Source of the DNA: Candidatus Borrarchaeum weybense
GTDB taxonomy: Archaea > Asgardarchaeota > Sifarchaeia > Borrarchaeales > Borrarchaeaceae
DNA: 64,000 nt
Assembly: GCA_019057385.1 (NCBI GenBank)
Contig: JAHQJS010000006.1
Location: forward strand, 837,038 to 901,037
Direction: 5' to 3'
Part shown: one piece after another, positions 1 to 64,000 of the stretch
Layout: every line of letters begins with the position of its first letter
How positions within the stretch are numbered: position 1 is the stretch's first letter
Program-made: the position numbers and the translations under genes
Notes under the pieces: generated by a model
Database searches by the model: none
Told to the model about the DNA's origin: nothing
Seen by the model: only the letters and a program-made list of their open reading frames with translations

Positions 1-553
1 CAGGAAGAAATATCCGTGTAACAATTACGATTCCAACAGCATCGTTAAAAGCCGATTCTCCACCTAAAGTAGTCTCTAAATTCTTTTTGATCTTTGTTCC
101 TCCGCCCTCGAACAAAGCAAACGTAGCTGCAGGATCAGTCGGTGAAAAAATACTTCCAAAAAGAAGAGCTAGAATTAAAGTTAACTCAAATGCGAACTGT
201 CCCAGTGCACCAATGAGAAATGTGGTTAACAACGTTCCAAGTGATGCTAACAAAATTACAGGCTTAATTGATTTCTTGAGTTCGTCAATATTAAGATGTA
301 AGCCTTCTCTGAATAAAACGGCAGCAAGTGCTAGCGTTGCTACTATTTCTAAGGGAATGCCCATTTCTTCTAAATTGAACAGTGGAGTAGCGAATAACGA
401 ATTTATGACACCAAGGGCTATCCCAGTAAGTATTAAAGGGAGTGTGCGTGGGAATTTTCTGTGTTCCGCGGCGCGAGCTACGAAAATTCCGATTACCACA
501 ACAATTGCGATAAAGAATAGTATTGGATCTATTTCGATTTGCACCGCTGACAC
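1..553 (-). CDS. NhaP/CPA1-family Na+(K+)/H+ antiporter, N-terminal part (runs off window start)
   Basis: Hand translation of the minus strand gives hydrophobic helices with SPTDPAA and GESAFNDAVGI, the CPA1 TDP and ES..ND motifs; not in the ORF track because it is truncated. Confidence 0.88.
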   Translation of the reverse strand, partial: MSAVQIEIDPILFFIAIVVVIGIFVARAAEHRKFPRTLPLILTGIALGVINSLFATPLFNLEEMGIPLEIVATLALAAVLFREGLHLNIDELKKSIKPVILLASLGTLLTTFLIGALGQFAFELTLILALLFGSIFSPTDPAATFALFEGGGTKIKKNLETTLGGESAFNDAVGIVIVTRIFLP

Positions 554-742
554 CCTCAAAACATGAACTGTTTATGCCTTTTATAGTTTTACTATAGATG
601 CAATAACTTAAGAAAATCTCTTTTGTGATTCATAGCGCTACATGCATTAAACAATGGGGATAGAATCAAACAAAAATCGTTTGAAGTTCACTTCAAAGTA
701 CTGTAATTAAAAAAATCTTATTTAAATGTATTAGAAACGCAT

Positions 743-1492
743 TCAACCTGATAGAATTACAATTCCTTTATCTGATATTTCAAAGAAGAAGTTCTTTAGT
801 GAATGCTGAGTAGACCGCATTTTGCGAATCTGCAGATTTCTCTTTAGATTACCTGCGTCATCATTTCTTAAGAATAACTGAATCACGCCTTGGGCGAGAA
901 ATTCTTCAATCCCGAAACGGGAAATGGATGAGTTTTCTGGTGATTCAACTGTCATAAGAGATGTAACTTCTAACTCATTTAAAAAGGATGTCAACTGAAA
1001 TATTATTGATCTTATCTTTCCCAGCGAATCATAACGAAAACCAAGTGCAGATAATGAATCGACTACCGCACGTTTCGCATTGATTTCTTTATGCGTGTCG
1101 TATATTTTTTTTATAATCAGTGGCAAATCTAACTCACGCAAAGTATAGCGTTCATCTGAAGGTAACCCCGCTCTTGGTGTTGCTATATCGATGATCGCTA
1201 GTAAAGGTGGGTTTGCCTCTTCTAATTCTTTCAAATCCCATCCAAACATAGCTGCTTCTCTTCGTAATTCAGCCGGGCTTTCATCGATCGTTATCAACAA
1301 GCCTGGTTCATTATATGTTTTAGCTCCATTCCATAAGAACTGCAAACTTAAGATCGTTTTACCCGTTCCGACGCCCCCAGTAATAACTGTTGAAGAATTC
1401 TTAATGAATCCACCATGGAGAAGATCGTCTAGTTCTGGAATCCCTATTTTCACTCGTTCAATCGAATTCATAGAAATATTCCCCGAATTCAT
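743..1492 (-). CDS. KaiC/RAD55-like RecA-superfamily ATPase (single domain)
   Basis: GIPELDDLLHGG, Walker A GGVGTGKT, VVDSLS Walker B, IRKMRSTQH. Confidence 0.9.
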   Translation of the reverse strand: MNSGNISMNSIERVKIGIPELDDLLHGGFIKNSSTVITGGVGTGKTILSLQFLWNGAKTYNEPGLLITIDESPAELRREAAMFGWDLKELEEANPPLLAIIDIATPRAGLPSDERYTLRELDLPLIIKKIYDTHKEINAKRAVVDSLSALGFRYDSLGKIRSIIFQLTSFLNELEVTSLMTVESPENSSISRFGIEEFLAQGVIQLFLRNDDAGNLKRNLQIRKMRSTQHSLKNFFFEISDKGIVILSG

Positions 1493-1723
1493 TTTGAATA
1501 GTTCGCTATTGTTACTATGGTTTTTGCAATATTTATACTTTAAATTGCAGTTTTTACCTAATGCCTCGGAGCGTAATACGACTACGAAATTTTCTACTAT
1601 TGAATTTTTCGCGAAGCTTTTTCATATTTGTTATGGTAAATTTGTTCTCAAAAATACATGTTATATGAAAAAAATACAGTGAAACAATTGTTTTGCTTCA
1701 CCTTATAATTGATTGAGAATTTA

Positions 1724-2038
1724 GTGAGCTACCTCGTGCGAAAGCCACAAGGCTTCCTGCTTCTACGACAGACTCGATCCCCTGGCGGGTTACGGAGGTC
1801 ATATCTCCACAGGCTTAACATCCCTACGCTCCGTAGGTACGGCGAACGATGGTGATGCAATCGGAGTATGCACCTTATCTGCAAGTGTGCGTATGATCCC
1901 TCCAATTGTTATTGATACCTCCCACATATCACCTATATAACGGTAGGGAGACCCCTCGATGTACGTGATGAACGTGAACACCCACTACCGCCATTCATCA
2001 CCACGCTGAAGCTGTGGTGCTTTCTTGCTTAATTAATC
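1724..2038 (-). mobile_element. Non-autonomous IS200/IS605 mini-element (family A): left end, TATA box, TnpB omegaRNA scaffold, right end
   Basis: Minus strand reads TTTAC|GATTAATTAAGCAAGAAAGCACCACAGCTTCAGCGTGGTG ... GAAGCAGGAAGCCTTGTGGCTTTCGCACGAGGTAGCTCAC, with ends near-identical to the tnpB element at 32079-33788. The internal ORF remnant GGIIRTLADKVHTP...VPTERRDVKPVE matches two separate pieces of the TnpB C-terminus. Confidence 0.9.
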
Positions 2039-2352
2039 GTAAAAATTTATTAAAAGAAAAAAGCCAGAATGCTTTCCTGTCACCCACGCCTTTAAAACCC
2101 CTTGAATTATCATTTTTGTGGTCATTTAATTCTTGTACAATTTTTAACGTTTTTTAAGGGAAATGACCTCAAATTGTCTTTTTGAGAAAATACTCACAAT
2201 GAATTTTAGGAAATTCATAGTTTTAGGTAAATAATATCGATACCAAAAAACTAAAAACTAAAAGCACTTATTTTAGCACCTGCTCACGTTAATTATACAT
2301 CCAAATTGCTAGATATACTCAAATGATTTACAAATTAGGTGATGTGGCGATT

Positions 2353-3573
2353 ATGAACAAGGCAGTTGTTATCGAGCAACTGAAAAATATTCCGCTTCCT
2401 CAGCAAAGAGTTGAAATTGTAGAACGAAAGGGGCTTGGACATCCTGATAACATGTGTGATGCAATTATGGATCAAATTTCTGTGAAGCTTAGTCAAGAAT
2501 ATCTGAAAAAATTTGGTGTAATTCTCCACCACAACATCGATAAAGCATTATTAGCTGCTGGAGAAGTAAAGCACGAATTTGGAGGCGGTCATGTTATTAA
2601 GCCTATGCGGTTAATAATTGGTGACCGAGCTACAAGTAGGTATGGTGATGAAGTAATACCTGTTGATGAAATTGCCATACAAACAGCAAAAGACTGGTTA
2701 AAGGCGAAAATCAGAGGTATTGACCCAACTAAACATGTGGAGTATCAGATAGAACTGAAAGAGGGCTCAGAAGAACTTAAGGACATTTTTCATAAGAATG
2801 AAGGGATTCTTGTCGCAAATGACACATCAGCGGCTGTTGGATATGCACCATTAACCTATACTGAAAAGACTGTATTATCCTTAGAACGATATCTTAATTC
2901 ACGTCAATTTAAAAACCAATTTCCAGAAACTGGGGAAGACGTGAAGGTTATGGGTCATAGAAATGGTCAATCGCTCAATATGATTGTAGCTATGCCCATG
3001 TTGGACTCTTATATGGACTCAGAAGCAACATATTTTCGAAAGAAGAATGAAGTATTAGAGACAATACAAACTTTCGTAGCAAACGAACTTGTAGATGACT
3101 CGCCTACCTTGGATCTATCTTTTAATACACTAGATAGAGAAGGAAAAGGTATTTCTGGATTATATCTGAGCACGCTAGGCACAAGTGCAGAAAGCGCGGA
3201 CAGCGGCCAAGTAGGGCGAGGAAATAGAGCAAATGGATTAATAACTTTAAACAGACCAGTTAGTAGTGAAGCAGCAGCAGGGAAAAACCCTGTGAGTCAC
3301 GTCGGAAAGATTTATAGTTTGTTAAGCCATAAAATTGCAAACGAAATCTATACAACATTTAAAGATGATATAGAAGAAGCATATATATGGTTGTTAAGCA
3401 AAATTGGGCAACCAATTGATAAACCAGAACTAGCAGCGGCAGAAATAATTATGAAAGAAGGAAAGGAACTCTCTTCTATTTCAGAACAGGTCAATGAACT
3501 AATAGAATCCTCTTTTCAAAATATAGATGAATTGTGTAATGACCTAGCTCTAGGTAGATATCCTGTTGCATAA
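2353..3573 (+). CDS. mat: Archaeal S-adenosylmethionine synthetase
   Basis: ERKGLGHPD, ANDTS, GEDVKVMG, GRGNRANGLIT and GKNPVSHVGKIY motifs; start placed after an AGGTGA RBS. Confidence 0.95.
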   Translation: MNKAVVIEQLKNIPLPQQRVEIVERKGLGHPDNMCDAIMDQISVKLSQEYLKKFGVILHHNIDKALLAAGEVKHEFGGGHVIKPMRLIIGDRATSRYGDEVIPVDEIAIQTAKDWLKAKIRGIDPTKHVEYQIELKEGSEELKDIFHKNEGILVANDTSAAVGYAPLTYTEKTVLSLERYLNSRQFKNQFPETGEDVKVMGHRNGQSLNMIVAMPMLDSYMDSEATYFRKKNEVLETIQTFVANELVDDSPTLDLSFNTLDREGKGISGLYLSTLGTSAESADSGQVGRGNRANGLITLNRPVSSEAAAGKNPVSHVGKIYSLLSHKIANEIYTTFKDDIEEAYIWLLSKIGQPIDKPELAAAEIIMKEGKELSSISEQVNELIESSFQNIDELCNDLALGRYPVA

Positions 3574-3600
3574 GAAAATAGCTTAGATACTATTCTAATT

Positions 3601-3667
3601 TCTGAAAGATGCATACAAAATTATATTGTCTGAAAGATGCATACAAAATTATATTGTCTGAAAGATG
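3601..3667. repeat. 28-bp tandem direct repeat, about 2.4 copies
   Basis: TCTGAAAGATGCATACAAAATTATATTG at 3601-3628 and 3629-3656, partial copy at 3657-3667. Confidence 0.9.
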
Positions 3668-4431
3668 TGCCCAACAAACAAAAATCAATGGAAAAAAGAT
3701 ATCTAGACGTTTCGACTTCCTTTTCACCAGATCCCATGCTTACGCCATCTGGCTGGAATATAGTCCTCGATATCAACCTTTTCGGATATTTGAGGAGTGC
3801 AAGATTCTTTTGATATTCGACTCTCATAAATTTCAATAGTTCCCATTTTTCATCAACTATAGATAGTATCTTTACAAACGTAAAGTTTTTTCTATCAAAA
3901 GATAGATTGGTTTGTAGTAACAAATATAATATCTTATTTAAAAAGTTTTTGATAAAGCACAAAAAGCTCTAAATTAGTAGGCCTTATTTAAATAGGATTA
4001 GACACTTTCATAGCAATTTACAAAAGTAAAAACATTGACAAATGTAAAGCCGTCACTCTAATTGAGTAATTTACAACATCTAGGACTCTTGCGTTCAATT
4101 TAGGATCGAATTATTAGCGCGTGAAGGAAAGTTGACATCCATTTTTTTATTTCCAGGTTTCAAATATGTATCTTAAAATGTTTTTTCGTTTTTCATTTCA
4201 AAGAGGAACATTCATGAGGCAATTATTTGAATCAAAGTAAATTTTTTGCTTATATAGATGAACATCTTTTGGAGATAGATCTTATAGAATCTGCTTTGAT
4301 TAAACAGATTTAATTGATGCTTTAATTGTGTTAAATCAAAATCCCATTCTCACATTTACAAATGTAAATGACTATTCAAAATCAAATTAGTTAGCTTTTG
4401 TAAATCTTTGTATTTTTGAGAAAGGTCCAAA

Positions 4432-6081
4432 CTATAAATATTGAGGACTCCTAAAAGAAAGATATTGACTCATTTTCTCTTCCCAGATTTTAGGCACACA
4501 TTCTAGCAGTTTTTTTCGTTTTACATTTTTGAAGGGAAATCCCAATAGACACGCAATTGCATCAAGATACATTTTCTGGTTATTGAGATATCCACACTTC
4601 TTCGCAAGAGACTTATCAAATCCATTCATTCTTGCTATTTTGCCCAAAGCAGTAGCAGTACCCGATCCGAATTGCATAGCAATTTTCTTACGCTTAATAA
4701 CTTTTTTTGGGAGATTAAGTTTTTCAGCAACTCGCCGTAGTATCCATTTTCTTATGAAAGTGTTTCTACTTGTGTCATACACTTTGAAGGATGCTGGAAT
4801 TCTCATCGAATACTCTACTATCCTTTGATCTAGAAAAGGCAATCTGGATAAAGTTCTATGTGATTTGCTTAAAGTGTCATCACGTTCAAGAGTAATAGGA
4901 GGAAACGTCTTAAATTCTTCCCATAACTGCTCGTATAATGCTTCATGGCCCTCCGATTTAACTGTGTCTACATGCCGAGAATAACCGCCAAAAAGTTCAT
5001 CTAGTCCTTGCCCTGAAAAAAAAAGTTGAATCCCATCCTTTTTTGCAAGTAAGGTTGAGAAATGGACGGGGATTGCGATGTTTATCTGCATGATTTCTGG
5101 TTGTTCGATGTAAAAAAGAATTCTCGGGATTTCTACTTCGACATCTTCAAGAATTAACTCATTTATTTTAAGAGTAGCATCATATGTGCTAAAAGATTCC
5201 ATAGCGTGCTCCAGATCGGAAGAATTTTGAAAACCTGATGAGTAGAGATTAAAGTCCACGTCATAGTCCGAAACATACCTTGCCAGAATGGAACTGTCGA
5301 GTCCACCTGAAAATAGTACACCAAATTTCTCATTATAATCTGGCAATCTTCGCTCAATCGCAAACCGAAAGTATCCCTCAAGCGCTTGGATCATTTTATT
5401 GAGAGGTAAATCAAACATCTGACGTTTTTGCAAGCCTTCTCCTGCAAAATCTGCTACATCTCCCGATCCTGAAACGATATAGATTCTATCTTGGTGGACA
5501 CTTTGAATATCTTCGTAGAAGATGTTTTCAGATTTTTGAAAAAGGAGTGGTTTTCTTTGCGAAGAAAAAAGGATGCAGTCAGGAGTTTTCACAAAGTATA
5601 GTGGCTTAACTCCGATTGGATCTCTTGTAATGATCAATTTGTTATGCTTATGCAACATGATTATGAATACATATGCTCCTTCAAGCAGTAAAAGCATCTT
5701 TCTAACTGCTGAAGTTAAATCAAATGAAGAAAGCAGTTTCGTAAAAAGGTGGGCTACCAATTTGGCATCAGGATCTGTTTCTATAGAATATTCAGCGAGA
5801 TATTCCTCAAAAAATTCTCGATTATAAATTTCACCATCAAGAACAACAGCTAATTCATTCTTCTCATCTATGAAAGGTTGACTTATTCTGTTTTCAGTAT
5901 TTTGCCCAAGGTTAACTGCTCCAATACCATAGTTATGATCAACAACCGTAAACTTTTTAGGATCACTCAATTTCTGTTTATTCTGTATATCTGAAAGAAT
6001 TATCATATCTGAAAGTACTTGAGAAACCTTCTCAGACTTTTTACAATACGCTGCGATCAAACTGTGCACATTCATACACAT
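4432..6081 (-). CDS. Asparagine synthetase B-like protein with divergent glutaminase (Ntn) domain
   Basis: RDPIGVKPLYF, LFSGGLDSS, SGQGLDELFGGY and RLPFLD motifs; the N-terminus lacks the canonical CGI context. Confidence 0.85.
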   Translation of the reverse strand: MCMNVHSLIAAYCKKSEKVSQVLSDMIILSDIQNKQKLSDPKKFTVVDHNYGIGAVNLGQNTENRISQPFIDEKNELAVVLDGEIYNREFFEEYLAEYSIETDPDAKLVAHLFTKLLSSFDLTSAVRKMLLLLEGAYVFIIMLHKHNKLIITRDPIGVKPLYFVKTPDCILFSSQRKPLLFQKSENIFYEDIQSVHQDRIYIVSGSGDVADFAGEGLQKRQMFDLPLNKMIQALEGYFRFAIERRLPDYNEKFGVLFSGGLDSSILARYVSDYDVDFNLYSSGFQNSSDLEHAMESFSTYDATLKINELILEDVEVEIPRILFYIEQPEIMQINIAIPVHFSTLLAKKDGIQLFFSGQGLDELFGGYSRHVDTVKSEGHEALYEQLWEEFKTFPPITLERDDTLSKSHRTLSRLPFLDQRIVEYSMRIPASFKVYDTSRNTFIRKWILRRVAEKLNLPKKVIKRKKIAMQFGSGTATALGKIARMNGFDKSLAKKCGYLNNQKMYLDAIACLLGFPFKNVKRKKLLECVPKIWEEKMSQYLSFRSPQYL

Positions 6082-6200
6082 TCAATTCCATCATGATTAA
6101 GTTCTAAGCAAATAACTCAGCAAATTCATAGACAGATGTATTTATTAACATGAAGTTTATTAACATCATTTTCAAAATCAAATTAAGCGTGGATGCATCA

Positions 6201-6809
6201 ATGAAACTAAAAATTTTTATCCCACCCCTTGCTGTGATTTGCCTCTTATTGGTCGCAGTACCTATCTCAGCACAAAATTACAGTGCTTCTTGGTCATTCA
6301 GTGATCCTTATACTAATACCTTTTCTTGCCAGTTAGACTATTACGACTCAATGTATTACGAAGAAACATATACGTTTGTTTTAAGAATAGAAATGACACA
6401 GCAAGCCCAAAATGACTATATACGCTTTTCGTTTTGCGATCTCCTCCTCGATAATAATGATTGGCTGTCATTCTCACTCAGTGAGACTGAATTTAACAGT
6501 GTAGGTGATACAGAAACTTTTTATCTCGGATTTACACCTCATTCGGGTACTGCCTCCAGTGGTCAACTTGCTGTAAAATTGGTTTATAGAACCTACATTG
6601 TCGGCGCGACATATGACGGCTATAGAGTAGAAGATATTGGCCAAGTTACATTTTCGGAAAAACCCGCAGAAACGACGTCGCCCGCAACGGAAGAACCAAC
6701 AACGTCTCCGCCAAGAGGAATACCCGGTTATCCTATTGAGGGAATCCTCATCGGCTTGGTCTTAGGACTTATCGCAGTATTTTTCATACGTCGAAATAAA
6801 AAAAGATAA
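6201..6809 (+). CDS. Secreted/surface protein with Thr/Pro linker and IPGY-TM-basic C-terminal sorting signal
   Basis: Signal peptide; C-terminus TTSPPRGIPGYP + hydrophobic helix + RRNKKR (PGF-CTERM/Loki-CTERM-like tripartite signal). Confidence 0.8.
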   Translation: MKLKIFIPPLAVICLLLVAVPISAQNYSASWSFSDPYTNTFSCQLDYYDSMYYEETYTFVLRIEMTQQAQNDYIRFSFCDLLLDNNDWLSFSLSETEFNSVGDTETFYLGFTPHSGTASSGQLAVKLVYRTYIVGATYDGYRVEDIGQVTFSEKPAETTSPATEEPTTSPPRGIPGYPIEGILIGLVLGLIAVFFIRRNKKR

Positions 6810-6856
6810 CTCAAATAAATCAATACGTTCCTCAATCTCTTTTTTTTTTGAAAAGC

Positions 6857-7507
6857 CTAGTCGGCTTCTTCTAAAGCAACGGCTCGTATCCACGAGGAAT
6901 CTAACCCTGCTATTCTGAGAGGAAAGCCTATGAAGAAAAACCTTTGCTTTGTTAACGCTTGAAGGTTATCTAATCCTTCGATTATTGGAATATCATTTCT
7001 AAGCAAGAAGTCATGTGTTGCCATGGAACCAGGTGCCTCAATAGAAATAGAGTCATCAATGCCCAGCATTTTTATTCTTTTTTCGTAAAAGTATTCAGCA
7101 GCATCAGGGGCTATGTAAGGGCGCTCTTCCATCTTGTAATTCTTAGAAGCAAATAGGAGAACTATATCTCCCTGATTGACTCCTTCTAAGTCATTAGGGC
7201 AAATAGACTCATTTGGTTTCTTATGAGTTAGAGCGATTACTAGGGCCTCACCGATGAAGTTTTCTAAAGGTAAAGATGCAATATCTTTTTCTCCTTTAAG
7301 ATAATGTGAGGGACCTTCGACGTGAGTGCCAATATGAGTTTCCGTCTCGACCCAGTACATATATGTATTATCCCCAGCGAAAATGAACTCTCTTAGTTCA
7401 AGACGCCGTAATTCAGTTCCATGCATGTATGTTCCATCAAAATGTTTAATTCCAGGCTGTAATTTCTTTGAAAGGTCAACCAGCCTGACGTTTACTAAGT
7501 CAATCAT
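6857..7507 (-). CDS. Cyclase / kynurenine formamidase (KynB-like) family metal hydrolase
   Basis: HIGTHVEGPSH motif, LGID, IIEGL, PLRI..LDSSWIRAVA. Confidence 0.88.
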   Translation of the reverse strand: MIDLVNVRLVDLSKKLQPGIKHFDGTYMHGTELRRLELREFIFAGDNTYMYWVETETHIGTHVEGPSHYLKGEKDIASLPLENFIGEALVIALTHKKPNESICPNDLEGVNQGDIVLLFASKNYKMEERPYIAPDAAEYFYEKRIKMLGIDDSISIEAPGSMATHDFLLRNDIPIIEGLDNLQALTKQRFFFIGFPLRIAGLDSSWIRAVALEEAD

Positions 7508-8084
7508 TTCCTACCTCCATATCTCTTGATTTCTTTGCTTTAAGATTCGAAATCCAGATGTTATTAATATGTGTATACATGGCTTTTACAAGATCTATAA
7601 TGAATTCAGAAAATTGTGGATATATTTGTTCGGTTACAATAACCAGAATGAATATACCGATAACTCCAAGAACTAGACTTAAAGGATAATGTGTAAGCGC
7701 GTAAGAAAGAAGACCGCTTTCGATTAGCCATATTTCAAATGCAATTCTAAAAACATTCGAAGCATAAACAAAACCTATTATAAGCGCCAGGGATAGGTTT
7801 TTTTTCTTCCAAGGTCCTCTAGGAACAAATAAGACAAGGCCCACAAACACAACGATTGCTTGGATACCTGTACACTCTCTAATGATCTCAAAGTCGTTAA
7901 TAAAGACTTTATTCCCGACAACTTGAGAATGATTAGGTATTAAAAACAAATGTTCCAGGAGTAAAGAGGAATGAAATGCGGTTAGAACTTTTAGGTAGAA
8001 ATAATCGGAAATATAATAAAACACAAGAATGAATAAGGATACAAAGACAAGATAAAGGACATATGTCCTGTTTTGTGTGAACAT
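7500..8084 (-). CDS. Archaeosortase/exosortase-family membrane transpeptidase
   Basis: Multi-TM protein with IIRECTG (Cys), SNVFRI (Arg) and LTHYP (His) catalytic-triad motifs. Confidence 0.85.
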   Translation of the reverse strand: MFTQNRTYVLYLVFVSLFILVFYYISDYFYLKVLTAFHSSLLLEHLFLIPNHSQVVGNKVFINDFEIIRECTGIQAIVVFVGLVLFVPRGPWKKKNLSLALIIGFVYASNVFRIAFEIWLIESGLLSYALTHYPLSLVLGVIGIFILVIVTEQIYPQFSEFIIDLVKAMYTHINNIWISNLKAKKSRDMEVGND

Positions 8085-8111
8085 GCCTGCAAACCTCTAG
8101 GGGTCTCTACT

Positions 8112-8288
8112 GTGAGATTTATTTTAGTGGTTTTAGCTATATTTGTACTTTTTCTTGGAATGCTAACATATTATTTTGGAATCCGATTGATAGGCGAAAT
8201 CATTGTACTTATTGGAACATCTCTTTTCATTATTGGGATTATTGTTGCAAAAAATTTTCAGTTACCTTTAGAGGATAATAACCAATGA
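8112..8288 (+). CDS. Small two-TM hypothetical membrane protein (uncertain)
   Basis: Short hydrophobic ORF; little room for a promoter between it and the divergent archaeosortase. Confidence 0.35.
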   Translation: MRFILVVLAIFVLFLGMLTYYFGIRLIGEIIVLIGTSLFIIGIIVAKNFQLPLEDNNQ

Positions 8289-8356
8289 TATTATATCAAA
8301 GGTAGAAGTTTAAATTAAAGAGGTAGTCGCATATATTTCTTGTAGGGGGATTATGA

Positions 8357-8920
8357 TTGGGCAAACTTATTGAGATTCGCTGGCATGGACGTGGAGGACA
8401 AGGTGCAGTCACAGCAGCACAAATTTTGGCTGAAGCTGCTTATTTAGAGGGGTATAAAGGAGTTCAGGCATTTCCTTATTTCGGTGCAGAAAGAAGAGGG
8501 GCTCCAATCATGGCATTCACAAGAATGTCTGATGAAGAAATTCGTATTAGGTCACAAATCTATAATCCAGACTTCGTTGTGGTCTTAGATTCTACATTAC
8601 TTGGTTTGATAAGACCTGATGAAGGGCTTAAGGATGGAGGAACTATAATTATCAATTCCTCTAAAGAACCTTATGAACTAAACCTTAAAGGAAATTTTCA
8701 AATATGTACAACTGATGTAACAACTGTAGCACAAGACTTAGGTTTGATAGTAGCTGGAATTCCTGTTCTTAACACACCTATACTTGGGGCATTTTCTAAA
8801 ATTACTGCTTTAGTCTCCCTCGACACTCTTACGAAAGTAATTGGGAAAAAGTGGCATGGAGAGATAGGTAAAAGAAATGCAGAAGCAGCAAGACTTACAT
8901 TCCAACAAACTACCTGCTGA
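8357..8920 (+). CDS. porC: 2-oxoacid:ferredoxin oxidoreductase gamma subunit
   Basis: EIRWHGRGGQGAVTAA and FGAERRGAP motifs. Confidence 0.93.
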   Translation: MGKLIEIRWHGRGGQGAVTAAQILAEAAYLEGYKGVQAFPYFGAERRGAPIMAFTRMSDEEIRIRSQIYNPDFVVVLDSTLLGLIRPDEGLKDGGTIIINSSKEPYELNLKGNFQICTTDVTTVAQDLGLIVAGIPVLNTPILGAFSKITALVSLDTLTKVIGKKWHGEIGKRNAEAARLTFQQTTC

Positions 8921-8935
8921 GTCGCTTATTATACT

Positions 8936-9490
8936 TTAAGGTTTTGTGAGTGACAATCTAAGTTTAGCAAAATCTTCCTTAATCTCGATTTTATAACCCA
9001 AACCTTCTAAAACCTCTTCCAATAGTATTTTTAAAAACTTTTGAGGGATTTCAGAACCTAGCAATAGGGTAAATCTGTTAATAGAGTCTTTTTTTACTTT
9101 GAAAAAATTGCAGGCTGCAAACCGTTCTAGAACTTCTTCCACTGTATTCATTTTTTGTGAAAGTTGTTCTGAATGTGCTCTAGCGATTTTCCGGTGTGTA
9201 TCCCAGAACATGTCTTGATCTGAGGATTTTTCAATAAACTTCAAGCATGAAAGCCAATGATCTACATCAAGAATGACGTGTTCGCCTGTTGGCAACATAT
9301 CAAGGTAAATGTCAGTTTTTGTATTCGAAACAGACTCAAGGATATTCTTATAATCGAAATAGAATCGTATTGCTTTTCGTATTAATTCTGATTGTGATAT
9401 TTTCAATTCTATTTTCATCTTGTCAAATAAAGACGCCATATCTTTATCTAGTGCGATAGTTATTCTTACAGGATCTTTCATTGCTTTCAC
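8936..9490 (-). CDS. CopG/ribbon-helix-helix transcriptional regulator with C-terminal ligand-binding-like domain
   Basis: N-terminal RITIALD...SQSELIRKAI RHH pattern; divergent from amtB. Confidence 0.8.
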   Translation of the reverse strand: MKAMKDPVRITIALDKDMASLFDKMKIELKISQSELIRKAIRFYFDYKNILESVSNTKTDIYLDMLPTGEHVILDVDHWLSCLKFIEKSSDQDMFWDTHRKIARAHSEQLSQKMNTVEEVLERFAACNFFKVKKDSINRFTLLLGSEIPQKFLKILLEEVLEGLGYKIEIKEDFAKLRLSLTKP

Positions 9491-9884
9491 ATTTTTAGCT
9501 GAATTGTCTTTTTAAACTGTTCAGTATATTTTGATTAAATTCGTCAAATTAACAAATTTTTATGTTTCTAGTAATATAAACATCACTTTTTTTGATTTTA
9601 ATAATTAATCTGTTCACCAACAAATGCATTGCTTATAAAGTTTTTGACAAGCAAATAAAAGAGCATTAACTACGATTCTATGTTCTGTTAAAATGAGAGG
9701 CTATGTTTCAGCACATTCTAATTTGTTTAATGCGAATTGGTAATTCCTAAATTTTCTTAAAATTTCTTAAGTTTTCATAATAATTGATATTTTATACTGA
9801 AATATGCAGAAACATTCTCAAATATATTTTTAATATACAATCTACTCGTGCATCAAAAATCAGAAAGCAAAATGAGGTGAAACT

Positions 9885-11090
9885 ATGTCAAGCGCAGATC
9901 TAGCGTTCATATTTGTCTGTACGGGTCTAGTATTTATAATGACTCCTGGCTTAGCGTTGTTCTATGGAGGTCTATTACGTAAGAAAAATATGCTTTCAAT
10001 GATGGGAATGTGCTGGATTTCTATTGTAGTTGTGAGTATATTATGGTTTATAGCAGCATACAGTTTAGCATTTGCACCAGATGCAGGCGCAGGCTTTGTT
10101 GGTGGCTTAGATTTCATTGGTTTAAATAAAGTTAGCATTGAACCCTATGATGTATACACTTCAGGCATACCGCACTTATTGTTTATGGCATTTCAACTAA
10201 TGTTTGCTATTATAACAGTGGCAATTGTTGCAAGTCCTTTTGCTGATAGAGTTAAATTCCGTTCTTTCGTAATTTTTATAGCTATTTGGCTATTTGCCGT
10301 TTATGCCCCCATATCTCATTGGGTATGGGGCGATGGTGGTTTCTTAGGTGCAATTGGAGCTTTAGATTTTGCAGGTGGTACTGTTGTTCACATTAATGCT
10401 GGATTCACAGCATTAGCAGTAGCATTAGTAATTGGACCTAGAAAAGGTTACCAGGATGAAGCATTTGAACCTTCTAACATCCCATTCGTACTACTCGGGA
10501 CAGGTCTACTCTGGTTAGGATGGTTTGGCTTCAATGGTGGTAGTGCGTTAGCAGCAAATGGGATAGCAGTCTTAGCAATGTTCAATACACACCTTGCAGC
10601 AAGTGCAGCAGCATTAGTTTGGTTAACTATTGACTGGTTCCGAACTGGTAAAGCGGGTACTCTCGGTATAGTAACTGGTGGATTAGCTGGTTTAGTGGCC
10701 GTAACTCCGGCTGCAGGCTTTATCACTCCTTCAGCAGCTCTAGTGATAGGTATAGTCGTAGCAATTGTTTGTTACATTGCATTTGACTTACGTAATAAAT
10801 CAAGTATAGATGAATCCTTAGACGCTTGGGCTGTTCACGGAATTGGTGGAATCTGGGGTGCCTTAGCAACTGGGATCTTTGCTTCAGTTGGAGCTACAGG
10901 GTTAATTCTAGGCAATGCTGGGCAACTTTGGATACAATTAATTGGAGTTGTTGTGACAATTGTCTACGCTTTTGGAGTCAGTTTAGCAATTGCATTGGCA
11001 ATTAAGTACACCATTGGACTGAAAGTCAGTGAAGAAGAAGAATATGTAGGCTTGGATATTTCCCAGCACGGTGAAAAGGCATTTACTTAA
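9885..11090 (+). CDS. amtB: Ammonium transporter
   Basis: MTPGLALFYGG, FQLMFA, DFAGGTVVH, WFGFNGGS, GLDISQHGE. Confidence 0.96.
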   Translation: MSSADLAFIFVCTGLVFIMTPGLALFYGGLLRKKNMLSMMGMCWISIVVVSILWFIAAYSLAFAPDAGAGFVGGLDFIGLNKVSIEPYDVYTSGIPHLLFMAFQLMFAIITVAIVASPFADRVKFRSFVIFIAIWLFAVYAPISHWVWGDGGFLGAIGALDFAGGTVVHINAGFTALAVALVIGPRKGYQDEAFEPSNIPFVLLGTGLLWLGWFGFNGGSALAANGIAVLAMFNTHLAASAAALVWLTIDWFRTGKAGTLGIVTGGLAGLVAVTPAAGFITPSAALVIGIVVAIVCYIAFDLRNKSSIDESLDAWAVHGIGGIWGALATGIFASVGATGLILGNAGQLWIQLIGVVVTIVYAFGVSLAIALAIKYTIGLKVSEEEEYVGLDISQHGEKAFT

Positions 11091-11105
11091 GATATATGCA
11101 TAGAG

Positions 11106-11456
11106 GTGAGTAATTTGAAAAAAATCGAATGTTATATTAGACCAGAAAGACTCGAAAAAGTGAAAAAAGCACTTTTTGCTTTAGGAGTTAAAGGCATGAG
11201 TATTACTGACGCAAAAGGCCACGGACATCAGGGCGGAATAAAGCTAACGGGAAGAGCTGGAGATTATGTTGTTGAATGGATCGATAAACTTAAACTAGAG
11301 CTTGTTGTGAGCGAAACAATGCCACTTGAAAAAATAATGGATATCATTGTAGAAAATGCGGCAACAGGAAAACCAGGCGATGGTAAAATCTTCGTTCTTC
11401 CTGTTGAAGAAGCGATCAGGATACGGACACGTGAGACAGGAGAAGGAATCTTATAA
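11106..11456 (+). CDS. glnK: PII nitrogen regulatory protein
   Basis: KGHGHQGG T-loop, TGKPGDGKIFV, RIRTRETG; directly downstream of amtB. Confidence 0.93.
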   Translation: MSNLKKIECYIRPERLEKVKKALFALGVKGMSITDAKGHGHQGGIKLTGRAGDYVVEWIDKLKLELVVSETMPLEKIMDIIVENAATGKPGDGKIFVLPVEEAIRIRTRETGEGIL

Positions 11457-11784
11457 GCATTATCACTTTTTTAAGTGAAATCAGAAAGGGTTGTGATGAT
11501 AGGAAAACGTAGGGATCCAACAGCTCCTTTTTTCCTTATCTTCTCCACCTATTTTTTTAATTTTTTTTCTATTGTTTTGAGTCATCTTGAGTTTTTAGAA
11601 ACGAAATGAGAATTCATTCCAATATTCTCATCTGTTAATAACAGAATCCAATAATAACGATTCTTTTTTTAATAGGTTAGCACTAAGCCTAATTGATGTG
11701 TCAAAATCGAAAGGGGATTAAGTCTATAATCCTATATTATATGACGAGTTTTGTGATTTCTTTCAACGAGGGGTGAAAAGCCTT

Positions 11785-12078
11785 ATGGCAACATCAAATG
11801 TTTCTTCAAAAAAGAAGAAAAGTGCTAAGTTCATAATACCAATAAATGTGCCTGAAGAAGGTGAAGCAGGCGAAACTGGGACTTGGAGGTCACAAAGACC
11901 AGTTCTTATTCCTGAAAAATGTATAGGCTGTTTTAGTTGTTGGTTATTCTGTCCTGAGGTAGCAATTAAGAAGACTAACCCCATTGAAATCGACTTGCGA
12001 TTTTGCAAGGGATGCGGCATCTGCGCACAGGAATGTCCCGTTAAAGCCATTATAATGGTGAAAGAGGAGGAGGAGTGA
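11785..12078 (+). CDS. porD: 2-oxoacid:ferredoxin oxidoreductase delta subunit (2x4Fe-4S)
   Basis: TGTWRSQRP, CIGCFSCWLFCP, CKGCGICAQECP. Confidence 0.93.
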   Translation: MATSNVSSKKKKSAKFIIPINVPEEGEAGETGTWRSQRPVLIPEKCIGCFSCWLFCPEVAIKKTNPIEIDLRFCKGCGICAQECPVKAIIMVKEEEE

Positions 12079-12081
12079 GCA

Positions 12082-13281
12082 ATGAGTCAGGAGATAATTG
12101 CTACTGGAAATTCTGCAGCAGCCTTAGCAGCTAAAATGGCTAAAGTTCAAGTAATTTCTGCCTATCCAATTACACCTCAAACCTCGATCGTTGAAACTCT
12201 CTCAGAGTGGATTGAACGCGATGCATATCCCATAAAAGCCAAATATGTGCGAGTCGAATCTGAACACAGTGCACTAGCAGTAGTTACAGCAGCGAGTGCT
12301 ACAGGTGCAAGGACATTTACTGCGACAAGTAGTCATGGCTTAGCTCTCATGCATGAAGTCCTACACTGGGTAGGAGGCGGAAGACTTCCTATTGTGATGG
12401 CAGTTGTCAATCGGGCCCTTGGACCTCCTTGGAGTGTCTGGGCTGATCATACTGATTCACTATCTCAAAGGAACACCGGTTGGATTCAATTTTATGCAGA
12501 CAATAATCAAGAAGTTTTTGACACAATCATTCAATCTTATCGCATTTGTGAGGATTCAGATGTTCTCTTACCAGCTATGGTTTGCCTAGACGCGTTTATT
12601 TTATCCCATACAGTAATGCCCTTTAGTATCCCCAGTCAAGAAGCTATAGATTCGTTTTTACCTTCATATAATCCCGAACACGTCTACTTAGATCCTAATC
12701 GACCTGCTGTGCTATACCCGATGGTTTTTCCAGAGAGTGATCCAGGATACCCTGGATTTATGGACTTCCAATACTTGAGGCATAGAGCAATGGAGAATGC
12801 AAGAATAAAGATTAATGAGGTGGACAAAGAATTCGAAAAACTCTTTGGAAGATCGCATGGAGGCATGATAGAGCGCTATAGATGTGATGATGCAAAGTTC
12901 CTGATTTTAAGTATGGGAACATTGTCTTCAGAATCTAAAATGGCAGTAGATAGACTGAGAGAGCAGGGCTACAAAGTCGGAAGTGTTAAAATTCGTGTAT
13001 TTCGACCATTTCCAAACGAAGAATTACGAGATGTTGCAAATGGCAAAACACTTGTAGTCATAGATAGGAACATTTCATTTGGAAATGAAGGCTGCCTGTT
13101 CACGGAGGTAAAAGGAGCATTATACAACCTTAAACAAAGACCAAATCTATTCGGCTTTGTAGCAGGACTGGGTGGAAGAGACGTAACACAAATGCACATA
13201 GAAAAATTTGTGAAAAGATCCATAACTGCAGCGGAAAAAGGCGAAGCTCAAGAAAAATTTGAGTTTATAGGATTGAGGTGA
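12082..13281 (+). CDS. porA: 2-oxoacid:ferredoxin oxidoreductase alpha subunit
   Basis: AYPITPQT, ESEHSA, TATSSHGL, GLGGRD. Confidence 0.94.
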   Translation: MSQEIIATGNSAAALAAKMAKVQVISAYPITPQTSIVETLSEWIERDAYPIKAKYVRVESEHSALAVVTAASATGARTFTATSSHGLALMHEVLHWVGGGRLPIVMAVVNRALGPPWSVWADHTDSLSQRNTGWIQFYADNNQEVFDTIIQSYRICEDSDVLLPAMVCLDAFILSHTVMPFSIPSQEAIDSFLPSYNPEHVYLDPNRPAVLYPMVFPESDPGYPGFMDFQYLRHRAMENARIKINEVDKEFEKLFGRSHGGMIERYRCDDAKFLILSMGTLSSESKMAVDRLREQGYKVGSVKIRVFRPFPNEELRDVANGKTLVVIDRNISFGNEGCLFTEVKGALYNLKQRPNLFGFVAGLGGRDVTQMHIEKFVKRSITAAEKGEAQEKFEFIGLR

Positions 13282-13285
13282 GAAG

Positions 13286-14176
13286 ATGGGTGTCAAGACA
13301 ATTATTCCAGAAGAAGAATTCATTTTAGGAGGGAATAGAGCGTGTCCTGGCTGTGGAGCTGTAGTTGCGCTTCGTACAGTAGCTAAAGCATTAGGTAAAG
13401 ATGTGATTCTAGTTATTCCAGCTTCATGTGCTACAATAATCTCTGGTAAATTTCCGGCTACCCCGTTCAAGTTCCCTGTTTTGAATATGCCATTTGAAAC
13501 TGCGGGAGCTGCAGCCTCAGGAGTTGTTGCAGCATTGGAAGTTATGGGAAAAGATGATATTACAGTAGTAAGTTGGGCAGGTGATGGCGGAACCGCTGAT
13601 ATAGGTCTGCAGGCTTTGTCAGGAGCTGCTGAAAGAGGTACAAATTTTATCTATATTTGCTACGACAATGAAGCATATATGAATACAGGAAATCAGAGAA
13701 GCGGTGCAACACCCTTCGGTGCATTAACTACAACAACTCCCACAGGTAAATTTGAATTAAAAAAGGATATGCCGAGGATTATGGCAGCACATGATATTCC
13801 CTATATAGCTACAGCTTGTAGTGCATTTCCTGAAGACTTATTTCAAAAGGTAAAGAAAGCTAAAACTTTTAAAGGACCACGGTACATCCATATCTTGTCG
13901 ATGTGCCCGACTGGTTGGAGAGTTGACTCAAGTCTTTCGATTGCTGTTGGAAGAAAAGCAGTTTCTACAGGTATGTGGATTCTTTACGAAATTGAAAACG
14001 GGCAACTTACACTAACTGGTAAGAGCAAGTATCTTGTTAACCCAGCAAAAAGAGAACCAATCGAGGAATATCTGAAGTTACAGGGCAGATTTGCACATAT
14101 TACTGATGAAGAAATTGAACAACTCAAGAAGATCAGAGAAGAAAAATGGTCTAAACTATTATCGTGTACAGAATAA
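13286..14176 (+). CDS. porB: 2-oxoacid:ferredoxin oxidoreductase beta subunit (TPP-binding)
   Basis: ACPGCG, GDGGTADIG, YDNEAYMNTG, CPTGW. Confidence 0.94.
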   Translation: MGVKTIIPEEEFILGGNRACPGCGAVVALRTVAKALGKDVILVIPASCATIISGKFPATPFKFPVLNMPFETAGAAASGVVAALEVMGKDDITVVSWAGDGGTADIGLQALSGAAERGTNFIYICYDNEAYMNTGNQRSGATPFGALTTTTPTGKFELKKDMPRIMAAHDIPYIATACSAFPEDLFQKVKKAKTFKGPRYIHILSMCPTGWRVDSSLSIAVGRKAVSTGMWILYEIENGQLTLTGKSKYLVNPAKREPIEEYLKLQGRFAHITDEEIEQLKKIREEKWSKLLSCTE

Positions 14177-14267
14177 GTCGGTTAATGCAAATAGTTCGAC
14201 CATAGGTCTTAATAACTATTTACAACTCTTTTATACTCTTAGATCTTTTCTTATTTGTGATAATAGC

Positions 14268-14518
14268 GTGAACTACCACCCTACAAGTAGGCTGGCTTCC
14301 TGAATCATCCATTCCCCAACGGGACATGTCAAACAGGCTCGACGGGCAGTTCCTGCCCTGAACTTGATGGTAATTTGAGAACTGGCGAGTGTGACCTCAA
14401 CTCAATTCTACCTACTATTAAGGTGCAAAGACCTATTTAAAGATTGGAGACCGTTGTGAAAGTGAAAACAAGCAATTCATCCCCCAAACTAGTTGGGTGG
14501 TCTTCTTGCGAAACATCT
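14268..14518 (-). mobile_element. Non-autonomous IS200/IS605 mini-element (family B) carrying a TnpB-type omegaRNA
   Basis: Minus strand: TTTAT|AGATGTTTCGCAAGAAGACCACCCAACTAGTTTGGGGGATGAATTGC (left-end hairpin), TTTAAATA, GGGCAGGAACTGCCC..GAGCCTGT, then CAGGAAGCCAGCCTACTTGTAGGGTGGTAGTTCAC (right end). Confidence 0.82.
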
Positions 14519-14545
14519 ATAAAATTAAGATAGCCGTTAATTCTA

Positions 14546-15127
14546 TCAGATCAGCGATTCCATGATTAGCGAAGATATACTTGAAAATACAGTTGCAATA
14601 TTTTCCCCTGTTTTTGAACTCGTTTTGAAAAAAAATGACTGATCAAGACCTATAGACAATAAAAACTGATTAATTAGATCATCTGGTATAATATTATCTC
14701 CATTCTCTTTTGCAAGATCACTTTTAGTTCCAATGAGCAAAATAACGGGGTTTTTAGTATGATCTTTAATCAATTTTATCCACTCATGTAAATTGAGTAG
14801 ACTTGAAATGCTTGTTAAATCGAAAGCTAGGATGACTCCATGAGCGCCATTGCAATAAGTGGGGAGGAGAAAGCGAAACCTTTTTTCCCCGCCGAAATCC
14901 CAGACCTGAAGCTTAATCGTTTCATCAAACGTGTGGTTTGCTTCACATATAAGAAAACCTACACCGATGGTCATCTTTGTGTCGACATTGAACTTTCCAG
15001 TGGCATGCCTGTTTATTAAAGTAGTCTTTCCTACACCGCCTTCGCCAGCTACAATTACCTTAAAAATATAAGTACGTTTCTTGTTAACTTTCACATTTGT
15101 TTGGTGGATTTCTTTTGCGCGCGCCAA
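14546..15127 (-). CDS. Rab/Ras-like small GTPase (Asgard eukaryotic-signature type)
   Basis: G1 GEGGVGKT, G2 TIGV, G3 WDFGG, G4 TKSD, G5 TSSK; no C-terminal prenylation Cys. Confidence 0.92.
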   Translation of the reverse strand: MARAKEIHQTNVKVNKKRTYIFKVIVAGEGGVGKTTLINRHATGKFNVDTKMTIGVGFLICEANHTFDETIKLQVWDFGGEKRFRFLLPTYCNGAHGVILAFDLTSISSLLNLHEWIKLIKDHTKNPVILLIGTKSDLAKENGDNIIPDDLINQFLLSIGLDQSFFFKTSSKTGENIATVFSSISSLIMESLI

Positions 15128-15167
15128 TCTGAATACCCTTTAAAAATTTATTCCTAATTCTTATTTG

Positions 15168-15248
15168 AATTAAGAATAGATAAAAAGAATCTGGTAAAAC
15201 TCTCCGTTTAATTAAGAATAGATAAAAAGATTATAGTAAAACTCTCCG
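15168..15248. repeat. Imperfect 39-bp direct repeat (42-bp period) upstream of the GTPase gene
   Basis: AATTAAGAATAGATAAAAAGAaTcTgGTAAAACTCTCCG at 15168-15206 and a near-identical copy at 15210-15248. Confidence 0.85.
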
Positions 15249-15751
15249 CAACACAATCAGTTATTATGTCTCAATAGATTACTTTAAAAGCCTATTTTAA
15301 AAGCAAAGAATTGTCGGGCGCTCCATTAGGGATTATTATATACAAATGCAAGTGGCAGATCATGGGCAAAATAACTTAAGCATAACATTTATCATAGAAT
15401 TCGAAGATGTACAATAAAATTCTCTTTAGTAGCTAAGAGTGATTCCAATGACAAAACGTGAAAAGCCACTTATAACAACAAATCAATTTGGAACTAGTTC
15501 TTTAATTTCTTATTTGTTTGATCAAGAAATGCTTAAAGAATCTGTTAATCTGCGGTATGTGAAAAATGAAGAATAAATCGTTACTCACTATTTCTCACAT
15601 TTACAGTTCATCTATTTTCATCAAATATCGTTTTATTTTATATTAACAATTTTTTACGATATTTTGGGTTTGAAATTTGAAGTATTAATACAATATCTTT
15701 TTGTTTTCCCCTAAGAAAAAATTAAAATCTCCAAAGATTCTTTCGTAGACT

Positions 15752-16699
15752 ATGAGTTATCTAGTTATTGATTTTCATGTACATCCAAAAAGAAGTTCAA
15801 AATTAATCATAAATGAGATTCTCGAAGAAATGGATATTTCAGGCGTCTCCCATAGCGTTTTATTAGGGAAAGATTTTGGAGGATCTATAAAGAGGCCGGA
15901 GATTAAGAACTGGATAAAAGACGCCTTTTTAAAGAGTGATGTGGCCTCCCATTACTGGCCAAATGGTGTATCAAGTCGGTCGTTTTCACAACTTGAGGAA
16001 GCATGGCGTGAATTGGAATATTATCTTAAGGAAAGAGCCTCTAGTTCCCCTACCTCTCTTAAAGAATTGGCAGAAATAGTTAATACCCATCCTGATAAAT
16101 TTACTGGCTTTGGATCAATTAATGTGCTGCAAGATGAAGAATATGTTACAGAAAAGTTAAGAGAATTGAATACACTTCAATTAAAGGGATTAAAAATTTG
16201 GCCTTTTCTTTTCAATCCTTCTGAAAATGAGAATCTTAGAATGGTCTGTGAAGATTTTGAAAAACGTAGAAAGATTCTATTAGTGCACACAGGTTGTGGT
16301 CCTGGTCCATGGGAAATCCCTGAATTAGCAAAATATTGTAATCCGAAATATTTGGAACCTCTTGCTAAGGATTTTAATGATCTTCCTATTGTTTTAGCAC
16401 ATTCTGGATATTACAGTCGCGATAACCCTGGAATTTTCTTTAAAGATGCCCTTGAACTCTCCAGAAAACATGAAAATGTTTGGCTTGAGGTATCCGCGGT
16501 ACCAGATGTTGTTACAGATCCTATCTTAGCAGATAAAGTAAAAGATGCTATTGGTGGATTCGATCGAGTTCTGTTTGGAAGCGATTATCTCGAATATATG
16601 CAGATAACTGTCCATGTAATTAAAAAAGCACGTCATTTAAAAGATGAGGACAAGGCAAAGATACTCGGGCTAAATGCGAAACAACTTCTTGGGCTATAA
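15752..16699 (+). CDS. Amidohydrolase-2 family metal-dependent hydrolase
   Basis: IDFHVH, GLKI, LVHTG, VLAHSG, VLFGSDY, ILGLNA. Confidence 0.9.
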   Translation: MSYLVIDFHVHPKRSSKLIINEILEEMDISGVSHSVLLGKDFGGSIKRPEIKNWIKDAFLKSDVASHYWPNGVSSRSFSQLEEAWRELEYYLKERASSSPTSLKELAEIVNTHPDKFTGFGSINVLQDEEYVTEKLRELNTLQLKGLKIWPFLFNPSENENLRMVCEDFEKRRKILLVHTGCGPGPWEIPELAKYCNPKYLEPLAKDFNDLPIVLAHSGYYSRDNPGIFFKDALELSRKHENVWLEVSAVPDVVTDPILADKVKDAIGGFDRVLFGSDYLEYMQITVHVIKKARHLKDEDKAKILGLNAKQLLGL

Positions 16700-16753
16700 G
16701 CATAGTGATTAGAATGTGAGAACTCTTTTAATGTCCTAAAAAAGAAAAAAAGA

Positions 16754-17437
16754 TTAGGGCATCGATCTTATAGCAAGTTTTTGCTTTCCGAACCAACTAA
16801 AGGCAACGATCAGTGGGATCAAAGCAATCATTATGGTACCTAAACACCTGCCACCACCGCCATCACTAGTGTAATCCACAACTAATTGAGGCTCCCTATT
16901 GGTTTCTTTTGTACGGAATGAAACCCATGGCGACTTTGACTGTTCACTTTCATCTATTTGTAGCACAATGCTAATTGTTGTATCCTTTTTGGCGATGCTT
17001 GTCACATCCCATTCATGCCATTCTCCCGGTTCTGCGACAGAGACCGTGTCTACAGCATCACCTGAAGTATCTGGTGCATTTGCCCATGTAATCTCTAACT
17101 CTTCCCACGTATTATCAGGACAGTAAAAGGCACCTATTTTAGTTGTCTCCGTAACAACAACTGTATGTAATCTCAATGTTGCTGAATTAATAGTTGAGCC
17201 ACTTGGCACCTCAGAAAGATTGAATTTTAAGTAGGCACGACGTTCTATATCATCAAAAAAGGTTCTATTTTGATATGTCACGCGTAAAACATCTTGGCCT
17301 CCGAAGTTACTAGTGGATTTTTCTGAATTAATAAATGAATCGGCAATTGGTTCTAAAGTCTTTGTTTCTGCTTTAGCGCTAGGAGTTAGCAAAAGAATAC
17401 CTAATATAAACACAGCAAATATAAGCGGTTTTTTAAT
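16754..17437 (-). CDS. Secreted DNRLRE/CBM96-like domain protein with C-terminal Gly-rich-Cys + TM anchor
   Basis: ADSFINS..NFG, RAYLKFNLS, SATLRL, W.E..ITWANAP, WDVT; C-terminus GGGGRC-hydrophobic-KQK. Start inferred at ATT after a GGAGG RBS; the ORF track extends it to 17524. Confidence 0.78.
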   Translation of the reverse strand: MKKPLIFAVFILGILLLTPSAKAETKTLEPIADSFINSEKSTSNFGGQDVLRVTYQNRTFFDDIERRAYLKFNLSEVPSGSTINSATLRLHTVVVTETTKIGAFYCPDNTWEELEITWANAPDTSGDAVDTVSVAEPGEWHEWDVTSIAKKDTTISIVLQIDESEQSKSPWVSFRTKETNREPQLVVDYTSDGGGGRCLGTIMIALIPLIVAFSWFGKQKLAIRSMP

Positions 17438-17513
17438 TTCTTCCGCCTCCTTATTTTTAGTATAAAAATCATGAAAGCTAATACTATTTAACATTTCAAA
17501 TATAGGGCAAAAA

Positions 17514-19394
17514 TTACAAAACAAATATCATTATGCTGCTATTCTCAAATACTTTTGCAAAGCTTCCTTCGAAAAACTGTAGTTTATCCTCAGGAAGTGT
17601 ATCTAAGACGACAAATAAGAAACTCGAATTGTATTTTTTAATTATCATCTCAGATTCTTGATAACTTCCTTCACCAAACACTATTAAACTCTCATTTATC
17701 CTGAGTGCGCGCTCCTCCTCTCTGGTAAGAGAGTAATAAGAAACGTAACCTAACGCAACTTTGTTTCCTGATAATGCGGGTATTTTCCTTGAAACATCTT
17801 CTGGGGCATAAACAATTTGGGAATTTTCTGTATTCTCTGCTAGCCACATAATACCTTCGTATTCATCTCCATCAACAATGAAATGTATCGGTGTCTTTCG
17901 CAGATTAAAAATGAAGAAACCAACTAATTGTGAAGTGAAAAGACCAATAAGAAGAATAAGAATAAATAAAATCCGTGCTTGAAATCGTGTAGGTTTTAGT
18001 TTTCTTAATCTATCGAAGAGTTTTATTTTGGATTGATTAGCAGAAAATAAATCAAACTTAAGAAATATGTATTCAAGAGCAAAAGGCGCATAGAAAAAGA
18101 ATGCATAGAACAAGAAATTTGTCTGACGAAATAATACCTGATATTCTATTCCTACCCACTGTAAATTGCCAATAACCATCCCCCAGAACCCCATAACTGC
18201 AGGAATTCCAAACTTATCCAAAGTTCCTTTTTTATATAGCCAGTAGACCCCTAGTACTGCTAATAGAAATACTAGGCCATAAGCCTCAAATATCTCCCAT
18301 GGATATGGCCATGATGGTCTTCCTGAAGGAGTTCTCAATCCCCATCCAGCACCTGTTGTTTGGCTTTCTAATACCCAGAGCGTAGACCCTCCTCCAGATA
18401 GGTTCAAAAGTACTGGTATTGTGACGAATGAACCAATTAGATGCCCAATTAAGAGAATTAAGAATTCACTTGAAATTTTCTTATCTCTAAAAAGCCTGAT
18501 AAAGAGTAAAATGAGGAATATCGCACTAAAACCTAGTGTAGAAAGATGATGTGTTATTATTGCCAGTCCTAAAAAGCCACCCGAGATGCCAAGATATTTC
18601 CAGTCGGTTAACCTCTCTATTTTCTTATAAAACAAAAGACTAAAGAAACCAAAACTGTATGAGAGCTTTGAATTTCTTTGAGTAAATAGATTATGTCGTA
18701 GATCCCAGTATTCAAACATCACAAAGTTTATCTTCTCTTTCACAAATGGGTCAACGTTTAAATTCGTGTTTCCTGTAAGGATACTCATTATTCCTACTTG
18801 TACTGTTCCCCAATTGAATATAAGTATGCCTAACAAACGAATCCAGGATAATGAATACGCAAAAACGGAAAAAAATAGTGCTAATCTGGCTTGTTTTTTG
18901 TTATTGAATATCGTAAGGCAAAGCATGTAAAATGCATAATGAAACAAAAACTGTGCGATTATATTCATTATATGCTGCGTCCAAAAAGAAGGGAGATTAA
19001 ATGCTTCACCAATAAGCAAACAGGTCCAAAAAAATAATGGTGGTTGATGTAATAAGGGTTCTGTAATATCTGCGTTATAAGGATCGCTGAAAGGATAAAT
19101 TCTGCCAGTTCTAATTTCTTCAATTACTGCAACTTCACCCCATCCATCTCCGAGTAATCCTACAAAAACATTCCCATCTCTTGCTGCAAATACAAGCCCA
19201 AAGATGATTAGAATGATTATTAACAATGAATTGAACAATGAAAGAAGGACTGGATGCGTTAAGTATCTAACCCATTTATTTTGGAAGTCATAATCATCAA
19301 AAAGCAGTTTAGCCATTATAACACCATCATTCTTAGGAGAGGACCAAACACTTAGTAGATTCTTTTTTTTACGTACTTTTCGAATTTGGTTCAT
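17514..19394 (-). CDS. Polytopic GT-C-fold glycosyltransferase-like membrane protein
   Basis: About 12 TM helices, HQPPLF loop, C-terminal soluble domain (WLAENT...IPALSG); clustered with the PMT gene. Confidence 0.6.
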   Translation of the reverse strand: MNQIRKVRKKKNLLSVWSSPKNDGVIMAKLLFDDYDFQNKWVRYLTHPVLLSLFNSLLIIILIIFGLVFAARDGNVFVGLLGDGWGEVAVIEEIRTGRIYPFSDPYNADITEPLLHQPPLFFWTCLLIGEAFNLPSFWTQHIMNIIAQFLFHYAFYMLCLTIFNNKKQARLALFFSVFAYSLSWIRLLGILIFNWGTVQVGIMSILTGNTNLNVDPFVKEKINFVMFEYWDLRHNLFTQRNSKLSYSFGFFSLLFYKKIERLTDWKYLGISGGFLGLAIITHHLSTLGFSAIFLILLFIRLFRDKKISSEFLILLIGHLIGSFVTIPVLLNLSGGGSTLWVLESQTTGAGWGLRTPSGRPSWPYPWEIFEAYGLVFLLAVLGVYWLYKKGTLDKFGIPAVMGFWGMVIGNLQWVGIEYQVLFRQTNFLFYAFFFYAPFALEYIFLKFDLFSANQSKIKLFDRLRKLKPTRFQARILFILILLIGLFTSQLVGFFIFNLRKTPIHFIVDGDEYEGIMWLAENTENSQIVYAPEDVSRKIPALSGNKVALGYVSYYSLTREEERALRINESLIVFGEGSYQESEMIIKKYNSSFLFVVLDTLPEDKLQFFEGSFAKVFENSSIMIFVL

Positions 19395-19601
19395 ATTAGT
19401 TTAAATGAAAATGTTGCTGTTGCAAGTCAAGGGAGTAGACTATTCACCTGATCATAGTTGCGTGGTAAACTTGCGTTTATGATGATTTAGAAGTTGTTAA
19501 TAAAAAGTTATTGTGAAATAATAGATTTTTCAATCAAAAATGAGTTGTTTTGCCAGATTTTAGAGAACCTGAAATTTAATATAATGTCCAAATTCACGGT
19601 C

Positions 19602-20666
19602 TTATGATTTTTTTAATAACTTCTCCACACTTATCTCGATCCCTCGTGCAGTAAGCAATAGAATGGATGGGACCGACGGAAGTAGATAAAAAATAAATTG
19701 AGTAGTTCTAGGTAAGAGAAAGAAAAAACCATATTGGGTTATGAACCACAAGACTGGCAGTATTTCAGTGAAATTTACGTTGTTCTCTTTGTTCTTGATA
19801 GCTAAGTAGATTAAGTATATACTGGTTGGAATAGCAAGAAGATAAAGATATGGGTTGGCGACAGCTATTAGATCACAAGTATTTCGATAGAATACAAAGG
19901 GCTTTATGTTAAAAAGCCAGCCCTCTGGTCGACTTGCAAAAGGATGTTCAACATTCAATCCGAAACTCCATACTAGATAGAAAAGTGTATAGGCAGACCA
20001 CTTCCCTATGCCCTCAATGAACATAATCGGTAAAACTATCACAAAAAAGACTGCTATCGGAACACTAACAAACAATCGAATAAGTCTCCATTCCCTTATA
20101 TAGAGGAGATATAATACCACCCCGCATATAGAGAATACAGCAACAAATTTCACACTAGATGCAAGTCCAAAAAATACTGCCGATATAAAATATCTCTGAT
20201 AAGTGAAGGCAAGAAATGCAAAAGTAATGAAAAAGGTTAGGTAAATGTCTAACATGGCAATGCATGACATAGCATAAGTAAGCGGATCAATAAGGATGAA
20301 AACTCCGCTTAAGATACCAACTTTTTCATGCCAAATTTTTTTACCAATTAAATAAACAAGTGGCGAGATTAAACTTCCAAGAAACGCTCCATTAATCCTC
20401 CAGCCAAATGAATTGTCACCAAACATAAGAATTCCAAGACCTATGAGATATTTCCCAAGAGGCGGATGAACAAGATTAGGGTCGCTACCTGTGGATATTA
20501 AAGACCTTGCTGCTACAACATAATATATTTCATCAGAGATAATATGTGGCGGATGAGTTAATCTAAGAATTCTAGTAATAAAAGCCGTAGAAAATAGAAG
20601 AAGAATTACAATAATGTGCTTATGCTCTTTTACAATATTAATGAAATGATTCAATCGCAATTTCAT
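19602..20666 (-). CDS. Dolichyl-phosphate-mannose protein O-mannosyltransferase family (GT39/PMT)
   Basis: SDEIYYV (DE motif), HPPLGKYLI, FGWR, AMLDI, HPFAS. Confidence 0.88.
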   Translation of the reverse strand: MKLRLNHFINIVKEHKHIIVILLLFSTAFITRILRLTHPPHIISDEIYYVVAARSLISTGSDPNLVHPPLGKYLIGLGILMFGDNSFGWRINGAFLGSLISPLVYLIGKKIWHEKVGILSGVFILIDPLTYAMSCIAMLDIYLTFFITFAFLAFTYQRYFISAVFFGLASSVKFVAVFSICGVVLYLLYIREWRLIRLFVSVPIAVFFVIVLPIMFIEGIGKWSAYTLFYLVWSFGLNVEHPFASRPEGWLFNIKPFVFYRNTCDLIAVANPYLYLLAIPTSIYLIYLAIKNKENNVNFTEILPVLWFITQYGFFFLLPRTTQFIFYLLPSVPSILLLTARGIEISVEKLLKKS

Positions 20667-20795
20667 ACATCTCTTAGAAGAACTAAGTCCTTTTACTATT
20701 TGATTTATTTCACCATAGATTTTATGATGTAGATTAATCAGTGTGCTTTTTATCCTTTAGACCACAAATTATCTGACTATTGATTCAACTAGGAT

Positions 20796-21746
20796 ATGAA
20801 CAAAATGGTAAGTGTTATCACTTGTGGAGCGATTAATAGCGACATTAAGCTTTTTGTAAAGAGGTTTCCTAAAATAGGAGAAGAAGTCCCGATAAAACAG
20901 ATAGGGAGAGTTCCTGGAGGAAAAGCAGCAAATGTTGCAGTAGCAGCAGCGCGAGTTTCTGATCCACATGCCGTGGCAATATTTGGAGGAGTTGGTCATG
21001 ACGAGATCGGAAAAGAGCAGATAAATTTACTGAAACAAGAAGGTGTAGTTACAGATGGAATCAAAATCGTAGACAACATAGAATCTGGTCAAGCATATAT
21101 TGTCATCGATGAAGGTGGACAGAACGTTATACATACTTACTTCGGTGCAAATAATGAGATAGAACCACAAGATATAATATCACCAGAACGAATAGCGCTA
21201 ATTAAAGAAGCGAAAATAATAGCAATTTCCGATCCTCCCTTAGAAACTGCTACAATGCTGGCCAAACTTGGGAGTGAATACAAAGCAGAAATTCTTTGGG
21301 ATCCTGGTACAAAGATAAGTGAGGGGCTATCAGGACTCTCAAAATGTCTTAATTTTGTGGATTTTTTACTTCTTAATGAAGTAGAAGCGGAAACTCTTAC
21401 TGGTTGTACAGATCTTTCAGAAGCGGTCGAATCAATTTCTAAGTTTAATAAGAATCTAAAAATAATCTTTAAACAGGGTAAGAATGGATGTATTTGTGCC
21501 TTCAATCAAGAAATAATGAAGATTCCAGGAATTGACTTGGAAAAAATGGGACTCAAAGTGGTTTCCACAGTAGGATCTGGAGACGCGTTTTTCGGTGTTA
21601 TTGCTGCATTCCTGAGTATAAAACATTCAATAAAAGATGCTTTAATTCATGCAAATGCTGCTGGTGCATTAAATGCTACACGTCCTGAAACAAGAGGTAG
21701 CCCTACTAAGACACAACTGAGCACATTTCTTAAGAAATTAGATTAA
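20796..21746 (+). CDS. Ribokinase / PfkB carbohydrate kinase
   Basis: GGKAANVAVAAAR, LNEVEAE, STVGSGDAF. Confidence 0.92.
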   Translation: MNKMVSVITCGAINSDIKLFVKRFPKIGEEVPIKQIGRVPGGKAANVAVAAARVSDPHAVAIFGGVGHDEIGKEQINLLKQEGVVTDGIKIVDNIESGQAYIVIDEGGQNVIHTYFGANNEIEPQDIISPERIALIKEAKIIAISDPPLETATMLAKLGSEYKAEILWDPGTKISEGLSGLSKCLNFVDFLLLNEVEAETLTGCTDLSEAVESISKFNKNLKIIFKQGKNGCICAFNQEIMKIPGIDLEKMGLKVVSTVGSGDAFFGVIAAFLSIKHSIKDALIHANAAGALNATRPETRGSPTKTQLSTFLKKLD

Positions 21747-21842
21747 ATAAGAACTGCTCAAGCAAAGGGTATAGAATCGCTTAGAAAACACTCTAATATA
21801 TAAGAACAAAAAAAATGAAAAGAAAGGGTGAAAAATCATTGT

Positions 21843-23105
21843 TTATAGATAGATCTCTCTTGCCTTTTCAGTATCAATCAAGTTAACAGGGATAATAAGT
21901 ACTAGCATAAATGTTGCCACAAGGAAAAATGTACCTTCCATGCCAAGGCTTGGAACAACAACTCCAGCAAGTCCGCGACCAACAAATGTTCCAATATTCA
22001 AAAATGCCATATAGAGTGCAAACATAATACCTGCAATTTTTGGTTTCGTTATATCCATGAATATTGCAATCTGAGCAACTCTTCCAAAGCCAACAGCTAA
22101 GAATATGAACACCCAGACATAATATAGCTCTGTCAAAGTGGTCACGAGTGCAGTGAGAACATATCCAGCTGCGAAACAAAGTAAGGCAACTGACAACACT
22201 TTTTTCTGACCGAATTGTTGTATTTTTTCCCCTAGTAGCCATCCAATTATTGCTCCGACTATAGCAAAGATAGAGGTCACCGCAGTAAATGCACCAACCT
22301 GATAAACAGTGGCTCCGAATTTCATGACCATCCATGGCTCGAAAAAGAAGTCTGTCATACCAGAATCTATATTATAGAACGCGGCAAAAATTAGTCCCCA
22401 TATCACAAATCGTTGATTCGAAAAGATATCCTTTAAGTTATCTTTGCTGAAAAAATCCTTTATATCATCCGTTGTGACGCTTTCTGCTTTACTTACTTCT
22501 TTTTCAGGTGCGAAGATTACAAAGAGGAGTGTAGTAGTCGATACAAGCGCCCCAATAACGAAACCAGTGACAAAACTACCTGCCATAAGAATAGATCCAA
22601 TCACAAAGCCAGCAAATAATGTACCAAGATATGAGCCGATCCATAGGACCATACTAAGCAAATTTCGTTTTGTTGTTTCATTTTCAACGCTCAAGGCATC
22701 TACACAAGTGTCAAGCATTGACCATCCGAGATTTTGGAAGAACCAAACTGTTACATAGAGTATTCCATTTGTCGGGTCGATTATCACCAGAAACGGCAAT
22801 AAAGCGAAATTTAAAACGCTTCCTAATACTATATAGGGCCTTCTTCTTAAGTTTCTTCCAAATAGGGTAAATGAGTACTTGTCACTAATAAATCCCCAAA
22901 TTGGTTTTGCCAACCATGGAATAAATGCTACTGTGGAATATATAGCTACAGTGACTATATCTAACCCCATGAACACAATTAAGTAGATAGGAAGAAATGT
23001 CGAAGTTAAGATTGACGCAATACCCTCTACGAAATAAGTGCCAGAAACTAATGGATAATACCGTATCCTTGAAATATCTTCACTTTCTCCACCCATTTTA
23101 ATCAA
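21843..23105 (-). CDS. MFS transporter (BT1/AmpG-like)
   Basis: PWLAKPIWGFISD, RRRPY, DTCVDAL; 12 TM. Confidence 0.85.
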   Translation of the reverse strand: MIKMGGESEDISRIRYYPLVSGTYFVEGIASILTSTFLPIYLIVFMGLDIVTVAIYSTVAFIPWLAKPIWGFISDKYSFTLFGRNLRRRPYIVLGSVLNFALLPFLVIIDPTNGILYVTVWFFQNLGWSMLDTCVDALSVENETTKRNLLSMVLWIGSYLGTLFAGFVIGSILMAGSFVTGFVIGALVSTTTLLFVIFAPEKEVSKAESVTTDDIKDFFSKDNLKDIFSNQRFVIWGLIFAAFYNIDSGMTDFFFEPWMVMKFGATVYQVGAFTAVTSIFAIVGAIIGWLLGEKIQQFGQKKVLSVALLCFAAGYVLTALVTTLTELYYVWVFIFLAVGFGRVAQIAIFMDITKPKIAGIMFALYMAFLNIGTFVGRGLAGVVVPSLGMEGTFFLVATFMLVLIIPVNLIDTEKAREIYL

Positions 23106-23287
23106 CCAGCAGAAACTTTACTATTTTATAAGTATTATACGGTGCTTCTTTTTTTGTAGTAGAAGAAGTTAGTAGACAAATATCACTTCTTAATAATAAA
23201 TCTATGCGTCAATGAGTATTAACTCTCATCAACTTTTTGATTTCCTTGTCTGGAATGCCGATAATCAGGAAGAAAACTCGTGCACAA

Positions 23288-24493
23288 TTAAACATTACTC
23301 ACAGGTGTCCTCAGTTCCCTATCAGGAATTCCGACCAAGAGGAAAAAAATACCGCCTACTAACACACATACTGCAGGTAATAAGAAACTGTATACTGGAG
23401 CTATGGTTTCCCATAATATACCAGATATAATCGGACCAATTATCCCTCCTGACATTTTCAAAACGTTCAATATGCTAACAGTTCTTCCACGAATCTCGAT
23501 CGAGGTAAGGTTCATCATGTATGATGTGCCTGCATTTAAAATCATCGAATTACCAGTTCCAAAAAAAATCAAAGCCACCGTTAAGCCTATAAAACTGCCT
23601 TGTGTCCCGATTAAATAGAAAGAAAATGCTGCAACGAGGAGTCCAATACCCAGTGTATTCTTATTGGAGTACTTATCAGCAAGTTTTCCCGTCGGCACAG
23701 AAGTAATGAAATACGCGATCATATAAACGAACCATGCTATGCCGACGTAATTCAAAGTTAAATCATACTGGAGTATCATGAAGATGGACAAAACAGGCAT
23801 TATTGCGGCCACACCAAAGTTGGCTAATATAATTGCGATGAGATAGATTATCAGGGGTCGTCTTGTTTTTTCACTAAATATGCGTTTCAAGTTAATTTTG
23901 TATCGCTCCTCAATATCCAACCTTAGGGTTTCCCTCATCAGCAATACCACGACAATCAATGAAACAAAACAAAGTAACGAGCCAATCAAGAAAGAGAAAA
24001 AGAATGAGAGCGTTGTCGCCACAAATCCGCTCAAAAAATACCCTACAATAATTGCCCCCGCACCAGCAGCATGATATATACCATAGGCACTGCCTCTTTC
24101 CTCATCTGTTACTACATCTGCAATTGCAGATTGTGCAGCGGGTTTGAATGAAGAATCCCCCAATCCTTCAAGTGAATACAACACCCCGAATGCCATAGGT
24201 TTATCTGCTAATATCCTAAGAAGATAAGAAAACGCATAACCTAAAAGTCCTAACATCATGGTGGGTTTTCTCCCTTTTTTATCGGAAAATATACCAAAAG
24301 GAATAGGAAATACCACAAAAGCTGCTGTATAAAAAGCGTAAATCAATCCAATCGTAAGCACATCGAAGCTCATCACGTCATATAAAAAAAGCGTGAAAAC
24401 TGGTGTGATAAGACCCGCACCAAGAGCGGCAATCCCAGTAATTGCAGAAAGAAAAAGAACAATACGTTTTGATATACCATCCATAAACTTCAC
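23288..24493 (-). CDS. MFS transporter
   Basis: GIFSDKKGRK motif A, ERGSAYG; 12 TM. Confidence 0.88.
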   Translation of the reverse strand: MKFMDGISKRIVLFLSAITGIAALGAGLITPVFTLFLYDVMSFDVLTIGLIYAFYTAAFVVFPIPFGIFSDKKGRKPTMMLGLLGYAFSYLLRILADKPMAFGVLYSLEGLGDSSFKPAAQSAIADVVTDEERGSAYGIYHAAGAGAIIVGYFLSGFVATTLSFFFSFLIGSLLCFVSLIVVVLLMRETLRLDIEERYKINLKRIFSEKTRRPLIIYLIAIILANFGVAAIMPVLSIFMILQYDLTLNYVGIAWFVYMIAYFITSVPTGKLADKYSNKNTLGIGLLVAAFSFYLIGTQGSFIGLTVALIFFGTGNSMILNAGTSYMMNLTSIEIRGRTVSILNVLKMSGGIIGPIISGILWETIAPVYSFLLPAVCVLVGGIFFLLVGIPDRELRTPVSNV

Positions 24494-24610
24494 TAAAACA
24501 AAATATCGTAAAATAGTATTTAAGTCCCTAACAAAGAAACTTAATTTAATCCCTTTGCAGACAATTAGCTTTCATTCTACAACATAAGTAGAAAAAGGTT
24601 TGAGCGGTGT

Positions 24611-24841
24611 TTAAGCGCAGATAGGTAAGTTAAAGACCACGTTGGTGCTACCTAATAGCACTCTTATCCGCAGAACTGTTACTTTTCGTATATGTTGCAA
24701 GATTTGATTGAGATAATGTTCAAGCATAGATTCTTCAACATTCTCTATATTTAGTCGAATCCAGGTTTCATCAGAGTCTTCAATAGTAACTTCACCGCTC
24801 TTAATAAAGCCCAAAGCATCTAAGTCATTAAAAATGTTCAT
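24611..24841 (-). CDS. Small hypothetical protein
   Basis: 76-aa ORF preceded by a GGAGG RBS. Confidence 0.55.
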   Translation of the reverse strand: MNIFNDLDALGFIKSGEVTIEDSDETWIRLNIENVEESMLEHYLNQILQHIRKVTVLRIRVLLGSTNVVFNLPICA

Positions 24842-25399
24842 CTAGTTTCGACCTCCTGTATTGTTCGGTAGTGAAAACCTGTTTCAGACTTTACATTGGC
24901 CATGGACCGCCAGGACCCATTCACATAACCTCCTTTGCAATTTTTCACAAACATTTGAACCCTCTCATTGGATAAGAACTATATTGGATATAACTAGTAG
25001 TTAGTCTTTATAAACGAGTAGCTTAGGTTGCCCAATTTCTAGAAATCTTCAATTACTGAGAACTTAGCAATTTTTTTTGTCGGTATTTTTCGCAATAAAT
25101 TTCAAAAAGGAATTTACAAGATCTTTTTAATAACACTTCAACTAATGAACTTCAATAGGAGTTATGTCGGATACAGATAACCACAAAAGCGAAAAGTAGT
25201 TTTTACAGAATTCCCAAAACTCCCAAATATAATACCCCAATGTTACGACAAAGTCTAATCAAATTGCCGACAAAAAAGAAGATCTCACAAAAAGATTTAC
25301 AAGATTCCCCAAATTTAAATGGCTTACGAGCGAAGATTCTAGATATTTTTGAGCCATCCTGAAAAGTTTTTTATATTACTAAAACTATGTATATAAATT

Positions 25400-27007
25400 A
25401 TGGCGCCTTCTGGGGAAGAAATCACTATTTCTGAAGATCATAAGGAAACAACTCAACCTGAAGGTCTTGAGACACTACAAAATGAACTTGTTTTTATTGC
25501 GAAATTTCTTGCAACCCCCATCCCTCAGAGGGAAAAACTTGATGTAGAACATTACATGTCTTTCAACCGGCAAAAAAGATTGATGAATCTTTTTTTAGAC
25601 TACTTCTTACCGACAAAGATATTTCCAGAGACCGTAGAAGAGGATCTTGCCTATTTACTCGCATATAATCTATTAGATGTTCTTGAAAAAGAGGAATTAC
25701 TCAAGGAATGGTATAAACTACGCGGTTTAAATCCCAATAAGCCCGATGAGATATTTACCGAATGCGAGGATGGATCAACCTATCGAAGTGTACACGATTT
25801 ATTGGAGGCAGACTCCCGCACTTTCGGTCAGTTTCTCCCCACATTATTAAAGAAAATGCAGCGACTGAGAAAATATATTACGGAACCTCTCGAATTAGAT
25901 GAAACCACCCGCTATTTAGATAATATTTGGCTTAGTCAAAAACCGACACTATCAAAAAACGACATTAATGTTATTCTCTATATTGACGCCCGCCCCTTTG
26001 CTAAGAATAAGGAGATTGCTCAAGCAGTAGACATGCACGAAAACTCAATAAGTTATATATTGGATCGCTTAGAAAAATTGTGTCGTTTTGGTGTGTTCGG
26101 TCGACCGAACCTTGGGAAATTAGGTCTTCAAAAAATAATTGTCAAAACAGAAGGTAACATCACCATTGACTTTCCCTACTTAATATCAACTCAAGAACTA
26201 CGTGCTGGCAATGTAGTAAAGTTGTTCCCCTTCCATATCCCCAGAAAAAGGGATATATATATTCGAGAATTCTATGATTCTTTAAAAAGCCATCTAGAAC
26301 TTGAAATGTATCGGCTCATAGAACTGAAGGATAATCTCTCGTTCCAATACTATGATCAAGAGACTCAGGAATGGGATATCGATTGGGATATTTGGACGTT
26401 ATGGCTGGAACGTTTCCTCTATAAAGAAGGATATAACGAAATCGGTCCTGATATTACAAAGATTAGAGTTAGTGATCAAACACCTATTTCATTTGACTCT
26501 AAAGACCTTCAAATCATTGACTATTATAAGAATAACTTAAGAATGCCGATGTCTCACATAGGGGAACACGTCGGTATGACAAAAGCAGGTGCACGCCATA
26601 GAGTCAAGAAATTGAGAGATAATGATGTCATCGTTCCGTTTGTCACTTTAATGCAAATTGGGTTAGATGAACAAATCGTGGTGTTATATACTGGCGAGGA
26701 AGAATATTTAAACTCCTTTGAGGCTGCACTCTTTGAATTACCCGTAGTATATAGTTACTCACTTCAGGGATTTCCAGATACAACTAAAAAATGTCTTCTT
26801 GCTTGGCTACAGGTACCATCAGGTAGTTTTGTCAAATTTGCCGATGCCGTGACGAGCACTCTAAAAGAAAGTGAATCAATTTGGCTCGGTCATCGCTATC
26901 TTCTTAGATCTAGTGCGCGATTGATTCCTATTGATATGTTCGACCCCGAAACGAAAAAATGGCGCTGGGGTAAAGATGTGCTTGCTCAACTAAAGATTGA
27001 AAAATAA
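25400..27007 (+). CDS. Large transcriptional regulator with two Lrp/AsnC/MarR-like winged-HTH modules
   Basis: LSKNDINVI...KEIAQAVDMHENSISYILDRLE and DSKDLQII...MSHIGEHVGMTKAGARHRVKKL. Confidence 0.75.
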   Translation: MAPSGEEITISEDHKETTQPEGLETLQNELVFIAKFLATPIPQREKLDVEHYMSFNRQKRLMNLFLDYFLPTKIFPETVEEDLAYLLAYNLLDVLEKEELLKEWYKLRGLNPNKPDEIFTECEDGSTYRSVHDLLEADSRTFGQFLPTLLKKMQRLRKYITEPLELDETTRYLDNIWLSQKPTLSKNDINVILYIDARPFAKNKEIAQAVDMHENSISYILDRLEKLCRFGVFGRPNLGKLGLQKIIVKTEGNITIDFPYLISTQELRAGNVVKLFPFHIPRKRDIYIREFYDSLKSHLELEMYRLIELKDNLSFQYYDQETQEWDIDWDIWTLWLERFLYKEGYNEIGPDITKIRVSDQTPISFDSKDLQIIDYYKNNLRMPMSHIGEHVGMTKAGARHRVKKLRDNDVIVPFVTLMQIGLDEQIVVLYTGEEEYLNSFEAALFELPVVYSYSLQGFPDTTKKCLLAWLQVPSGSFVKFADAVTSTLKESESIWLGHRYLLRSSARLIPIDMFDPETKKWRWGKDVLAQLKIEK

Positions 27008-27067
27008 GCTAACTAAGAAAAATTGAAATTTCTTTCTTGCATTAAAAAAAAGACCAAAATCTAGATT

Positions 27068-27547
27068 TTAAGATGCCACTTCTTCTGTAAAGTCTCCTAA
27101 TACATTAGCAACTGCTTTTTCTACAATTTTCTTGGCATTTTCAGTAAATTGTAAGTCATCATTGTCAATAACATGCACGTAATCAATTTGATAAGATCCG
27201 TCATTCCATAAAGTTATTGATCCAACCACATGTCCAATTTCTGATACAATGCCTACATTTACTATTGCCATTTCAATTAAGTCGGTGAGATCTCCCAATC
27301 CACTAAGAATTTCTAAAGCACTTCTAATTCGAAAGTTAGTATTCTTTGATATTTCTCTTAAGGAAATCACACAGTAACAGTCTGCCAATCGTCCAAGTTG
27401 CAATTCGTCCTGAAAAAATTCTTTAACAGTGGGAAGAATTTCCCTTTCAATTATAGCGCTATCATCTAATATTAGAAGGAGATCACCCAAGTTACTCTGT
27501 TCGCCTACTTCAGTTACCTGTAACAGTTGATTTTTCCAATTGAACAA
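27068..27547 (-). CDS. Hypothetical protein
   Basis: 159-aa ORF with a GAGGGG RBS; no recognised motif. Confidence 0.6.
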   Translation of the reverse strand: MFNWKNQLLQVTEVGEQSNLGDLLLILDDSAIIEREILPTVKEFFQDELQLGRLADCYCVISLREISKNTNFRIRSALEILSGLGDLTDLIEMAIVNVGIVSEIGHVVGSITLWNDGSYQIDYVHVIDNDDLQFTENAKKIVEKAVANVLGDFTEEVAS

Positions 27548-27828
27548 TATTTCCCCTCTAAGAGACTATTAGTGCACCTTTAGTTGTTTGAGTTCTCAAG
27601 TGTTTCAACTTTTTTACTATTTTCCTAAATAAATGTTCTTGATTTTAAACATATAATTTTGGATTTCTTCAGCATCATCTTACAAAGATATTCTGTTTAT
27701 ACTTCGCGGATGCCTGTAAATTGTCTTAAAGATTACCACAGTCCATAAATATGACATTTTGAATTTTTTTTCTCTGAACAACTATAGTGTAGTAGCATTT
27801 CATTTCTTATAAAAACTTAATGCATTAT

Positions 27829-28722
27829 TCATATAGACCCTATCAAGAATCCTACAAGTCCAAAAAGTGCTCCAATTTTGGCAAAAAGACTTGATTTATG
27901 TTGTTTTTCTTTAGATGTGAAATCTAAAAGAAGTATTATTATTGAAAGTGATACCGCACTATCACCTAAGATTAGGAAAGGAATAAACCAGATATTTACA
28001 AAAGATAAAACCCAAATTAGTGAGAAAAATATAATAGCGAATACCCCACAAATTGCCGCTGATAAAGCAGCGATCTTATAACCATAAACCATGGCTATAG
28101 TCTCTACTTGACGGATTTTATCTCCTTCAACATCTTCCATACCTTTTATGATCTCTCTGCTTTGTAACATAAAAAAGGATGATAAAAAGAAAATAATTAT
28201 AACTAGAGAACTTGCAAGTTGATTCAAGGCGCCTGTAATGACTCCTCCATAGATATAACCAAATGAAAAGGAAATTGCGACCATAAAATTTCCAAAAACT
28301 CCCATTATTTTCCCTTTCGCAGCATATACGAAACCAATAACTGAAAAGAAAACTGCGATAATTGGACACCAAAATCCAGCAGGACTAATCGGAACTGTTA
28401 AGAAAGAGAGAATTATGCCAATAGCCCATAATACAATGGAATAGATTTTTGCTTGTCTGAGAGACACAACACCGCTGGGAATCGGGCGATCGGGTCTATT
28501 AATTTTATCGATCTCGATATCATATATATCATTCACGACGTTTCCTGCAGCGGCAATAAACATATATGTAAGATAAGAGAGAATTAAAACAACAAAAAAC
28601 GTTAACTGAGAGTATAACGGGATATAAAATTGTCTTGTAATCATAACGCCAATGATTGAAGTGAGGCCGCCCATTAAACAGTTGATTGGACGTGTAATTT
28701 TGACAAATGCTGTAATAGCCAA
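27829..28722 (-). CDS. Digeranylgeranylglyceryl phosphate synthase (UbiA prenyltransferase)
   Basis: ITRPINC, NDIYDIEIDKINRPDRPIPSG, REIIKGMEDVEGD. Confidence 0.9.
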   Translation of the reverse strand: MAITAFVKITRPINCLMGGLTSIIGVMITRQFYIPLYSQLTFFVVLILSYLTYMFIAAAGNVVNDIYDIEIDKINRPDRPIPSGVVSLRQAKIYSIVLWAIGIILSFLTVPISPAGFWCPIIAVFFSVIGFVYAAKGKIMGVFGNFMVAISFSFGYIYGGVITGALNQLASSLVIIIFFLSSFFMLQSREIIKGMEDVEGDKIRQVETIAMVYGYKIAALSAAICGVFAIIFFSLIWVLSFVNIWFIPFLILGDSAVSLSIIILLLDFTSKEKQHKSSLFAKIGALFGLVGFLIGSI

Positions 28723-28768
28723 TATTTTATCTCCACAGGAGTGTTTCTATTGAATATTTTAATTCAAT

Positions 28769-29479
28769 TTAGGCAATTATTTCTTCGCTTTCAATTATTC
28801 CATCTCTAAAGCGAATAAGCCTATTGCCTTTTTTACCTATTGACTGGTCATGAGTTACAATAAGAAATGTTGTGCCTTGTTCTTTATTGATTTGTTCCAT
28901 CAATTCAACAATTTCAGCGCCAGTCTTTGTGTCGATATCTCCTGTCGGCTCGTCTGCCAAGATCAAAGAAGGATCATTTGCAAGCGCACGAGCAATAGAA
29001 ACACGTTGTTGCTCGCCGCCACTAAGTTCATCAGGCCTGTGATGTAATCTATCTCCTAGTCCAACTGTCTCTAGAAGTTCTTTTGCACGTTCTTGTCGTT
29101 CTTGCTTCGATTTTTTAGCAATTAGCATTGGAAGTTCAACATTTTCAAACGCTGTTAACACCGGGATAAGATTATAAAATTGGAAAATGAAGCCAAGTTT
29201 GTATCTGCGAAGATCTGTAACCTTTTTATCGCTTAATTCTGTGACGTTCACTCCGTCAATGTAAACTTCACCTTCAGTTGGTGCATCCAATGCACCAATC
29301 ATATTGAGAAACGTCGACTTTCCGCATCCTGAAGGTCCCATGATGATCACAAATTCACCTTTATAGAGTTTGAAATCAATTCCTTTTAAGGCCTGAACTA
29401 CTGTTCTACCCATGACGTAGTCTTTCCTTAGATTAACAGTTTCAACAACTATCCCGTTTTGCATTAATAGCCCGTCCAT
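28769..29479 (-). CDS. LolD/MacB-type ABC ATPase (no adjacent permease)
   Basis: GPSGCGKST, LSGGEQQRV, ADEPTG. Confidence 0.92.
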   Translation of the reverse strand: MDGLLMQNGIVVETVNLRKDYVMGRTVVQALKGIDFKLYKGEFVIIMGPSGCGKSTFLNMIGALDAPTEGEVYIDGVNVTELSDKKVTDLRRYKLGFIFQFYNLIPVLTAFENVELPMLIAKKSKQERQERAKELLETVGLGDRLHHRPDELSGGEQQRVSIARALANDPSLILADEPTGDIDTKTGAEIVELMEQINKEQGTTFLIVTHDQSIGKKGNRLIRFRDGIIESEEIIA

Positions 29480-29565
29480 ACCAATGTCGCTTTTTAGAAT
29501 TAAAAAACTAACTTGCAGTGTTATACAAACTGTTTGATATAAAAACTTAAGTGTCTGTGAACTGA

Positions 29566-30534
29566 TTAATTTGTTTTTGTAAGTTTGAGTTTCTTTACTA
29601 ATTCCTTATACCGTGTGCGAAGTGTTACTTCTGTGATTTGAGCGGCTTCACAAACCTCGCTTTGTGTGCGTCGTTCATCTAACTCAATAGCAGCTATATA
29701 GACTACAGCTGCAGCAATACCTATCGGCAATTTTCCTCGCGTTATATGTAATTCTTTAGCTTGCTCTAGAATCTCAAGAGATCTTACTTGTACTTCGCCA
29801 CTTAATTCCAAATCTGTTGCAAGTCGTGGAATATATTCATCTGGTTCTATAAGAGGAATATGTAGTTGTGGAAGTTTATTGAGAAGAATTCTATAAACTC
29901 GTGCTACTTCTTTTTTTGAAATACGTTTACTCATTTCAGCAATTTCTTCCAAAGTTCTGGTCGATTTTTGAAGGCGAGCCGCCGCATACAGTGCTGCAGC
30001 GACAACAGCATTTATTGATCTTCCTTTCGTGATACCTTCGCTGAAGGCATCCTTGTATATTTTTTTAGCACTCTCCAAAATACCTGAAGGCATATCTAAT
30101 TGTGAACTAATCCGTTTCAATTCCGCCATTGCGCGTGCCAAATTTCGTCTACCCGGTTCCCCCATTTCAGCTCTAACTTGGGTTCTTCTTAGACGATCTA
30201 TTCGGGCTCTTCCCTCTGGAGAAAATCCTTTTCCGAATATATCCTTTTGATCTCTTCCTATTTTCGTTGATAAATATCTGTCTGGGGCTGTTAGAGAACT
30301 AGGTGGTCCAATTCGACTTTTCTTATCATGGTCTTCAGGAGAGAAAGCACGCCATTCAGGTCTGCTATCGATGAGAGAATCCGAAATAACAAGTCCACAA
30401 TTACCACATTTTATTTCGCCCCGCTCTTCATCACTCAAAATATGAGTTGATCCACATTCAGGGCATTTAAGAGGAAAGGCGTCTACTTTTTTCGTATCTT
30501 TTTCGTTTTCGGTCAAAAATTCCCCACTCATCAC
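29566..30534 (-). CDS. tfb: Transcription initiation factor IIB
   Basis: CPECG..C.NCG Zn ribbon, PEWRAF B-reader, two cyclin repeats, TEVTLRTRYKEL. Confidence 0.95.
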   Translation of the reverse strand: MMSGEFLTENEKDTKKVDAFPLKCPECGSTHILSDEERGEIKCGNCGLVISDSLIDSRPEWRAFSPEDHDKKSRIGPPSSLTAPDRYLSTKIGRDQKDIFGKGFSPEGRARIDRLRRTQVRAEMGEPGRRNLARAMAELKRISSQLDMPSGILESAKKIYKDAFSEGITKGRSINAVVAAALYAAARLQKSTRTLEEIAEMSKRISKKEVARVYRILLNKLPQLHIPLIEPDEYIPRLATDLELSGEVQVRSLEILEQAKELHITRGKLPIGIAAAVVYIAAIELDERRTQSEVCEAAQITEVTLRTRYKELVKKLKLTKTN

Positions 30535-30819
30535 AAAATTTTGTCTATTTTGAAAATTCTAATTATTTGAGTGGCTCATTCATTTCAACTCCCCTCTATT
30601 TATAGTTTTTAGAAGCGGAAATCAAGTTTTCATGCAATTTTTGGTTCTTAACGAATTAAAAAATAAACAAAAAAATATATTGCGAGGTTAATGAAAGAAA
30701 TGAAGTCCTACCTACCTAAAAGAAGAGTTTTTTCAAGCAGTAATGATAAAACAAAAGATTAATGTAGTGTGTTTAACGAAGTAAAACCTGATAAAGTTAA
30801 GATTAATGGAGGTTTAGGT

Positions 30820-31815
30820 ATGAGCTACTTTGAAGTCACCCCAGACATTGTACGTGTAGTAGGCGATGAGTCTATAGAAGACGAAATTAACGCCTGTTAC
30901 ATCATATTCGATAGTGAAATCGCAATAATAGACTCTGGAACACCCCAAACTCCCAAAAACGATATTTTGAACTGTATTGGGGACTATGGAAGAAACGCAG
31001 AGGATGTCGCTTACATTTTAACAACACACGAACACTACGATCATTTTGGTGCTCATGCGTGGTTGAAAAAGAAAACTAACGCTAAGATAGTTGCTCATCA
31101 AAAAGCAGAAGCGACACTTTCAAATCCCAAAAAATTAAGTACAGATCATTATATGCTCGGAAAGAGCGATAAATTTATGCTTTCCTTCTATGGCTCACCC
31201 ACTGATCGTTTACATGCTTGTAATGTTGATCAAACCGTCGAGGATGGCGATACAATATCTTTTGGAAATATTGATTTAGAAGTTATCTACACAGGTGGAC
31301 ATTGTGCGGGACATGTCTTCTACTATGAGCCACGAAGTAAAGCGATTTTTATTGGCGATGAAGCATTGATGTATCCTGGAGATAGTTATAAGTATTATAT
31401 CGATTTCACGGGTGATGCGTCAAGGCGATTCAAAGCATTAAAAGGGTTACTTAACATGAATTGGAAATTGTTATGCCCAATTCACGATGAGGCGTATATG
31501 AAAACCGATGGGATGGAAATGTTGAGAATGGCAATTGACGGGCACAAGCAATGGAATCAAACTATTATCGATGTATTAAATGAATATGGAAAAGAGATGT
31601 CAACAGGTAAACTAGCCAGAGAAGCGGAGGAAAGAATGGGCATCTCATGGGGACCTCAAATGAGCCGATTAATCGACCATTCCACAGTATATATGCATCT
31701 CTTAGCGCTGAAAAAGGCTGGTAAGGTTGACGGAAGAGGCGAATACGATAAAGCAAGATGGAAATTATCAGCAGAAGCACTTTTGGAAGAATTTGACTCA
31801 GAATTAGCATTCTAA
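30820..31815 (+). CDS. MBL-fold metallo-hydrolase with C-terminal winged helix
   Basis: IDSG, THEHYDH, GHCAGH, IGD; GGAGG RBS before 30820. Confidence 0.88.
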   Translation: MSYFEVTPDIVRVVGDESIEDEINACYIIFDSEIAIIDSGTPQTPKNDILNCIGDYGRNAEDVAYILTTHEHYDHFGAHAWLKKKTNAKIVAHQKAEATLSNPKKLSTDHYMLGKSDKFMLSFYGSPTDRLHACNVDQTVEDGDTISFGNIDLEVIYTGGHCAGHVFYYEPRSKAIFIGDEALMYPGDSYKYYIDFTGDASRRFKALKGLLNMNWKLLCPIHDEAYMKTDGMEMLRMAIDGHKQWNQTIIDVLNEYGKEMSTGKLAREAEERMGISWGPQMSRLIDHSTVYMHLLALKKAGKVDGRGEYDKARWKLSAEALLEEFDSELAF

Positions 31816-32494
31816 ACAATTCACAAAAATTGACACACTTTTTTTTAATAGAAAATACAGATTTTCTTCCCATTGCTACAGATTTTCTTTCAATTGTGAT
31901 GATGAATTAAGATTAATTTAGAAACAAACTTTGAAAAGCTTTAAAAACCAATGATCAACCAATTCCGCTTACCATATATTATTAGGTGAATAAAATTCAG
32001 GTCACAGAACATATTCATGCTATAAAGATCCCTTTTCAAATAAGGACTAAATTGGGTACAGTCGATCGATTCGTTTACGATAACTAAGCAAGAAAGCACC
32101 ACAGCTTCATCGTGGTGATGAATTGCGGTAGATGTGTATGTTCACTTTCATCAGGGGGTCTGTTAACATTTAATACTGGTGTGCCTTACATATTGTGATG
32201 ACTATCTAGTGGCAGGCAGCAAGGCAGGCAGGGAGAGCTACATACACAACTAAGACTTGTGGTAGAGTCACAACTCAGACTATGTTATCTGCTGCATTCG
32301 GAGGGATACTACGCACACTTGAAACAAAGGTACATACTCCATTAGAGTGCAGTCGATAACATTGAGAGCGTTTGCATCATCTACGGCAGGCTGGAAATTG
32401 ACGCCTGTAAAGTTGAGCCATCCGTACACTAGAAGCCTGAGACCCTCATCACCTCACAATCTTCAATCGACGACGAGGAGGAGGAGCACATCAT

Positions 32495-33778
32495 ATGATC
32501 GGTTCCAAAAATGAAGCCATCAAGGCCAGTTTGAAAGCCACCAAAGCGCGACGCATGCACCAGAGCTGCCGGGTGTTCATGGTCAAACTAGACAAGTCGC
32601 ATCTTAATACGGAAACGCTACATCATCTAAGGATGCTGTTTCTGGAGGCTAAATGGCTGTACAACCATATCCTGGGCCAGCCTAATGTGTTTGAGATGGA
32701 CTATAAACTCTCAGCAGTACCTGTCAAAGTGAAAGACACGTTTGAACTCCGTCACCTGAGCCAGTTATCCTCACATATGAAACAAAGTTTGATTACGCGG
32801 ACCAGGGATAATATTCGAGGGTTGGCACGCTTAAAAGAACACGGGCGAAACATTGGCAGCCTCAAATTCAAGAGTCGTGTCGATTCAATCCCCTTGAAAC
32901 AATACGGCAATACCTATCGCCTACTGAATGCTAAGTATCTCAGAATACAAGGCATCACACAACAACTACGGGTCAATGGCTTAGCACAAATTCCTCGTGG
33001 AAGTGAGCTGGCGAATGCCACCCTAATTCAGAGACATGGTGACTATTATGTGGCCATTACTACCTATCAGGTGAAGGAACAAAAAACACCGCCACCCGAC
33101 AAAACGGTGGGCATTGATTTCGGTCTGAAAACGCAATTGACGCTTTCAGACGGGATCGCTATCCGATACTCGATCCTCCTAAGCCTCAGCAAACGCCTCA
33201 GAAAACTACATCAGCAGTTAAGCAGACAACAGTATCGCAGCAACAACTGGTATCACACTAGACGCCAACTGGAAAAAGCCTATGCCACTCTCAATAATAT
33301 CAAGACAGATATCAAGAACAAACTAGTCCACTATCTACAGGCGACGTATGGAATCGTCTGCTATCAGGATGAGAACCTCAAAGCTTGGCAACGATTATGG
33401 GGCAGTAAAATCTTATCAACGGCACTCGGAGGGATCATACGCACACTTGAAACAAAGGTGCAGACTCCGATTAAAGTCGATAGGTTTTTCCCTTCCACCA
33501 AAACCTGTTCGCGCTGCGGGAACATCCGGGAAATAGGATTGGATGAACGAGTCTATATCTGTCCAGTCTGTAGGTTAGTGATTGACAGAGACTTCAATTC
33601 AAGTGTTAATCTAGAACACGAAGGGTTAACACAACAAGTGGTACCTACGGGACGTAGGGATGTTAAGCCTGTGGAGACTGAATCCTCTACTATGGCATCG
33701 CTGGAATACTTAAATGGTATTCCCTATGTGATAGCAAGTTCGGTCGTCGAAGCAGGAAGCCTCACAGCTTTAGCGTGA
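32495..33778 (+). CDS. tnpB: TnpB RNA-guided nuclease family protein
   Basis: RuvC-I VGIDFG, RuvC-II region YQDENL, Zn finger STKTCSRCG...CPVC, RuvC-III DRDFNSS. Confidence 0.95.
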   Translation: MIGSKNEAIKASLKATKARRMHQSCRVFMVKLDKSHLNTETLHHLRMLFLEAKWLYNHILGQPNVFEMDYKLSAVPVKVKDTFELRHLSQLSSHMKQSLITRTRDNIRGLARLKEHGRNIGSLKFKSRVDSIPLKQYGNTYRLLNAKYLRIQGITQQLRVNGLAQIPRGSELANATLIQRHGDYYVAITTYQVKEQKTPPPDKTVGIDFGLKTQLTLSDGIAIRYSILLSLSKRLRKLHQQLSRQQYRSNNWYHTRRQLEKAYATLNNIKTDIKNKLVHYLQATYGIVCYQDENLKAWQRLWGSKILSTALGGIIRTLETKVQTPIKVDRFFPSTKTCSRCGNIREIGLDERVYICPVCRLVIDRDFNSSVNLEHEGLTQQVVPTGRRDVKPVETESSTMASLEYLNGIPYVIASSVVEAGSLTALA

Positions 33779-33788
33779 GGTAGTTCAC
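33641..33788 (+). ncRNA. TnpB omegaRNA (reRNA/sotRNA) 3' scaffold overlapping the end of tnpB; guide is the flank after 33788
   Basis: CCTACG-GGA-CGTAGG hairpin, AAGCCTGTGGAG, GAAGCAGGAAGCC and terminal hairpin, all retained in the mini-elements. Confidence 0.75.
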
Positions 33789-34621
33789 GTATATCTTATT
33801 TATGACAAAGAGATCTATCTCATCGATAGTGGGGTTGCCTCTTCAGAGTTGGTGATTTTTGATTATATAAAGAAGACTGGTCGTGCCCCTGAAGAAATCT
33901 CTCAGGTTATTTTAACTCATTCTCATCCAGATCATATTGGAGCAGTACAAGCCATAAAAAAAGCATCAGGCTGTACAGTTGCAGCGCATTTAGGTGAAAA
34001 ATCATGGATCGAAGATATTGAACAACAACATAGGGATCGTCCGATCCCAAATTTCCATTCCATTGTGGGGGGATCTGTTAATATTGATAAAATTCTTGAA
34101 GATGGAGATGTTCTAGAATTAGGGGATATCAGATTAGAGGTGTTCCACACACCAGGCCATTCAAAAGGATCAATCTCGCTCTTGCTTCACGAAGATAAGG
34201 CACTTCTCGCTGGAGATGTAATTCCTCTCGCTGGAAGTATCCCTATCTATGAGGATGTCTTGGCATCTGTTAGATCTATCAAGAAATTGAGGAGTATTGA
34301 GGGTCTTGATGTCCTGCTTACCTCCTGGGATAACCCTAGGAAGGGCAATGAAGTTTATCGAATGATGGATGAAGGATTAAGCTATCTTCAACGCATTCAT
34401 GAGATTGTCATCAAGATTTCAGGTGAGACTACTACACTCACGTCAGAGGAATGGAGCAAACAAATTCTAACAGAATTGGGCCTACCCCCGATAGTTGCTA
34501 ATCCTCTCATCATTAAATCACTCAAAGCACATTTAAAGGCGCGTGATCATCAGAATTTACTGCAGAACTAATATCAGACTCTACCCGTGTTGTAAATTTC
34601 CCAAATTGAGAGCTGTTTATT

Positions 34622-34921
34622 ATGTCAGTGTATCTAATAATCGAAATCAAAGTCAAGGACAATGAATTGTATTCCAAATATGTAGAAAAAGTACCCGAAG
34701 TCATTGAAAGTTACGGTGGTCGATATTTGATCAGAGGTGGAGAAGTAACTTCATTCTCAGGCAATTGGTATCCCGAAAGGATTATTTTAATAGAATTTGA
34801 AACAATTGAGCAGTTACAGAACTGCTTTCAATCAGATGAATATCTTAAACTTTCATCGCTTCGGAAGCAGTCGACTATTTCGAAAGCAATTATAGTTGAG
34901 GGTTACGTATCGCCTGAATAG
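34622..34921 (+). CDS. DUF1330 family protein
   Basis: YGGRYLIRGG, ILIEFE, SDEY....LR pattern. Confidence 0.85.
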   Translation: MSVYLIIEIKVKDNELYSKYVEKVPEVIESYGGRYLIRGGEVTSFSGNWYPERIILIEFETIEQLQNCFQSDEYLKLSSLRKQSTISKAIIVEGYVSPE

Positions 34922-35090
34922 TCAGCAAACTCTCAATTTTTTACGGTTCACTGCTAAACTGTGTATAGCGAGATGTTAATAAGAGATATATGGCGAAAAG
35001 TTTATACGTACTAGAGTTGTTGTATAAAATCTACCTGCAAGCAATTACAGTTGCATCCGCAGGTTGCTAGAACGCCCCTTAAAGTTGGTA

Positions 35091-35560
35091 CCCCTGGTAG
35101 CTCAATCTGGTAGTATCCCTAGGTAATCCTAGGTGACCCCAAGAGCGGCGGGCTGTAGTTAGCATTCATGAAAATAAAGATGTATGAATGTCAGCCCTTA
35201 CGAGTAGCTAAGCAAGAAAGCATCAGTGCTTCAGCGTAGATGAATTGCGTGAGTATGGATTCACTTTCATCACTTATAGAGGAGTCCCCCTAATAGTTAT
35301 AAGGTGGTATGACAAAGAGAGTGACGGCAATTGGAGGGATAATACGCACACTTGTCTACAAGGTGCATACTCCGATGCCATCAAGATGGTTAACAGTACC
35401 TACGGGGCGTAGGGAATTTAAGCCTGTGGAGATACGACCTCCGTAACCCGTCAAGGGGATCGAGTCCGTCGTTGAAGCAGGAAGCCTCATTGCTTTAGCA
35501 CGAGGTAGCTCACTCGCAGATACCCGTTGGTTGCTGGTTCAAATCCGGCCCAGGGGACCA
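35091..35560 (+). tRNA. tRNA-Tyr(GTA) with two introns (D-loop, about 35113-35142; canonical 37/38, 35159-35521) and encoded CCA
   Basis: Spliced sequence CCCCTGGTAGCTCAATCTGGTAGAGCGGCGGGCTGTAG^ACCCGTTGGTTGCTGGTTCAAATCCGGCCCAGGGGACCA folds into a full cloverleaf: acceptor CCCCTGG/CCAGGGG, anticodon GTA at 35155-35157, T-arm GCTGG-TTCAAAT-CCGGC. Splice helix CTGT/GCAG with AG^T and AT^A bulges. Confidence 0.93.
35202..35513 (+). mobile_element. Family A IS200/IS605 omegaRNA mini-element inside the tRNA-Tyr anticodon-loop intron
   Basis: CTTAC|GAGTAGCTAAGCAAGAAAGC... left end and ...GAAGCAGGAAGCCTCATTGCTTTAGCACGAGGTAGCTCAC right end; colinear with the copy at 1724-2038. Confidence 0.92.
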
Positions 35561-35576
35561 TCTACTTATTTTAAAT

Positions 35577-35598
35577 CAGGTTCTCTTAAGAGAACCTG
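35577..35598. other. Perfect 22-bp palindrome just downstream of the tRNA
   Basis: CAGGTTCTCTTAAGAGAACCTG is its own reverse complement. Confidence 0.7.
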
Positions 35599-35718
35599 CA
35601 TCTTAGTTTTAATCAGCCCTTTGCAAGCATCCTTTTTCAAGAGATTATAGAAAAAAACAATTTTTTTATACTCAGCTGTCTGTTATGAATATGAGTGACA
35701 AAAAGAGGTAATCTAAAA

Positions 35719-35976
35719 GTCAACTACCCCATCCTTACGGGTAGGGGCTTGTTCACACAAGTCTCTTAGTTGATTAGAGGGCATCTCATCTTGAGATGCA
35801 GCAGTTGTTTAGGTCATGACACCCTGGGGTGCTCCACTAGCCCCCTGCTCTGTCGTCGGTGGTTAAAAGTTCTGAGGGGTAGGAACGGTGCTGCCGACCT
35901 AATAAGCCTTTACAACAGTCTCGAAGTGGACCAACTCCCTAGTGTTGGGAGCGACGGGACTTGAGAGTACCCGTCA
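35719..35976 (+). ncRNA. HEARO / IscB omegaRNA scaffold
   Basis: GTCAACT...AGTTGAT closing stem, GTCATGACACCCTGGGGTGCTCCACTAGCCCC..GCTCTGTCG, GGTTAAAAGTTCTGAGGGGTAGGAACGGTG, CTCGAAGTGGA (complementary to TCCACT), terminal hairpins; recognised from memory of the HEARO consensus. Confidence 0.85.
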
Positions 35977-36079
35977 TTAAAACACCGCCTCCTGTCCTCA
36001 TAGAAGGGGTGGTTAAATGAACCTTCCCTTCTCTCCTCTCCGTCTTAATAAAGTGACGGAGTCTACTTGAGGTGTAAAA
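35719..36079 (+). mobile_element. Non-autonomous IscB-type IS200/IS605 element consisting of a stand-alone omegaRNA
   Basis: Begins GTCAACTACCCC-hairpin-GGGGCTTG; ends with a CTCCGTC..GACGGAG hairpin + TCTACTTGAGGTGTAAAA directly before ATGA; no iscB ORF. Confidence 0.8.
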
Positions 36080-36622
36080 ATGAGTTACTGCCCTTATTGT
36101 GGCGAAAGTATTAAGCCATCCGATTTACGTGACAATCAATGTCCTAACTGTGGTGCTTATTTGGATACTGAACCGCTCGCGACACCCCCAACACCCCCAA
36201 CACCTCCACTACCTCCACCATCACAGCCTACTACAACTTATGCCCCTCCCCCACCGCCAGCTGTCATCCCAAAAGCAGGTAGACCAATAGGAGTTAGTTT
36301 TATTGCTATTATAACTATCCTCGAAGGCATTGTATTTCTGGGTACTGGTGGAATTATTGCATTGGCGGGAGGAGTAGTAGATGAACTCTGGATTGCTGCA
36401 CTCGGTGTTTTTATCTTGATCTTTGGTCTAATCTTCATAGCGCTTGGGTCTGGTCTTTGGAATTTGCGGTCTTGGGCATGGTGGCTAACTATCATCTTTG
36501 AAATCCTTGGAATCATTGGCACTTTGATTTTAACATTAGCTATTGGAGCTGCCTTTATTCTGACTGTTATCTCAGCGATTGTCTTGGTATATCTGTTGAC
36601 AGTGAAGAAATACTTCCATTAA
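36080..36622 (+). CDS. Zinc-ribbon, proline-rich, four-TM membrane protein
   Basis: CPYCG..CPNCG, poly-Pro linker, RPIGV followed by TM helices, GLWNLRSWAW. Confidence 0.82.
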   Translation: MSYCPYCGESIKPSDLRDNQCPNCGAYLDTEPLATPPTPPTPPLPPPSQPTTTYAPPPPPAVIPKAGRPIGVSFIAIITILEGIVFLGTGGIIALAGGVVDELWIAALGVFILIFGLIFIALGSGLWNLRSWAWWLTIIFEILGIIGTLILTLAIGAAFILTVISAIVLVYLLTVKKYFH

Positions 36623-36689
36623 TCTTATTTTTTAAAAACGGTATCCTTTTTCTCAATTTTTTTTCAAGAATTCTGAAAGGAAATATTTT

Positions 36690-36932
36690 TCAGCCAAAAG
36701 TTTCGCGAAGAATCTTCATTGCTTTATCGATAGTTTTATCCTCTAATTCCTTAGCTTTAGCATAATGTTCTTCGCAGAACCATTCTGCATATGGTGGATG
36801 CCCAACCATTCCCTTTTTTTCCATCTTGGTGTCCCATTCAATGTCTGAAGGTCGTTTCTTAAAATAAACGAGCCCACCTTTTTCGAGATCTAGAAAATCT
36901 TTGTCACAGATAGCACAAATTGGAGGTCTCAT
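36690..36932 (-). CDS. Small putative Zn-binding protein
   Basis: MRPPICAIC...GHPP..EWFCEEH; AGGTG RBS before 36932. Confidence 0.7.
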   Translation of the reverse strand: MRPPICAICDKDFLDLEKGGLVYFKKRPSDIEWDTKMEKKGMVGHPPYAEWFCEEHYAKAKELEDKTIDKAMKILRETFG

Positions 36933-37022
36933 ATCAACACCTTTTGAATCAAAATAATAAAAATATACCATGAAAATAGCATCGATCGATTGTTAAAAGA
37001 TATTCTCACGTTTGATTCAACG

Positions 37023-37931
37023 CTATGGTTTTAAAATTTTTCTCCTTATCTTTTCTCTGATTTTTAGACGTTTTTCAGCCACTAGGAGTCCAATAGCAAT
37101 TGCTACAGTCACAGCTATAGTAATTCCAATCGTTAGATATGGTGCCATTTCCCACAAATCCAACAATGTGAATGGAATCGGTCTCATAATATAGACTGGA
37201 AACGCTCTTGTTTGACTGAGACTTTGGTCATCCTGAGTCCAAGTTATCTGAAGTTCTAGTTCTCTTTCGCCGGTAGCTACGCTTGGACTTATGTCGATTT
37301 CAAAGAATGCAGACACCGTTTCATTTGCTTTCACGTTTCCTAGGTAATCCACAATTTTTCCAGAAATATCGTTTCCTCCCCTTAATTGGACTGTTACATC
37401 TTCAGCTTCTACGCTTGCATTGTTTAGAATCCACACTTGCAATTCTATGTCATTCTCGCCAGCTGTTACGGTGTATGGTTCAACTTTCACAAATTCCCAT
37501 TGAACTTTGTCTGAAATTCTGAATGGAATTGATACTGATTCTTCCTCATCGTCACCAAATTCGATTTTGCATTTGATGTTATAACTTCCAGCTTCCGCGT
37601 AATCAACAATATCCACGTAAAAAGTTAATTGAACGCTTTGCTCTGCCGAAATCTCATTGAAATATTGCTCTGTTGCGCCTTCATAACTTGGCAATAGGAA
37701 TTTCGGTAATTTCAATGAGATATCCACATCTCTAGCCCTTCTGGTGCCATTATTTTGAATTTCTGCGTTGATCTGAACGTCTCTATTCCCTGGGAAGACT
37801 TTTATTGGACTGTATGACGATTTTAGTAGAACAAAATCTGGATCATCAACTTGACTAGAAGGGGAACAGTAACAAGATAAAACAATAAGTGCTGTTAAGA
37901 GCGCTATCGAAAGATATTTCTGCTTATTCAT
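37023..37931 (-). CDS. COG1361 S-layer/CARDB-like membrane-anchored protein
   Basis: Signal peptide, two Ig-like repeats, C-terminal TM + basic tail; paralog of 37954-38823. Confidence 0.75.
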   Translation of the reverse strand: MNKQKYLSIALLTALIVLSCYCSPSSQVDDPDFVLLKSSYSPIKVFPGNRDVQINAEIQNNGTRRARDVDISLKLPKFLLPSYEGATEQYFNEISAEQSVQLTFYVDIVDYAEAGSYNIKCKIEFGDDEEESVSIPFRISDKVQWEFVKVEPYTVTAGENDIELQVWILNNASVEAEDVTVQLRGGNDISGKIVDYLGNVKANETVSAFFEIDISPSVATGERELELQITWTQDDQSLSQTRAFPVYIMRPIPFTLLDLWEMAPYLTIGITIAVTVAIAIGLLVAEKRLKIREKIRRKILKP

Positions 37932-37953
37932 TTGTCATTTCCTCCTTCCTAAC

Positions 37954-38823
37954 TTATAATTCATCGCCCAATTCCTTTTTCTCAAAATAACGCTTTCTTA
38001 GTGTATATATAAAGAAAATAGCAACAAAAATAACCCCAATAACGATTAACCATACACTATAGGAAGGTCCTTCAATAATAATATCGAGATATAAGATATC
38101 GGAAACGATTTTACCCGACTGAACCCATGTCAAGCGTATATTGATTGTTCGTGGTCCTTTTGCGACATTGTTGCTGATGTCAAGTTCAAAAGTCGCGTAT
38201 TTTGTTTCATTTGCGTAAATTGTGCCAAGAAAGTCTTGTGTTTGGCCGGTTATACCGTTGCCAATGAACTCTACCATTACATCATTCGCTTCAATAGTGG
38301 AATTATTTAAAATAAAGAGTTTAACTTGTACACCTTCAGCGCCTGCCTGTAACTTGTTTGGAGTTGCGTCTATTATTACAAACGCGACTTTTTCGCCTAC
38401 ATAAAAAGGCACTTCAAGAGTATCTTCGCCAGTTCCCCAATCTAATTCTAATTCAAGGTCGTACTTCTTTGCTTCAGTAGTGTCTAATATATCTATATAA
38501 AACAGAAGCGAGACTGTTTGCTTACTTTCAACGTCGCCAAGATATTGTTCAATCGATCCAGCATATGAACTTCTCATGCCTGAAGGCAAGTTAAGACGTG
38601 CTTCAACATCTGTCGCAGTTTTTGAAGATGTATTTTTAATTTTAATTGAGATGGCGATCTCATTATCGCCTGGGAAAACTTTTGATGGCGTATAGGAAGA
38701 TTCCTGCAAAATAAACCTTTCACTAGCAGCTTCAGTTGGAATTGGGAGGTATCCTGACAACAAAATAGATACAAAAAATATTAGAAAAATGTATCTAATT
38801 GATTTTTTTCCATTTTTTATCAT
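37954..38823 (-). CDS. COG1361 S-layer/CARDB-like membrane-anchored protein
   Basis: Same architecture (SSY.P.KVFPG, QYLG, LFYIDI). Confidence 0.75.
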   Translation of the reverse strand: MIKNGKKSIRYIFLIFFVSILLSGYLPIPTEAASERFILQESSYTPSKVFPGDNEIAISIKIKNTSSKTATDVEARLNLPSGMRSSYAGSIEQYLGDVESKQTVSLLFYIDILDTTEAKKYDLELELDWGTGEDTLEVPFYVGEKVAFVIIDATPNKLQAGAEGVQVKLFILNNSTIEANDVMVEFIGNGITGQTQDFLGTIYANETKYATFELDISNNVAKGPRTINIRLTWVQSGKIVSDILYLDIIIEGPSYSVWLIVIGVIFVAIFFIYTLRKRYFEKKELGDEL

Positions 38824-38833
38824 TGATTCTCAC

Positions 38834-39967
38834 CTATTCAAGTTTTTTCACAAATCTTTGAATGCTAAGTATTAGCGTAAGAATCGCAAAGAGTGCTAAC
38901 GCCAATAAATCGGTATAAATGTAACCTAAACTCTTACCTTTAGTCATAATTCCTCTGCAGCCGTTTATGTAATATGTCAAGGGCACAAGGTATGGAATCC
39001 ATGAAATATTACGAGGAAAGGCCTCTATAGGGAAAAAGAAGCCCGAAAAAAGTATCGATGGTAAGAAGAAGATGATTGTTGCCTGTACAGCTTGAAGTTG
39101 GTTTTTACTAACTGTGGAAACAAGCATACCTAGCCCCAGACATACGATCGCAAAGAGAATTGAAATAAGAAATACATCAAGAATAGATCCTCTTATCGAA
39201 AGCCCAAAAAATCCAATTCCAACAATGAGAACATTACAAATAACAGCAAGAGCTACAAGCATATAAGTCACAAATTTTCCAACGATGAAATCAGCTTTAT
39301 GAATCGGTGAAACGATAATCATTTCGATTGATCCGCTTTCTTTCTCGCGTACAAGGCTTACCGCAGTAAAGATAGTCGTTATCATTTGAACAACAAGTCC
39401 CATGACACCCGGAGCGAAAGCATCAATATTCTTTGTAGTTCCATAGAGTTGAATTTTAAACGTAGAAATTCTTACACTCTCTGAAGTAACGCCAACGGAT
39501 GTCGTCACAGCAAATCTCTCAGAAAACTCTTCAGAAAGTTCAACAGAAATCCGTTCTGCTTCAGCGGTAATAATTTGAGCGATTTGTGGTAGGCTTCCAT
39601 CTACAATAACGATAATATTCGCTGCTTTGCTTTCCTGAAGTGTTTCGGCAAAAGTTGACGGAATATGTATTGCTCCCTTTACCTTACCATTTTCAACTAA
39701 CGATCTGGCATTCTCAAAACCATTTACATATTCCACTACGTCAGTAACTTCTGATTCTTCAAATTTTTGAGTTACATACCAGCTCAAGTTATTATCACTA
39801 TCAGCATTACTGATTACAATGGGAAGGTGTGTTATTTCACCGCCAAATGCGATTCCAAATAGAATCATCATCATAGCAGGTTGGATAATAATCATTGCGA
39901 TTGTGCGACGGTCTCTTTTGAGTTGAAGGAGCTCTTTTCGAAAAACCGCTAAAAATTTTGACCACAA
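38834..39967 (-). CDS. ABC-2 type exporter permease
   Basis: KELLQLKRDRR, VREKESGSIE, LFSGFFFPIE, PLTY. Confidence 0.9.
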   Translation of the reverse strand: MWSKFLAVFRKELLQLKRDRRTIAMIIIQPAMMMILFGIAFGGEITHLPIVISNADSDNNLSWYVTQKFEESEVTDVVEYVNGFENARSLVENGKVKGAIHIPSTFAETLQESKAANIIVIVDGSLPQIAQIITAEAERISVELSEEFSERFAVTTSVGVTSESVRISTFKIQLYGTTKNIDAFAPGVMGLVVQMITTIFTAVSLVREKESGSIEMIIVSPIHKADFIVGKFVTYMLVALAVICNVLIVGIGFFGLSIRGSILDVFLISILFAIVCLGLGMLVSTVSKNQLQAVQATIIFFLPSILFSGFFFPIEAFPRNISWIPYLVPLTYYINGCRGIMTKGKSLGYIYTDLLALALFAILTLILSIQRFVKKLE

Positions 39968-40918
39968 CTATGACCCCTCCGCCATTAATTTTATGAAAGC
40001 ATCTTCCATGGAGATTGAGACTTTTCCTGCAGTCAAGACATCTATCGAGTAGGAGTAGAGTAGCTTTTGAATTTTAGGAAGATCTGAATCCGCATTTTCT
40101 ACAACGAAATGTGTTTGGCATCCGCGTGGCTCAATATCACGAAAAAACAGGATTTCTTTGATTTCATCAATATCCACCAAAATGTTTCTTAGGTCTTGTT
40201 CAGACTCGCGGACTGTCACTTGAACTAAATCGCCATTATGAACCTTTCTCACGATTTCGGTCGGCGAGCCCTCGGCAATGAGATTACCATTGCTAATCAA
40301 ACCTAATCTATCGCAATGCTTTGCCTCGTCCAGATAGTGAGTGGTGACAAGTATAGTCGTTCCTTTTGCATTCAGTTCACGGAAAAATTGCCAAAACGTT
40401 CTTCTTAGAGGTGGATCAATACCCGCTGTAGGCTCATCTAAAATCAATATTTTAGGCTCATGAAGTAAAGCATTTGCTAGTGATAAACGATTTTTCATTC
40501 CACCACTAAGCTCATTTGCCAAATAATTTTCAAAATCCTGTAGTTTTACTAATTCCAAAACTTCTTTGATGCGTTGTTTTCTCTGTGACTGCGATAATCC
40601 ATAAATCGTTCCATAAAAGTCTAAATTTTCATAAGTTGTTAGATCACCATAGAGAATAAAGTTTTGAGCCATATAACCGATTTTTTGCTTCACTTCTTCT
40701 GGATTTTTGACTACATCAATTTCATCAACAAGTGCAGTTCCAGCTGATGGAGAGAGAACTCCGCATATCATTCGGATTGCTGTGGTTTTTCCTGCACCGT
40801 TAGGTCCTATGAATCCAAAAATTTCATCTTTTCTGATCCTTAAATTCAAACTATCAACAGCTGTGAAGGCGCCGAATGCTTTTGTAAGATTTCTACATTC
40901 TATGGCGTATTTTATCAC
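39968..40918 (-). CDS. ABC-2 type exporter ATPase
   Basis: GPNGAGKTT, LSGGMK, LDEPTAGID. Confidence 0.92.
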   Translation of the reverse strand: MIKYAIECRNLTKAFGAFTAVDSLNLRIRKDEIFGFIGPNGAGKTTAIRMICGVLSPSAGTALVDEIDVVKNPEEVKQKIGYMAQNFILYGDLTTYENLDFYGTIYGLSQSQRKQRIKEVLELVKLQDFENYLANELSGGMKNRLSLANALLHEPKILILDEPTAGIDPPLRRTFWQFFRELNAKGTTILVTTHYLDEAKHCDRLGLISNGNLIAEGSPTEIVRKVHNGDLVQVTVRESEQDLRNILVDIDEIKEILFFRDIEPRGCQTHFVVENADSDLPKIQKLLYSYSIDVLTAGKVSISMEDAFIKLMAEGS

Positions 40919-41048
40919 AATACCACAGCCATTTGAAGCTAGGAATAGATTTAAATAATATTATTATTGAAGAAATATTATTAATTATTACTACTAAATA
41001 AATATTATTTTAATTTATTGTCACTGAAAGAACATCAATTGTGAGTTT

Positions 41049-41894
41049 ATGAGCGAAAAAGACATAGTTGAAACTATCAAAAGGCTAGGATTTACCGAAT
41101 ACGAAGCGAAAGTATATCTTGCACTAATCAAAAATGGGCGTAGTACTGCTGGAGAATTAACACTTCTAAGTGGAGTCCCTCATTCACGTATTTATGGTAT
41201 TCTCCAAACACTTGAAGCAAAAAATTGGGTCAATAGAGAAGGAGTAAGCTCACGAGGGGGGAAGGCTGCAAAATATAAGGCGAAGCCTCCAGAAGAAACC
41301 CTGAACGTATATTTCAATGAGTTTTCCGAAAGCGTAGTAGAAGCAACATCCACTTTGCAAAATTTATACGATCAAAAAAGTTCAACAGAAAAGTTCGAAT
41401 TTTGGGCATTGAGAGGGGAGGATGTTTACAGAACCATGAATAAAATGATGAAAGCAGGAAAATTCGTAGTTCTAGTTCTCCAAGTTGAACCCGCTTTGAC
41501 GCTCTACGTAAGCAAAATCTTTGAAACGCTTCAGAAAAGCCAATCAGACCTTAAGGAATTGTTACTTCTCACAGATCTTGATCAAATTCACGAAATATTT
41601 GGACTCGACTTTGTTAAAAAAATTTGTAAAGATTTCAAGGTAGCTCATACGGGTCTGCGCCCATTTCCGTTGCCATTCGTTTCAGTATTGAATGTTGATT
41701 TTGAACGTGTCCTAGTAGTTTTCCCAACAGTAGCAACTGTTTCAGATGAATTCACTCTTATGGACGTAGTAGGTGCTTATCTCGAAATACCAGGGTTTCC
41801 TGTTACGCGTGTCTTCGCAGAAAGATTCGTTCAAAAGATGAAAGGCTTTAAAAGTGGGCAGGAATGGCTCAAAGAATTGCATAGAGGAAGATAA
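41049..41894 (+). CDS. TrmB-family transcriptional regulator
   Basis: LGFTEYEAKVYLAL...SGVPHSRIYGIL..L; divergent from the ABC operon. Confidence 0.9.
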   Translation: MSEKDIVETIKRLGFTEYEAKVYLALIKNGRSTAGELTLLSGVPHSRIYGILQTLEAKNWVNREGVSSRGGKAAKYKAKPPEETLNVYFNEFSESVVEATSTLQNLYDQKSSTEKFEFWALRGEDVYRTMNKMMKAGKFVVLVLQVEPALTLYVSKIFETLQKSQSDLKELLLLTDLDQIHEIFGLDFVKKICKDFKVAHTGLRPFPLPFVSVLNVDFERVLVVFPTVATVSDEFTLMDVVGAYLEIPGFPVTRVFAERFVQKMKGFKSGQEWLKELHRGR

Positions 41895-41985
41895 GAACTA
41901 TAGGTTTTGGATACTGGTTTTAAATATTCATAAGTTGTATATTAGTCTTTAAAAAAATCCTATGCGTTTTATGGAGTTGAACCTT

Positions 41986-42573
41986 ATGGTTTCAAAGCGT
42001 ATAAAAATTGCAATAATTGTTGTGGTGGTCCTTATTGTCGGGTTTTTCGGTACTGTGGGGATACTTTTTGTCATTGGGCATACGCCACATGTAAGCGACG
42101 TTCAAGTCAGCAACCCTGAAGGTAATGCTGGAGTTGCGTTCGTGGTCTATCAGCCGGGAATAAGCAATTTTCAAGAAAAAGTGACCAATGCCTTCGTAGA
42201 CGGTCTTATTTCCAATGATTGGCGCGTTGAAATTACTACCGCAAGCTCTCAGACACCTACTGACCTATCTAACTACGACCTTCTGGTCCTTGGGAGTCCT
42301 ATTTATGCTGATACACCCACCCAACCTGTCATGGACTATGTAAGTAATGTTGGCGATCTCGAAGGCATGAACACAGTAATTCTTCTTACAGGAGGTGCGG
42401 GAACCGGAGATGACGCACCCAGTATACTGGGAAACCATGTACAAGAAGCAAACGGTGTCGTCGTTAAGTCGCTGATGCTATATAGCACCTCGGCTTCCAA
42501 TGAGGAACAGTATGGCACTACTGATCCAATAGTAATAGCGACGAAGGCTGGAGAAGAGTGCTCCCTTCTTTAA
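41986..42573 (+). CDS. Membrane-anchored flavodoxin-like protein
   Basis: N-terminal TM; YDLLVLGSPIY flavodoxin motif. Confidence 0.72.
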   Translation: MVSKRIKIAIIVVVVLIVGFFGTVGILFVIGHTPHVSDVQVSNPEGNAGVAFVVYQPGISNFQEKVTNAFVDGLISNDWRVEITTASSQTPTDLSNYDLLVLGSPIYADTPTQPVMDYVSNVGDLEGMNTVILLTGGAGTGDDAPSILGNHVQEANGVVVKSLMLYSTSASNEEQYGTTDPIVIATKAGEECSLL

Positions 42574-42587
42574 AGGAGTAGGAGAAT

Positions 42588-43187
42588 TTGGCCAATTTAT
42601 TTACCGAAAAATGGATCAAGACTTTTATTCCTTATGGGGTTGCTTTACTCCGAGCATTTTTCGCCCCTTTTCTTTTTTATACGTTTATCAACGATTTGAG
42701 AATATGGACAATCATCCTCTTTTTCTTTGCATGTTTCACTGACTATTTTGATGGATATCTTGTAAGAAAACTAGATATAATTTCTCCTTCATCCCTTGAA
42801 TCCTACCTCGATGCCACAGCCGATTTTATTATTATCTTTACAATGTTCTTTGCTTTCATGCTGAAGCAAATATATCCCTATTGGATATTAATCATTATTG
42901 GCGTTTTCTTCCTGCAATTCGTAATTACCTCAGGGCTTAAAAGTCCCGTTTACGATCCAGTCGGAAAATATACTGGATTATTTTTCTTTGTCGTCATTAT
43001 TATTACGTTGCTTTTCCCTCAACCTATCGTCTATAACGTCTTATTAATTTGCATAATTGGATTCACTGCGATATCGGTGTTAAGCCGTTCTGTGTACCTT
43101 ATAACACACAAGAAGGACGAACCTTTTATAGATAAATCTCCAAGCGATCTGTTGGCACGGATCTTGGTAGTTAATTTAAATACTTAG
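42588..43187 (+). CDS. CDP-alcohol phosphatidyltransferase family
   Basis: TDYFDGYLVR...YLDATAD (variant of the DG..AR...G...D...D motif). Confidence 0.82.
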   Translation: MANLFTEKWIKTFIPYGVALLRAFFAPFLFYTFINDLRIWTIILFFFACFTDYFDGYLVRKLDIISPSSLESYLDATADFIIIFTMFFAFMLKQIYPYWILIIIGVFFLQFVITSGLKSPVYDPVGKYTGLFFFVVIIITLLFPQPIVYNVLLICIIGFTAISVLSRSVYLITHKKDEPFIDKSPSDLLARILVVNLNT

Positions 43188-43244
43188 TTTTGCTATAAAT
43201 GGTTCTTAAGATTTTTAAAATTAGAAATTGGAGGAGGCGAGTTC

Positions 43245-43823
43245 ATGCCTACATTCATCTGTTTAATGAACTACACAGAACAAGGAATTAGAACAATTAA
43301 AGACTCCCCTAAACGAATTGAAGAAGGTATCAAACTTTTTGAGGATATGGGAGGTAAGTTAGTTGCTATTTATTCAACTCAGGGCGAATATGACTTGATT
43401 GCTGTCGGTGAAGCGCCCAGTGATGAGATCGCTACGACTTTCACTTTAAGACTTGCATCCTTGGGAAACATAAGGACAACGACATTAAAGGCGTTTACCG
43501 TACAATCCTCTATGAAGGACGACCCTGCTATGCCGACTTTTGTACTCTTCATGAAATTCACTGATATGGGCATTAGGAGGGTTAAGGACTCCCCTGGGCG
43601 AATTGAGGAAGCAATTCAAGGCTGGGACGCTTTAGGGGGAAAGTTAATAGGCCTATATACGGTCTTGGGGGATATCGACTTAATGGCAATCGGTGATGCT
43701 CCTAATGATGAAGCCGTTATAAATTTCATTCTGAAGCTAGGTTCGGTTGGAAACGTAAGAACAAAAACATTCAGGGTGTTTACAAAGGAAGAATTTACAG
43801 AAATGGTTAATAAGTTGCCTTAA
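43245..43823 (+). CDS. Tandem GYD-domain protein
   Basis: Two repeats of MPTF..LM..T..GIR..KDSP.RIE...GGKL...Y...G.YD...GNIRT.T. Confidence 0.85.
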   Translation: MPTFICLMNYTEQGIRTIKDSPKRIEEGIKLFEDMGGKLVAIYSTQGEYDLIAVGEAPSDEIATTFTLRLASLGNIRTTTLKAFTVQSSMKDDPAMPTFVLFMKFTDMGIRRVKDSPGRIEEAIQGWDALGGKLIGLYTVLGDIDLMAIGDAPNDEAVINFILKLGSVGNVRTKTFRVFTKEEFTEMVNKLP

Positions 43824-44004
43824 TCTTATCGGCGATAACAACAGATGCATTTGAAATTGACTCTTTTTTCTTTTTTCTTGTATAGTTGGCTTAAGTTTTA
43901 TCTTTGTGTCTAAAAAGTTCAAGAAGCATATTTTTTTAAGCAACATAGGCATATAATTACGTTTCATTATTTATAGAAAAGGAATTAAAAAGGGGTACAA
44001 GCTG

Positions 44005-44766
44005 ATGGAGAAAGGGGACTTTGTAGTAGAAACAGTTGATCTGAATAAGGAGTTCCATCTAGGTGATATTATAGTCCCTGCTCTACGGGGTATTAATTTC
44101 CAAGTGAAAAAGGGTGAATTTGTAGTCATCATGGGACCATCAGGAAGTGGAAAATCAACTCTACTAAACATGATAGGTGGTCTAGATAACCCTACAGCAG
44201 GAAAGGTCTACATTAATGGGCAGGACATTTCACAAATGTCGGATGCAGCCTTAACTGATCTTAGAGCTCGAGAAATTGGATTTGTTTTTCAATTTTATAA
44301 CCTTGTTCCCGTACTGACGGCTTTAGAAAACGTGGAGTTACCTTTAATGGTAACGGGTGTTCCTGATAAAGAAAGCAGAAAACGCGCTACAGAACTTCTA
44401 GGATTAGTTGGACTTGGGGATCGCCTTCATCATAGACCTGATGAGCTCAGTGGTGGGCAGCGCCAACGTGTTTCTATAGCGCGTGCGATTGCAAATGATC
44501 CCGCAATCGTTCTAGCGGATGAGCCGACGGGGGATGTCGACACGAAGACCGGAGATGAAATTTTGGATTTGATGCATGACTTGAATAGAAATTTGGGGAC
44601 CACCCTAATTGTCATCACACATGATCCAGCAGTTGCAGAGCACTGCGACAGGCTTGTTCGGATAGTCGATGGACAAATAGCCACAGATAGGGCAACAGCA
44701 CGTAAATTACTTGAAATTAGTGATGAAGAACGACAGGTATTTGAAGAACTTACTGGAATTAAGTGA
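44005..44766 (+). CDS. LolD/MacB-type ABC ATPase (copy 1)
   Basis: GPSGSGKST, LSGGQRQRV, ADEPTG. Confidence 0.93.
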   Translation: MEKGDFVVETVDLNKEFHLGDIIVPALRGINFQVKKGEFVVIMGPSGSGKSTLLNMIGGLDNPTAGKVYINGQDISQMSDAALTDLRAREIGFVFQFYNLVPVLTALENVELPLMVTGVPDKESRKRATELLGLVGLGDRLHHRPDELSGGQRQRVSIARAIANDPAIVLADEPTGDVDTKTGDEILDLMHDLNRNLGTTLIVITHDPAVAEHCDRLVRIVDGQIATDRATARKLLEISDEERQVFEELTGIK

Positions 44767-44811
44767 ATATAGATATATATTCAATTAAATCAACCCTGTG
44801 AGGGGATTATT

Positions 44812-47787
44812 ATGCAACTAGGGATGTTAGCTGCCAACTTGGTTGTTGTAGTCATTCCTGTAATCATTGGTATCATAGCCATTCTTCTTTGGAAAGATAA
44901 GCGCTTAGTTAAAATGGCACTTCGCAACCTAGGACGAAGGAAGACTCGCAACTTTCTCACCGTGGTTGGAGTAATGGCTTCAGTCAGTCTATACGTAGCA
45001 TTTAACATAGCTAGTGATAACACGTATCAGGTTTTTTATAACGTAGTTGAACTGCTGGGAGGCAAAGTAGATTTCGAAGTCAGTCGAGTTGATGGTGAAC
45101 CTTTTGATGAAGACCTCCTCGATGACATTTTGCAGGTAGAGGGGGTGAAAGCAGCAGCCCCTCGGATACAGCGCTACAGTGTGATCTATATCAAAGCTGA
45201 TGGAAACTCAACTACGGCAGTTATAGTTGGAATAGATCCACAGTATGACAACGAGTTCGGAGAGATATTTGATTATAACACCAGCGACCCCATCAATACT
45301 AGTGAAGTCCTTTCGGGAAAGGTAGCCATAGTGAGCGAATCACTGATGGATGGCATTACGTGGCAAGAAGAAGTTGATGATGGCGAGGATGATGAGTTTG
45401 AAATCGTCAATGCCACCGTTGGAGATAGCATGATGATCAAGTATCGAGGCGAAGGAGTAGGAAAAAGGGAGCGTTGGAAGATCGCCGCTTTTGCGGAAGT
45501 GACTGGCAAAACTCGACAGGTGGGTTTTGGGTCATGCGTCTTTATTACATTAGATAGCGCCCAAAAGTTCTTTCCAAAGTGTAAAGGCAAAGTTGATCAG
45601 ATCGTAGTGGAAATGGATCCTGCGTACGCAGATGAATGGCAAGATGTAAGGCAAAGGATCCAAGAAGTGGTAGATGACGAAAAATGTACGGTATTTGCGC
45701 CGAAACAAAGCATTTTGGAACAAAACGAGGCATCTTTATCGGGTATGAACGCAGGTCTTCTTTTTGCAGGAGCAACAACTTTACTAGCAATGATATTTTT
45801 GATCTTTAATGCCATTAACATGACGATTAGCGAAAGACGATATGAAATCGGGGTACTTAGGAGCATAGGATTCAAAAAACGACATATCTTTCGATTATTT
45901 CTGTACGAAGTACTGATATTAGGTATAACTGGAAGTGCGAGTGGTGTGTTCCTTGGCATAGGGATATCCCAGGGGTTACTTTGGTATTTTAAACAGCTCT
46001 TTAACGTACCAATCGAATTCGCTGCCAAAGAAGTCGCAACCCTCCCTGTTGACCCAGGCGATCTACGAGATGGCTTTTTTATTGGTGTCATCTTTACATT
46101 CCTAGGCGGATTATATCCGCTGTTAGCTGTCTCTGCGATGCCAATTATGGGCGCGCTAAGGCCAGAAGCCCGTCAAACTGAAAAAATTAAGTTGAGACAT
46201 CGGCTTCGATGGATCGCTGGAGGCAGCATACTCCTCGTTGTTGGGGTGGGCCTTATATTCGCTTCATCATTTGTTCTGGGGCTTCAAGATACCTTTCTTA
46301 TTGGTATATTCCTGTTAATGACAGCTACTGGTCTAGTCCTTATCATGGGTGGCTTAAAACGTAAATATCTTACGATTTCAGCTGGAGTTATATTCCTAGG
46401 AATCGGTCTTTTTGATGTGCTCTTTGTAGAATCATTTTTTTCGAGCTATATCTTAATGGTAGGATCGATTATCTTTACTGCGGGCATTTTAAGAGGAATT
46501 GGTGGATTCTTTAATTTCATTACCAAACAGATTCCAGGTTTCAAGTATGTGGGTTCGCTTGCAAGTAAAAACATAGCTCGAAAGCCCACAAGGAGCACAC
46601 TAACCTTTGGCATTTTTACGATCTGTTTAGCGCTTGTGATTTCGGTCGCATCAATTATGATCGCTATCGAAACAGGAATTCTACAATGGGTTGACGACAA
46701 TCTTGAGGAAGATATGTGGATCACCACATCTGTGGGGGCTCCTCTCGGCCTAAGCGGGAACATTACACGAAATATAGAAGGAATACATTGGATGAATACG
46801 AGTGATGAAGGGATGCGACCCGCTTGCACTGCCCAAGTATACGCAGGGGCTCGTTTCGAACTTTGGGATGAAGATTTTGATTCATTACTAATAGGTATCA
46901 ACAGCACGGAGTATTTTGCCGTGAATGAAAATACTATGCAACATAAAATTCTGGAACCAAACATTACTGATACCTACAAACTCTTCAAGCGTCTAAAGAG
47001 TACACATGAAAATAGTTGCATTATAAGCGATAGACTAGCTGAAGAACTCCACATAAGAGTAGGCCAGAAAACACCGGTTGGTATATGGTCTCATGGAAAT
47101 TTTACAGAGTTTAAAGTAGTAGGAATCATGCACAACGACATCATTGGCTACCCGCAACCTGGATATTTCTGTCTAATTGACATCGACAAATTCCTCGACT
47201 TCGGGTTTGATGAAACAGCATACCATTTCTCAATGAAACTTGATAGATATTATCCAAATGGCACAGAGGTAGACCCGCAAGTTGTGGCAGACCAGATTGA
47301 CGAACGATGGGGCGATGAATATAAACTAAGCTTCTCGTTCAAAGAAGGTGTCAAAGATGACGTTCGCGAACAAGTACAACAAATCGGGACCTTCTTTAAT
47401 ATCATCACATATTCTAGCATTATCGTTGGTTTATTAGTTTTAGTAACAACGATGATAAAAATTGTAAGCGAACGACGTCGGGAAATTGGCTTACTCCGTA
47501 CAATAGGCATAAAAAAAGTAAAAGTGATGCAACTCATCCTTTTTGAGTCGATATTCCTTGCTCTTATAGGTCTCTTTCTAGGTATTTTAGATGGTTACAT
47601 CTTAGGGTACACATTCGTTCAGGCTATGGGTAGCGTTGGTTTTGGATCCATGGAGTTTGTTATGCCCTGGGTCGCTATTGGCCAAACAGTAGTAGTTGCT
47701 ATCGCTATAGCCGTCATCGGTGCGCTAGTTCCCGCGTGGAATGCTGGTAAGATACCTCCAGCCGAATCATTGAGATATACAGGATAA
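44812..47787 (+). CDS. FtsX/MacB-like ABC permease with duplicated extracellular + FtsX modules (copy 1)
   Basis: RNLGRRKTR, ERRYEIGVLRSIG, ERRREIGLLRTIG, PAESLRY. Confidence 0.9.
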   Translation: MQLGMLAANLVVVVIPVIIGIIAILLWKDKRLVKMALRNLGRRKTRNFLTVVGVMASVSLYVAFNIASDNTYQVFYNVVELLGGKVDFEVSRVDGEPFDEDLLDDILQVEGVKAAAPRIQRYSVIYIKADGNSTTAVIVGIDPQYDNEFGEIFDYNTSDPINTSEVLSGKVAIVSESLMDGITWQEEVDDGEDDEFEIVNATVGDSMMIKYRGEGVGKRERWKIAAFAEVTGKTRQVGFGSCVFITLDSAQKFFPKCKGKVDQIVVEMDPAYADEWQDVRQRIQEVVDDEKCTVFAPKQSILEQNEASLSGMNAGLLFAGATTLLAMIFLIFNAINMTISERRYEIGVLRSIGFKKRHIFRLFLYEVLILGITGSASGVFLGIGISQGLLWYFKQLFNVPIEFAAKEVATLPVDPGDLRDGFFIGVIFTFLGGLYPLLAVSAMPIMGALRPEARQTEKIKLRHRLRWIAGGSILLVVGVGLIFASSFVLGLQDTFLIGIFLLMTATGLVLIMGGLKRKYLTISAGVIFLGIGLFDVLFVESFFSSYILMVGSIIFTAGILRGIGGFFNFITKQIPGFKYVGSLASKNIARKPTRSTLTFGIFTICLALVISVASIMIAIETGILQWVDDNLEEDMWITTSVGAPLGLSGNITRNIEGIHWMNTSDEGMRPACTAQVYAGARFELWDEDFDSLLIGINSTEYFAVNENTMQHKILEPNITDTYKLFKRLKSTHENSCIISDRLAEELHIRVGQKTPVGIWSHGNFTEFKVVGIMHNDIIGYPQPGYFCLIDIDKFLDFGFDETAYHFSMKLDRYYPNGTEVDPQVVADQIDERWGDEYKLSFSFKEGVKDDVREQVQQIGTFFNIITYSSIIVGLLVLVTTMIKIVSERRREIGLLRTIGIKKVKVMQLILFESIFLALIGLFLGILDGYILGYTFVQAMGSVGFGSMEFVMPWVAIGQTVVVAIAIAVIGALVPAWNAGKIPPAESLRYTG

Positions 47788-47922
47788 ATTAAGTGATATC
47801 TCCTGCCTCATCTCTTTTTTCTGATAATTATAGGCAAAGTCATACGTCAGCAATCAACAAAGAAGTTAAACATAGACGGCATCAATACATAAACTGGTTA
47901 AAAATAGGAGATTGAGGCAGGT

Positions 47923-48834
47923 CTAACAGAAACTTACGGCGTCTACATTGCATGTACGAAGGCATCTTCCACAGAGATAGCATTCACCATAACTTTCAAT
48001 TATTTCTCCTGTCGGGCATTTCATATCGCAAAGTCCGCATTCCGTACATAAATCTCCTTTCTCCAATTTAAATCTGGAGAATTTCGCTACAGGTGCAGCA
48101 ATAGCACCATAAGGGCAAAATAGCCTACAGAAAGGTCTGTATACAAAAATTGAAGCTACAAAAAAAGCACTTATGATGAACACGCCAGGAATTACAATTT
48201 CCAATCTCCAAAACTGATATGGCGCTATTATATTGATCAGATCAATATTAAAGGCGAGAATTAAGCCAATGATCAAACCTAATACCCCTAGTCTTATCCA
48301 GAAGGTGATTTTTGTTGGCACGATCAGTTTATTTTTTCCTTTTTTGCCTGTAGGGACGTCATAGAGAAGTTCTTGAAGTGCCCCTACTGGACATCCATAT
48401 CCACATACTGCACGACCGATAATAAAAGTGAGACCAAGTGTTAAGATGAGTGCTACTACTGTCAGGGTTAAAGAATATCTTGCTACATGACCTGCTCCTA
48501 CCTCTCCCGCAGCAGCCCTTATGCCCTCTGCTCCAAATAATTTCGGGATCAATGTGATTAGATGTCCACCCTGAAGAAAGAAAAACGCCAGAACAGTTAC
48601 ACTTAGCAATATAATTCGCAAGCGGTTGTTGAATTTTGTCTTGACCATTGCTACAATAGCTAAAATTGAGAATCCTACGACATACGTAAAACTGGTTATG
48701 AACTCAACAAGGCTAACTTCACCTTGACTTCTACGCCCCACTCCGTTGCTGAGTCCTTTGAATGTTTTCTTTATTATTTCAGAATACTTCAAGTTCCTGA
48801 TTTTGAATAATTTCTGCATTGTTTTCTCTCTCAC
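47923..48834 (-). CDS. NapH/MauN-like membrane 4Fe-4S binding protein
   Basis: GRAVCGYGCPVG, RPFCRLFCPYG, CTECGLCDMKCP, CYLCGRCLRTC; the true start is probably downstream of 48834. Confidence 0.85.
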   Translation of the reverse strand: MREKTMQKLFKIRNLKYSEIIKKTFKGLSNGVGRRSQGEVSLVEFITSFTYVVGFSILAIVAMVKTKFNNRLRIILLSVTVLAFFFLQGGHLITLIPKLFGAEGIRAAAGEVGAGHVARYSLTLTVVALILTLGLTFIIGRAVCGYGCPVGALQELLYDVPTGKKGKNKLIVPTKITFWIRLGVLGLIIGLILAFNIDLINIIAPYQFWRLEIVIPGVFIISAFFVASIFVYRPFCRLFCPYGAIAAPVAKFSRFKLEKGDLCTECGLCDMKCPTGEIIESYGECYLCGRCLRTCNVDAVSFC

Positions 48835-48981
48835 AGTTTTCTAAGTTTGTTGTGAAAAAATTTTCATTAATTTCTTAGAAGTTAATTCACTTTTTCTTTT
48901 AAATTATGATTCATGCAAAATTAAAGCACAGAATCTTGAATAAAACAGCTACTAAGACAGTAACCACCAGAAAAGTGATAA

Positions 48982-49545
48982 TCAAAAGAATTCGTACAAA
49001 ACATCTTCTTTCAAGTTCATCAATACTTCTGCATTAATAGATTCTACATTAACACGCTGTGTCTTCTTGATTTCTATTTCCTCAGAGTCTAATCCACCAT
49101 TGTACCAATGTATCAGAATTCCTACACGAAAGGTTAGTCCAGTATCAAGAAGTTCGCGTAAGAAGTTAATCCATCGGGTTGCTTGTTGATTTCGGAAATC
49201 AGGCCAGTATTTGTCCTTTTTCTGTTTTTTCGCTCTTTCTTTGAGCATTTTTTCTGTGATCCAATTATTAATTTTTTCCTTGCTCCATCCCTTTTTTCTT
49301 AACTTCTTGACTTTCTTAGAATCAACTAAGGCTTCGTGCTTTTGACTGATATCTAAAGAACCTAACACGGTGTCACAATCACAATACCCTTGAGTCGGTC
49401 TAAAATACAATTCCCCAAATGGTAACTGAGATTTAACGTTCTCGTTGTTTACAGGGCTTAAAGTCATTTCATAATTATCAAAAATAGGTACAAGTGTATC
49501 TATTTTCGTTCCTTTCGGCAAAGTTGCTGTGATGTAGTAGCACAT
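48982..49545 (-). CDS. Hypothetical protein (MC.. and CDC motifs)
   Basis: 187-aa ORF with no recognised family. Confidence 0.65.
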   Translation of the reverse strand: MCYYITATLPKGTKIDTLVPIFDNYEMTLSPVNNENVKSQLPFGELYFRPTQGYCDCDTVLGSLDISQKHEALVDSKKVKKLRKKGWSKEKINNWITEKMLKERAKKQKKDKYWPDFRNQQATRWINFLRELLDTGLTFRVGILIHWYNGGLDSEEIEIKKTQRVNVESINAEVLMNLKEDVLYEFF

Positions 49546-49637
49546 GACACGAACACTTTTTAGGTCGTTGAAAAACTTATTTAGAATGAATGTGAAAGCA
49601 GGATAAATAACTTTCTAGCTGCAAAATTTTCATACAG

Positions 49638-50837
49638 ATGAAGAAAATGGCAAAGTCAAGATTTCGCTGGGTTGTGCTAGGTCTTTCGTGGTTTAGCTGG
49701 TTGTTACTAGGCATTGCCCTCTTGAGCTTAGGGGTGATGTTAGTAAAGTTGGTTCCTCAATTTGGTTTAACTGGGGTACAAGCTGGAGCGCTCATGGCGG
49801 TTTCTGCAATTCCAGCTATTGTTTTTGCCATTCCTATTGGATCACTAGCCGATCGATATGGTGGAAGAAGGTTAGGTGCGCTTGGCTTGCTTATGTTGAT
49901 GGTGGGATTAATTCTAATAGCTATCGCCGAAGTTTTTTTGGTGCTGATCGTAGCGAGATTGGCGATAGGTATTGGCGCTGCGTTATGTGGTACACCATTG
50001 CAGCAATGGATAACGAAATGGTTTCCTTCAACTGAATTGGGTTTTGCCTTAGGTTTCTTGTCCTCGGGGTATGGCATCGGGAGTATAATAGGTATTTTCA
50101 CAATGGGTTACATTCTAGAAACCTTGGATCTATTTTTAGTCACCGTAGTTTTGGGTATAGTTTGTCTTATTTGTATGTTTCTTTTTCTTCTAGCCCGTCA
50201 AGAACATCCTTTAGCCATAGTAAAAGAAAATGGAACCTCTGAAACCTCACTATCTCTTCGCATGATATTAAAAGTCTTTAGAACTGTTGAATTATGGAAA
50301 CTCGGTATAGCCGGATTCGCTATCACTGGAATAATGTCAGCGTATGCAACATTTGCCCCGATTACATTCGTTGTGCAGCTCCAAATGGATATTGTTACAG
50401 CCTCTGCTACCGCTGGAATAGCTGCAATCCTTGGCACTCCCTTTATTTTCGCAGGGGGCTGGTTGTCTGACAAATTGAAACCTCGATTCGGAAGAAAAAC
50501 ATTAGTTTTTGTAGCAACACTAATATGCGCTTTCGCTTTCTATTTAATTGGAGTCGCAACTGTATTTTTCATAGCATTGATAGGGATATGCCTTATAGGC
50601 ATTTTTAATTGGATTTCAAGTGCTGCTCTTTCTGCAGCTTGTACTGAATCAACTGAATCAGCTACGGTAGGTTGTGCGCTCGGCTTTCTTGCAGCCATAT
50701 GCTCTATAGGATCATTGATTCTGCCTCTTACAATGGGTCTTGTATTTGATACGACCGGCTCTTGGGCTTTAACGTGGACAGTTCCAGCGATAGTAGCATT
50801 TATTGGCGCAATAGTAGTCTTGTTTAGTAAAAACTGA
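49638..50837 (+). CDS. MFS transporter (tandem paralog 1)
   Basis: GSLADRYGGRR; 12 TM. Confidence 0.9.
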   Translation: MKKMAKSRFRWVVLGLSWFSWLLLGIALLSLGVMLVKLVPQFGLTGVQAGALMAVSAIPAIVFAIPIGSLADRYGGRRLGALGLLMLMVGLILIAIAEVFLVLIVARLAIGIGAALCGTPLQQWITKWFPSTELGFALGFLSSGYGIGSIIGIFTMGYILETLDLFLVTVVLGIVCLICMFLFLLARQEHPLAIVKENGTSETSLSLRMILKVFRTVELWKLGIAGFAITGIMSAYATFAPITFVVQLQMDIVTASATAGIAAILGTPFIFAGGWLSDKLKPRFGRKTLVFVATLICAFAFYLIGVATVFFIALIGICLIGIFNWISSAALSAACTESTESATVGCALGFLAAICSIGSLILPLTMGLVFDTTGSWALTWTVPAIVAFIGAIVVLFSKN

Positions 50838-50974
50838 ATAGCATAGCGTTCGTTTATTTTAAAATTTATTTCCTGACTTGAAAAAACGTGTTCCCAGTAG
50901 GATAAGTTTTAAAACCAGTATCCATGTGTTCAATTCGCCATATGCTGATTAAGAGGCTAGGGGAAATTTCAGAA

Positions 50975-52165
50975 ATGGAAAAATTAAGATTTCGCTGGGT
51001 CGTATTGAGTCTTGCATGGCTCTCGTGGCTACTGGTTGGTACTGCCGTATTAAGTATAGGAACTATGTTAACTATCCTAATTCCACAATTTGGATTGACA
51101 GGAGTGCAGGCAGGCAGCTTGATGGCAGTTGTTTGGATTGCTGGCATCATATTAGCGATTCCTATTGGCGTTCTGATTGATCGATATGGTGGAAGAAAAC
51201 TAGGCGCACTTGGCATGCTCACGTTAACAATAGGGCTACTTCTATTTGCGTATGCAGATTCTTTTGAGTTGTTAGTTATATCAAGGGCAATCATAGGTAT
51301 AGCTATTATCACTGGAACAACGCCACCACAGGTTTGGATGGCAAAATGGTTTTCTAATGATGAAATAGGCTTTGCGCAAGGCTTCTTAACATCTGGATAC
51401 GCTAGTTCGGGCATCGTAGGTGTATTCGCTATGGGGTGGATTTTACAAACAATTGGTATCTACATGACGGTTATGATTCTAGGTATACTAAGTCTTGTAT
51501 TAATGACTGTTTTTCTTCTAGCTCGTAGGGACTTCCCAACAGCACTAACAGAAACGGTATCCAATAAAAACTCTATGTCCCCTTCTGAAGCTGTTTCACA
51601 AGCCTTTCGAAATGTCGAATTATGGTTGATTACAATAGCGTGGTTATTTATTGTAGGGATCTCTACAGCCTACGCGACATTTGCCCCCATTACTTTTATA
51701 GCATTATTAAATCTGGATATAGTTACAGCGGCAGCCACGGCTGGTATAGTTCAGATTGTTGCAGTTCCCTCATTGATAATAGGAGGAATACTTACTGATA
51801 AATGGAAGGCTCGTGGCCGAAAAATAATGATTTGGATCCCCACGTTGATCTGTGCTCCCGCTTTCTATCTGATTGGCATATCAACCGTATTTGCAAGCGT
51901 TTTAATTGGAGTTGTGCTCATTGGTATATTCAACTGGGTTTCGAGTGCCGCAGCTTATGCTGCTGGTGCTGAATCCGTAGATTCTGAAGCTATGGTAGGT
52001 TGTGCCTTCGGATTTTTGGCGTTTGGGTCAGCCCTTGGATCATTTATCTTGCCCTTGCTAATGGGTTTTGTATTCGATACCACTGGCTCGTGGTTATTTG
52101 TTTGGGCAGTTCCAGCTGTAATAGCTTTATTTGGAGCAATAGTAGCCTTTTTGATCAAAAAATAA
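50975..52165 (+). CDS. MFS transporter (tandem paralog 2)
   Basis: GVLIDRYGGRK; start set by alignment with the paralogs. Confidence 0.9.
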   Translation: MEKLRFRWVVLSLAWLSWLLVGTAVLSIGTMLTILIPQFGLTGVQAGSLMAVVWIAGIILAIPIGVLIDRYGGRKLGALGMLTLTIGLLLFAYADSFELLVISRAIIGIAIITGTTPPQVWMAKWFSNDEIGFAQGFLTSGYASSGIVGVFAMGWILQTIGIYMTVMILGILSLVLMTVFLLARRDFPTALTETVSNKNSMSPSEAVSQAFRNVELWLITIAWLFIVGISTAYATFAPITFIALLNLDIVTAAATAGIVQIVAVPSLIIGGILTDKWKARGRKIMIWIPTLICAPAFYLIGISTVFASVLIGVVLIGIFNWVSSAAAYAAGAESVDSEAMVGCAFGFLAFGSALGSFILPLLMGFVFDTTGSWLFVWAVPAVIALFGAIVAFLIKK

Positions 52166-52199
52166 CTTAATTATCAGTCAATGGTAGTGATTCAAGATT

Positions 52200-52247
52200 G
52201 TGAACTACCTCACGCTAGAGCAATGGGGCTTTCTTGTGTAGTAACAT
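52200..52247 (-). mobile_element. 48-bp single-hairpin left-end/right-end fusion remnant of family A
   Basis: Minus strand: CTTAC|ATGTTACTACACAAGAAAGCCCCATTGCTCTAGCGTGAGGTAGTTCAC. Confidence 0.78.
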
Positions 52248-52265
52248 GTAAGGTTATGATATGAT

Positions 52266-53465
52266 ATGGCTGAAATTGGAAAATTAAGATTTCGCTGGGT
52301 CGTGTTGGGCGTTTCGTGGTTTTCGTGGTCAATGCAGGCCATTGCACTCCTAAGTATTGGTCCAATGTTGACACTACTGATTCCGAAACTTGGACTGACA
52401 GGCGTACAGGCAGGAACCCTAATGGCGGTTTCATGGATTCCAGGTATTTTCCTTGCTATCCCAGCAGGCATTTTAATCGCTCGATACGGAGGGCGAAAAC
52501 TAGGAATGCTAGGTTTGCTTTCTTTGGCAATTGGACTAATCCTAATTGCTTTTTCTGCCACTTTTGAGTTATTAGCTTTAGCAAGATTCATTTTAGGAAT
52601 TGGTGTAACTTTTTCAGGCGCTCCGCCTTTAGCTTGGACTATAAGATGTTTTACTCCACAGGAGCGAGGATTCGTGTCAGGAGTGTTAGCATCAGGATTT
52701 GGCACTGGAGGGATCATAGGCGTTTTTGCTATGGGTTATATCTTATCGATTTTTGGTATATTTCTGACAGCTGTAAGTTTTGGCGTTTTGAGTCTTGTTT
52801 GCATGCTCTGTTTCCTTCTAGCCCAGCAAGAAATCCCTGAAATCAGCTTGTCCGATAGTATGCCTACAAATTCGACATCATTTTTTGAACCTATGTCACA
52901 AGCATTTAGAAATTTCGAATTATGGAAAATCGGAGTCGTATGGTTTGTCATAGTTGGAATAACTACTGCTTATGCAACTTTTGCACCGACCACATTCGTA
53001 TCTTTGCTGAAAATGGATGTCGCCAGCGCAGCTGCCACTGCAGGTATTGTTTCGATACTTGCGGTGCCATCTCTTCTAGGCGGCGGATGGATCTCTGATA
53101 AATTGAAGCTTAGATTCGGGAGAAAGATCATAATATGGCTACCAACCTTGATTTCTGCTCCCGCTTTCTACCTGATTGGTGCATCATCAGTTTTTTTCTT
53201 CGCAGTGATAGGTATAGTACTCATAGGCATCTTTAGCTGGGTTTCAAATGCTGGAGTTTTTTCAGCAGCAAGTGAATCGGTTGATTCTACCGTAGAAGGC
53301 GTTGCGTTAGGTTTTATAAGTTTTATGGCATCTTTGGGATCGTTTATTCTTCCTATCGTAATGGGGGCCGTATTTGATGCCACTGGCTCGTGGATATTCG
53401 TTTGGCTCGTCCCAGCCGTAACAGCGTTAGCTGGAGCTATAATAGCCTTTTCTAGTAAAATTTGA
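52266..53465 (+). CDS. MFS transporter (tandem paralog 3)
   Basis: GILIARYGGRK; 12 TM. Confidence 0.9.
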   Translation: MAEIGKLRFRWVVLGVSWFSWSMQAIALLSIGPMLTLLIPKLGLTGVQAGTLMAVSWIPGIFLAIPAGILIARYGGRKLGMLGLLSLAIGLILIAFSATFELLALARFILGIGVTFSGAPPLAWTIRCFTPQERGFVSGVLASGFGTGGIIGVFAMGYILSIFGIFLTAVSFGVLSLVCMLCFLLAQQEIPEISLSDSMPTNSTSFFEPMSQAFRNFELWKIGVVWFVIVGITTAYATFAPTTFVSLLKMDVASAAATAGIVSILAVPSLLGGGWISDKLKLRFGRKIIIWLPTLISAPAFYLIGASSVFFFAVIGIVLIGIFSWVSNAGVFSAASESVDSTVEGVALGFISFMASLGSFILPIVMGAVFDATGSWIFVWLVPAVTALAGAIIAFSSKI

Positions 53466-53630
53466 TACACTTCACTTACAATTTTAGTTTCACAAGGTTT
53501 GATAAAATGAAAGCATACCTTCTCCATAATGTTTATAAAACTCGATAAACATAGATATGTACAGAGTTATCTGTACAAATATTTCGAGCGTGCATTTCTA
53601 TATAAATAAAAACTATTGGAGTGGAATGAA

Positions 53631-54188
53631 ATGTCAGTTGAATCATCCGATAATGAATTGGTAACAAAGTTAAGCGCAGCAAAGGACTTCTCAGATGTTT
53701 TTGAACTCGTTGAGGAGGCTCTTATAAAAACCCTCAATAGAAAGAGAGGCGGCATAATGCTTGGCTTACAGGATTTAGGTGCACAAAGAAACTACTTTAT
53801 CGGAGCGTACCATGTGGTGGGCAGCAACTGGATAGTCATCAATAAAACTCCACTTCGAAGAATTCGGATGCATGCAAAAGAGTCCGATGAACTATATAAC
53901 GCGTACCTTTTTCACGTAATGCTTCATGAATATATCCACGCTCTTGGCATCACTGATGAGCGACTGTGTCGTCAAGTTACTAGAGATGTAACCCTACAAA
54001 TCATACAGGATGAAAACCATCCTGCCGTCAAGCTTGCTGTACAGGGACTTGGTGCATTGTTTCCCTTCATGAGGTATTACACTCCAGAAGACTATGCGAT
54101 GCTTGAACGATCCCCAGATCAACGTGGAATGCCACGTATTGAGGTCGTTCGGGGATTTGACAGAAAAAATACACCCTATTTCAGTTAG
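53631..54188 (+). CDS. Putative zincin (HExxH) metallopeptidase-like archaeal protein
   Basis: FIGAYH...SN.IV.N, LHEYIHALG...E. Confidence 0.72.
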   Translation: MSVESSDNELVTKLSAAKDFSDVFELVEEALIKTLNRKRGGIMLGLQDLGAQRNYFIGAYHVVGSNWIVINKTPLRRIRMHAKESDELYNAYLFHVMLHEYIHALGITDERLCRQVTRDVTLQIIQDENHPAVKLAVQGLGALFPFMRYYTPEDYAMLERSPDQRGMPRIEVVRGFDRKNTPYFS

Positions 54189-54261
54189 AAAAAGGGTTTT
54201 GCCGAACTCTCCTTTTTTATTTCTCTTTTTGCAGGACTTTTCACGCGTTTCTTTTATCTAA

Positions 54262-55941
54262 TTACATGATTTGAGCCCTTTCTAATAATTTTTTTGTGTT
54301 TTTAAGCGCCATTTTATACGTAAAACAGCAAACAAACAATCCAATGAGTATGAGGCTTCCAAAAGCAACTAAGTAGTTTATCGCTTCGAATTCGATCGTG
54401 TAAAAAATCAAAAATGGCAGTGAAATTATAAGCAAACCGATACCTAAGAAAACTATACCCACCATGGACCCTGTAACTGTAATAAAGCGGGAACGAGGTG
54501 TTGTTGTAAAGTCTGGATAGTTTGCCCCAACTGCAACTCCTATGATCGTTGCTTCAATTGTCAATAGAACAGAAAGGAGCGTAAAAACGAGCATAAAATC
54601 GAATGAACTAGCAGGGAGGATTATATAAATCAAACAAAGCGTAGCAATTAAACTGATAAGTGCAATGAACAACGATGAACTAATTTTTGCTCTTGTGAGT
54701 TCTTTTGACCCAATTGGTAAACTATATACGATTGGCATTGACTCCCCTTCTTGACCAAAAGACGTTATTCCTAGCAACCAGCCAAAGAGAATGGGTCCCA
54801 TCAAGAAGAACAGATTAAAAAGTCCAGTGGGCATTTCTTCTGTTTGGGGCGTCACTAGGAGTGTAATGACCATAATAGCGGTTGAAAATAGAGGTGCGAC
54901 TACAATACGTATCATCTCTTTTCTTCTGATTAATCCTCTAAGATCCTTACGGATTAATGCAACTTCGGCTGGAGCATAACCAATTCTTTGCAATATTCCT
55001 TTTCTTGGTTGATATAACTTACTAGAAATCTTTATAGAGACTGGTTGAGGCGCCCAGTACTTCTCTCGTAGTTTGACACTTGCAAAAAAGCACGATACGC
55101 AAAAAACAAGAAATAGTAATCCATACATTCCTGCCAATAGCAAATTTCCTGCTATAAGATTCAAGATTGCAATGGATGGCCATAGCAAAGGAACGTACCA
55201 TGCCGAAATGATTTCTACTGAATACGCTTCGAGCAGAAGGAACAGAAAATTGAAATTAAAAAGCAACATAGCAACTAGGAATATGATAACCGAAAGAACG
55301 AAGCGAATATATACTGATGATCGCCCCCCTCTTGAGTAAAATGCTGAAGATACACGGTTAGTAATAGCTCGAATTATCTCGACTATAAATGCCCCTCCAG
55401 ATAGGGCTAGAATGGAAAGCGCTAGAATACTAAACCACAAGAAGTAGAGACCTCCTCCAATGCCTACTAAGCCCAATGTGAATCCTAGTACTACAAAAAT
55501 GATTGGAGAGAGAATAAAGATTGTAGAAAGCGCTGAGCCTAATACGTATTCATCAGCACGAATAGGCAACATATTGACAGCTTCAGTTGTAAATGTTTGT
55601 GCAGCTTGCGAAAATTCGAATAGGATGCCATAAGCAAGTGGAAGTCCGATCATAAGTGCAGGTACAAAAATCAGCATTTCATTTATAGTTTCACCTATGA
55701 ATGCTAATTCTTCATCTATTAGTAAAACTTCATCTATAATATAGCCTAAAAAGACGCAAATGATAAACGCAAATAAGTCTAAAAGAAGTATTATTAAAGG
55801 TCTTCTGATTAATTTATTTATAGTTTGCGGGCTTGATTGTCTTCTTCTAAGAAAGGAAAGAGTATAAATCCTGCTAATACTAACAATCACTCTTAGGTTC
55901 ATTGAGATATCCACTAACCATTTATCGTAAGGCATCGACAA
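54262..55941 (-). CDS. Putative ABC exporter permease
   Basis: About 14 TM, KDLRGLIRR, GQEG..LPI; overlaps the ATPase gene. Confidence 0.75.
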   Translation of the reverse strand: MSMPYDKWLVDISMNLRVIVSISRIYTLSFLRRRQSSPQTINKLIRRPLIILLLDLFAFIICVFLGYIIDEVLLIDEELAFIGETINEMLIFVPALMIGLPLAYGILFEFSQAAQTFTTEAVNMLPIRADEYVLGSALSTIFILSPIIFVVLGFTLGLVGIGGGLYFLWFSILALSILALSGGAFIVEIIRAITNRVSSAFYSRGGRSSVYIRFVLSVIIFLVAMLLFNFNFLFLLLEAYSVEIISAWYVPLLWPSIAILNLIAGNLLLAGMYGLLFLVFCVSCFFASVKLREKYWAPQPVSIKISSKLYQPRKGILQRIGYAPAEVALIRKDLRGLIRRKEMIRIVVAPLFSTAIMVITLLVTPQTEEMPTGLFNLFFLMGPILFGWLLGITSFGQEGESMPIVYSLPIGSKELTRAKISSSLFIALISLIATLCLIYIILPASSFDFMLVFTLLSVLLTIEATIIGVAVGANYPDFTTTPRSRFITVTGSMVGIVFLGIGLLIISLPFLIFYTIEFEAINYLVAFGSLILIGLFVCCFTYKMALKNTKKLLERAQIM

Positions 55942-56683
55942 TTGCCTTGAGATTATCTGTGCCTGTAAGTTTCAAGAAAATATCTTCTAAATTTGATTCC
56001 GAAAGCTTTGCTTGTTCTTGAAGTTCATCAAGTTGTCCTCTGGCGATTATCTGCCCTGAGTGCATTAATGTAATCTGATCACACATTACCTCTGCTATTG
56101 CAAGGACATGAGTACTAAAAAGGATTGTAACTCCTGCTTTTGCAAGTTTATGTAACAGATCTTTCACGATTCGCGCAGATATAGGATCTAAGCCAGTTAA
56201 CGCTTCATCGAATATAAGAATTCGAGGTTTATGAAGTAGTGAAGAAATAATGGCAAGTTTCTGTTTCATGCCACCAGAATATCCACTGATTAGTTCGTTC
56301 GTTCTTCCTTTAAGTCCGAATGCATCTAGAAATTCATTGATTCTTTTTTCTTTCGTGTCAACGTCTATCGCGTATGCATCAGCTATAAAATCTAGATATT
56401 CTACTGCTGTTAAAAATTCATACAGTCTTGGGTCTTCTGGTACATAACCAATAAGTTTTTTTGTTTCAACGGGATGCTCTAAAACACTTTTGCCAAATAC
56501 TCTTATGTCTCCAGCATCAGGTTTTACAAGTCCAATTATTGACTTCATCAGCGTTGATTTCCCTGAACCATTAGGACCAAGCAATCCTTCTATTGTACCT
56601 TTTTCGATATCAAGATCTATTCCTTCCAATGCTGTTATAGAGTCATAGTTTTTTGTGACTGAACGTATTTCAAGAGCTTTCAC
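55922..56683 (-). CDS. ABC transporter ATPase
   Basis: GPNGSGKST, YSGGMKQK, FDEALTGLD. Confidence 0.92.
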   Translation of the reverse strand: MKALEIRSVTKNYDSITALEGIDLDIEKGTIEGLLGPNGSGKSTLMKSIIGLVKPDAGDIRVFGKSVLEHPVETKKLIGYVPEDPRLYEFLTAVEYLDFIADAYAIDVDTKEKRINEFLDAFGLKGRTNELISGYSGGMKQKLAIISSLLHKPRILIFDEALTGLDPISARIVKDLLHKLAKAGVTILFSTHVLAIAEVMCDQITLMHSGQIIARGQLDELQEQAKLSESNLEDIFLKLTGTDNLKAIVDALR

Positions 56684-56772
56684 CGAAGAAGAAATTGTTT
56701 TTGCCTCCGCTACTAAACATAAATAGCACTAGCAACTCCTTAAACTATGTTTAAGTACTTTTCCCTGAAGGC

Positions 56773-57810
56773 TTAGAGCAAAAAGGGAGCGGTTTCTTGG
56801 GTTAAGATACGTTTTACTAAACCGACAGGAAGATATTCGTTGCCCCTGCCTTCTGCCTCTCTAGATGTTACTAATTCCTTCTCCATGAGGCGGGCAATCA
56901 CGTTATATGAGGCTTGGGATGAAACTGATAATTCATCTTTAACAAGCCCTGTTGTTATTACAGGATGAGAAACAAATAGTTTAATTACCTGTTTTTCTCT
57001 GTCTCCCAGTCTCTGGATCTTTCGAACAATTTCTGATGGTCTTCTTTTTGTAATTTTCTCTAATATGTCAATATCAATCTCGAATATTGAATCTCGTATA
57101 GCTATGGCTATGGCGGCAGAGCATAGTTTTATTGCTTCTCTAGGTGCTCCTTCTGACACTTGTGCGATGAAATTTAGAGCATCTTCAGTGAAAGGAGAGA
57201 CCTCGTTTTCTTCACTAACGTCTTCTATTCTTTTTTCGATAGCTAATATCACTTCTTCCTCAGAAAGAAGATCTAGATATATGATCTCTTGAACTCGATC
57301 TGCCAGAGTATTCAAAATTTTCGGCAGTTTATCGAAGGAAAATCCGTTTAAAGCACTGTAAATAATGCTTATATTGTCTAGATCAGATAATCCCCGTAAC
57401 ATTTTAGCAACATCGATATTTAGATCATGTGCTTCGTCTATAAGGAGAATTATTCTGTCGTCTGACCTTCTAAGTGTTTGATACAGCACTTGTGGCAGTA
57501 TCTCACCATCGAATTTTAGTTCCATACCAATTATTTGTATCAATTCCGCAACTGATTCGGGAGGAGCATAAAAAAAGATTGGGAGTCTATTATCTTTGAA
57601 TAGCGTTTCTAGGCATAATAGCAGCGAAGTTTTCCCGCTACCATAAGGCCCTTCTATAACTACATCATATCCTAAGCGAATGTAGTTTTCCAGCAACTGA
57701 AATTCTTCGTCAAACCCAACAACTAAATCAGGTTTTCCTACTGGACTTAATTGAAATGGATTTTTACTCCAATTCATTTTTTGAAACCATTCAAATTCTT
57801 CTGAAGACAA
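56773..57810 (-). CDS. AAA+ ATPase (ExeA/Cdc6-like) with C-terminal winged helix
   Basis: W..NPF, GPYGSGKT, LLIDEAH, SEGAPREA; start set at TTG after GGAGG. Confidence 0.8.
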   Translation of the reverse strand: MSSEEFEWFQKMNWSKNPFQLSPVGKPDLVVGFDEEFQLLENYIRLGYDVVIEGPYGSGKTSLLLCLETLFKDNRLPIFFYAPPESVAELIQIIGMELKFDGEILPQVLYQTLRRSDDRIILLIDEAHDLNIDVAKMLRGLSDLDNISIIYSALNGFSFDKLPKILNTLADRVQEIIYLDLLSEEEVILAIEKRIEDVSEENEVSPFTEDALNFIAQVSEGAPREAIKLCSAAIAIAIRDSIFEIDIDILEKITKRRPSEIVRKIQRLGDREKQVIKLFVSHPVITTGLVKDELSVSSQASYNVIARLMEKELVTSREAEGRGNEYLPVGLVKRILTQETAPFLL

Positions 57811-58288
57811 AGTAGGTCCTCCTTTCAAAAGTAGAAATGTGTAAACTCTGTTTAATAGATATGTAACATTGGGGTAATTCAGCTAATGTTACTCGTGTTT
57901 TTAAGTAATGGCGTTTAATTAACATTTAACAGAAATGTAAGAGATCTGTTGGAACAATTTAGTCATGGTGATAAAATGAAGGAGAATGTCCCTGCAATCA
58001 ATTATTTGATTAGAAGAGCACATCGGAATGGTTATGCCACCCTAAACTTCTATAAAACGATAGAACAAATGGAATGTTTGATTTATGATGGTAAAATTCA
58101 TTCTTATGCTAATGTAATGTAAAACTTTTTTTAAACACCATATTTCCTCTTCTAGAGAGTGTTCCCTGCCCTTCCCCCTCTTCTGGGCAAATATATATAT
58201 AGTAAGAGACAAGAGTTTTCAATGGTTTCAAATTATCAATTTATTTTTCCGGGCTTCTTAGTTTTCATAAATTGAAGGAAGAATCAAG

Positions 58289-59065
58289 TTGCCAGAAAAT
58301 AGCGAAATAGTAGTTGAGGCAATTGACTTAAAGAAGGAATATCATTTAGGAGACGTTATAGTACCCGCTCTAAGGGGCATTAACCTTCAAATAAAGAAAG
58401 GAGAGTTCTTAGTTATCATGGGTCCGTCTGGAAGTGGAAAATCGACTTTATTAAACATGATCGGTGGTCTAGACAACCCAACAGCAGGACAAGTGTTTAT
58501 CAACGGACAAGACATTTCAAAACTGTCTGACAGTGCTTTGACTGAACTAAGGGCACGTGAAATTGGATTCATTTTCCAATTCTACAATCTAGTTCCTGTA
58601 CTGACCGCTTTGGAAAATGTGGAGTTGCCGATGATGGTCACGGGAGTTGCTGAAAAAGAAGGCAAGAAACGCGCCATAGAACTTCTAGAAATGGTTGGAC
58701 TAGGAGATCGTCTACATCATCGTCCCGATGAACTCAGTGGTGGACAAAGACAACGAGTGTCTATTGCCCGTGCATTAGCAAATACCCCTTCAATCGTGTT
58801 AGCTGATGAACCAACAGGTGACGTAGACACGAAGACTGGAGATGAAATTCTTGACATAATGCATCACCTGAACAAAAACATGGGTGTCACTATGATCGTT
58901 ATCACTCACGATCCTGTTGTTTCAGAACATTGTGATCGACTTATTCGAATAATTGATGGACTGATTGCTACAGATAAGCCTACGGCACGTAGATTGCTCG
59001 AAATTAGCGATGAGGAACTTCGAGCTTATCGTGGAATTACTGGCTATATAAGTGATCAAAGATAG
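58289..59065 (+). CDS. LolD/MacB-type ABC ATPase (copy 2)
   Basis: Near-identical to copy 1. Confidence 0.93.
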   Translation: MPENSEIVVEAIDLKKEYHLGDVIVPALRGINLQIKKGEFLVIMGPSGSGKSTLLNMIGGLDNPTAGQVFINGQDISKLSDSALTELRAREIGFIFQFYNLVPVLTALENVELPMMVTGVAEKEGKKRAIELLEMVGLGDRLHHRPDELSGGQRQRVSIARALANTPSIVLADEPTGDVDTKTGDEILDIMHHLNKNMGVTMIVITHDPVVSEHCDRLIRIIDGLIATDKPTARRLLEISDEELRAYRGITGYISDQR

Positions 59066-59091
59066 ATTATCTTAGTGTACGAGGGTATGTA

Positions 59092-62070
59092 ATGCAACTA
59101 GAAATATTAGCTGCAAATTTATTTTTGATTATTCTAGTGATCATTGCTGTTGTTGTGGGGCTGCTAGCGAAATTCGAAAGAAGACTAATAAAACTTGCCA
59201 TCCGCAACTTAGGACGCAGAAAAACTCGCAATATTCTCACAGTTCTAGGAGTGACCTTGTCTATTTCATTATATGTAGCTTTTAATATATCAGCTGATAA
59301 TGCTCTTCAAAGTTTCTTTAATGTTATAGAAATTTCAGGAGGAAAGGTTGATTTCGAAATCACAAGACTTGATGGTGAACCTTTTGATCAGGATATTCTT
59401 GAAGATATTTTACAGGTTGAAGGTGTACAATCAGCAGCTCCCCGAATGCAGCGTTACTGTATTATCTTTACAAAGCCTTATGGGAATTCCACAGCAGCAC
59501 AAGTCGTTGGAATCGATCCAAAATACGATAATGAGTTTGGTGACTTATGGGATTATCAAACTAACGACCCAGTCAATGACCTCCTTCAGAAAAAGGTGGC
59601 TATAGTAAGCGAATTGCTAATGGAAGGAATTGCTTATGAAGAAGAAGATGATGATGGTAATGTCAGATTAGTTAATGCTACGGTTGGTGATCGCCTTAAA
59701 GTCAAATATCGAACGAGCGGAAACAGAGTAAGAACCAAAATTTTTGATATTGTAGCCTTTGCAGAAGCTACAGGAAAAATTCGAGAGGTGGGCTATGGTG
59801 CGTCTGTGTTTATTCCATTGAGGGAAGCACAGTCATTATATAAAGCCGGAAGCAAGATCGATAAGATTATTGTTGAAATGGACAAGGCTTACGCAGATGT
59901 GTGGGAAGATGTGCAGAAAAGGCTTGAGGATGTTGTGAAGGATGAGGGGTTAACTGTTTATGCTCCAAAACAAAGCCAGTTGGAATCAGCCCGTAGTGGC
60001 GTCGAAGGTATGCGAAGTGGTCTATTCTTTGCTGGTATGACTAGCTTGCTTGCCATGATCTTTTTGATCTTTAACGCCATTAATATGACAATCGCGGAGC
60101 GTAAATATGAGATCGGGGTGCTCCGCTCCATAGGATTTAAGAAACATCATATATTTCGACTATTCTTTTACGAAGTATTTATTATAGGTATTATTGGTAG
60201 CGCAACTGGTGTATTTGCAGGTATCGGCTTATCACGTGTGTTGTATTTGTATATCAAACAACTTTTTTTCTTAGAAGCTGAAACGGTAGTAGGTGCGGAA
60301 TTCGAAGCGCTTCCCATTAACCCTGCACATCTCCAAAATGGGTTCATAATCGGAGTAATATTTACGGTAATAGGAGGTTTGTATCCCCTTCTATCAATAA
60401 CTGGTTTGAAGATTATTTACGCATTACGCGCAGAAGCAAGGATAACCGAGAAACATGAGCTGAAACGTCGAATTGCATGGATTGCTGGAGGTATTGGCCT
60501 TATCCTTGGAGGTATAGGTCTTTTCATTGCATTATTGATGTTCCCACAAATAAATGTCAGTTTAGGTGAGTATGTAGGCTCTATTCTCGACGGAACGGCT
60601 CTTTTAATGATAGGAATTGGTGTAACCTTATTTGCGGGCGCACTCAAACGAAAATATATGATTCTTTATGCAGGTGTTACCTTGCTTGCAGTAGGGATTT
60701 ACGATACTTTCTATGTTGGATCTTTCATTGGGAGTTTTGTACTCATGGGTGGTTCCATCATCTTTACAGCAGGCGTCCTTAAAGGTGTGGGAGATTTTTT
60801 CAATTTCATCCTCAGACGCATTCCAGGGTTAAGATATGTGAGCACTCTGGCAACAAAAAATATCGCAAGAAAACCAACTCGTAGCACGTTAACTTTTGGT
60901 ATTTTTACAATTGCCTTAGCAATGGTTATTATAATGTCCGCCATTACTAATTCGATTGGAGCTGGAATAATCAATTGGGTCGATTCAAACATCGAGGCTG
61001 ACATGTTTGTAACTTCAAACACAGGGGCTCCTCCCAATCTCAGTAGCAATATCACCCGAAATATTGAAGGTATTCACTGGGAAAACACAAGTGAAGGGTG
61101 GGTTCCGGGTTGTACTATCCAAGAATTCGCTGGTGCGGCGTTTGATCTCTGGGAAGATGATTTTCCCTCATTGTTGATTGGCGTTAATAGTTCAAACTAC
61201 GCCGTAGTTAATGAAAATACACAAATCGTTGCCCTAAATGATACTGATGTCTATACACTCTTTAAACAGCTTAAGAATCCGAATGCAAACAATTGTATTC
61301 TCAGTGACAAACTAGCTGATGAACTAAAGGTAAAATTAGGGCAGAAAACACCAATCACAATAAAGGCTCATTTTAACTCCACTGAATTTAAAGTCATAGG
61401 GATCATACATAATGATATGTTTGGATATCCAGGAGCAGGATATTTCGGTATGATTGATATAGACAAATTATATGATTTCGGCTTCGAGGATACGGCTCAT
61501 ATGTTTACAATAAGGTTGGATAACTACTATCCGAATGGCACAGAAGTCGATGCGCAGGTTGTGGCAGACCAAATCGATGCTGTATGGGGAGATGAATATA
61601 AATTAGATTTCTCAATTAAAGAAGATATTAAAGAAGATATTGACGAACAAGTGCAAGAGATAGGTACATTCTTTTCAGTTATTAGTTACGCTTCGATCAT
61701 CGTTGGATTACTTGCATTAGTAACCACAATGATAAAAATAGTCAGTGAGCGACGCCGAGAAATAGGATTACTTCGCACAATAGGCATAAAAAGGGCAAAA
61801 GTAATGCAACTCATTCTGTTTGAATCAATATTTTTGGGTATGATCGGGCTCATACTTGGAATCATAGACGGATATATTCTAGGATTATCTATAGTAACGT
61901 TTATTGGTGAAGCTGGTGGAACACCATTCCAATGGGAATTTGTGATGCCATGGGCAACTGTTGCTCAAACCACTATTGTTGCTGTAATAGTAGCAATTGT
62001 TGGCGCTATATTTCCAGCATGGCAAGCTGGTAGAATAGCACCTGCAGAGTCACTAAGATATACTGGTTAA
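59092..62070 (+). CDS. FtsX/MacB-like ABC permease (copy 2)
   Basis: Colinear paralog of 44812-47787. Confidence 0.9.
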   Translation: MQLEILAANLFLIILVIIAVVVGLLAKFERRLIKLAIRNLGRRKTRNILTVLGVTLSISLYVAFNISADNALQSFFNVIEISGGKVDFEITRLDGEPFDQDILEDILQVEGVQSAAPRMQRYCIIFTKPYGNSTAAQVVGIDPKYDNEFGDLWDYQTNDPVNDLLQKKVAIVSELLMEGIAYEEEDDDGNVRLVNATVGDRLKVKYRTSGNRVRTKIFDIVAFAEATGKIREVGYGASVFIPLREAQSLYKAGSKIDKIIVEMDKAYADVWEDVQKRLEDVVKDEGLTVYAPKQSQLESARSGVEGMRSGLFFAGMTSLLAMIFLIFNAINMTIAERKYEIGVLRSIGFKKHHIFRLFFYEVFIIGIIGSATGVFAGIGLSRVLYLYIKQLFFLEAETVVGAEFEALPINPAHLQNGFIIGVIFTVIGGLYPLLSITGLKIIYALRAEARITEKHELKRRIAWIAGGIGLILGGIGLFIALLMFPQINVSLGEYVGSILDGTALLMIGIGVTLFAGALKRKYMILYAGVTLLAVGIYDTFYVGSFIGSFVLMGGSIIFTAGVLKGVGDFFNFILRRIPGLRYVSTLATKNIARKPTRSTLTFGIFTIALAMVIIMSAITNSIGAGIINWVDSNIEADMFVTSNTGAPPNLSSNITRNIEGIHWENTSEGWVPGCTIQEFAGAAFDLWEDDFPSLLIGVNSSNYAVVNENTQIVALNDTDVYTLFKQLKNPNANNCILSDKLADELKVKLGQKTPITIKAHFNSTEFKVIGIIHNDMFGYPGAGYFGMIDIDKLYDFGFEDTAHMFTIRLDNYYPNGTEVDAQVVADQIDAVWGDEYKLDFSIKEDIKEDIDEQVQEIGTFFSVISYASIIVGLLALVTTMIKIVSERRREIGLLRTIGIKRAKVMQLILFESIFLGMIGLILGIIDGYILGLSIVTFIGEAGGTPFQWEFVMPWATVAQTTIVAVIVAIVGAIFPAWQAGRIAPAESLRYTG

Positions 62071-62295
62071 TCCGTAGTTCTCCTCTCTTTCTTTTTAAAG
62101 ACTTTAAATGACAACACTCTGATATCTCAATTTTTGGGACAATAATTGAGTTTCCTCTATAGTAATGATTATATTGATGATCCATATTGAATTTTCGATG
62201 ATTAAAGGAAAGTTAACACTCGTAAACTTACAACTCCTGAACATAGATGCTTAATAGAGATATAAAATATTGTGTTGTGTCACGGGGGCGCAAAT

Positions 62296-63075
62296 TTGAG
62301 TGAGAATAGTGAAATTGTTGTCGAAACAATTGATTTAAGGAAAGATTACTTTCTAGGTGGCGTAGTTGTATCTGCTTTGCGAGGGATTAATCTCCAAGTG
62401 AAAAAAGGCGAGTTTTTAGTCATTATGGGCCCCTCTGGAAGTGGTAAATCAACTCTCTTAAATCTACTTGGTGGATTGGATTACCCCACGTCAGGAAAAG
62501 TCCTCATCAACAATCAAGACATTTCAAAAATGTCTGATGCTAAATTAACAGAATTACGCGCACAAGAAATAGGGTTTGTTTTTCAGTTCTATAATTTAGT
62601 ACCAGTCTTAACTGCCTTGGAAAATGTGGAATTGCCATTAATGCTTATAGGTATGCCTCGTAAAGAACGCAGAAAACGTGCTATAGAACTTTTAGAGATT
62701 GTCGGACTTGGGGATCGAATTAATAATCGCCCTGATGAACTTAGCGGCGGACAAAGACAACGTGTATCAATAGCGCGTGCGCTCGCAAATAATCCCTCAA
62801 TAGTCTTAGCTGATGAACCTACGGGTGATGTGGATACAAAAACTGGGGACGAAATTTTAGGATTGATGCATGATTTGAATGAAAACAGAGGTGTGACATT
62901 CATTGTCATAACACATGATCCTGTTGTTGCTGAACATTGTGATAGACTCATTCGAATAATTGATGGACAGATTTCTACTGATAAAATGACTGCAAAGAAG
63001 GTATTGAAATTTACTGAAGAAGAATTTAAAGAAGCATGTGAAGAACGTTTTGGTTCTGTTAGCGATACTGAATAA
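62296..63075 (+). CDS. LolD/MacB-type ABC ATPase (copy 3)
   Basis: Near-identical to copies 1 and 2. Confidence 0.92.
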   Translation: MSENSEIVVETIDLRKDYFLGGVVVSALRGINLQVKKGEFLVIMGPSGSGKSTLLNLLGGLDYPTSGKVLINNQDISKMSDAKLTELRAQEIGFVFQFYNLVPVLTALENVELPLMLIGMPRKERRKRAIELLEIVGLGDRINNRPDELSGGQRQRVSIARALANNPSIVLADEPTGDVDTKTGDEILGLMHDLNENRGVTFIVITHDPVVAEHCDRLIRIIDGQISTDKMTAKKVLKFTEEEFKEACEERFGSVSDTE

Positions 63076-63097
63076 AAAATAGTTCTATGGTGATCTT

Positions 63098-64000
63098 ATG
63101 CAATTACAGACTATAAGCGGTAGTATTCTCCTAATAATTCTTATAATCGCTGTAATTGTAATCGTTATCTTGCTAAAAGATCAAGATCTCATTCGAATGG
63201 CGATTCGAAATCTAGGACGCAGAAAAACACGCAATTTCCTTACTGTTGTTGGAATAAGCTTATCAATTTCATTATATGTGGCTTTTGATGCAGCCGCAAC
63301 AAATGCAAGTCAAACCTTTTTAGATATTATCGAACTTACAGGTGGAAATATTGACTTTGAAATCTCCAGGATTGACGGTGAAGCATTCGATGAAGATATT
63401 CTTGACAAAGTTTTACAGGTAGAGGGAGTAAAATCTGCAGCTCCCCGTTTGCAACGTTTTTGCATTCTCTCTATTTCCGATGATGGAAATTCCACTGCAG
63501 CACAAGTGATTGGCATAGACCCAAGATATGATAATGAATTTGGCGACTTATTTGACTATAAGAGTGGTGAAACAATTAATGATCTTGTAGTTGGACAGAA
63601 TGTCATCGTAAGCGAATTGGTACTCGATGGAATTACTTATGAAGAAGAAGATGATGATGGTGAAATCAGTTTAGTCAATGCTACAGTTGGCGATAGACTA
63701 AAAATAAGGTATAGAAGTGGCGGAAGTTCAAGATCGAGAGTTTTTGATATCGCAGCATTTGCTGAATCCACTGGTAAGGTTCGTGATGAGTCTTTTGGAT
63801 TAAGTGTGTGGGTTACCATCGATGCAGCTCGAAAATTATTCCCTAAGACTGGCGGTAAGATCGATAGGCTTATTATTGAATTAGATCCCGCATTTTCTGA
63901 TCAATTCGAAGAGGTTCAAAAAGGAATTGAGGATGTTGTTAAGGCAGAGGATGATCAACTTGAAGTATTCTCACCAAAACAAACTCAACTTGAAAATGCG
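63098..64000 (+). CDS. FtsX/MacB-like ABC permease (copy 3), truncated by the window end
   Basis: Hand translation MQLQTISGSILL...MAIRNLGRRKTRNFLT..., paralogous to copies 1 and 2. Confidence 0.88.
   Translation, partial: MQLQTISGSILLIILIIAVIVIVILLKDQDLIRMAIRNLGRRKTRNFLTVVGISLSISLYVAFDAAATNASQTFLDIIELTGGNIDFEISRIDGEAFDEDILDKVLQVEGVKSAAPRLQRFCILSISDDGNSTAAQVIGIDPRYDNEFGDLFDYKSGETINDLVVGQNVIVSELVLDGITYEEEDDDGEISLVNATVGDRLKIRYRSGGSSRSRVFDIAAFAESTGKVRDESFGLSVWVTIDAARKLFPKTGGKIDRLIIELDPAFSDQFEEVQKGIEDVVKAEDDQLEVFSPKQTQLENA

Follow-up and report, generated by a model that had tools for sequence, protein, structure and literature searches.

An IS200/IS605 mini-element with an omegaRNA-like right end inside the anticodon-loop intron of an Asgard archaeal tRNA-Tyr gene

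IStrons, which combine a group I intron with an IS200/IS605 or IS607 element in bacteria, carry an IS605-family element with a TnpB guide RNA inside an intron that is removed at the RNA level; their splice site lies at or near the right end, and splicing competes with guide production (10.1101/2023.11.20.567912; PMC4227781). They possess their own ribozyme and are mobile as one unit into many sites. Archaeal BHB introns with a LAGLIDADG homing endonuclease, found in rRNA genes, are long introns removed by EndA and hosting a selfish element able to target intron-less alleles, as stated in PMC13565253 with reference to Dalgaard et al. 1993; here the nuclease is a protein encoded within the intron. 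MITE-like PATE elements and stand-alone omegaRNA cassettes, both non-autonomous IS200/IS605 derivatives, have end hairpins and no transposase gene, insert 3′ of a fixed tetranucleotide without duplication, occur in many copies per genome and have ends in common with tnpB elements. Finally, the C/D box sRNA of the archaeal tRNA-Trp intron is a second structured RNA in a 37/38 BHB intron, released by EndA and endowed with a conserved host function, as mentioned in PMC12558985. The same 2025 paper reports circular omegaRNAs in haloarchaea, without a BHB motif or tRNA context. In BHB introns, a 2026 review of OMEGA systems mentions protein homing endonucleases only, and a 2026 preprint census of Asgard tRNA introns tested the mobile-element route, detected no link and left their arrival open (10.64898/2026.10.13.758758).

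Here, we analyse a 64,000-nt window of the genome of Candidatus Borrarchaeum weybense, to which all coordinates given without a contig name refer, and in which a 312-nt IS200/IS605 mini-element lies in a tRNA-Tyr intron. With a transposon nested in an intron, the arrangement can be compared with IStrons and with BHB introns that host a homing endonuclease gene. Unlike IStrons, however, it has no ribozyme, occupies a pre-existing host intron that would be cut by the protein EndA, and is known from only one copy. In contrast to homing-endonuclease introns, it provides a guide-RNA scaffold only, for a nuclease that would work in trans, and intron homing is hypothetical. It differs from the C/D box sRNA in that the passenger is a recent, lineage-specific mobile element, and from PATE elements in its site, the tRNA intron of an essential single-copy gene, which is undescribed in the literature searched. 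The initial annotation of this DNA knew of no earlier report, and our full-text searches, which included Asgard and Sifarchaeia tRNA introns, likewise brought up no archaeal tRNA intron described as containing a transposon or omegaRNA.

A tRNA-Tyr gene with two intervening sequences

The initial annotation had located a 363-nt 37/38 intron in a tRNA-Tyr(GTA) gene, and both its coordinates and its motifs hold in the sequence. The gene is organized as follows:

35091..35557, + strand: tRNA-Tyr(GTA) gene, from the acceptor end to discriminator A73, with an encoded CCA at 35558-35560
~35114..35143, + strand: second intervening sequence of ~30 nt in the D-loop, interrupting the D-arm GCTC...GAGC; boundaries uncertain by a few bases
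35159..35521, + strand: 37/38 anticodon-loop intron of 363 nt, made of 43 native nt, the 312-nt element and 8 native nt

Reading of the sequence identifies the archaeal identity marks C1-G72 and A73. The acceptor strand CCCCTGG pairs with CCAGGGG, the D-stem GCTC/GAGC is split by an insert, the anticodon stem is formed by GCGGG (35148-35152) and CCCGT (35523-35527), the anticodon loop reads CT-GTA-G...A with the GTA at 35155-35157, and the T-arm is GCTGG-TTCAAAT-CCGGC. The gene is thus interrupted twice, by ~30 nt in the D-loop and by 363 nt between G37 (35158) and A38 (35522), and because of these two inserts neither ARAGORN nor the Rfam tRNA model called the locus on the unspliced sequence. 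Once both were removed in silico, ARAGORN called tRNA-Tyr(gta) with almost any reasonable D-loop boundary. The D-loop insert, which is absent from the initial annotation, lies at the same place in all relatives, its middle part being variable. BHB scoring gave it only a relaxed motif (3 of 4 central pairs), and in-silico splicing, BHB scoring and comparison of the relatives yielded no clean BHB that could be assigned to it.

An intron-tolerant custom scan, which searches for a T-arm with a complementary acceptor stem and is blind to tRNA-Tyr genes with introns in either of these arms, recovered the locus as a 467-nt gene and as the sole non-viral candidate with C1...G72 and A73. In addition, the acceptor stem covaries among relatives, a T:A pair being replaced by C:G in a compensatory manner. 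Another intact tRNA-Tyr gene in the genome, combined with a lack of spliced product from this locus, had been named as a finding that would count against the initial annotation; ARAGORN, Rfam and the custom scan found no second host-type tRNA-Tyr gene in the genome. Two ARAGORN calls labelled Tyr were rejected. That at C5:184611 is a tRNA-Thr(TGT) with an intron further downstream. That at C1:19738 has a GTA anticodon and scores 27 bits (below the Rfam cutoff of 29); its acceptor pair is T1-A72, its D-arm is weak and its variable arm long. It sits in an intron-less tRNA array on a 179-kb contig, C1, which encodes a T4-type prohead protease; judged by this marker, the contig is virus-like and was binned with the genome. 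tRNA-Pyl is also found among the ARAGORN calls in this genome.

These candidates bear on the alternative that the gene is inactivated, its 363-nt intron being unremoved or poorly removed and tyrosine being decoded by another tRNA-Tyr, whether missing from the assembly, heavily interrupted or provided by the virus-like contig, a scenario that we regard as improbable. It draws on the state of the assembly, which comprises 8 contigs and in which tRNA genes are hard to detect (28 called by ARAGORN, 27 by Rfam), and on the presence of the GTA-anticodon tRNA-like sequence on C1, whose score, atypical acceptor pair and arms, and viral-type contig argue against such a role.

The mini-element and its family

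We mapped the family of the inserted element by repeat analysis and by blastn against the whole assembly. The features relevant to the insertion are:

32079..33788, + strand: full-length tnpB-only IS200/IS605 element, following TTAC at 32075-32078; ends related to those of the mini-element; absent in both congeners
32495..33778, + strand: tnpB, 427 aa, with Pfam OrfB_IS605 and Cas12f1-like_TNB domains; RuvC D/E/D residues and zinc finger present
35198..35201, + strand: TTAC target / TAM, directly 5′ of the mini-element
35202..35513, + strand, like the tRNA: MITE/PATE-like, non-autonomous IS200/IS605 element, 312 nt long and assigned to the 315-nt size class; repeat families D1, D3, D7 and D10 match 32079-33788
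35329..35513, + strand: omegaRNA-scaffold-like right half, homologous to tnpB 3′ sequence and to the right end, and supported by the consensus fold of 20 copies

The mini-element is inserted 3′ of TTAC, as the initial annotation had described, without target duplication, and it shares its ends with the tnpB element at 32079-33788 (85-92% identity; 85% for its first 35 nt against the left end). Its right part (35315-35513) aligns in three blocks, with 71-92% identity, to 33410-33788, which comprises the 3′ end of tnpB and the right end, in agreement with the proposal that it carries the right-end, omegaRNA-like portion of that element. Compared with the right ends of the full-length elements, its own is 82-88% identical. 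The TnpB encoded at 32495-33778 matches the ISDra2 TnpB structures 8h1j and 8bf8 (E 4e-18) and presents the motifs GIDFG, QDEN and DRDFN together with a CxxC...CxxC zinc finger. Its close relatives are found in MAGs named Candidatus Sifarchaeum and Candidatus Borrarchaeum/Borrarchaeota, which, taken with the tRNA-Pyl call, is consistent with an Asgard archaeon of this group.

Genome-wide, the family comprises 55 right ends, all stopping at ...GAGGTAG(C/T)TCAC, and TTAC immediately precedes 34 of the 49 left ends, with about nine more at a one-base offset. Paired ends define 13 copies of ~204 nt and 20 copies of ~315 nt (~33 mini-elements), as well as full-length elements of 1.4-1.7 kb. Two other tnpB elements share the mini-element ends (C5:22778-24292 and C6:305858-307296), and the TnpBs of the genome include three full-length proteins with at least 74% identity, five with ~60% and about a dozen distant ones. 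The single tnpA (C7:194191-194619), a possible source of Y1 transposase in trans, lies within a tnpA-tnpB element that resembles the mini-element family only in the last 37 nt of its right end, at 81%.

The consensus fold of 20 mini-elements consists of one left-end hairpin and four hairpins in the right half, namely hairpin A, CCTACGG/CGTAGG, a RAGATH-18-like stem and a terminal GCCTC/GAGGT beside the flank; both ends thus bear subterminal hairpins in place of terminal inverted repeats. The copies are too alike for covariation to be informative, with a double change in 4 of the 64 predicted pairs and a covariation term of -0.03. The sole Rfam match in the right half, RAGATH-18, is sub-threshold (24.7 bits against a gathering cutoff of 44.9, E 0.26), and Rfam returned no match to a group I intron or other ribozyme family between 32000 and 37500 at E up to 1.

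The tRNA-intron copy is 84.5% identical to the family consensus and 87.7% to its nearest copy. We rejected this divergence as a measure of age, the family having sub-lineages. Along the element, the right half is 94.1% identical to the consensus (family mean 94.2%), whereas decay has lowered identity to 80% in the left part and 67% in the middle part, and the left-end hairpin is weakened by a 2-nt deletion and a substitution. A well-kept right half beside decayed left parts would also fit some constraint on the RNA scaffold.

Empty alleles and recurrence of the filled allele

The initial annotation predicted that removal of the element leaves a 51-nt intron and suggested looking for such alleles in relatives; eight were found. 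When 40 related genomes were queried with the 5′ exon and the first part of the intron, the locus was detected in two genomes of the same genus, and in each the two exons lie exactly 312 nt closer together. The 18 bases that end in TTAC, used as a probe against contigs of public metagenomes, identified six further contigs with the tRNA-Tyr locus, empty in all six. These contigs represent several lineages, as they differ in their flanks, in the T:A to C:G change of the acceptor stem and in the variable D-loop insert. In the two congeners and the six contigs alike, the site reads ...CAGCCCTTAC|TCGCAGATACCCGT... (TTAC|TCGCAG) within a 51-nt intron, with neither duplication nor scar. No decay is seen in the exons, which match exactly between the filled allele and the congeners. 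The hairpin of the intron itself, GCATTCAT/ATGAATGT, folds as claimed. One of the metagenome contigs, L034, carries an extra 32-nt insert in the T-loop.

From the comparison of these sequences, we conclude that the 51-nt intron is ancestral and that the 312-nt element is a gain in the lineage of the present genome (G000). The reverse, a precise loss of the element in the relatives, is conceivable given that IS200/IS605 excision is seamless, and is the less parsimonious of the two. The locus thereby offers a natural before-and-after pair, in which the intron of one essential tRNA gene measures 51 nt in eight relatives and 363 nt here, the sole difference being a precisely bounded transposon. 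It constitutes a direct case of a mobile element enlarging an Asgard BHB intron while leaving the gene unscarred and, with respect to the 2026 census, a case of growth of an existing intron rather than birth of a new one.

Misassembly was another objection that the initial annotation had raised against itself. Speaking for a repeat copy misplaced into the tRNA gene are the multi-copy nature of the element and a depth that, in contig-based counts, rises to thousands across it. Independently built Logan contigs from run X1 cover 34950-35353 and 35459-35650 with zero differences and at a depth equal to that of the flanks, and no contig of this run skips the element, the filled allele being the sole form seen. 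A contig from run X3, of a 2015 study, bridges the left filled junction. Run X4, from a marsh sample of 2025, provides contigs for both filled junctions, as well as one skipping exactly 312 nt. Contigs anchored in unique flanks thus bridge both junctions in X1 and X4 and the left one in X3. Furthermore, all other copies diverge from the tRNA-intron copy by 12% or more, which excludes a collapsed duplicate. An assembly artefact is therefore extremely improbable. Overall, the filled allele recurs in runs from 2015, 2021 and 2025. This recurrence, the presence of the filled allele alone and at flank depth in X1, and the identity of its exons to those of the congeners, without decay, also argue against inactivation of the gene.

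Splicing, the guide region and the status of the insertion

The initial annotation held that the splice motif is intact, and its core is indeed the same in filled and empty alleles. The central helix pairs CTGT (35153-35156) with GCAG (35516-35519), four pairs including one G-U, and is flanked by two 3-nt bulges, AG^T (35157-35159) and AT^A (35520-35522). Scoring of the 37/38 intron gave H=4, h=6 and h'=0, helix h being the 6-bp anticodon stem. The outer helix h' is missing in both alleles, which places the motif in the relaxed hBH/BHL form and not in the strict hBHBh' form. The last eight native bases of the intron, TCGCAGAT (35514-35521), separate the element from the 3′ splice site, and the nearest base change on this side, TCAC replacing TTAC, is 11 nt from the site. 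According to RNAfold, an alternative helix, GGGCTG/CAGCCC, is more stable than the BHB form, with a margin of 3.3 kcal/mol for the empty and 3.9 kcal/mol for the filled allele. With such similar penalties, the element barely disfavours the BHB form beyond what is seen in alleles that must be spliced. Usual archaeal tRNA introns are much shorter than 363 nt, and we assume that this length is tolerated.

The absence of h' and the fact that the BHB form is not the minimum-energy fold would favour an intron that is poorly removed; the eight empty alleles, however, all share this weak motif and must be spliced. Two distinct EndA-family genes are present in the genome (tRNA_int_endo, 99 and 77 bits), in the regions C4:663774-664019 and C5:195898-196158, and Asgard EndA is reported as an (alpha-beta)2 enzyme, with an L1 loop giving broad specificity and acceptance of relaxed motifs (PMC5829648). 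Given that no other host-type tRNA-Tyr was found and that three independent runs contain the filled allele, we infer that the 363-nt intron is still spliced out, and removal of the element with the intron is the most economical reading. A single contig from RNA, in metatranscriptome run X18, covers 35000-35193 and ends within the intron; it carries C35073A, as in the empty-allele congeners, and so belongs to a G004-like lineage and not to the filled allele. The pair of alleles would also provide a substrate with which to test the intron length and structure accepted by an (alpha-beta)2 EndA.

We therefore favour, with a probability of roughly three in four, a chance and tolerated insertion, the element being a passenger removed with the intron and not a specialized homing intron. 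A 312-nt non-autonomous IS200/IS605 element, composed of a left-end hairpin and of a right end bearing a TnpB omegaRNA scaffold, transposed into the single TTAC of a pre-existing 51-nt tRNA-Tyr(GTA) intron. The insertion point lies in the intron loop, 8 nt upstream of the 3′ splice site, and leaves untouched both 3-nt bulges, the 4-bp central helix and the anticodon stem; with its broad specificity, (alpha-beta)2 EndA should hence still cut at G37^T and T^A38. Ligase would then rejoin the exons, and the element would leave with the 363-nt intron. Such an insertion would be near-neutral, and it has persisted. The chromosome holds 33,803 TTAC sites and the 51-nt intron exactly one. With ~50 surviving insertions, and survival restricted to harmless sites, one landing in a tRNA intron of an intron-rich genome is unremarkable.

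The initial annotation had instead proposed that the element uses tRNA splicing as a safe harbour and that the locus is an RNA-guided homing intron. The guide would be provided by the 3′ flank of the right end:

35514..35533, + strand: putative 20-nt guide region, spanning the 3′ splice site between 35521 and 35522; role deduced from TnpB biology (PMC10055086)

As worded, with its implication of a strategy, the safe harbour was not supported by comparison. The intron copy is the only one of 37 paired copies to lie in a tRNA, one full-length element adjoining a tRNA-Leu; when the flanks of the 37 copies were joined and submitted to ARAGORN, a procedure of low sensitivity, no tRNA was found across the insertion site of any other copy. 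The annotation had also suggested searching for other tRNA introns with IS ends. In 400 Asgard genomes, the pattern of a right end followed by 10-40 nt and a T-loop revealed no second case; besides this genome, its only match was a false positive, consisting of an ordinary tRNA D-arm and anticodon arm. Finally, all eight related loci are empty. Homing, for its part, did not prove special to this locus, as it is generic to any IS605 copy, each 3′ flank guiding to its own empty site (PMC10055086).

We consider it unlikely that the tRNA promoter and EndA splicing serve the element as a platform for its expression or as a safe harbour. Equally doubtful is the nuclease step, in which a TnpB acting in trans and loaded with the omegaRNA of the pre-tRNA would cut element-free alleles at TTAC+TCGCAGATACCCG... 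(target TTAC+TCGCAGATACCCGTTGGTTG), and we give similarly little credence to the last step, the spread of the long intron by repair from the filled copy. Several observations are nonetheless in line with homing. The element is oriented as the tRNA, its right-end scaffold is as well kept as described above, an apparently intact TnpB is encoded 1.4 kb upstream and two more TnpBs have at least 74% identity, the exact TAM and target are present in all eight empty alleles, filled and empty alleles coexist in one marsh metagenome, and TnpB homing is established for IS605 (PMC10055086). By contrast, the case is a single one among 55 right ends and in the 400 genomes searched with the pattern tried, and eight empty loci out of eight are contrary to an efficient drive. 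The left-end hairpin is damaged, the right end shares no more than 82-88% identity with its full-length counterparts, and both production and TnpB binding of the RNA are suppositions.

The position of the splice site weighs further against homing. EndA would cut 8 nt past the right end, so that the guide on the excised intron is reduced to TCGCAGAT, too short, and splicing would disarm it. A full guide of 16-20 nt would be available only if it is carried by the unspliced precursor or by a separate internal transcript. An additional supply of working omegaRNA to TnpB from the pre-tRNA is speculative, and we doubt that pre-tRNA-Tyr doubles as an omegaRNA precursor for which splicing and TnpB loading compete. 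Were this the case, TnpB binding first would yield a full guide across the 3′ splice site, able to cut intron-short alleles, whereas EndA cutting first would leave an 8-nt guide and a disarmed nuclease; the 363-nt form would then represent an RNA-guided homing BHB intron, a protein-spliced archaeal counterpart of an IStron. The location of a TnpB guide scaffold 8 nt from a host splice site means that a host RNA-processing enzyme may gate a transposon nuclease, and a comparable conflict between splicing and guide is known only for the self-splicing IStrons.

Were that speculative reading to hold more generally, insertion of IS200/IS605 elements would be one way in which Asgard tRNA introns grow. 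In the 6-kb neighbourhood of the gene, comparison with the congener G004 reveals four gained blocks: besides the tnpB element and the mini-element, these are a 433-nt block containing a DUF1330 gene and a 356-nt block with a stand-alone HEARO (IscB-type) RNA.

The tnpB element and a candidate helper transposase

Like the 312-nt mini-element in the tRNA-Tyr(GTA) intron (35202-35513), the full-length tnpB element at 32079-33788 is specific to this lineage: the alignment runs unbroken across its insertion point in both congeners, and one of them (G004, from the same genus) carries TTAT, not TTAC, at this point. Since the flanks of the element (31460-32077 and 33783-34561) encode a metallo-beta-lactamase-fold sequence, a gene was apparently interrupted by the insertion. 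The window contains three copies of a hairpin of about 59 nt (ATTGGAGGG...CTCC).

Occurrences of the ~59-nt hairpin in the window
32282-32340, copy 1, leader of the tnpB element
33410-33468, copy 2, within the tnpB coding region
35315-35373, copy 3, mini-element

Because the hairpin is present both in the leader and in the tnpB coding region, the full element appears to have a leader that partially duplicates its own 3' region.

The only tnpA (Y1 transposase) gene of the assembly is located on another contig, C7 (C7:194191-195885). The next ORF, 427 aa long, has an N-terminus TnpB-like in appearance, but comparison with the window's TnpB yielded no match (tblastn, E<1e-10). Over its final 37 nt, the right end of this tnpA element shares 81% identity with the right end of the mini-element family, suggesting that the C7 element could act as the helper in mini-element transposition.

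Further inserts in tRNA-Tyr

The D-loop of the tRNA-Tyr gene carries a second insert, about 30 nt long (35114-35143), which every relative has at the same position. The insert has conserved ends (…CTGGTAG and GTGACCCCAAG…) and a variable middle that includes copies of the adjacent exon motif; no BHB could be cleanly assigned to it. An extra insert of 32 nt is present in the T-loop in one related lineage, represented by metagenome contig L034 (Ga0114925_10294559, about 190-225 of the locus). Placed between GGTTC and AAATCC, with AAAT repeated at its bounds, it looks like a lineage-specific third intron.

Neighboring blocks and a virus-like contig

Upstream of the tRNA-Tyr gene, a 433-nt block (34562-34994) holds a 99-aa DUF1330 ORF (34622-34921); both congeners lack this block and have 22 nt in its place. 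Downstream, a 356-nt block (35719-36074), absent from G004 and present in the related genome G002, contains a full-length match to HEARO, the IscB-type omegaRNA (35719-35935, 128 bits). No IscB gene lies behind this match, the next ORF (36080-36622) encoding a zinc-ribbon/DUF7144 protein.

Elsewhere in the assembly, the 179-kb contig C1 has the appearance of a large genome of a tailed virus that was binned together with the archaeon. Arrays of intron-less tRNA genes lie on this contig (e.g. C1:19436-19895), which also encodes a protein of 1235 aa containing a prohead protease domain of the T4 type (Peptidase_S77; C1:70762-74469). The presence of such a virus-like contig in the bin would account for some of the estimated 7% contamination.

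Follow-up and report, generated by a model that had tools for sequence, protein, structure and literature searches.

How can a guide-RNA element without a nuclease gene come to lie directly before the start codon of a gene, and how is that gene translated once its own leader has been moved away? This question is raised by a locus of the Asgard archaeon Candidatus Borrarchaeum weybense, lying within the 64-kb stretch of DNA analyzed here (64,000 nt, referred to as the window). The original prediction held that a stand-alone IscB omegaRNA had been inserted between a ribosome-binding site and its ATG and that it carried a replacement ribosome-binding site to the gene. In this study, the observation was confirmed, and the interpretation was supported wherever computation could test it.

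A stand-alone IscB omegaRNA element precedes the start codon

Positions 35719–35935 of the plus strand were matched by cmscan to the HEARO RNA (RF02033) over the whole model (positions 1–211) with a score of 128.3 bits vs. a gathering score of 83, bearing out the predicted omegaRNA, and this was the sole Rfam match within the window. The complete element, 35719–36079, is 361 nt long and carries no nuclease gene, a 64-aa TTG ORF being the only ORF that overlaps it. As the original prediction had stated, the 64-kb window has no iscB or tnpA: no RRXRR (IscB) or Y1 tnpA match fell inside it, and the closest iscB genes are located ~12 kb upstream of its start and 3 kb beyond its end. No tRNA was found in the window by ARAGORN. 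The copy is not directly 5′ of any iscB (RRXRR plus HNH) ORF and is thus a stand-alone derivative.

Four parts were distinguished, all read on the plus strand. The scaffold core, which is the HEARO match and the right end of the element in TnpA terms, is followed by a 3′ extension of the scaffold (35936–35989), delimited by BLAST and sibling alignment, containing a terminal hairpin at ~35953–35975 and common to stand-alone copies from other subfamilies. A linker replacing iscB (35990–36035), defined by alignment and folding, contains a predicted hairpin and is ~19 nt shorter than in sibling stand-alone copies. The last part, placed by family alignment, is the transposon end (36036–36079), which is the left end in TnpA terms when the bottom strand is read; it consists, in order, of a hairpin (stems 36038–36044 and 36055–36061), CTTG, GAGG (36069–36072) and a 7-nt spacer, and in the bottom-strand DNA fold the end hairpin lies 18 nt away from TCAT. 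The following ATGA (36080–36083, plus strand) is both the target site/TAM of the element, as seen from sibling copies and empty sites, and the start codon of the host gene (36080–36622, plus strand), an ORF of 180 aa with an N-terminal zinc ribbon (a weak match to Pfam Zn_ribbon_3), a proline-rich linker and a membrane domain.

Upstream of the element, a TATA-like box, which had been noticed near 35665, was located as TTTTTATA at 35663–35670 (plus strand) behind an A-rich tract and would serve as the promoter of the host gene. The host 5′ leader, which is the predicted omegaRNA guide segment, spans 35693–35718 on the same strand, its 5′ limit (35693) being set from the usual archaeal TATA-to-start distance. 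It holds the displaced native SD, GAGG at 35705–35708, which started at −14 before the insertion; the insertion parted the gene from its own leader and SD. In agreement with the original prediction, deletion of 35719–36079 joins GAGGTAATCTAAAA to ATGAGT, and the far end of the element reads CTTGAGGTGTAAAA before the ATGAGT that begins at 36080.

The element belongs to a family of ISC deletion derivatives

The source genome (4.18 Mb, 37% GC, 8 contigs) contains 36 HEARO matches, 28 of them above the gathering score. In 16 copies an RRXRR ORF of ~400 aa lies 28–75 nt downstream of HEARO, while the other 20 are stand-alone; HNH plus RRXRR domains were seen in the single iscB ORF scanned. A search for iscB outside the window, as had been suggested, thus yielded 16 genes.

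Four stand-alone siblings of the same subfamily align end to end with the window copy and have both ends in common with it, as the original prediction expected of other copies. In the alignment of the five, the left end reads G[T/C]CAACTACCCC and the flanks are unrelated; by this alignment the left end of the window copy, GTCAAC, was placed at 35719. The right end is composed of a hairpin, CTTGAGG, 7 variable bases and then ATGA in 5/5 copies (the window copy and the four siblings). The stems of the end hairpin vary among copies with pairing retained (CTCCGTC with GACGGAG vs. CTCCGCCC with GGGCTGGAG), and the subterminal hairpin of the family ends is ~18–19 nt from the cleavage site. The loop of this hairpin is 10 nt in the window copy and its orthologue, where it reads TTAATAAA, vs. 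4 nt in the siblings. Two further end types were found in full-length elements, ...CCAGAGGCGATTTCA/ATGA and ...CTTGCGGAGGTTAGATAAAA/ATGG (here and below, a slash marks a junction). The distance from CTTG (36066–36069) to the junction is 10 nt, which the original prediction had likened to its family A left ends; the spacing agrees with that of the co-resident TnpB family, which shares the end layout TTAC/N10/CAAG followed by a hairpin.

Past the Rfam region, stand-alone copies retain the common 3′ hairpin and the transposon end, with a short linker between them where iscB would be, indicating that they are deletion derivatives of ISC transposons, similar to PATEs or MITEs. Accordingly, 35719–36079 is a non-autonomous (PATE/MITE-like) ISC transposon derivative of the IscB branch of IS200/IS605 that has lost iscB. 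The genome has a single Y1 tnpA; it overlaps a tnpB of 427 aa within a classical IS605-type (TTAC-type) element (contig C7, 194191–195880). This tnpA is the one candidate for moving the 16 iscB and 20 stand-alone omegaRNA elements, which otherwise have none, and any present-day mobility of the ATGA family is putative.

At C4:705319–705994, a full-length iscB element comes ~30 nt past the type C end of a stand-alone omegaRNA element; in this tandem arrangement, the guide of the second element would be drawn from the sequence adjoining the end of the first. HEARO matches were present in 5/5 genomes of the genus and in 12/121 genomes of the phylum sample, the genus included, that is, in 7/116 outside the genus. 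These counts show that IscB/omegaRNA elements have expanded in this genus of Asgard archaea.

Another mobile sequence occurs close by. A separate repeat of ~316 nt at 35198–35514 of the window, a mini-element of the TnpB/TTAC family, lies 200 nt upstream of the IscB element. It has many copies in five genomes (G000, which is the source genome, G001, G002, G004, and G035) and is absent at this site in G002 and G004, being independently polymorphic.

Empty and occupied alleles coexist

Orthologs of the host gene were identified in two metagenome-assembled genomes of the same genus, 'Candidatus Borrarchaeum yapensis' (G004) and 'Promethearchaeota archaeon' (G002). G004 carries the empty site, ...gacaaaaagaggttatctaaaa/ATGAGTTACTGC, whose leader reads ...gaggttatctaaaa/ATGAGT; the join, TCTAAAA/ATGAGT, is exactly the AAAA/ATGA junction foreseen for an empty allele. 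G002 is occupied at the same place and has the same unusual terminus. Empty and occupied forms also coexist in nature, as seen in the sediment metagenome X3: a DNA contig of this sample passes directly from 35713 to 36075 (5 nt being ambiguous) and so lacks precisely 361 nt, and both junctions are spanned by others. Empty sites in three genomes of the same genus were also found for a second locus, C4:319852 (407 nt), where they read ...TTAAAA/ATGAGC at a gene start. At a third locus, C7:413670, which has a TnpB mini-element in its flank, no clear empty site was found.

These empty sites place the insertion directly 5′ of ATGA without a target-site duplication. TAAAA occurs twice at the window locus, in the left flank (35714–35718) and at the 3′ terminus of the element (36075–36079), so that the empty site by itself sets the boundaries only within 5 nt. 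A reading of TAAAA as a target-site duplication was rejected, as the repeat is absent in the siblings and at the second verified locus; the terminal hexamer before the ATG varies freely across copies in the genus. The left flank GAGGTAATCT resembles the right-end consensus of the family, and the candidate interpretation as a remnant of an older element end was also discarded: the ancestral flank (G002 and G004) has T at 35710, the remaining flank is unlike an element end, and the GAGGT within it is the SD core. The resemblance was treated as coincidence.

The host gene of the source genome is nearer to that of the empty G004 (94.7% nucleotide identity) than to that of the occupied G002 (89.1%), which makes the insertion history ambiguous. 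Either an ancestral insertion was followed by precise excision in the G004 line, or homing or transfer brought the element into one of the lines at a later time; both histories are compatible with peel-and-paste transposition plus RNA-guided retention.

Copies of the family abut start codons

The original prediction proposed counting the copies that abut start codons, and 12 of 36 did so. In detail, a recognizable end followed by [A/G]TG was found for 27 copies, and 12 of these directly adjoin an ORF of 100 aa or more, ~4-fold above intergenic chance. When the empty sites were rebuilt, the frames of the 12 abutted ORFs closed 0–19 codons upstream, and an SD-like motif was present in the displaced flank of 8/12. 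Of all [AG]TGA sites, 2.1% are at start codons, and of the start and intergenic sites combined, 9.8% are; with this latter share as the null and crude ORF-based gene calls, the binomial tail was ~1e-6 for 12/25 (an earlier junction count) and ~1e-4 for 12/36.

Two siblings lie in other arrangements around gene starts. The copy at C7:566612–566991 sits 14 nt before the start of a glycerol-kinase gene, and its ATGA target overlaps the apparent native SD (ATGAGGGG), so that here the element splits the leader from the SD rather than the SD from the ATG. The stand-alone copy at C4:1252930–1253329 abuts a 135-aa ORF, and at its target ATGA the start of this ORF overlaps the stop of the gene upstream (flank ...GGCATTCGATT/ATGAGTG).

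The element end carries an SD-like motif at the usual distance

The 3′ end of the 16S rRNA reads ...CACCUCCU or ...GGAUCACCUCCU and terminates in CCUCCU. Over 2389 long ORFs, GAGG before the first ATG peaked at −11 (132 genes) and −12 (93 genes) against a background of ~7, and such a sharp peak indicates that this archaeon uses SD sites. The GAGG of the element, complementary to the 16S rRNA 3′ end, starts at −11, which is the modal SD position of the genome. As a separate observation, the archaeal 16S rRNA match at C5:332567–335232 of the source genome is 2666 nt long vs. 1478 positions of the model, which implies insertions of ~1.2 kb (introns or mobile elements).

GAGG is present in all three end types, at −11 (A), −12 (B) and −14 (C), with differing surrounding bases. 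No GAGG-like motif was found in the equivalent linker of the co-resident TnpB family ends, so the motif is not demanded by the common end architecture. In a tally of family ends, GAGG was kept in 9/12 gene-abutting copies vs. 14/19 others; as a test of post-insertion selection this comparison is uninformative, the two groups showing no difference. Since copies without a gene retain the motif equally, its conservation may reflect the source element or a role in transposition rather than selection at each site.

RNA folding paired GAGGUG of the element (36069–36074) with CGCCUC (35986–35991) in a helix of 6 bp, with the linker and end hairpins lying between its two strands; according to the model, this helix could mask the SD of the element. 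The fold of 35985–36115 had a z-score of −3.8. One difference between the two occupied genomes falls in the helix (35987, G to A), changing G-U to A-U with pairing retained. In the alignment, the CGCCUC partner is absent from the sibling copies.

The host gene is conserved behind the element

The host gene is intact in the source genome, G002 and G004, with dN/dS of 0.13–0.19. For the occupied pair, dN/dS was 0.14 at a dS of 0.36, indicating that the gene has long been functional with the element in front of it; the gene is under purifying selection in the occupied lineages. Between the same two genomes the gene is 89% and its 5′ flank 92% identical, while the omegaRNA core (35719–35935) is 95.4%, its 3′ extension 96.3% and the transposon end 98% identical; the linker (89%) is the lowest among the parts of the element. 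The higher identity of the omegaRNA suggests either that the stand-alone guide RNA is constrained or that it is of more recent age. The TATA-like box with its A-rich neighborhood is conserved in the source genome, the occupied G002 and the empty G004.

Discussion

Taken as a whole, the locus is probably best explained as an iscB-less ISC derivative at a start codon, with an omegaRNA transcribed from the host promoter and an end that replaces the SD. The host promoter, from the TATA-like box at 35663–35670, would transcribe the short leader, then the omegaRNA, and then the gene. The old leader of 22–26 nt would act as guide, and IscB would be supplied in trans from the 16 iscB genes of the genome. 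The guide would recognize the empty allele before ATGA, by which retention or homing of the element would be favored, and the GAGG at −11 would stand in for the displaced native SD, making the insertion close to neutral for the host in this proposal. An ATGA target, an SD-like terminus and a need for transcription from outside could together have brought a third of the family copies to gene starts.

Several of these steps are interpretations of the sequence features. Transcription from the host promoter and use of the leader as guide are inferred from the layout of the locus, IscB binding and guided cleavage are the predicted role of the window omegaRNA, and GAGG is a putative working ribosome-binding site for the host gene. 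No T-run longer than 3 occurs within the element, so there is no obvious stop to archaeal transcription inside it. Metatranscriptome contigs, which stem from RNA libraries possibly containing DNA, cover parts of the gene (36091–36342 and 36345–36646) as well as other omegaRNA copies; none of them bridges a junction of the element, and uncovered parts are not evidence of absence.

The sequence was also weighed against a reading in which a genuine ISC mini-transposon has become an inert relic, its omegaRNA disused and its GAGG not a working ribosome-binding site, the gene being expressed in another manner, for example as a near-leaderless mRNA driven by the TATA-like TTAATAAA in the loop of the end hairpin (36045–36052) or by SD-independent initiation. 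The enlarged TATA-like hairpin loop, specific to the window copy and its G002 orthologue, and the position of this motif ~27 nt upstream of the ATG are consistent with such an origin of the mRNA, but the motif is not preceded by a purine-rich BRE-like tract. The predicted helix that masks GAGG points the same way, while GAGG starting exactly at the genomic mode of −11 argues for a site in use. An inert relic also agrees with the absence of an ATGA-type tnpA from the genome and with the RNA contigs, which cover parts of the gene only and among which no read-through transcript was found; however, the scaffold is 95–96% identical between species at a synonymous divergence of 0.36, and the omegaRNA scores as high as iscB-linked copies. 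On balance we regard an inert relic as unlikely.

Far less probable, in our estimation, is an exapted cis-regulator, in which the insertion now serves the membrane-protein gene as a structured 5′ UTR governing its translation, with the CGCCUC/GAGGUG helix hiding the SD and possibly being opened or closed by IscB binding. The z-score of −3.8 for 35985–36115, the placement of the SD within the 6-bp closing helix, and the turn from G-U to A-U at 35987 as the sole helix difference between the occupied genomes fit such a regulator, as does the element being more conserved than the gene. Yet its basis is one thermodynamic prediction and one compatible substitution, the siblings are without the CGCCUC partner, and the empty allele of G004 shows that such a leader is dispensable for the gene.

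A broader proposal is that ATGA-targeting ISC elements evolved a portable SD at their outward end as a strategy for docking at start codons; we advance it tentatively, with slightly less than even confidence. If it is true, landing at an ATG followed by A puts a guide-RNA scaffold behind a host promoter, with the short natural leader as a ready-made guide, and host translation is restored at once, so that insertions would be nearly cost-free and long-lived. It would also account for a third of all copies in this Asgard genus, and it predicts that in other prokaryotes using SD sites the ATGA-type ISC ends carry a motif tuned to the anti-SD and its spacing.

The locus shows in nature, to the base, how an RNA-guided transposon from the lineage ancestral to Cas9 can reside in the 5′ end of a gene at almost no cost, and alleles with the element, an allele without it and a polymorphic population are at hand. 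If the SD-supplying end is functional, it would explain both the strong bias to gene starts and why, as is known, these elements tend to lie in the direction in which upstream transcription runs, and it would provide a design rule for omegaRNA cassettes, namely a natural leader as guide with translation preserved.

Among known systems, ATGA or GTGA was reportedly noted next to HEARO elements in the HEARO paper of Weinberg and co-workers in 2009. Compared with the Rfam model RF02033, the window copy and 19 others have no ORF, and a 3′ extension and a transposon end are shared beyond the model. IStrons are IS605-type elements fused to a group I intron and are spliced out of the mRNA. They appear analogous in being IS200/IS605-type elements with a device that lowers the cost of insertion to the host gene; unlike an IStron, the window element would remain part of the mRNA, and the SD it supplies would let the gene be translated again.

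ISC transposons were described with 5′-GTCA termini and insertion at N/ATGA, verified by empty sites, and as related to PATEs, with ISC1-1_MA of Microcystis, ISC2-1_HM and ISC2-1_MS as examples of N/ATGA insertion (Kapitonov, Makarova and Koonin, 2016, PMC4810608). Similar to these, the present elements have a 5′-GTCA terminus and subterminal hairpins, insert 5′ of ATGA without target duplication as judged from empty orthologous sites, mostly lack tnpA, and have termini laid out as in co-resident TnpB elements. Unlike them, the window copy is without iscB and its host is an Asgard archaeon; start codons are mentioned 0 times in that study (PMC4810608) and no SD-like terminus is described there. 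IsrB cuts at an NTGA/ATGA TAM (PMC9581776, where the slash separates alternatives). In IscB elements the guide lies outside the transposon right end, 5′ of the scaffold, as the original prediction had assumed, and transcription from outside is needed; iscB elements tend to be oriented like the gene that precedes them, and omegaRNAs are often encoded by PATEs without protein genes (Meers et al., 2023, PMC10055086). The N/ATGA target and protein-less omegaRNA elements are therefore already published, and the idea is less new than the original prediction implied. No published SD-supplying IS605 or ISC end was found in the literature searched, and the single point that may be new is a conserved GAGG placed at the SD spacing most common in the host.

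In composition, there is also a likeness to the PATE-like ISGst elements of Geobacillus stearothermophilus (PMC10055086), which, like the window element, consist of transposon ends and a guide-RNA scaffold only; by analogy, the nuclease and TnpA would come in trans in both. The ISC family to which the window element belongs is known here from its sequence, and the window element differs from ISGst in its ATGA target, its position at a start codon, and its GAGG at SD distance.
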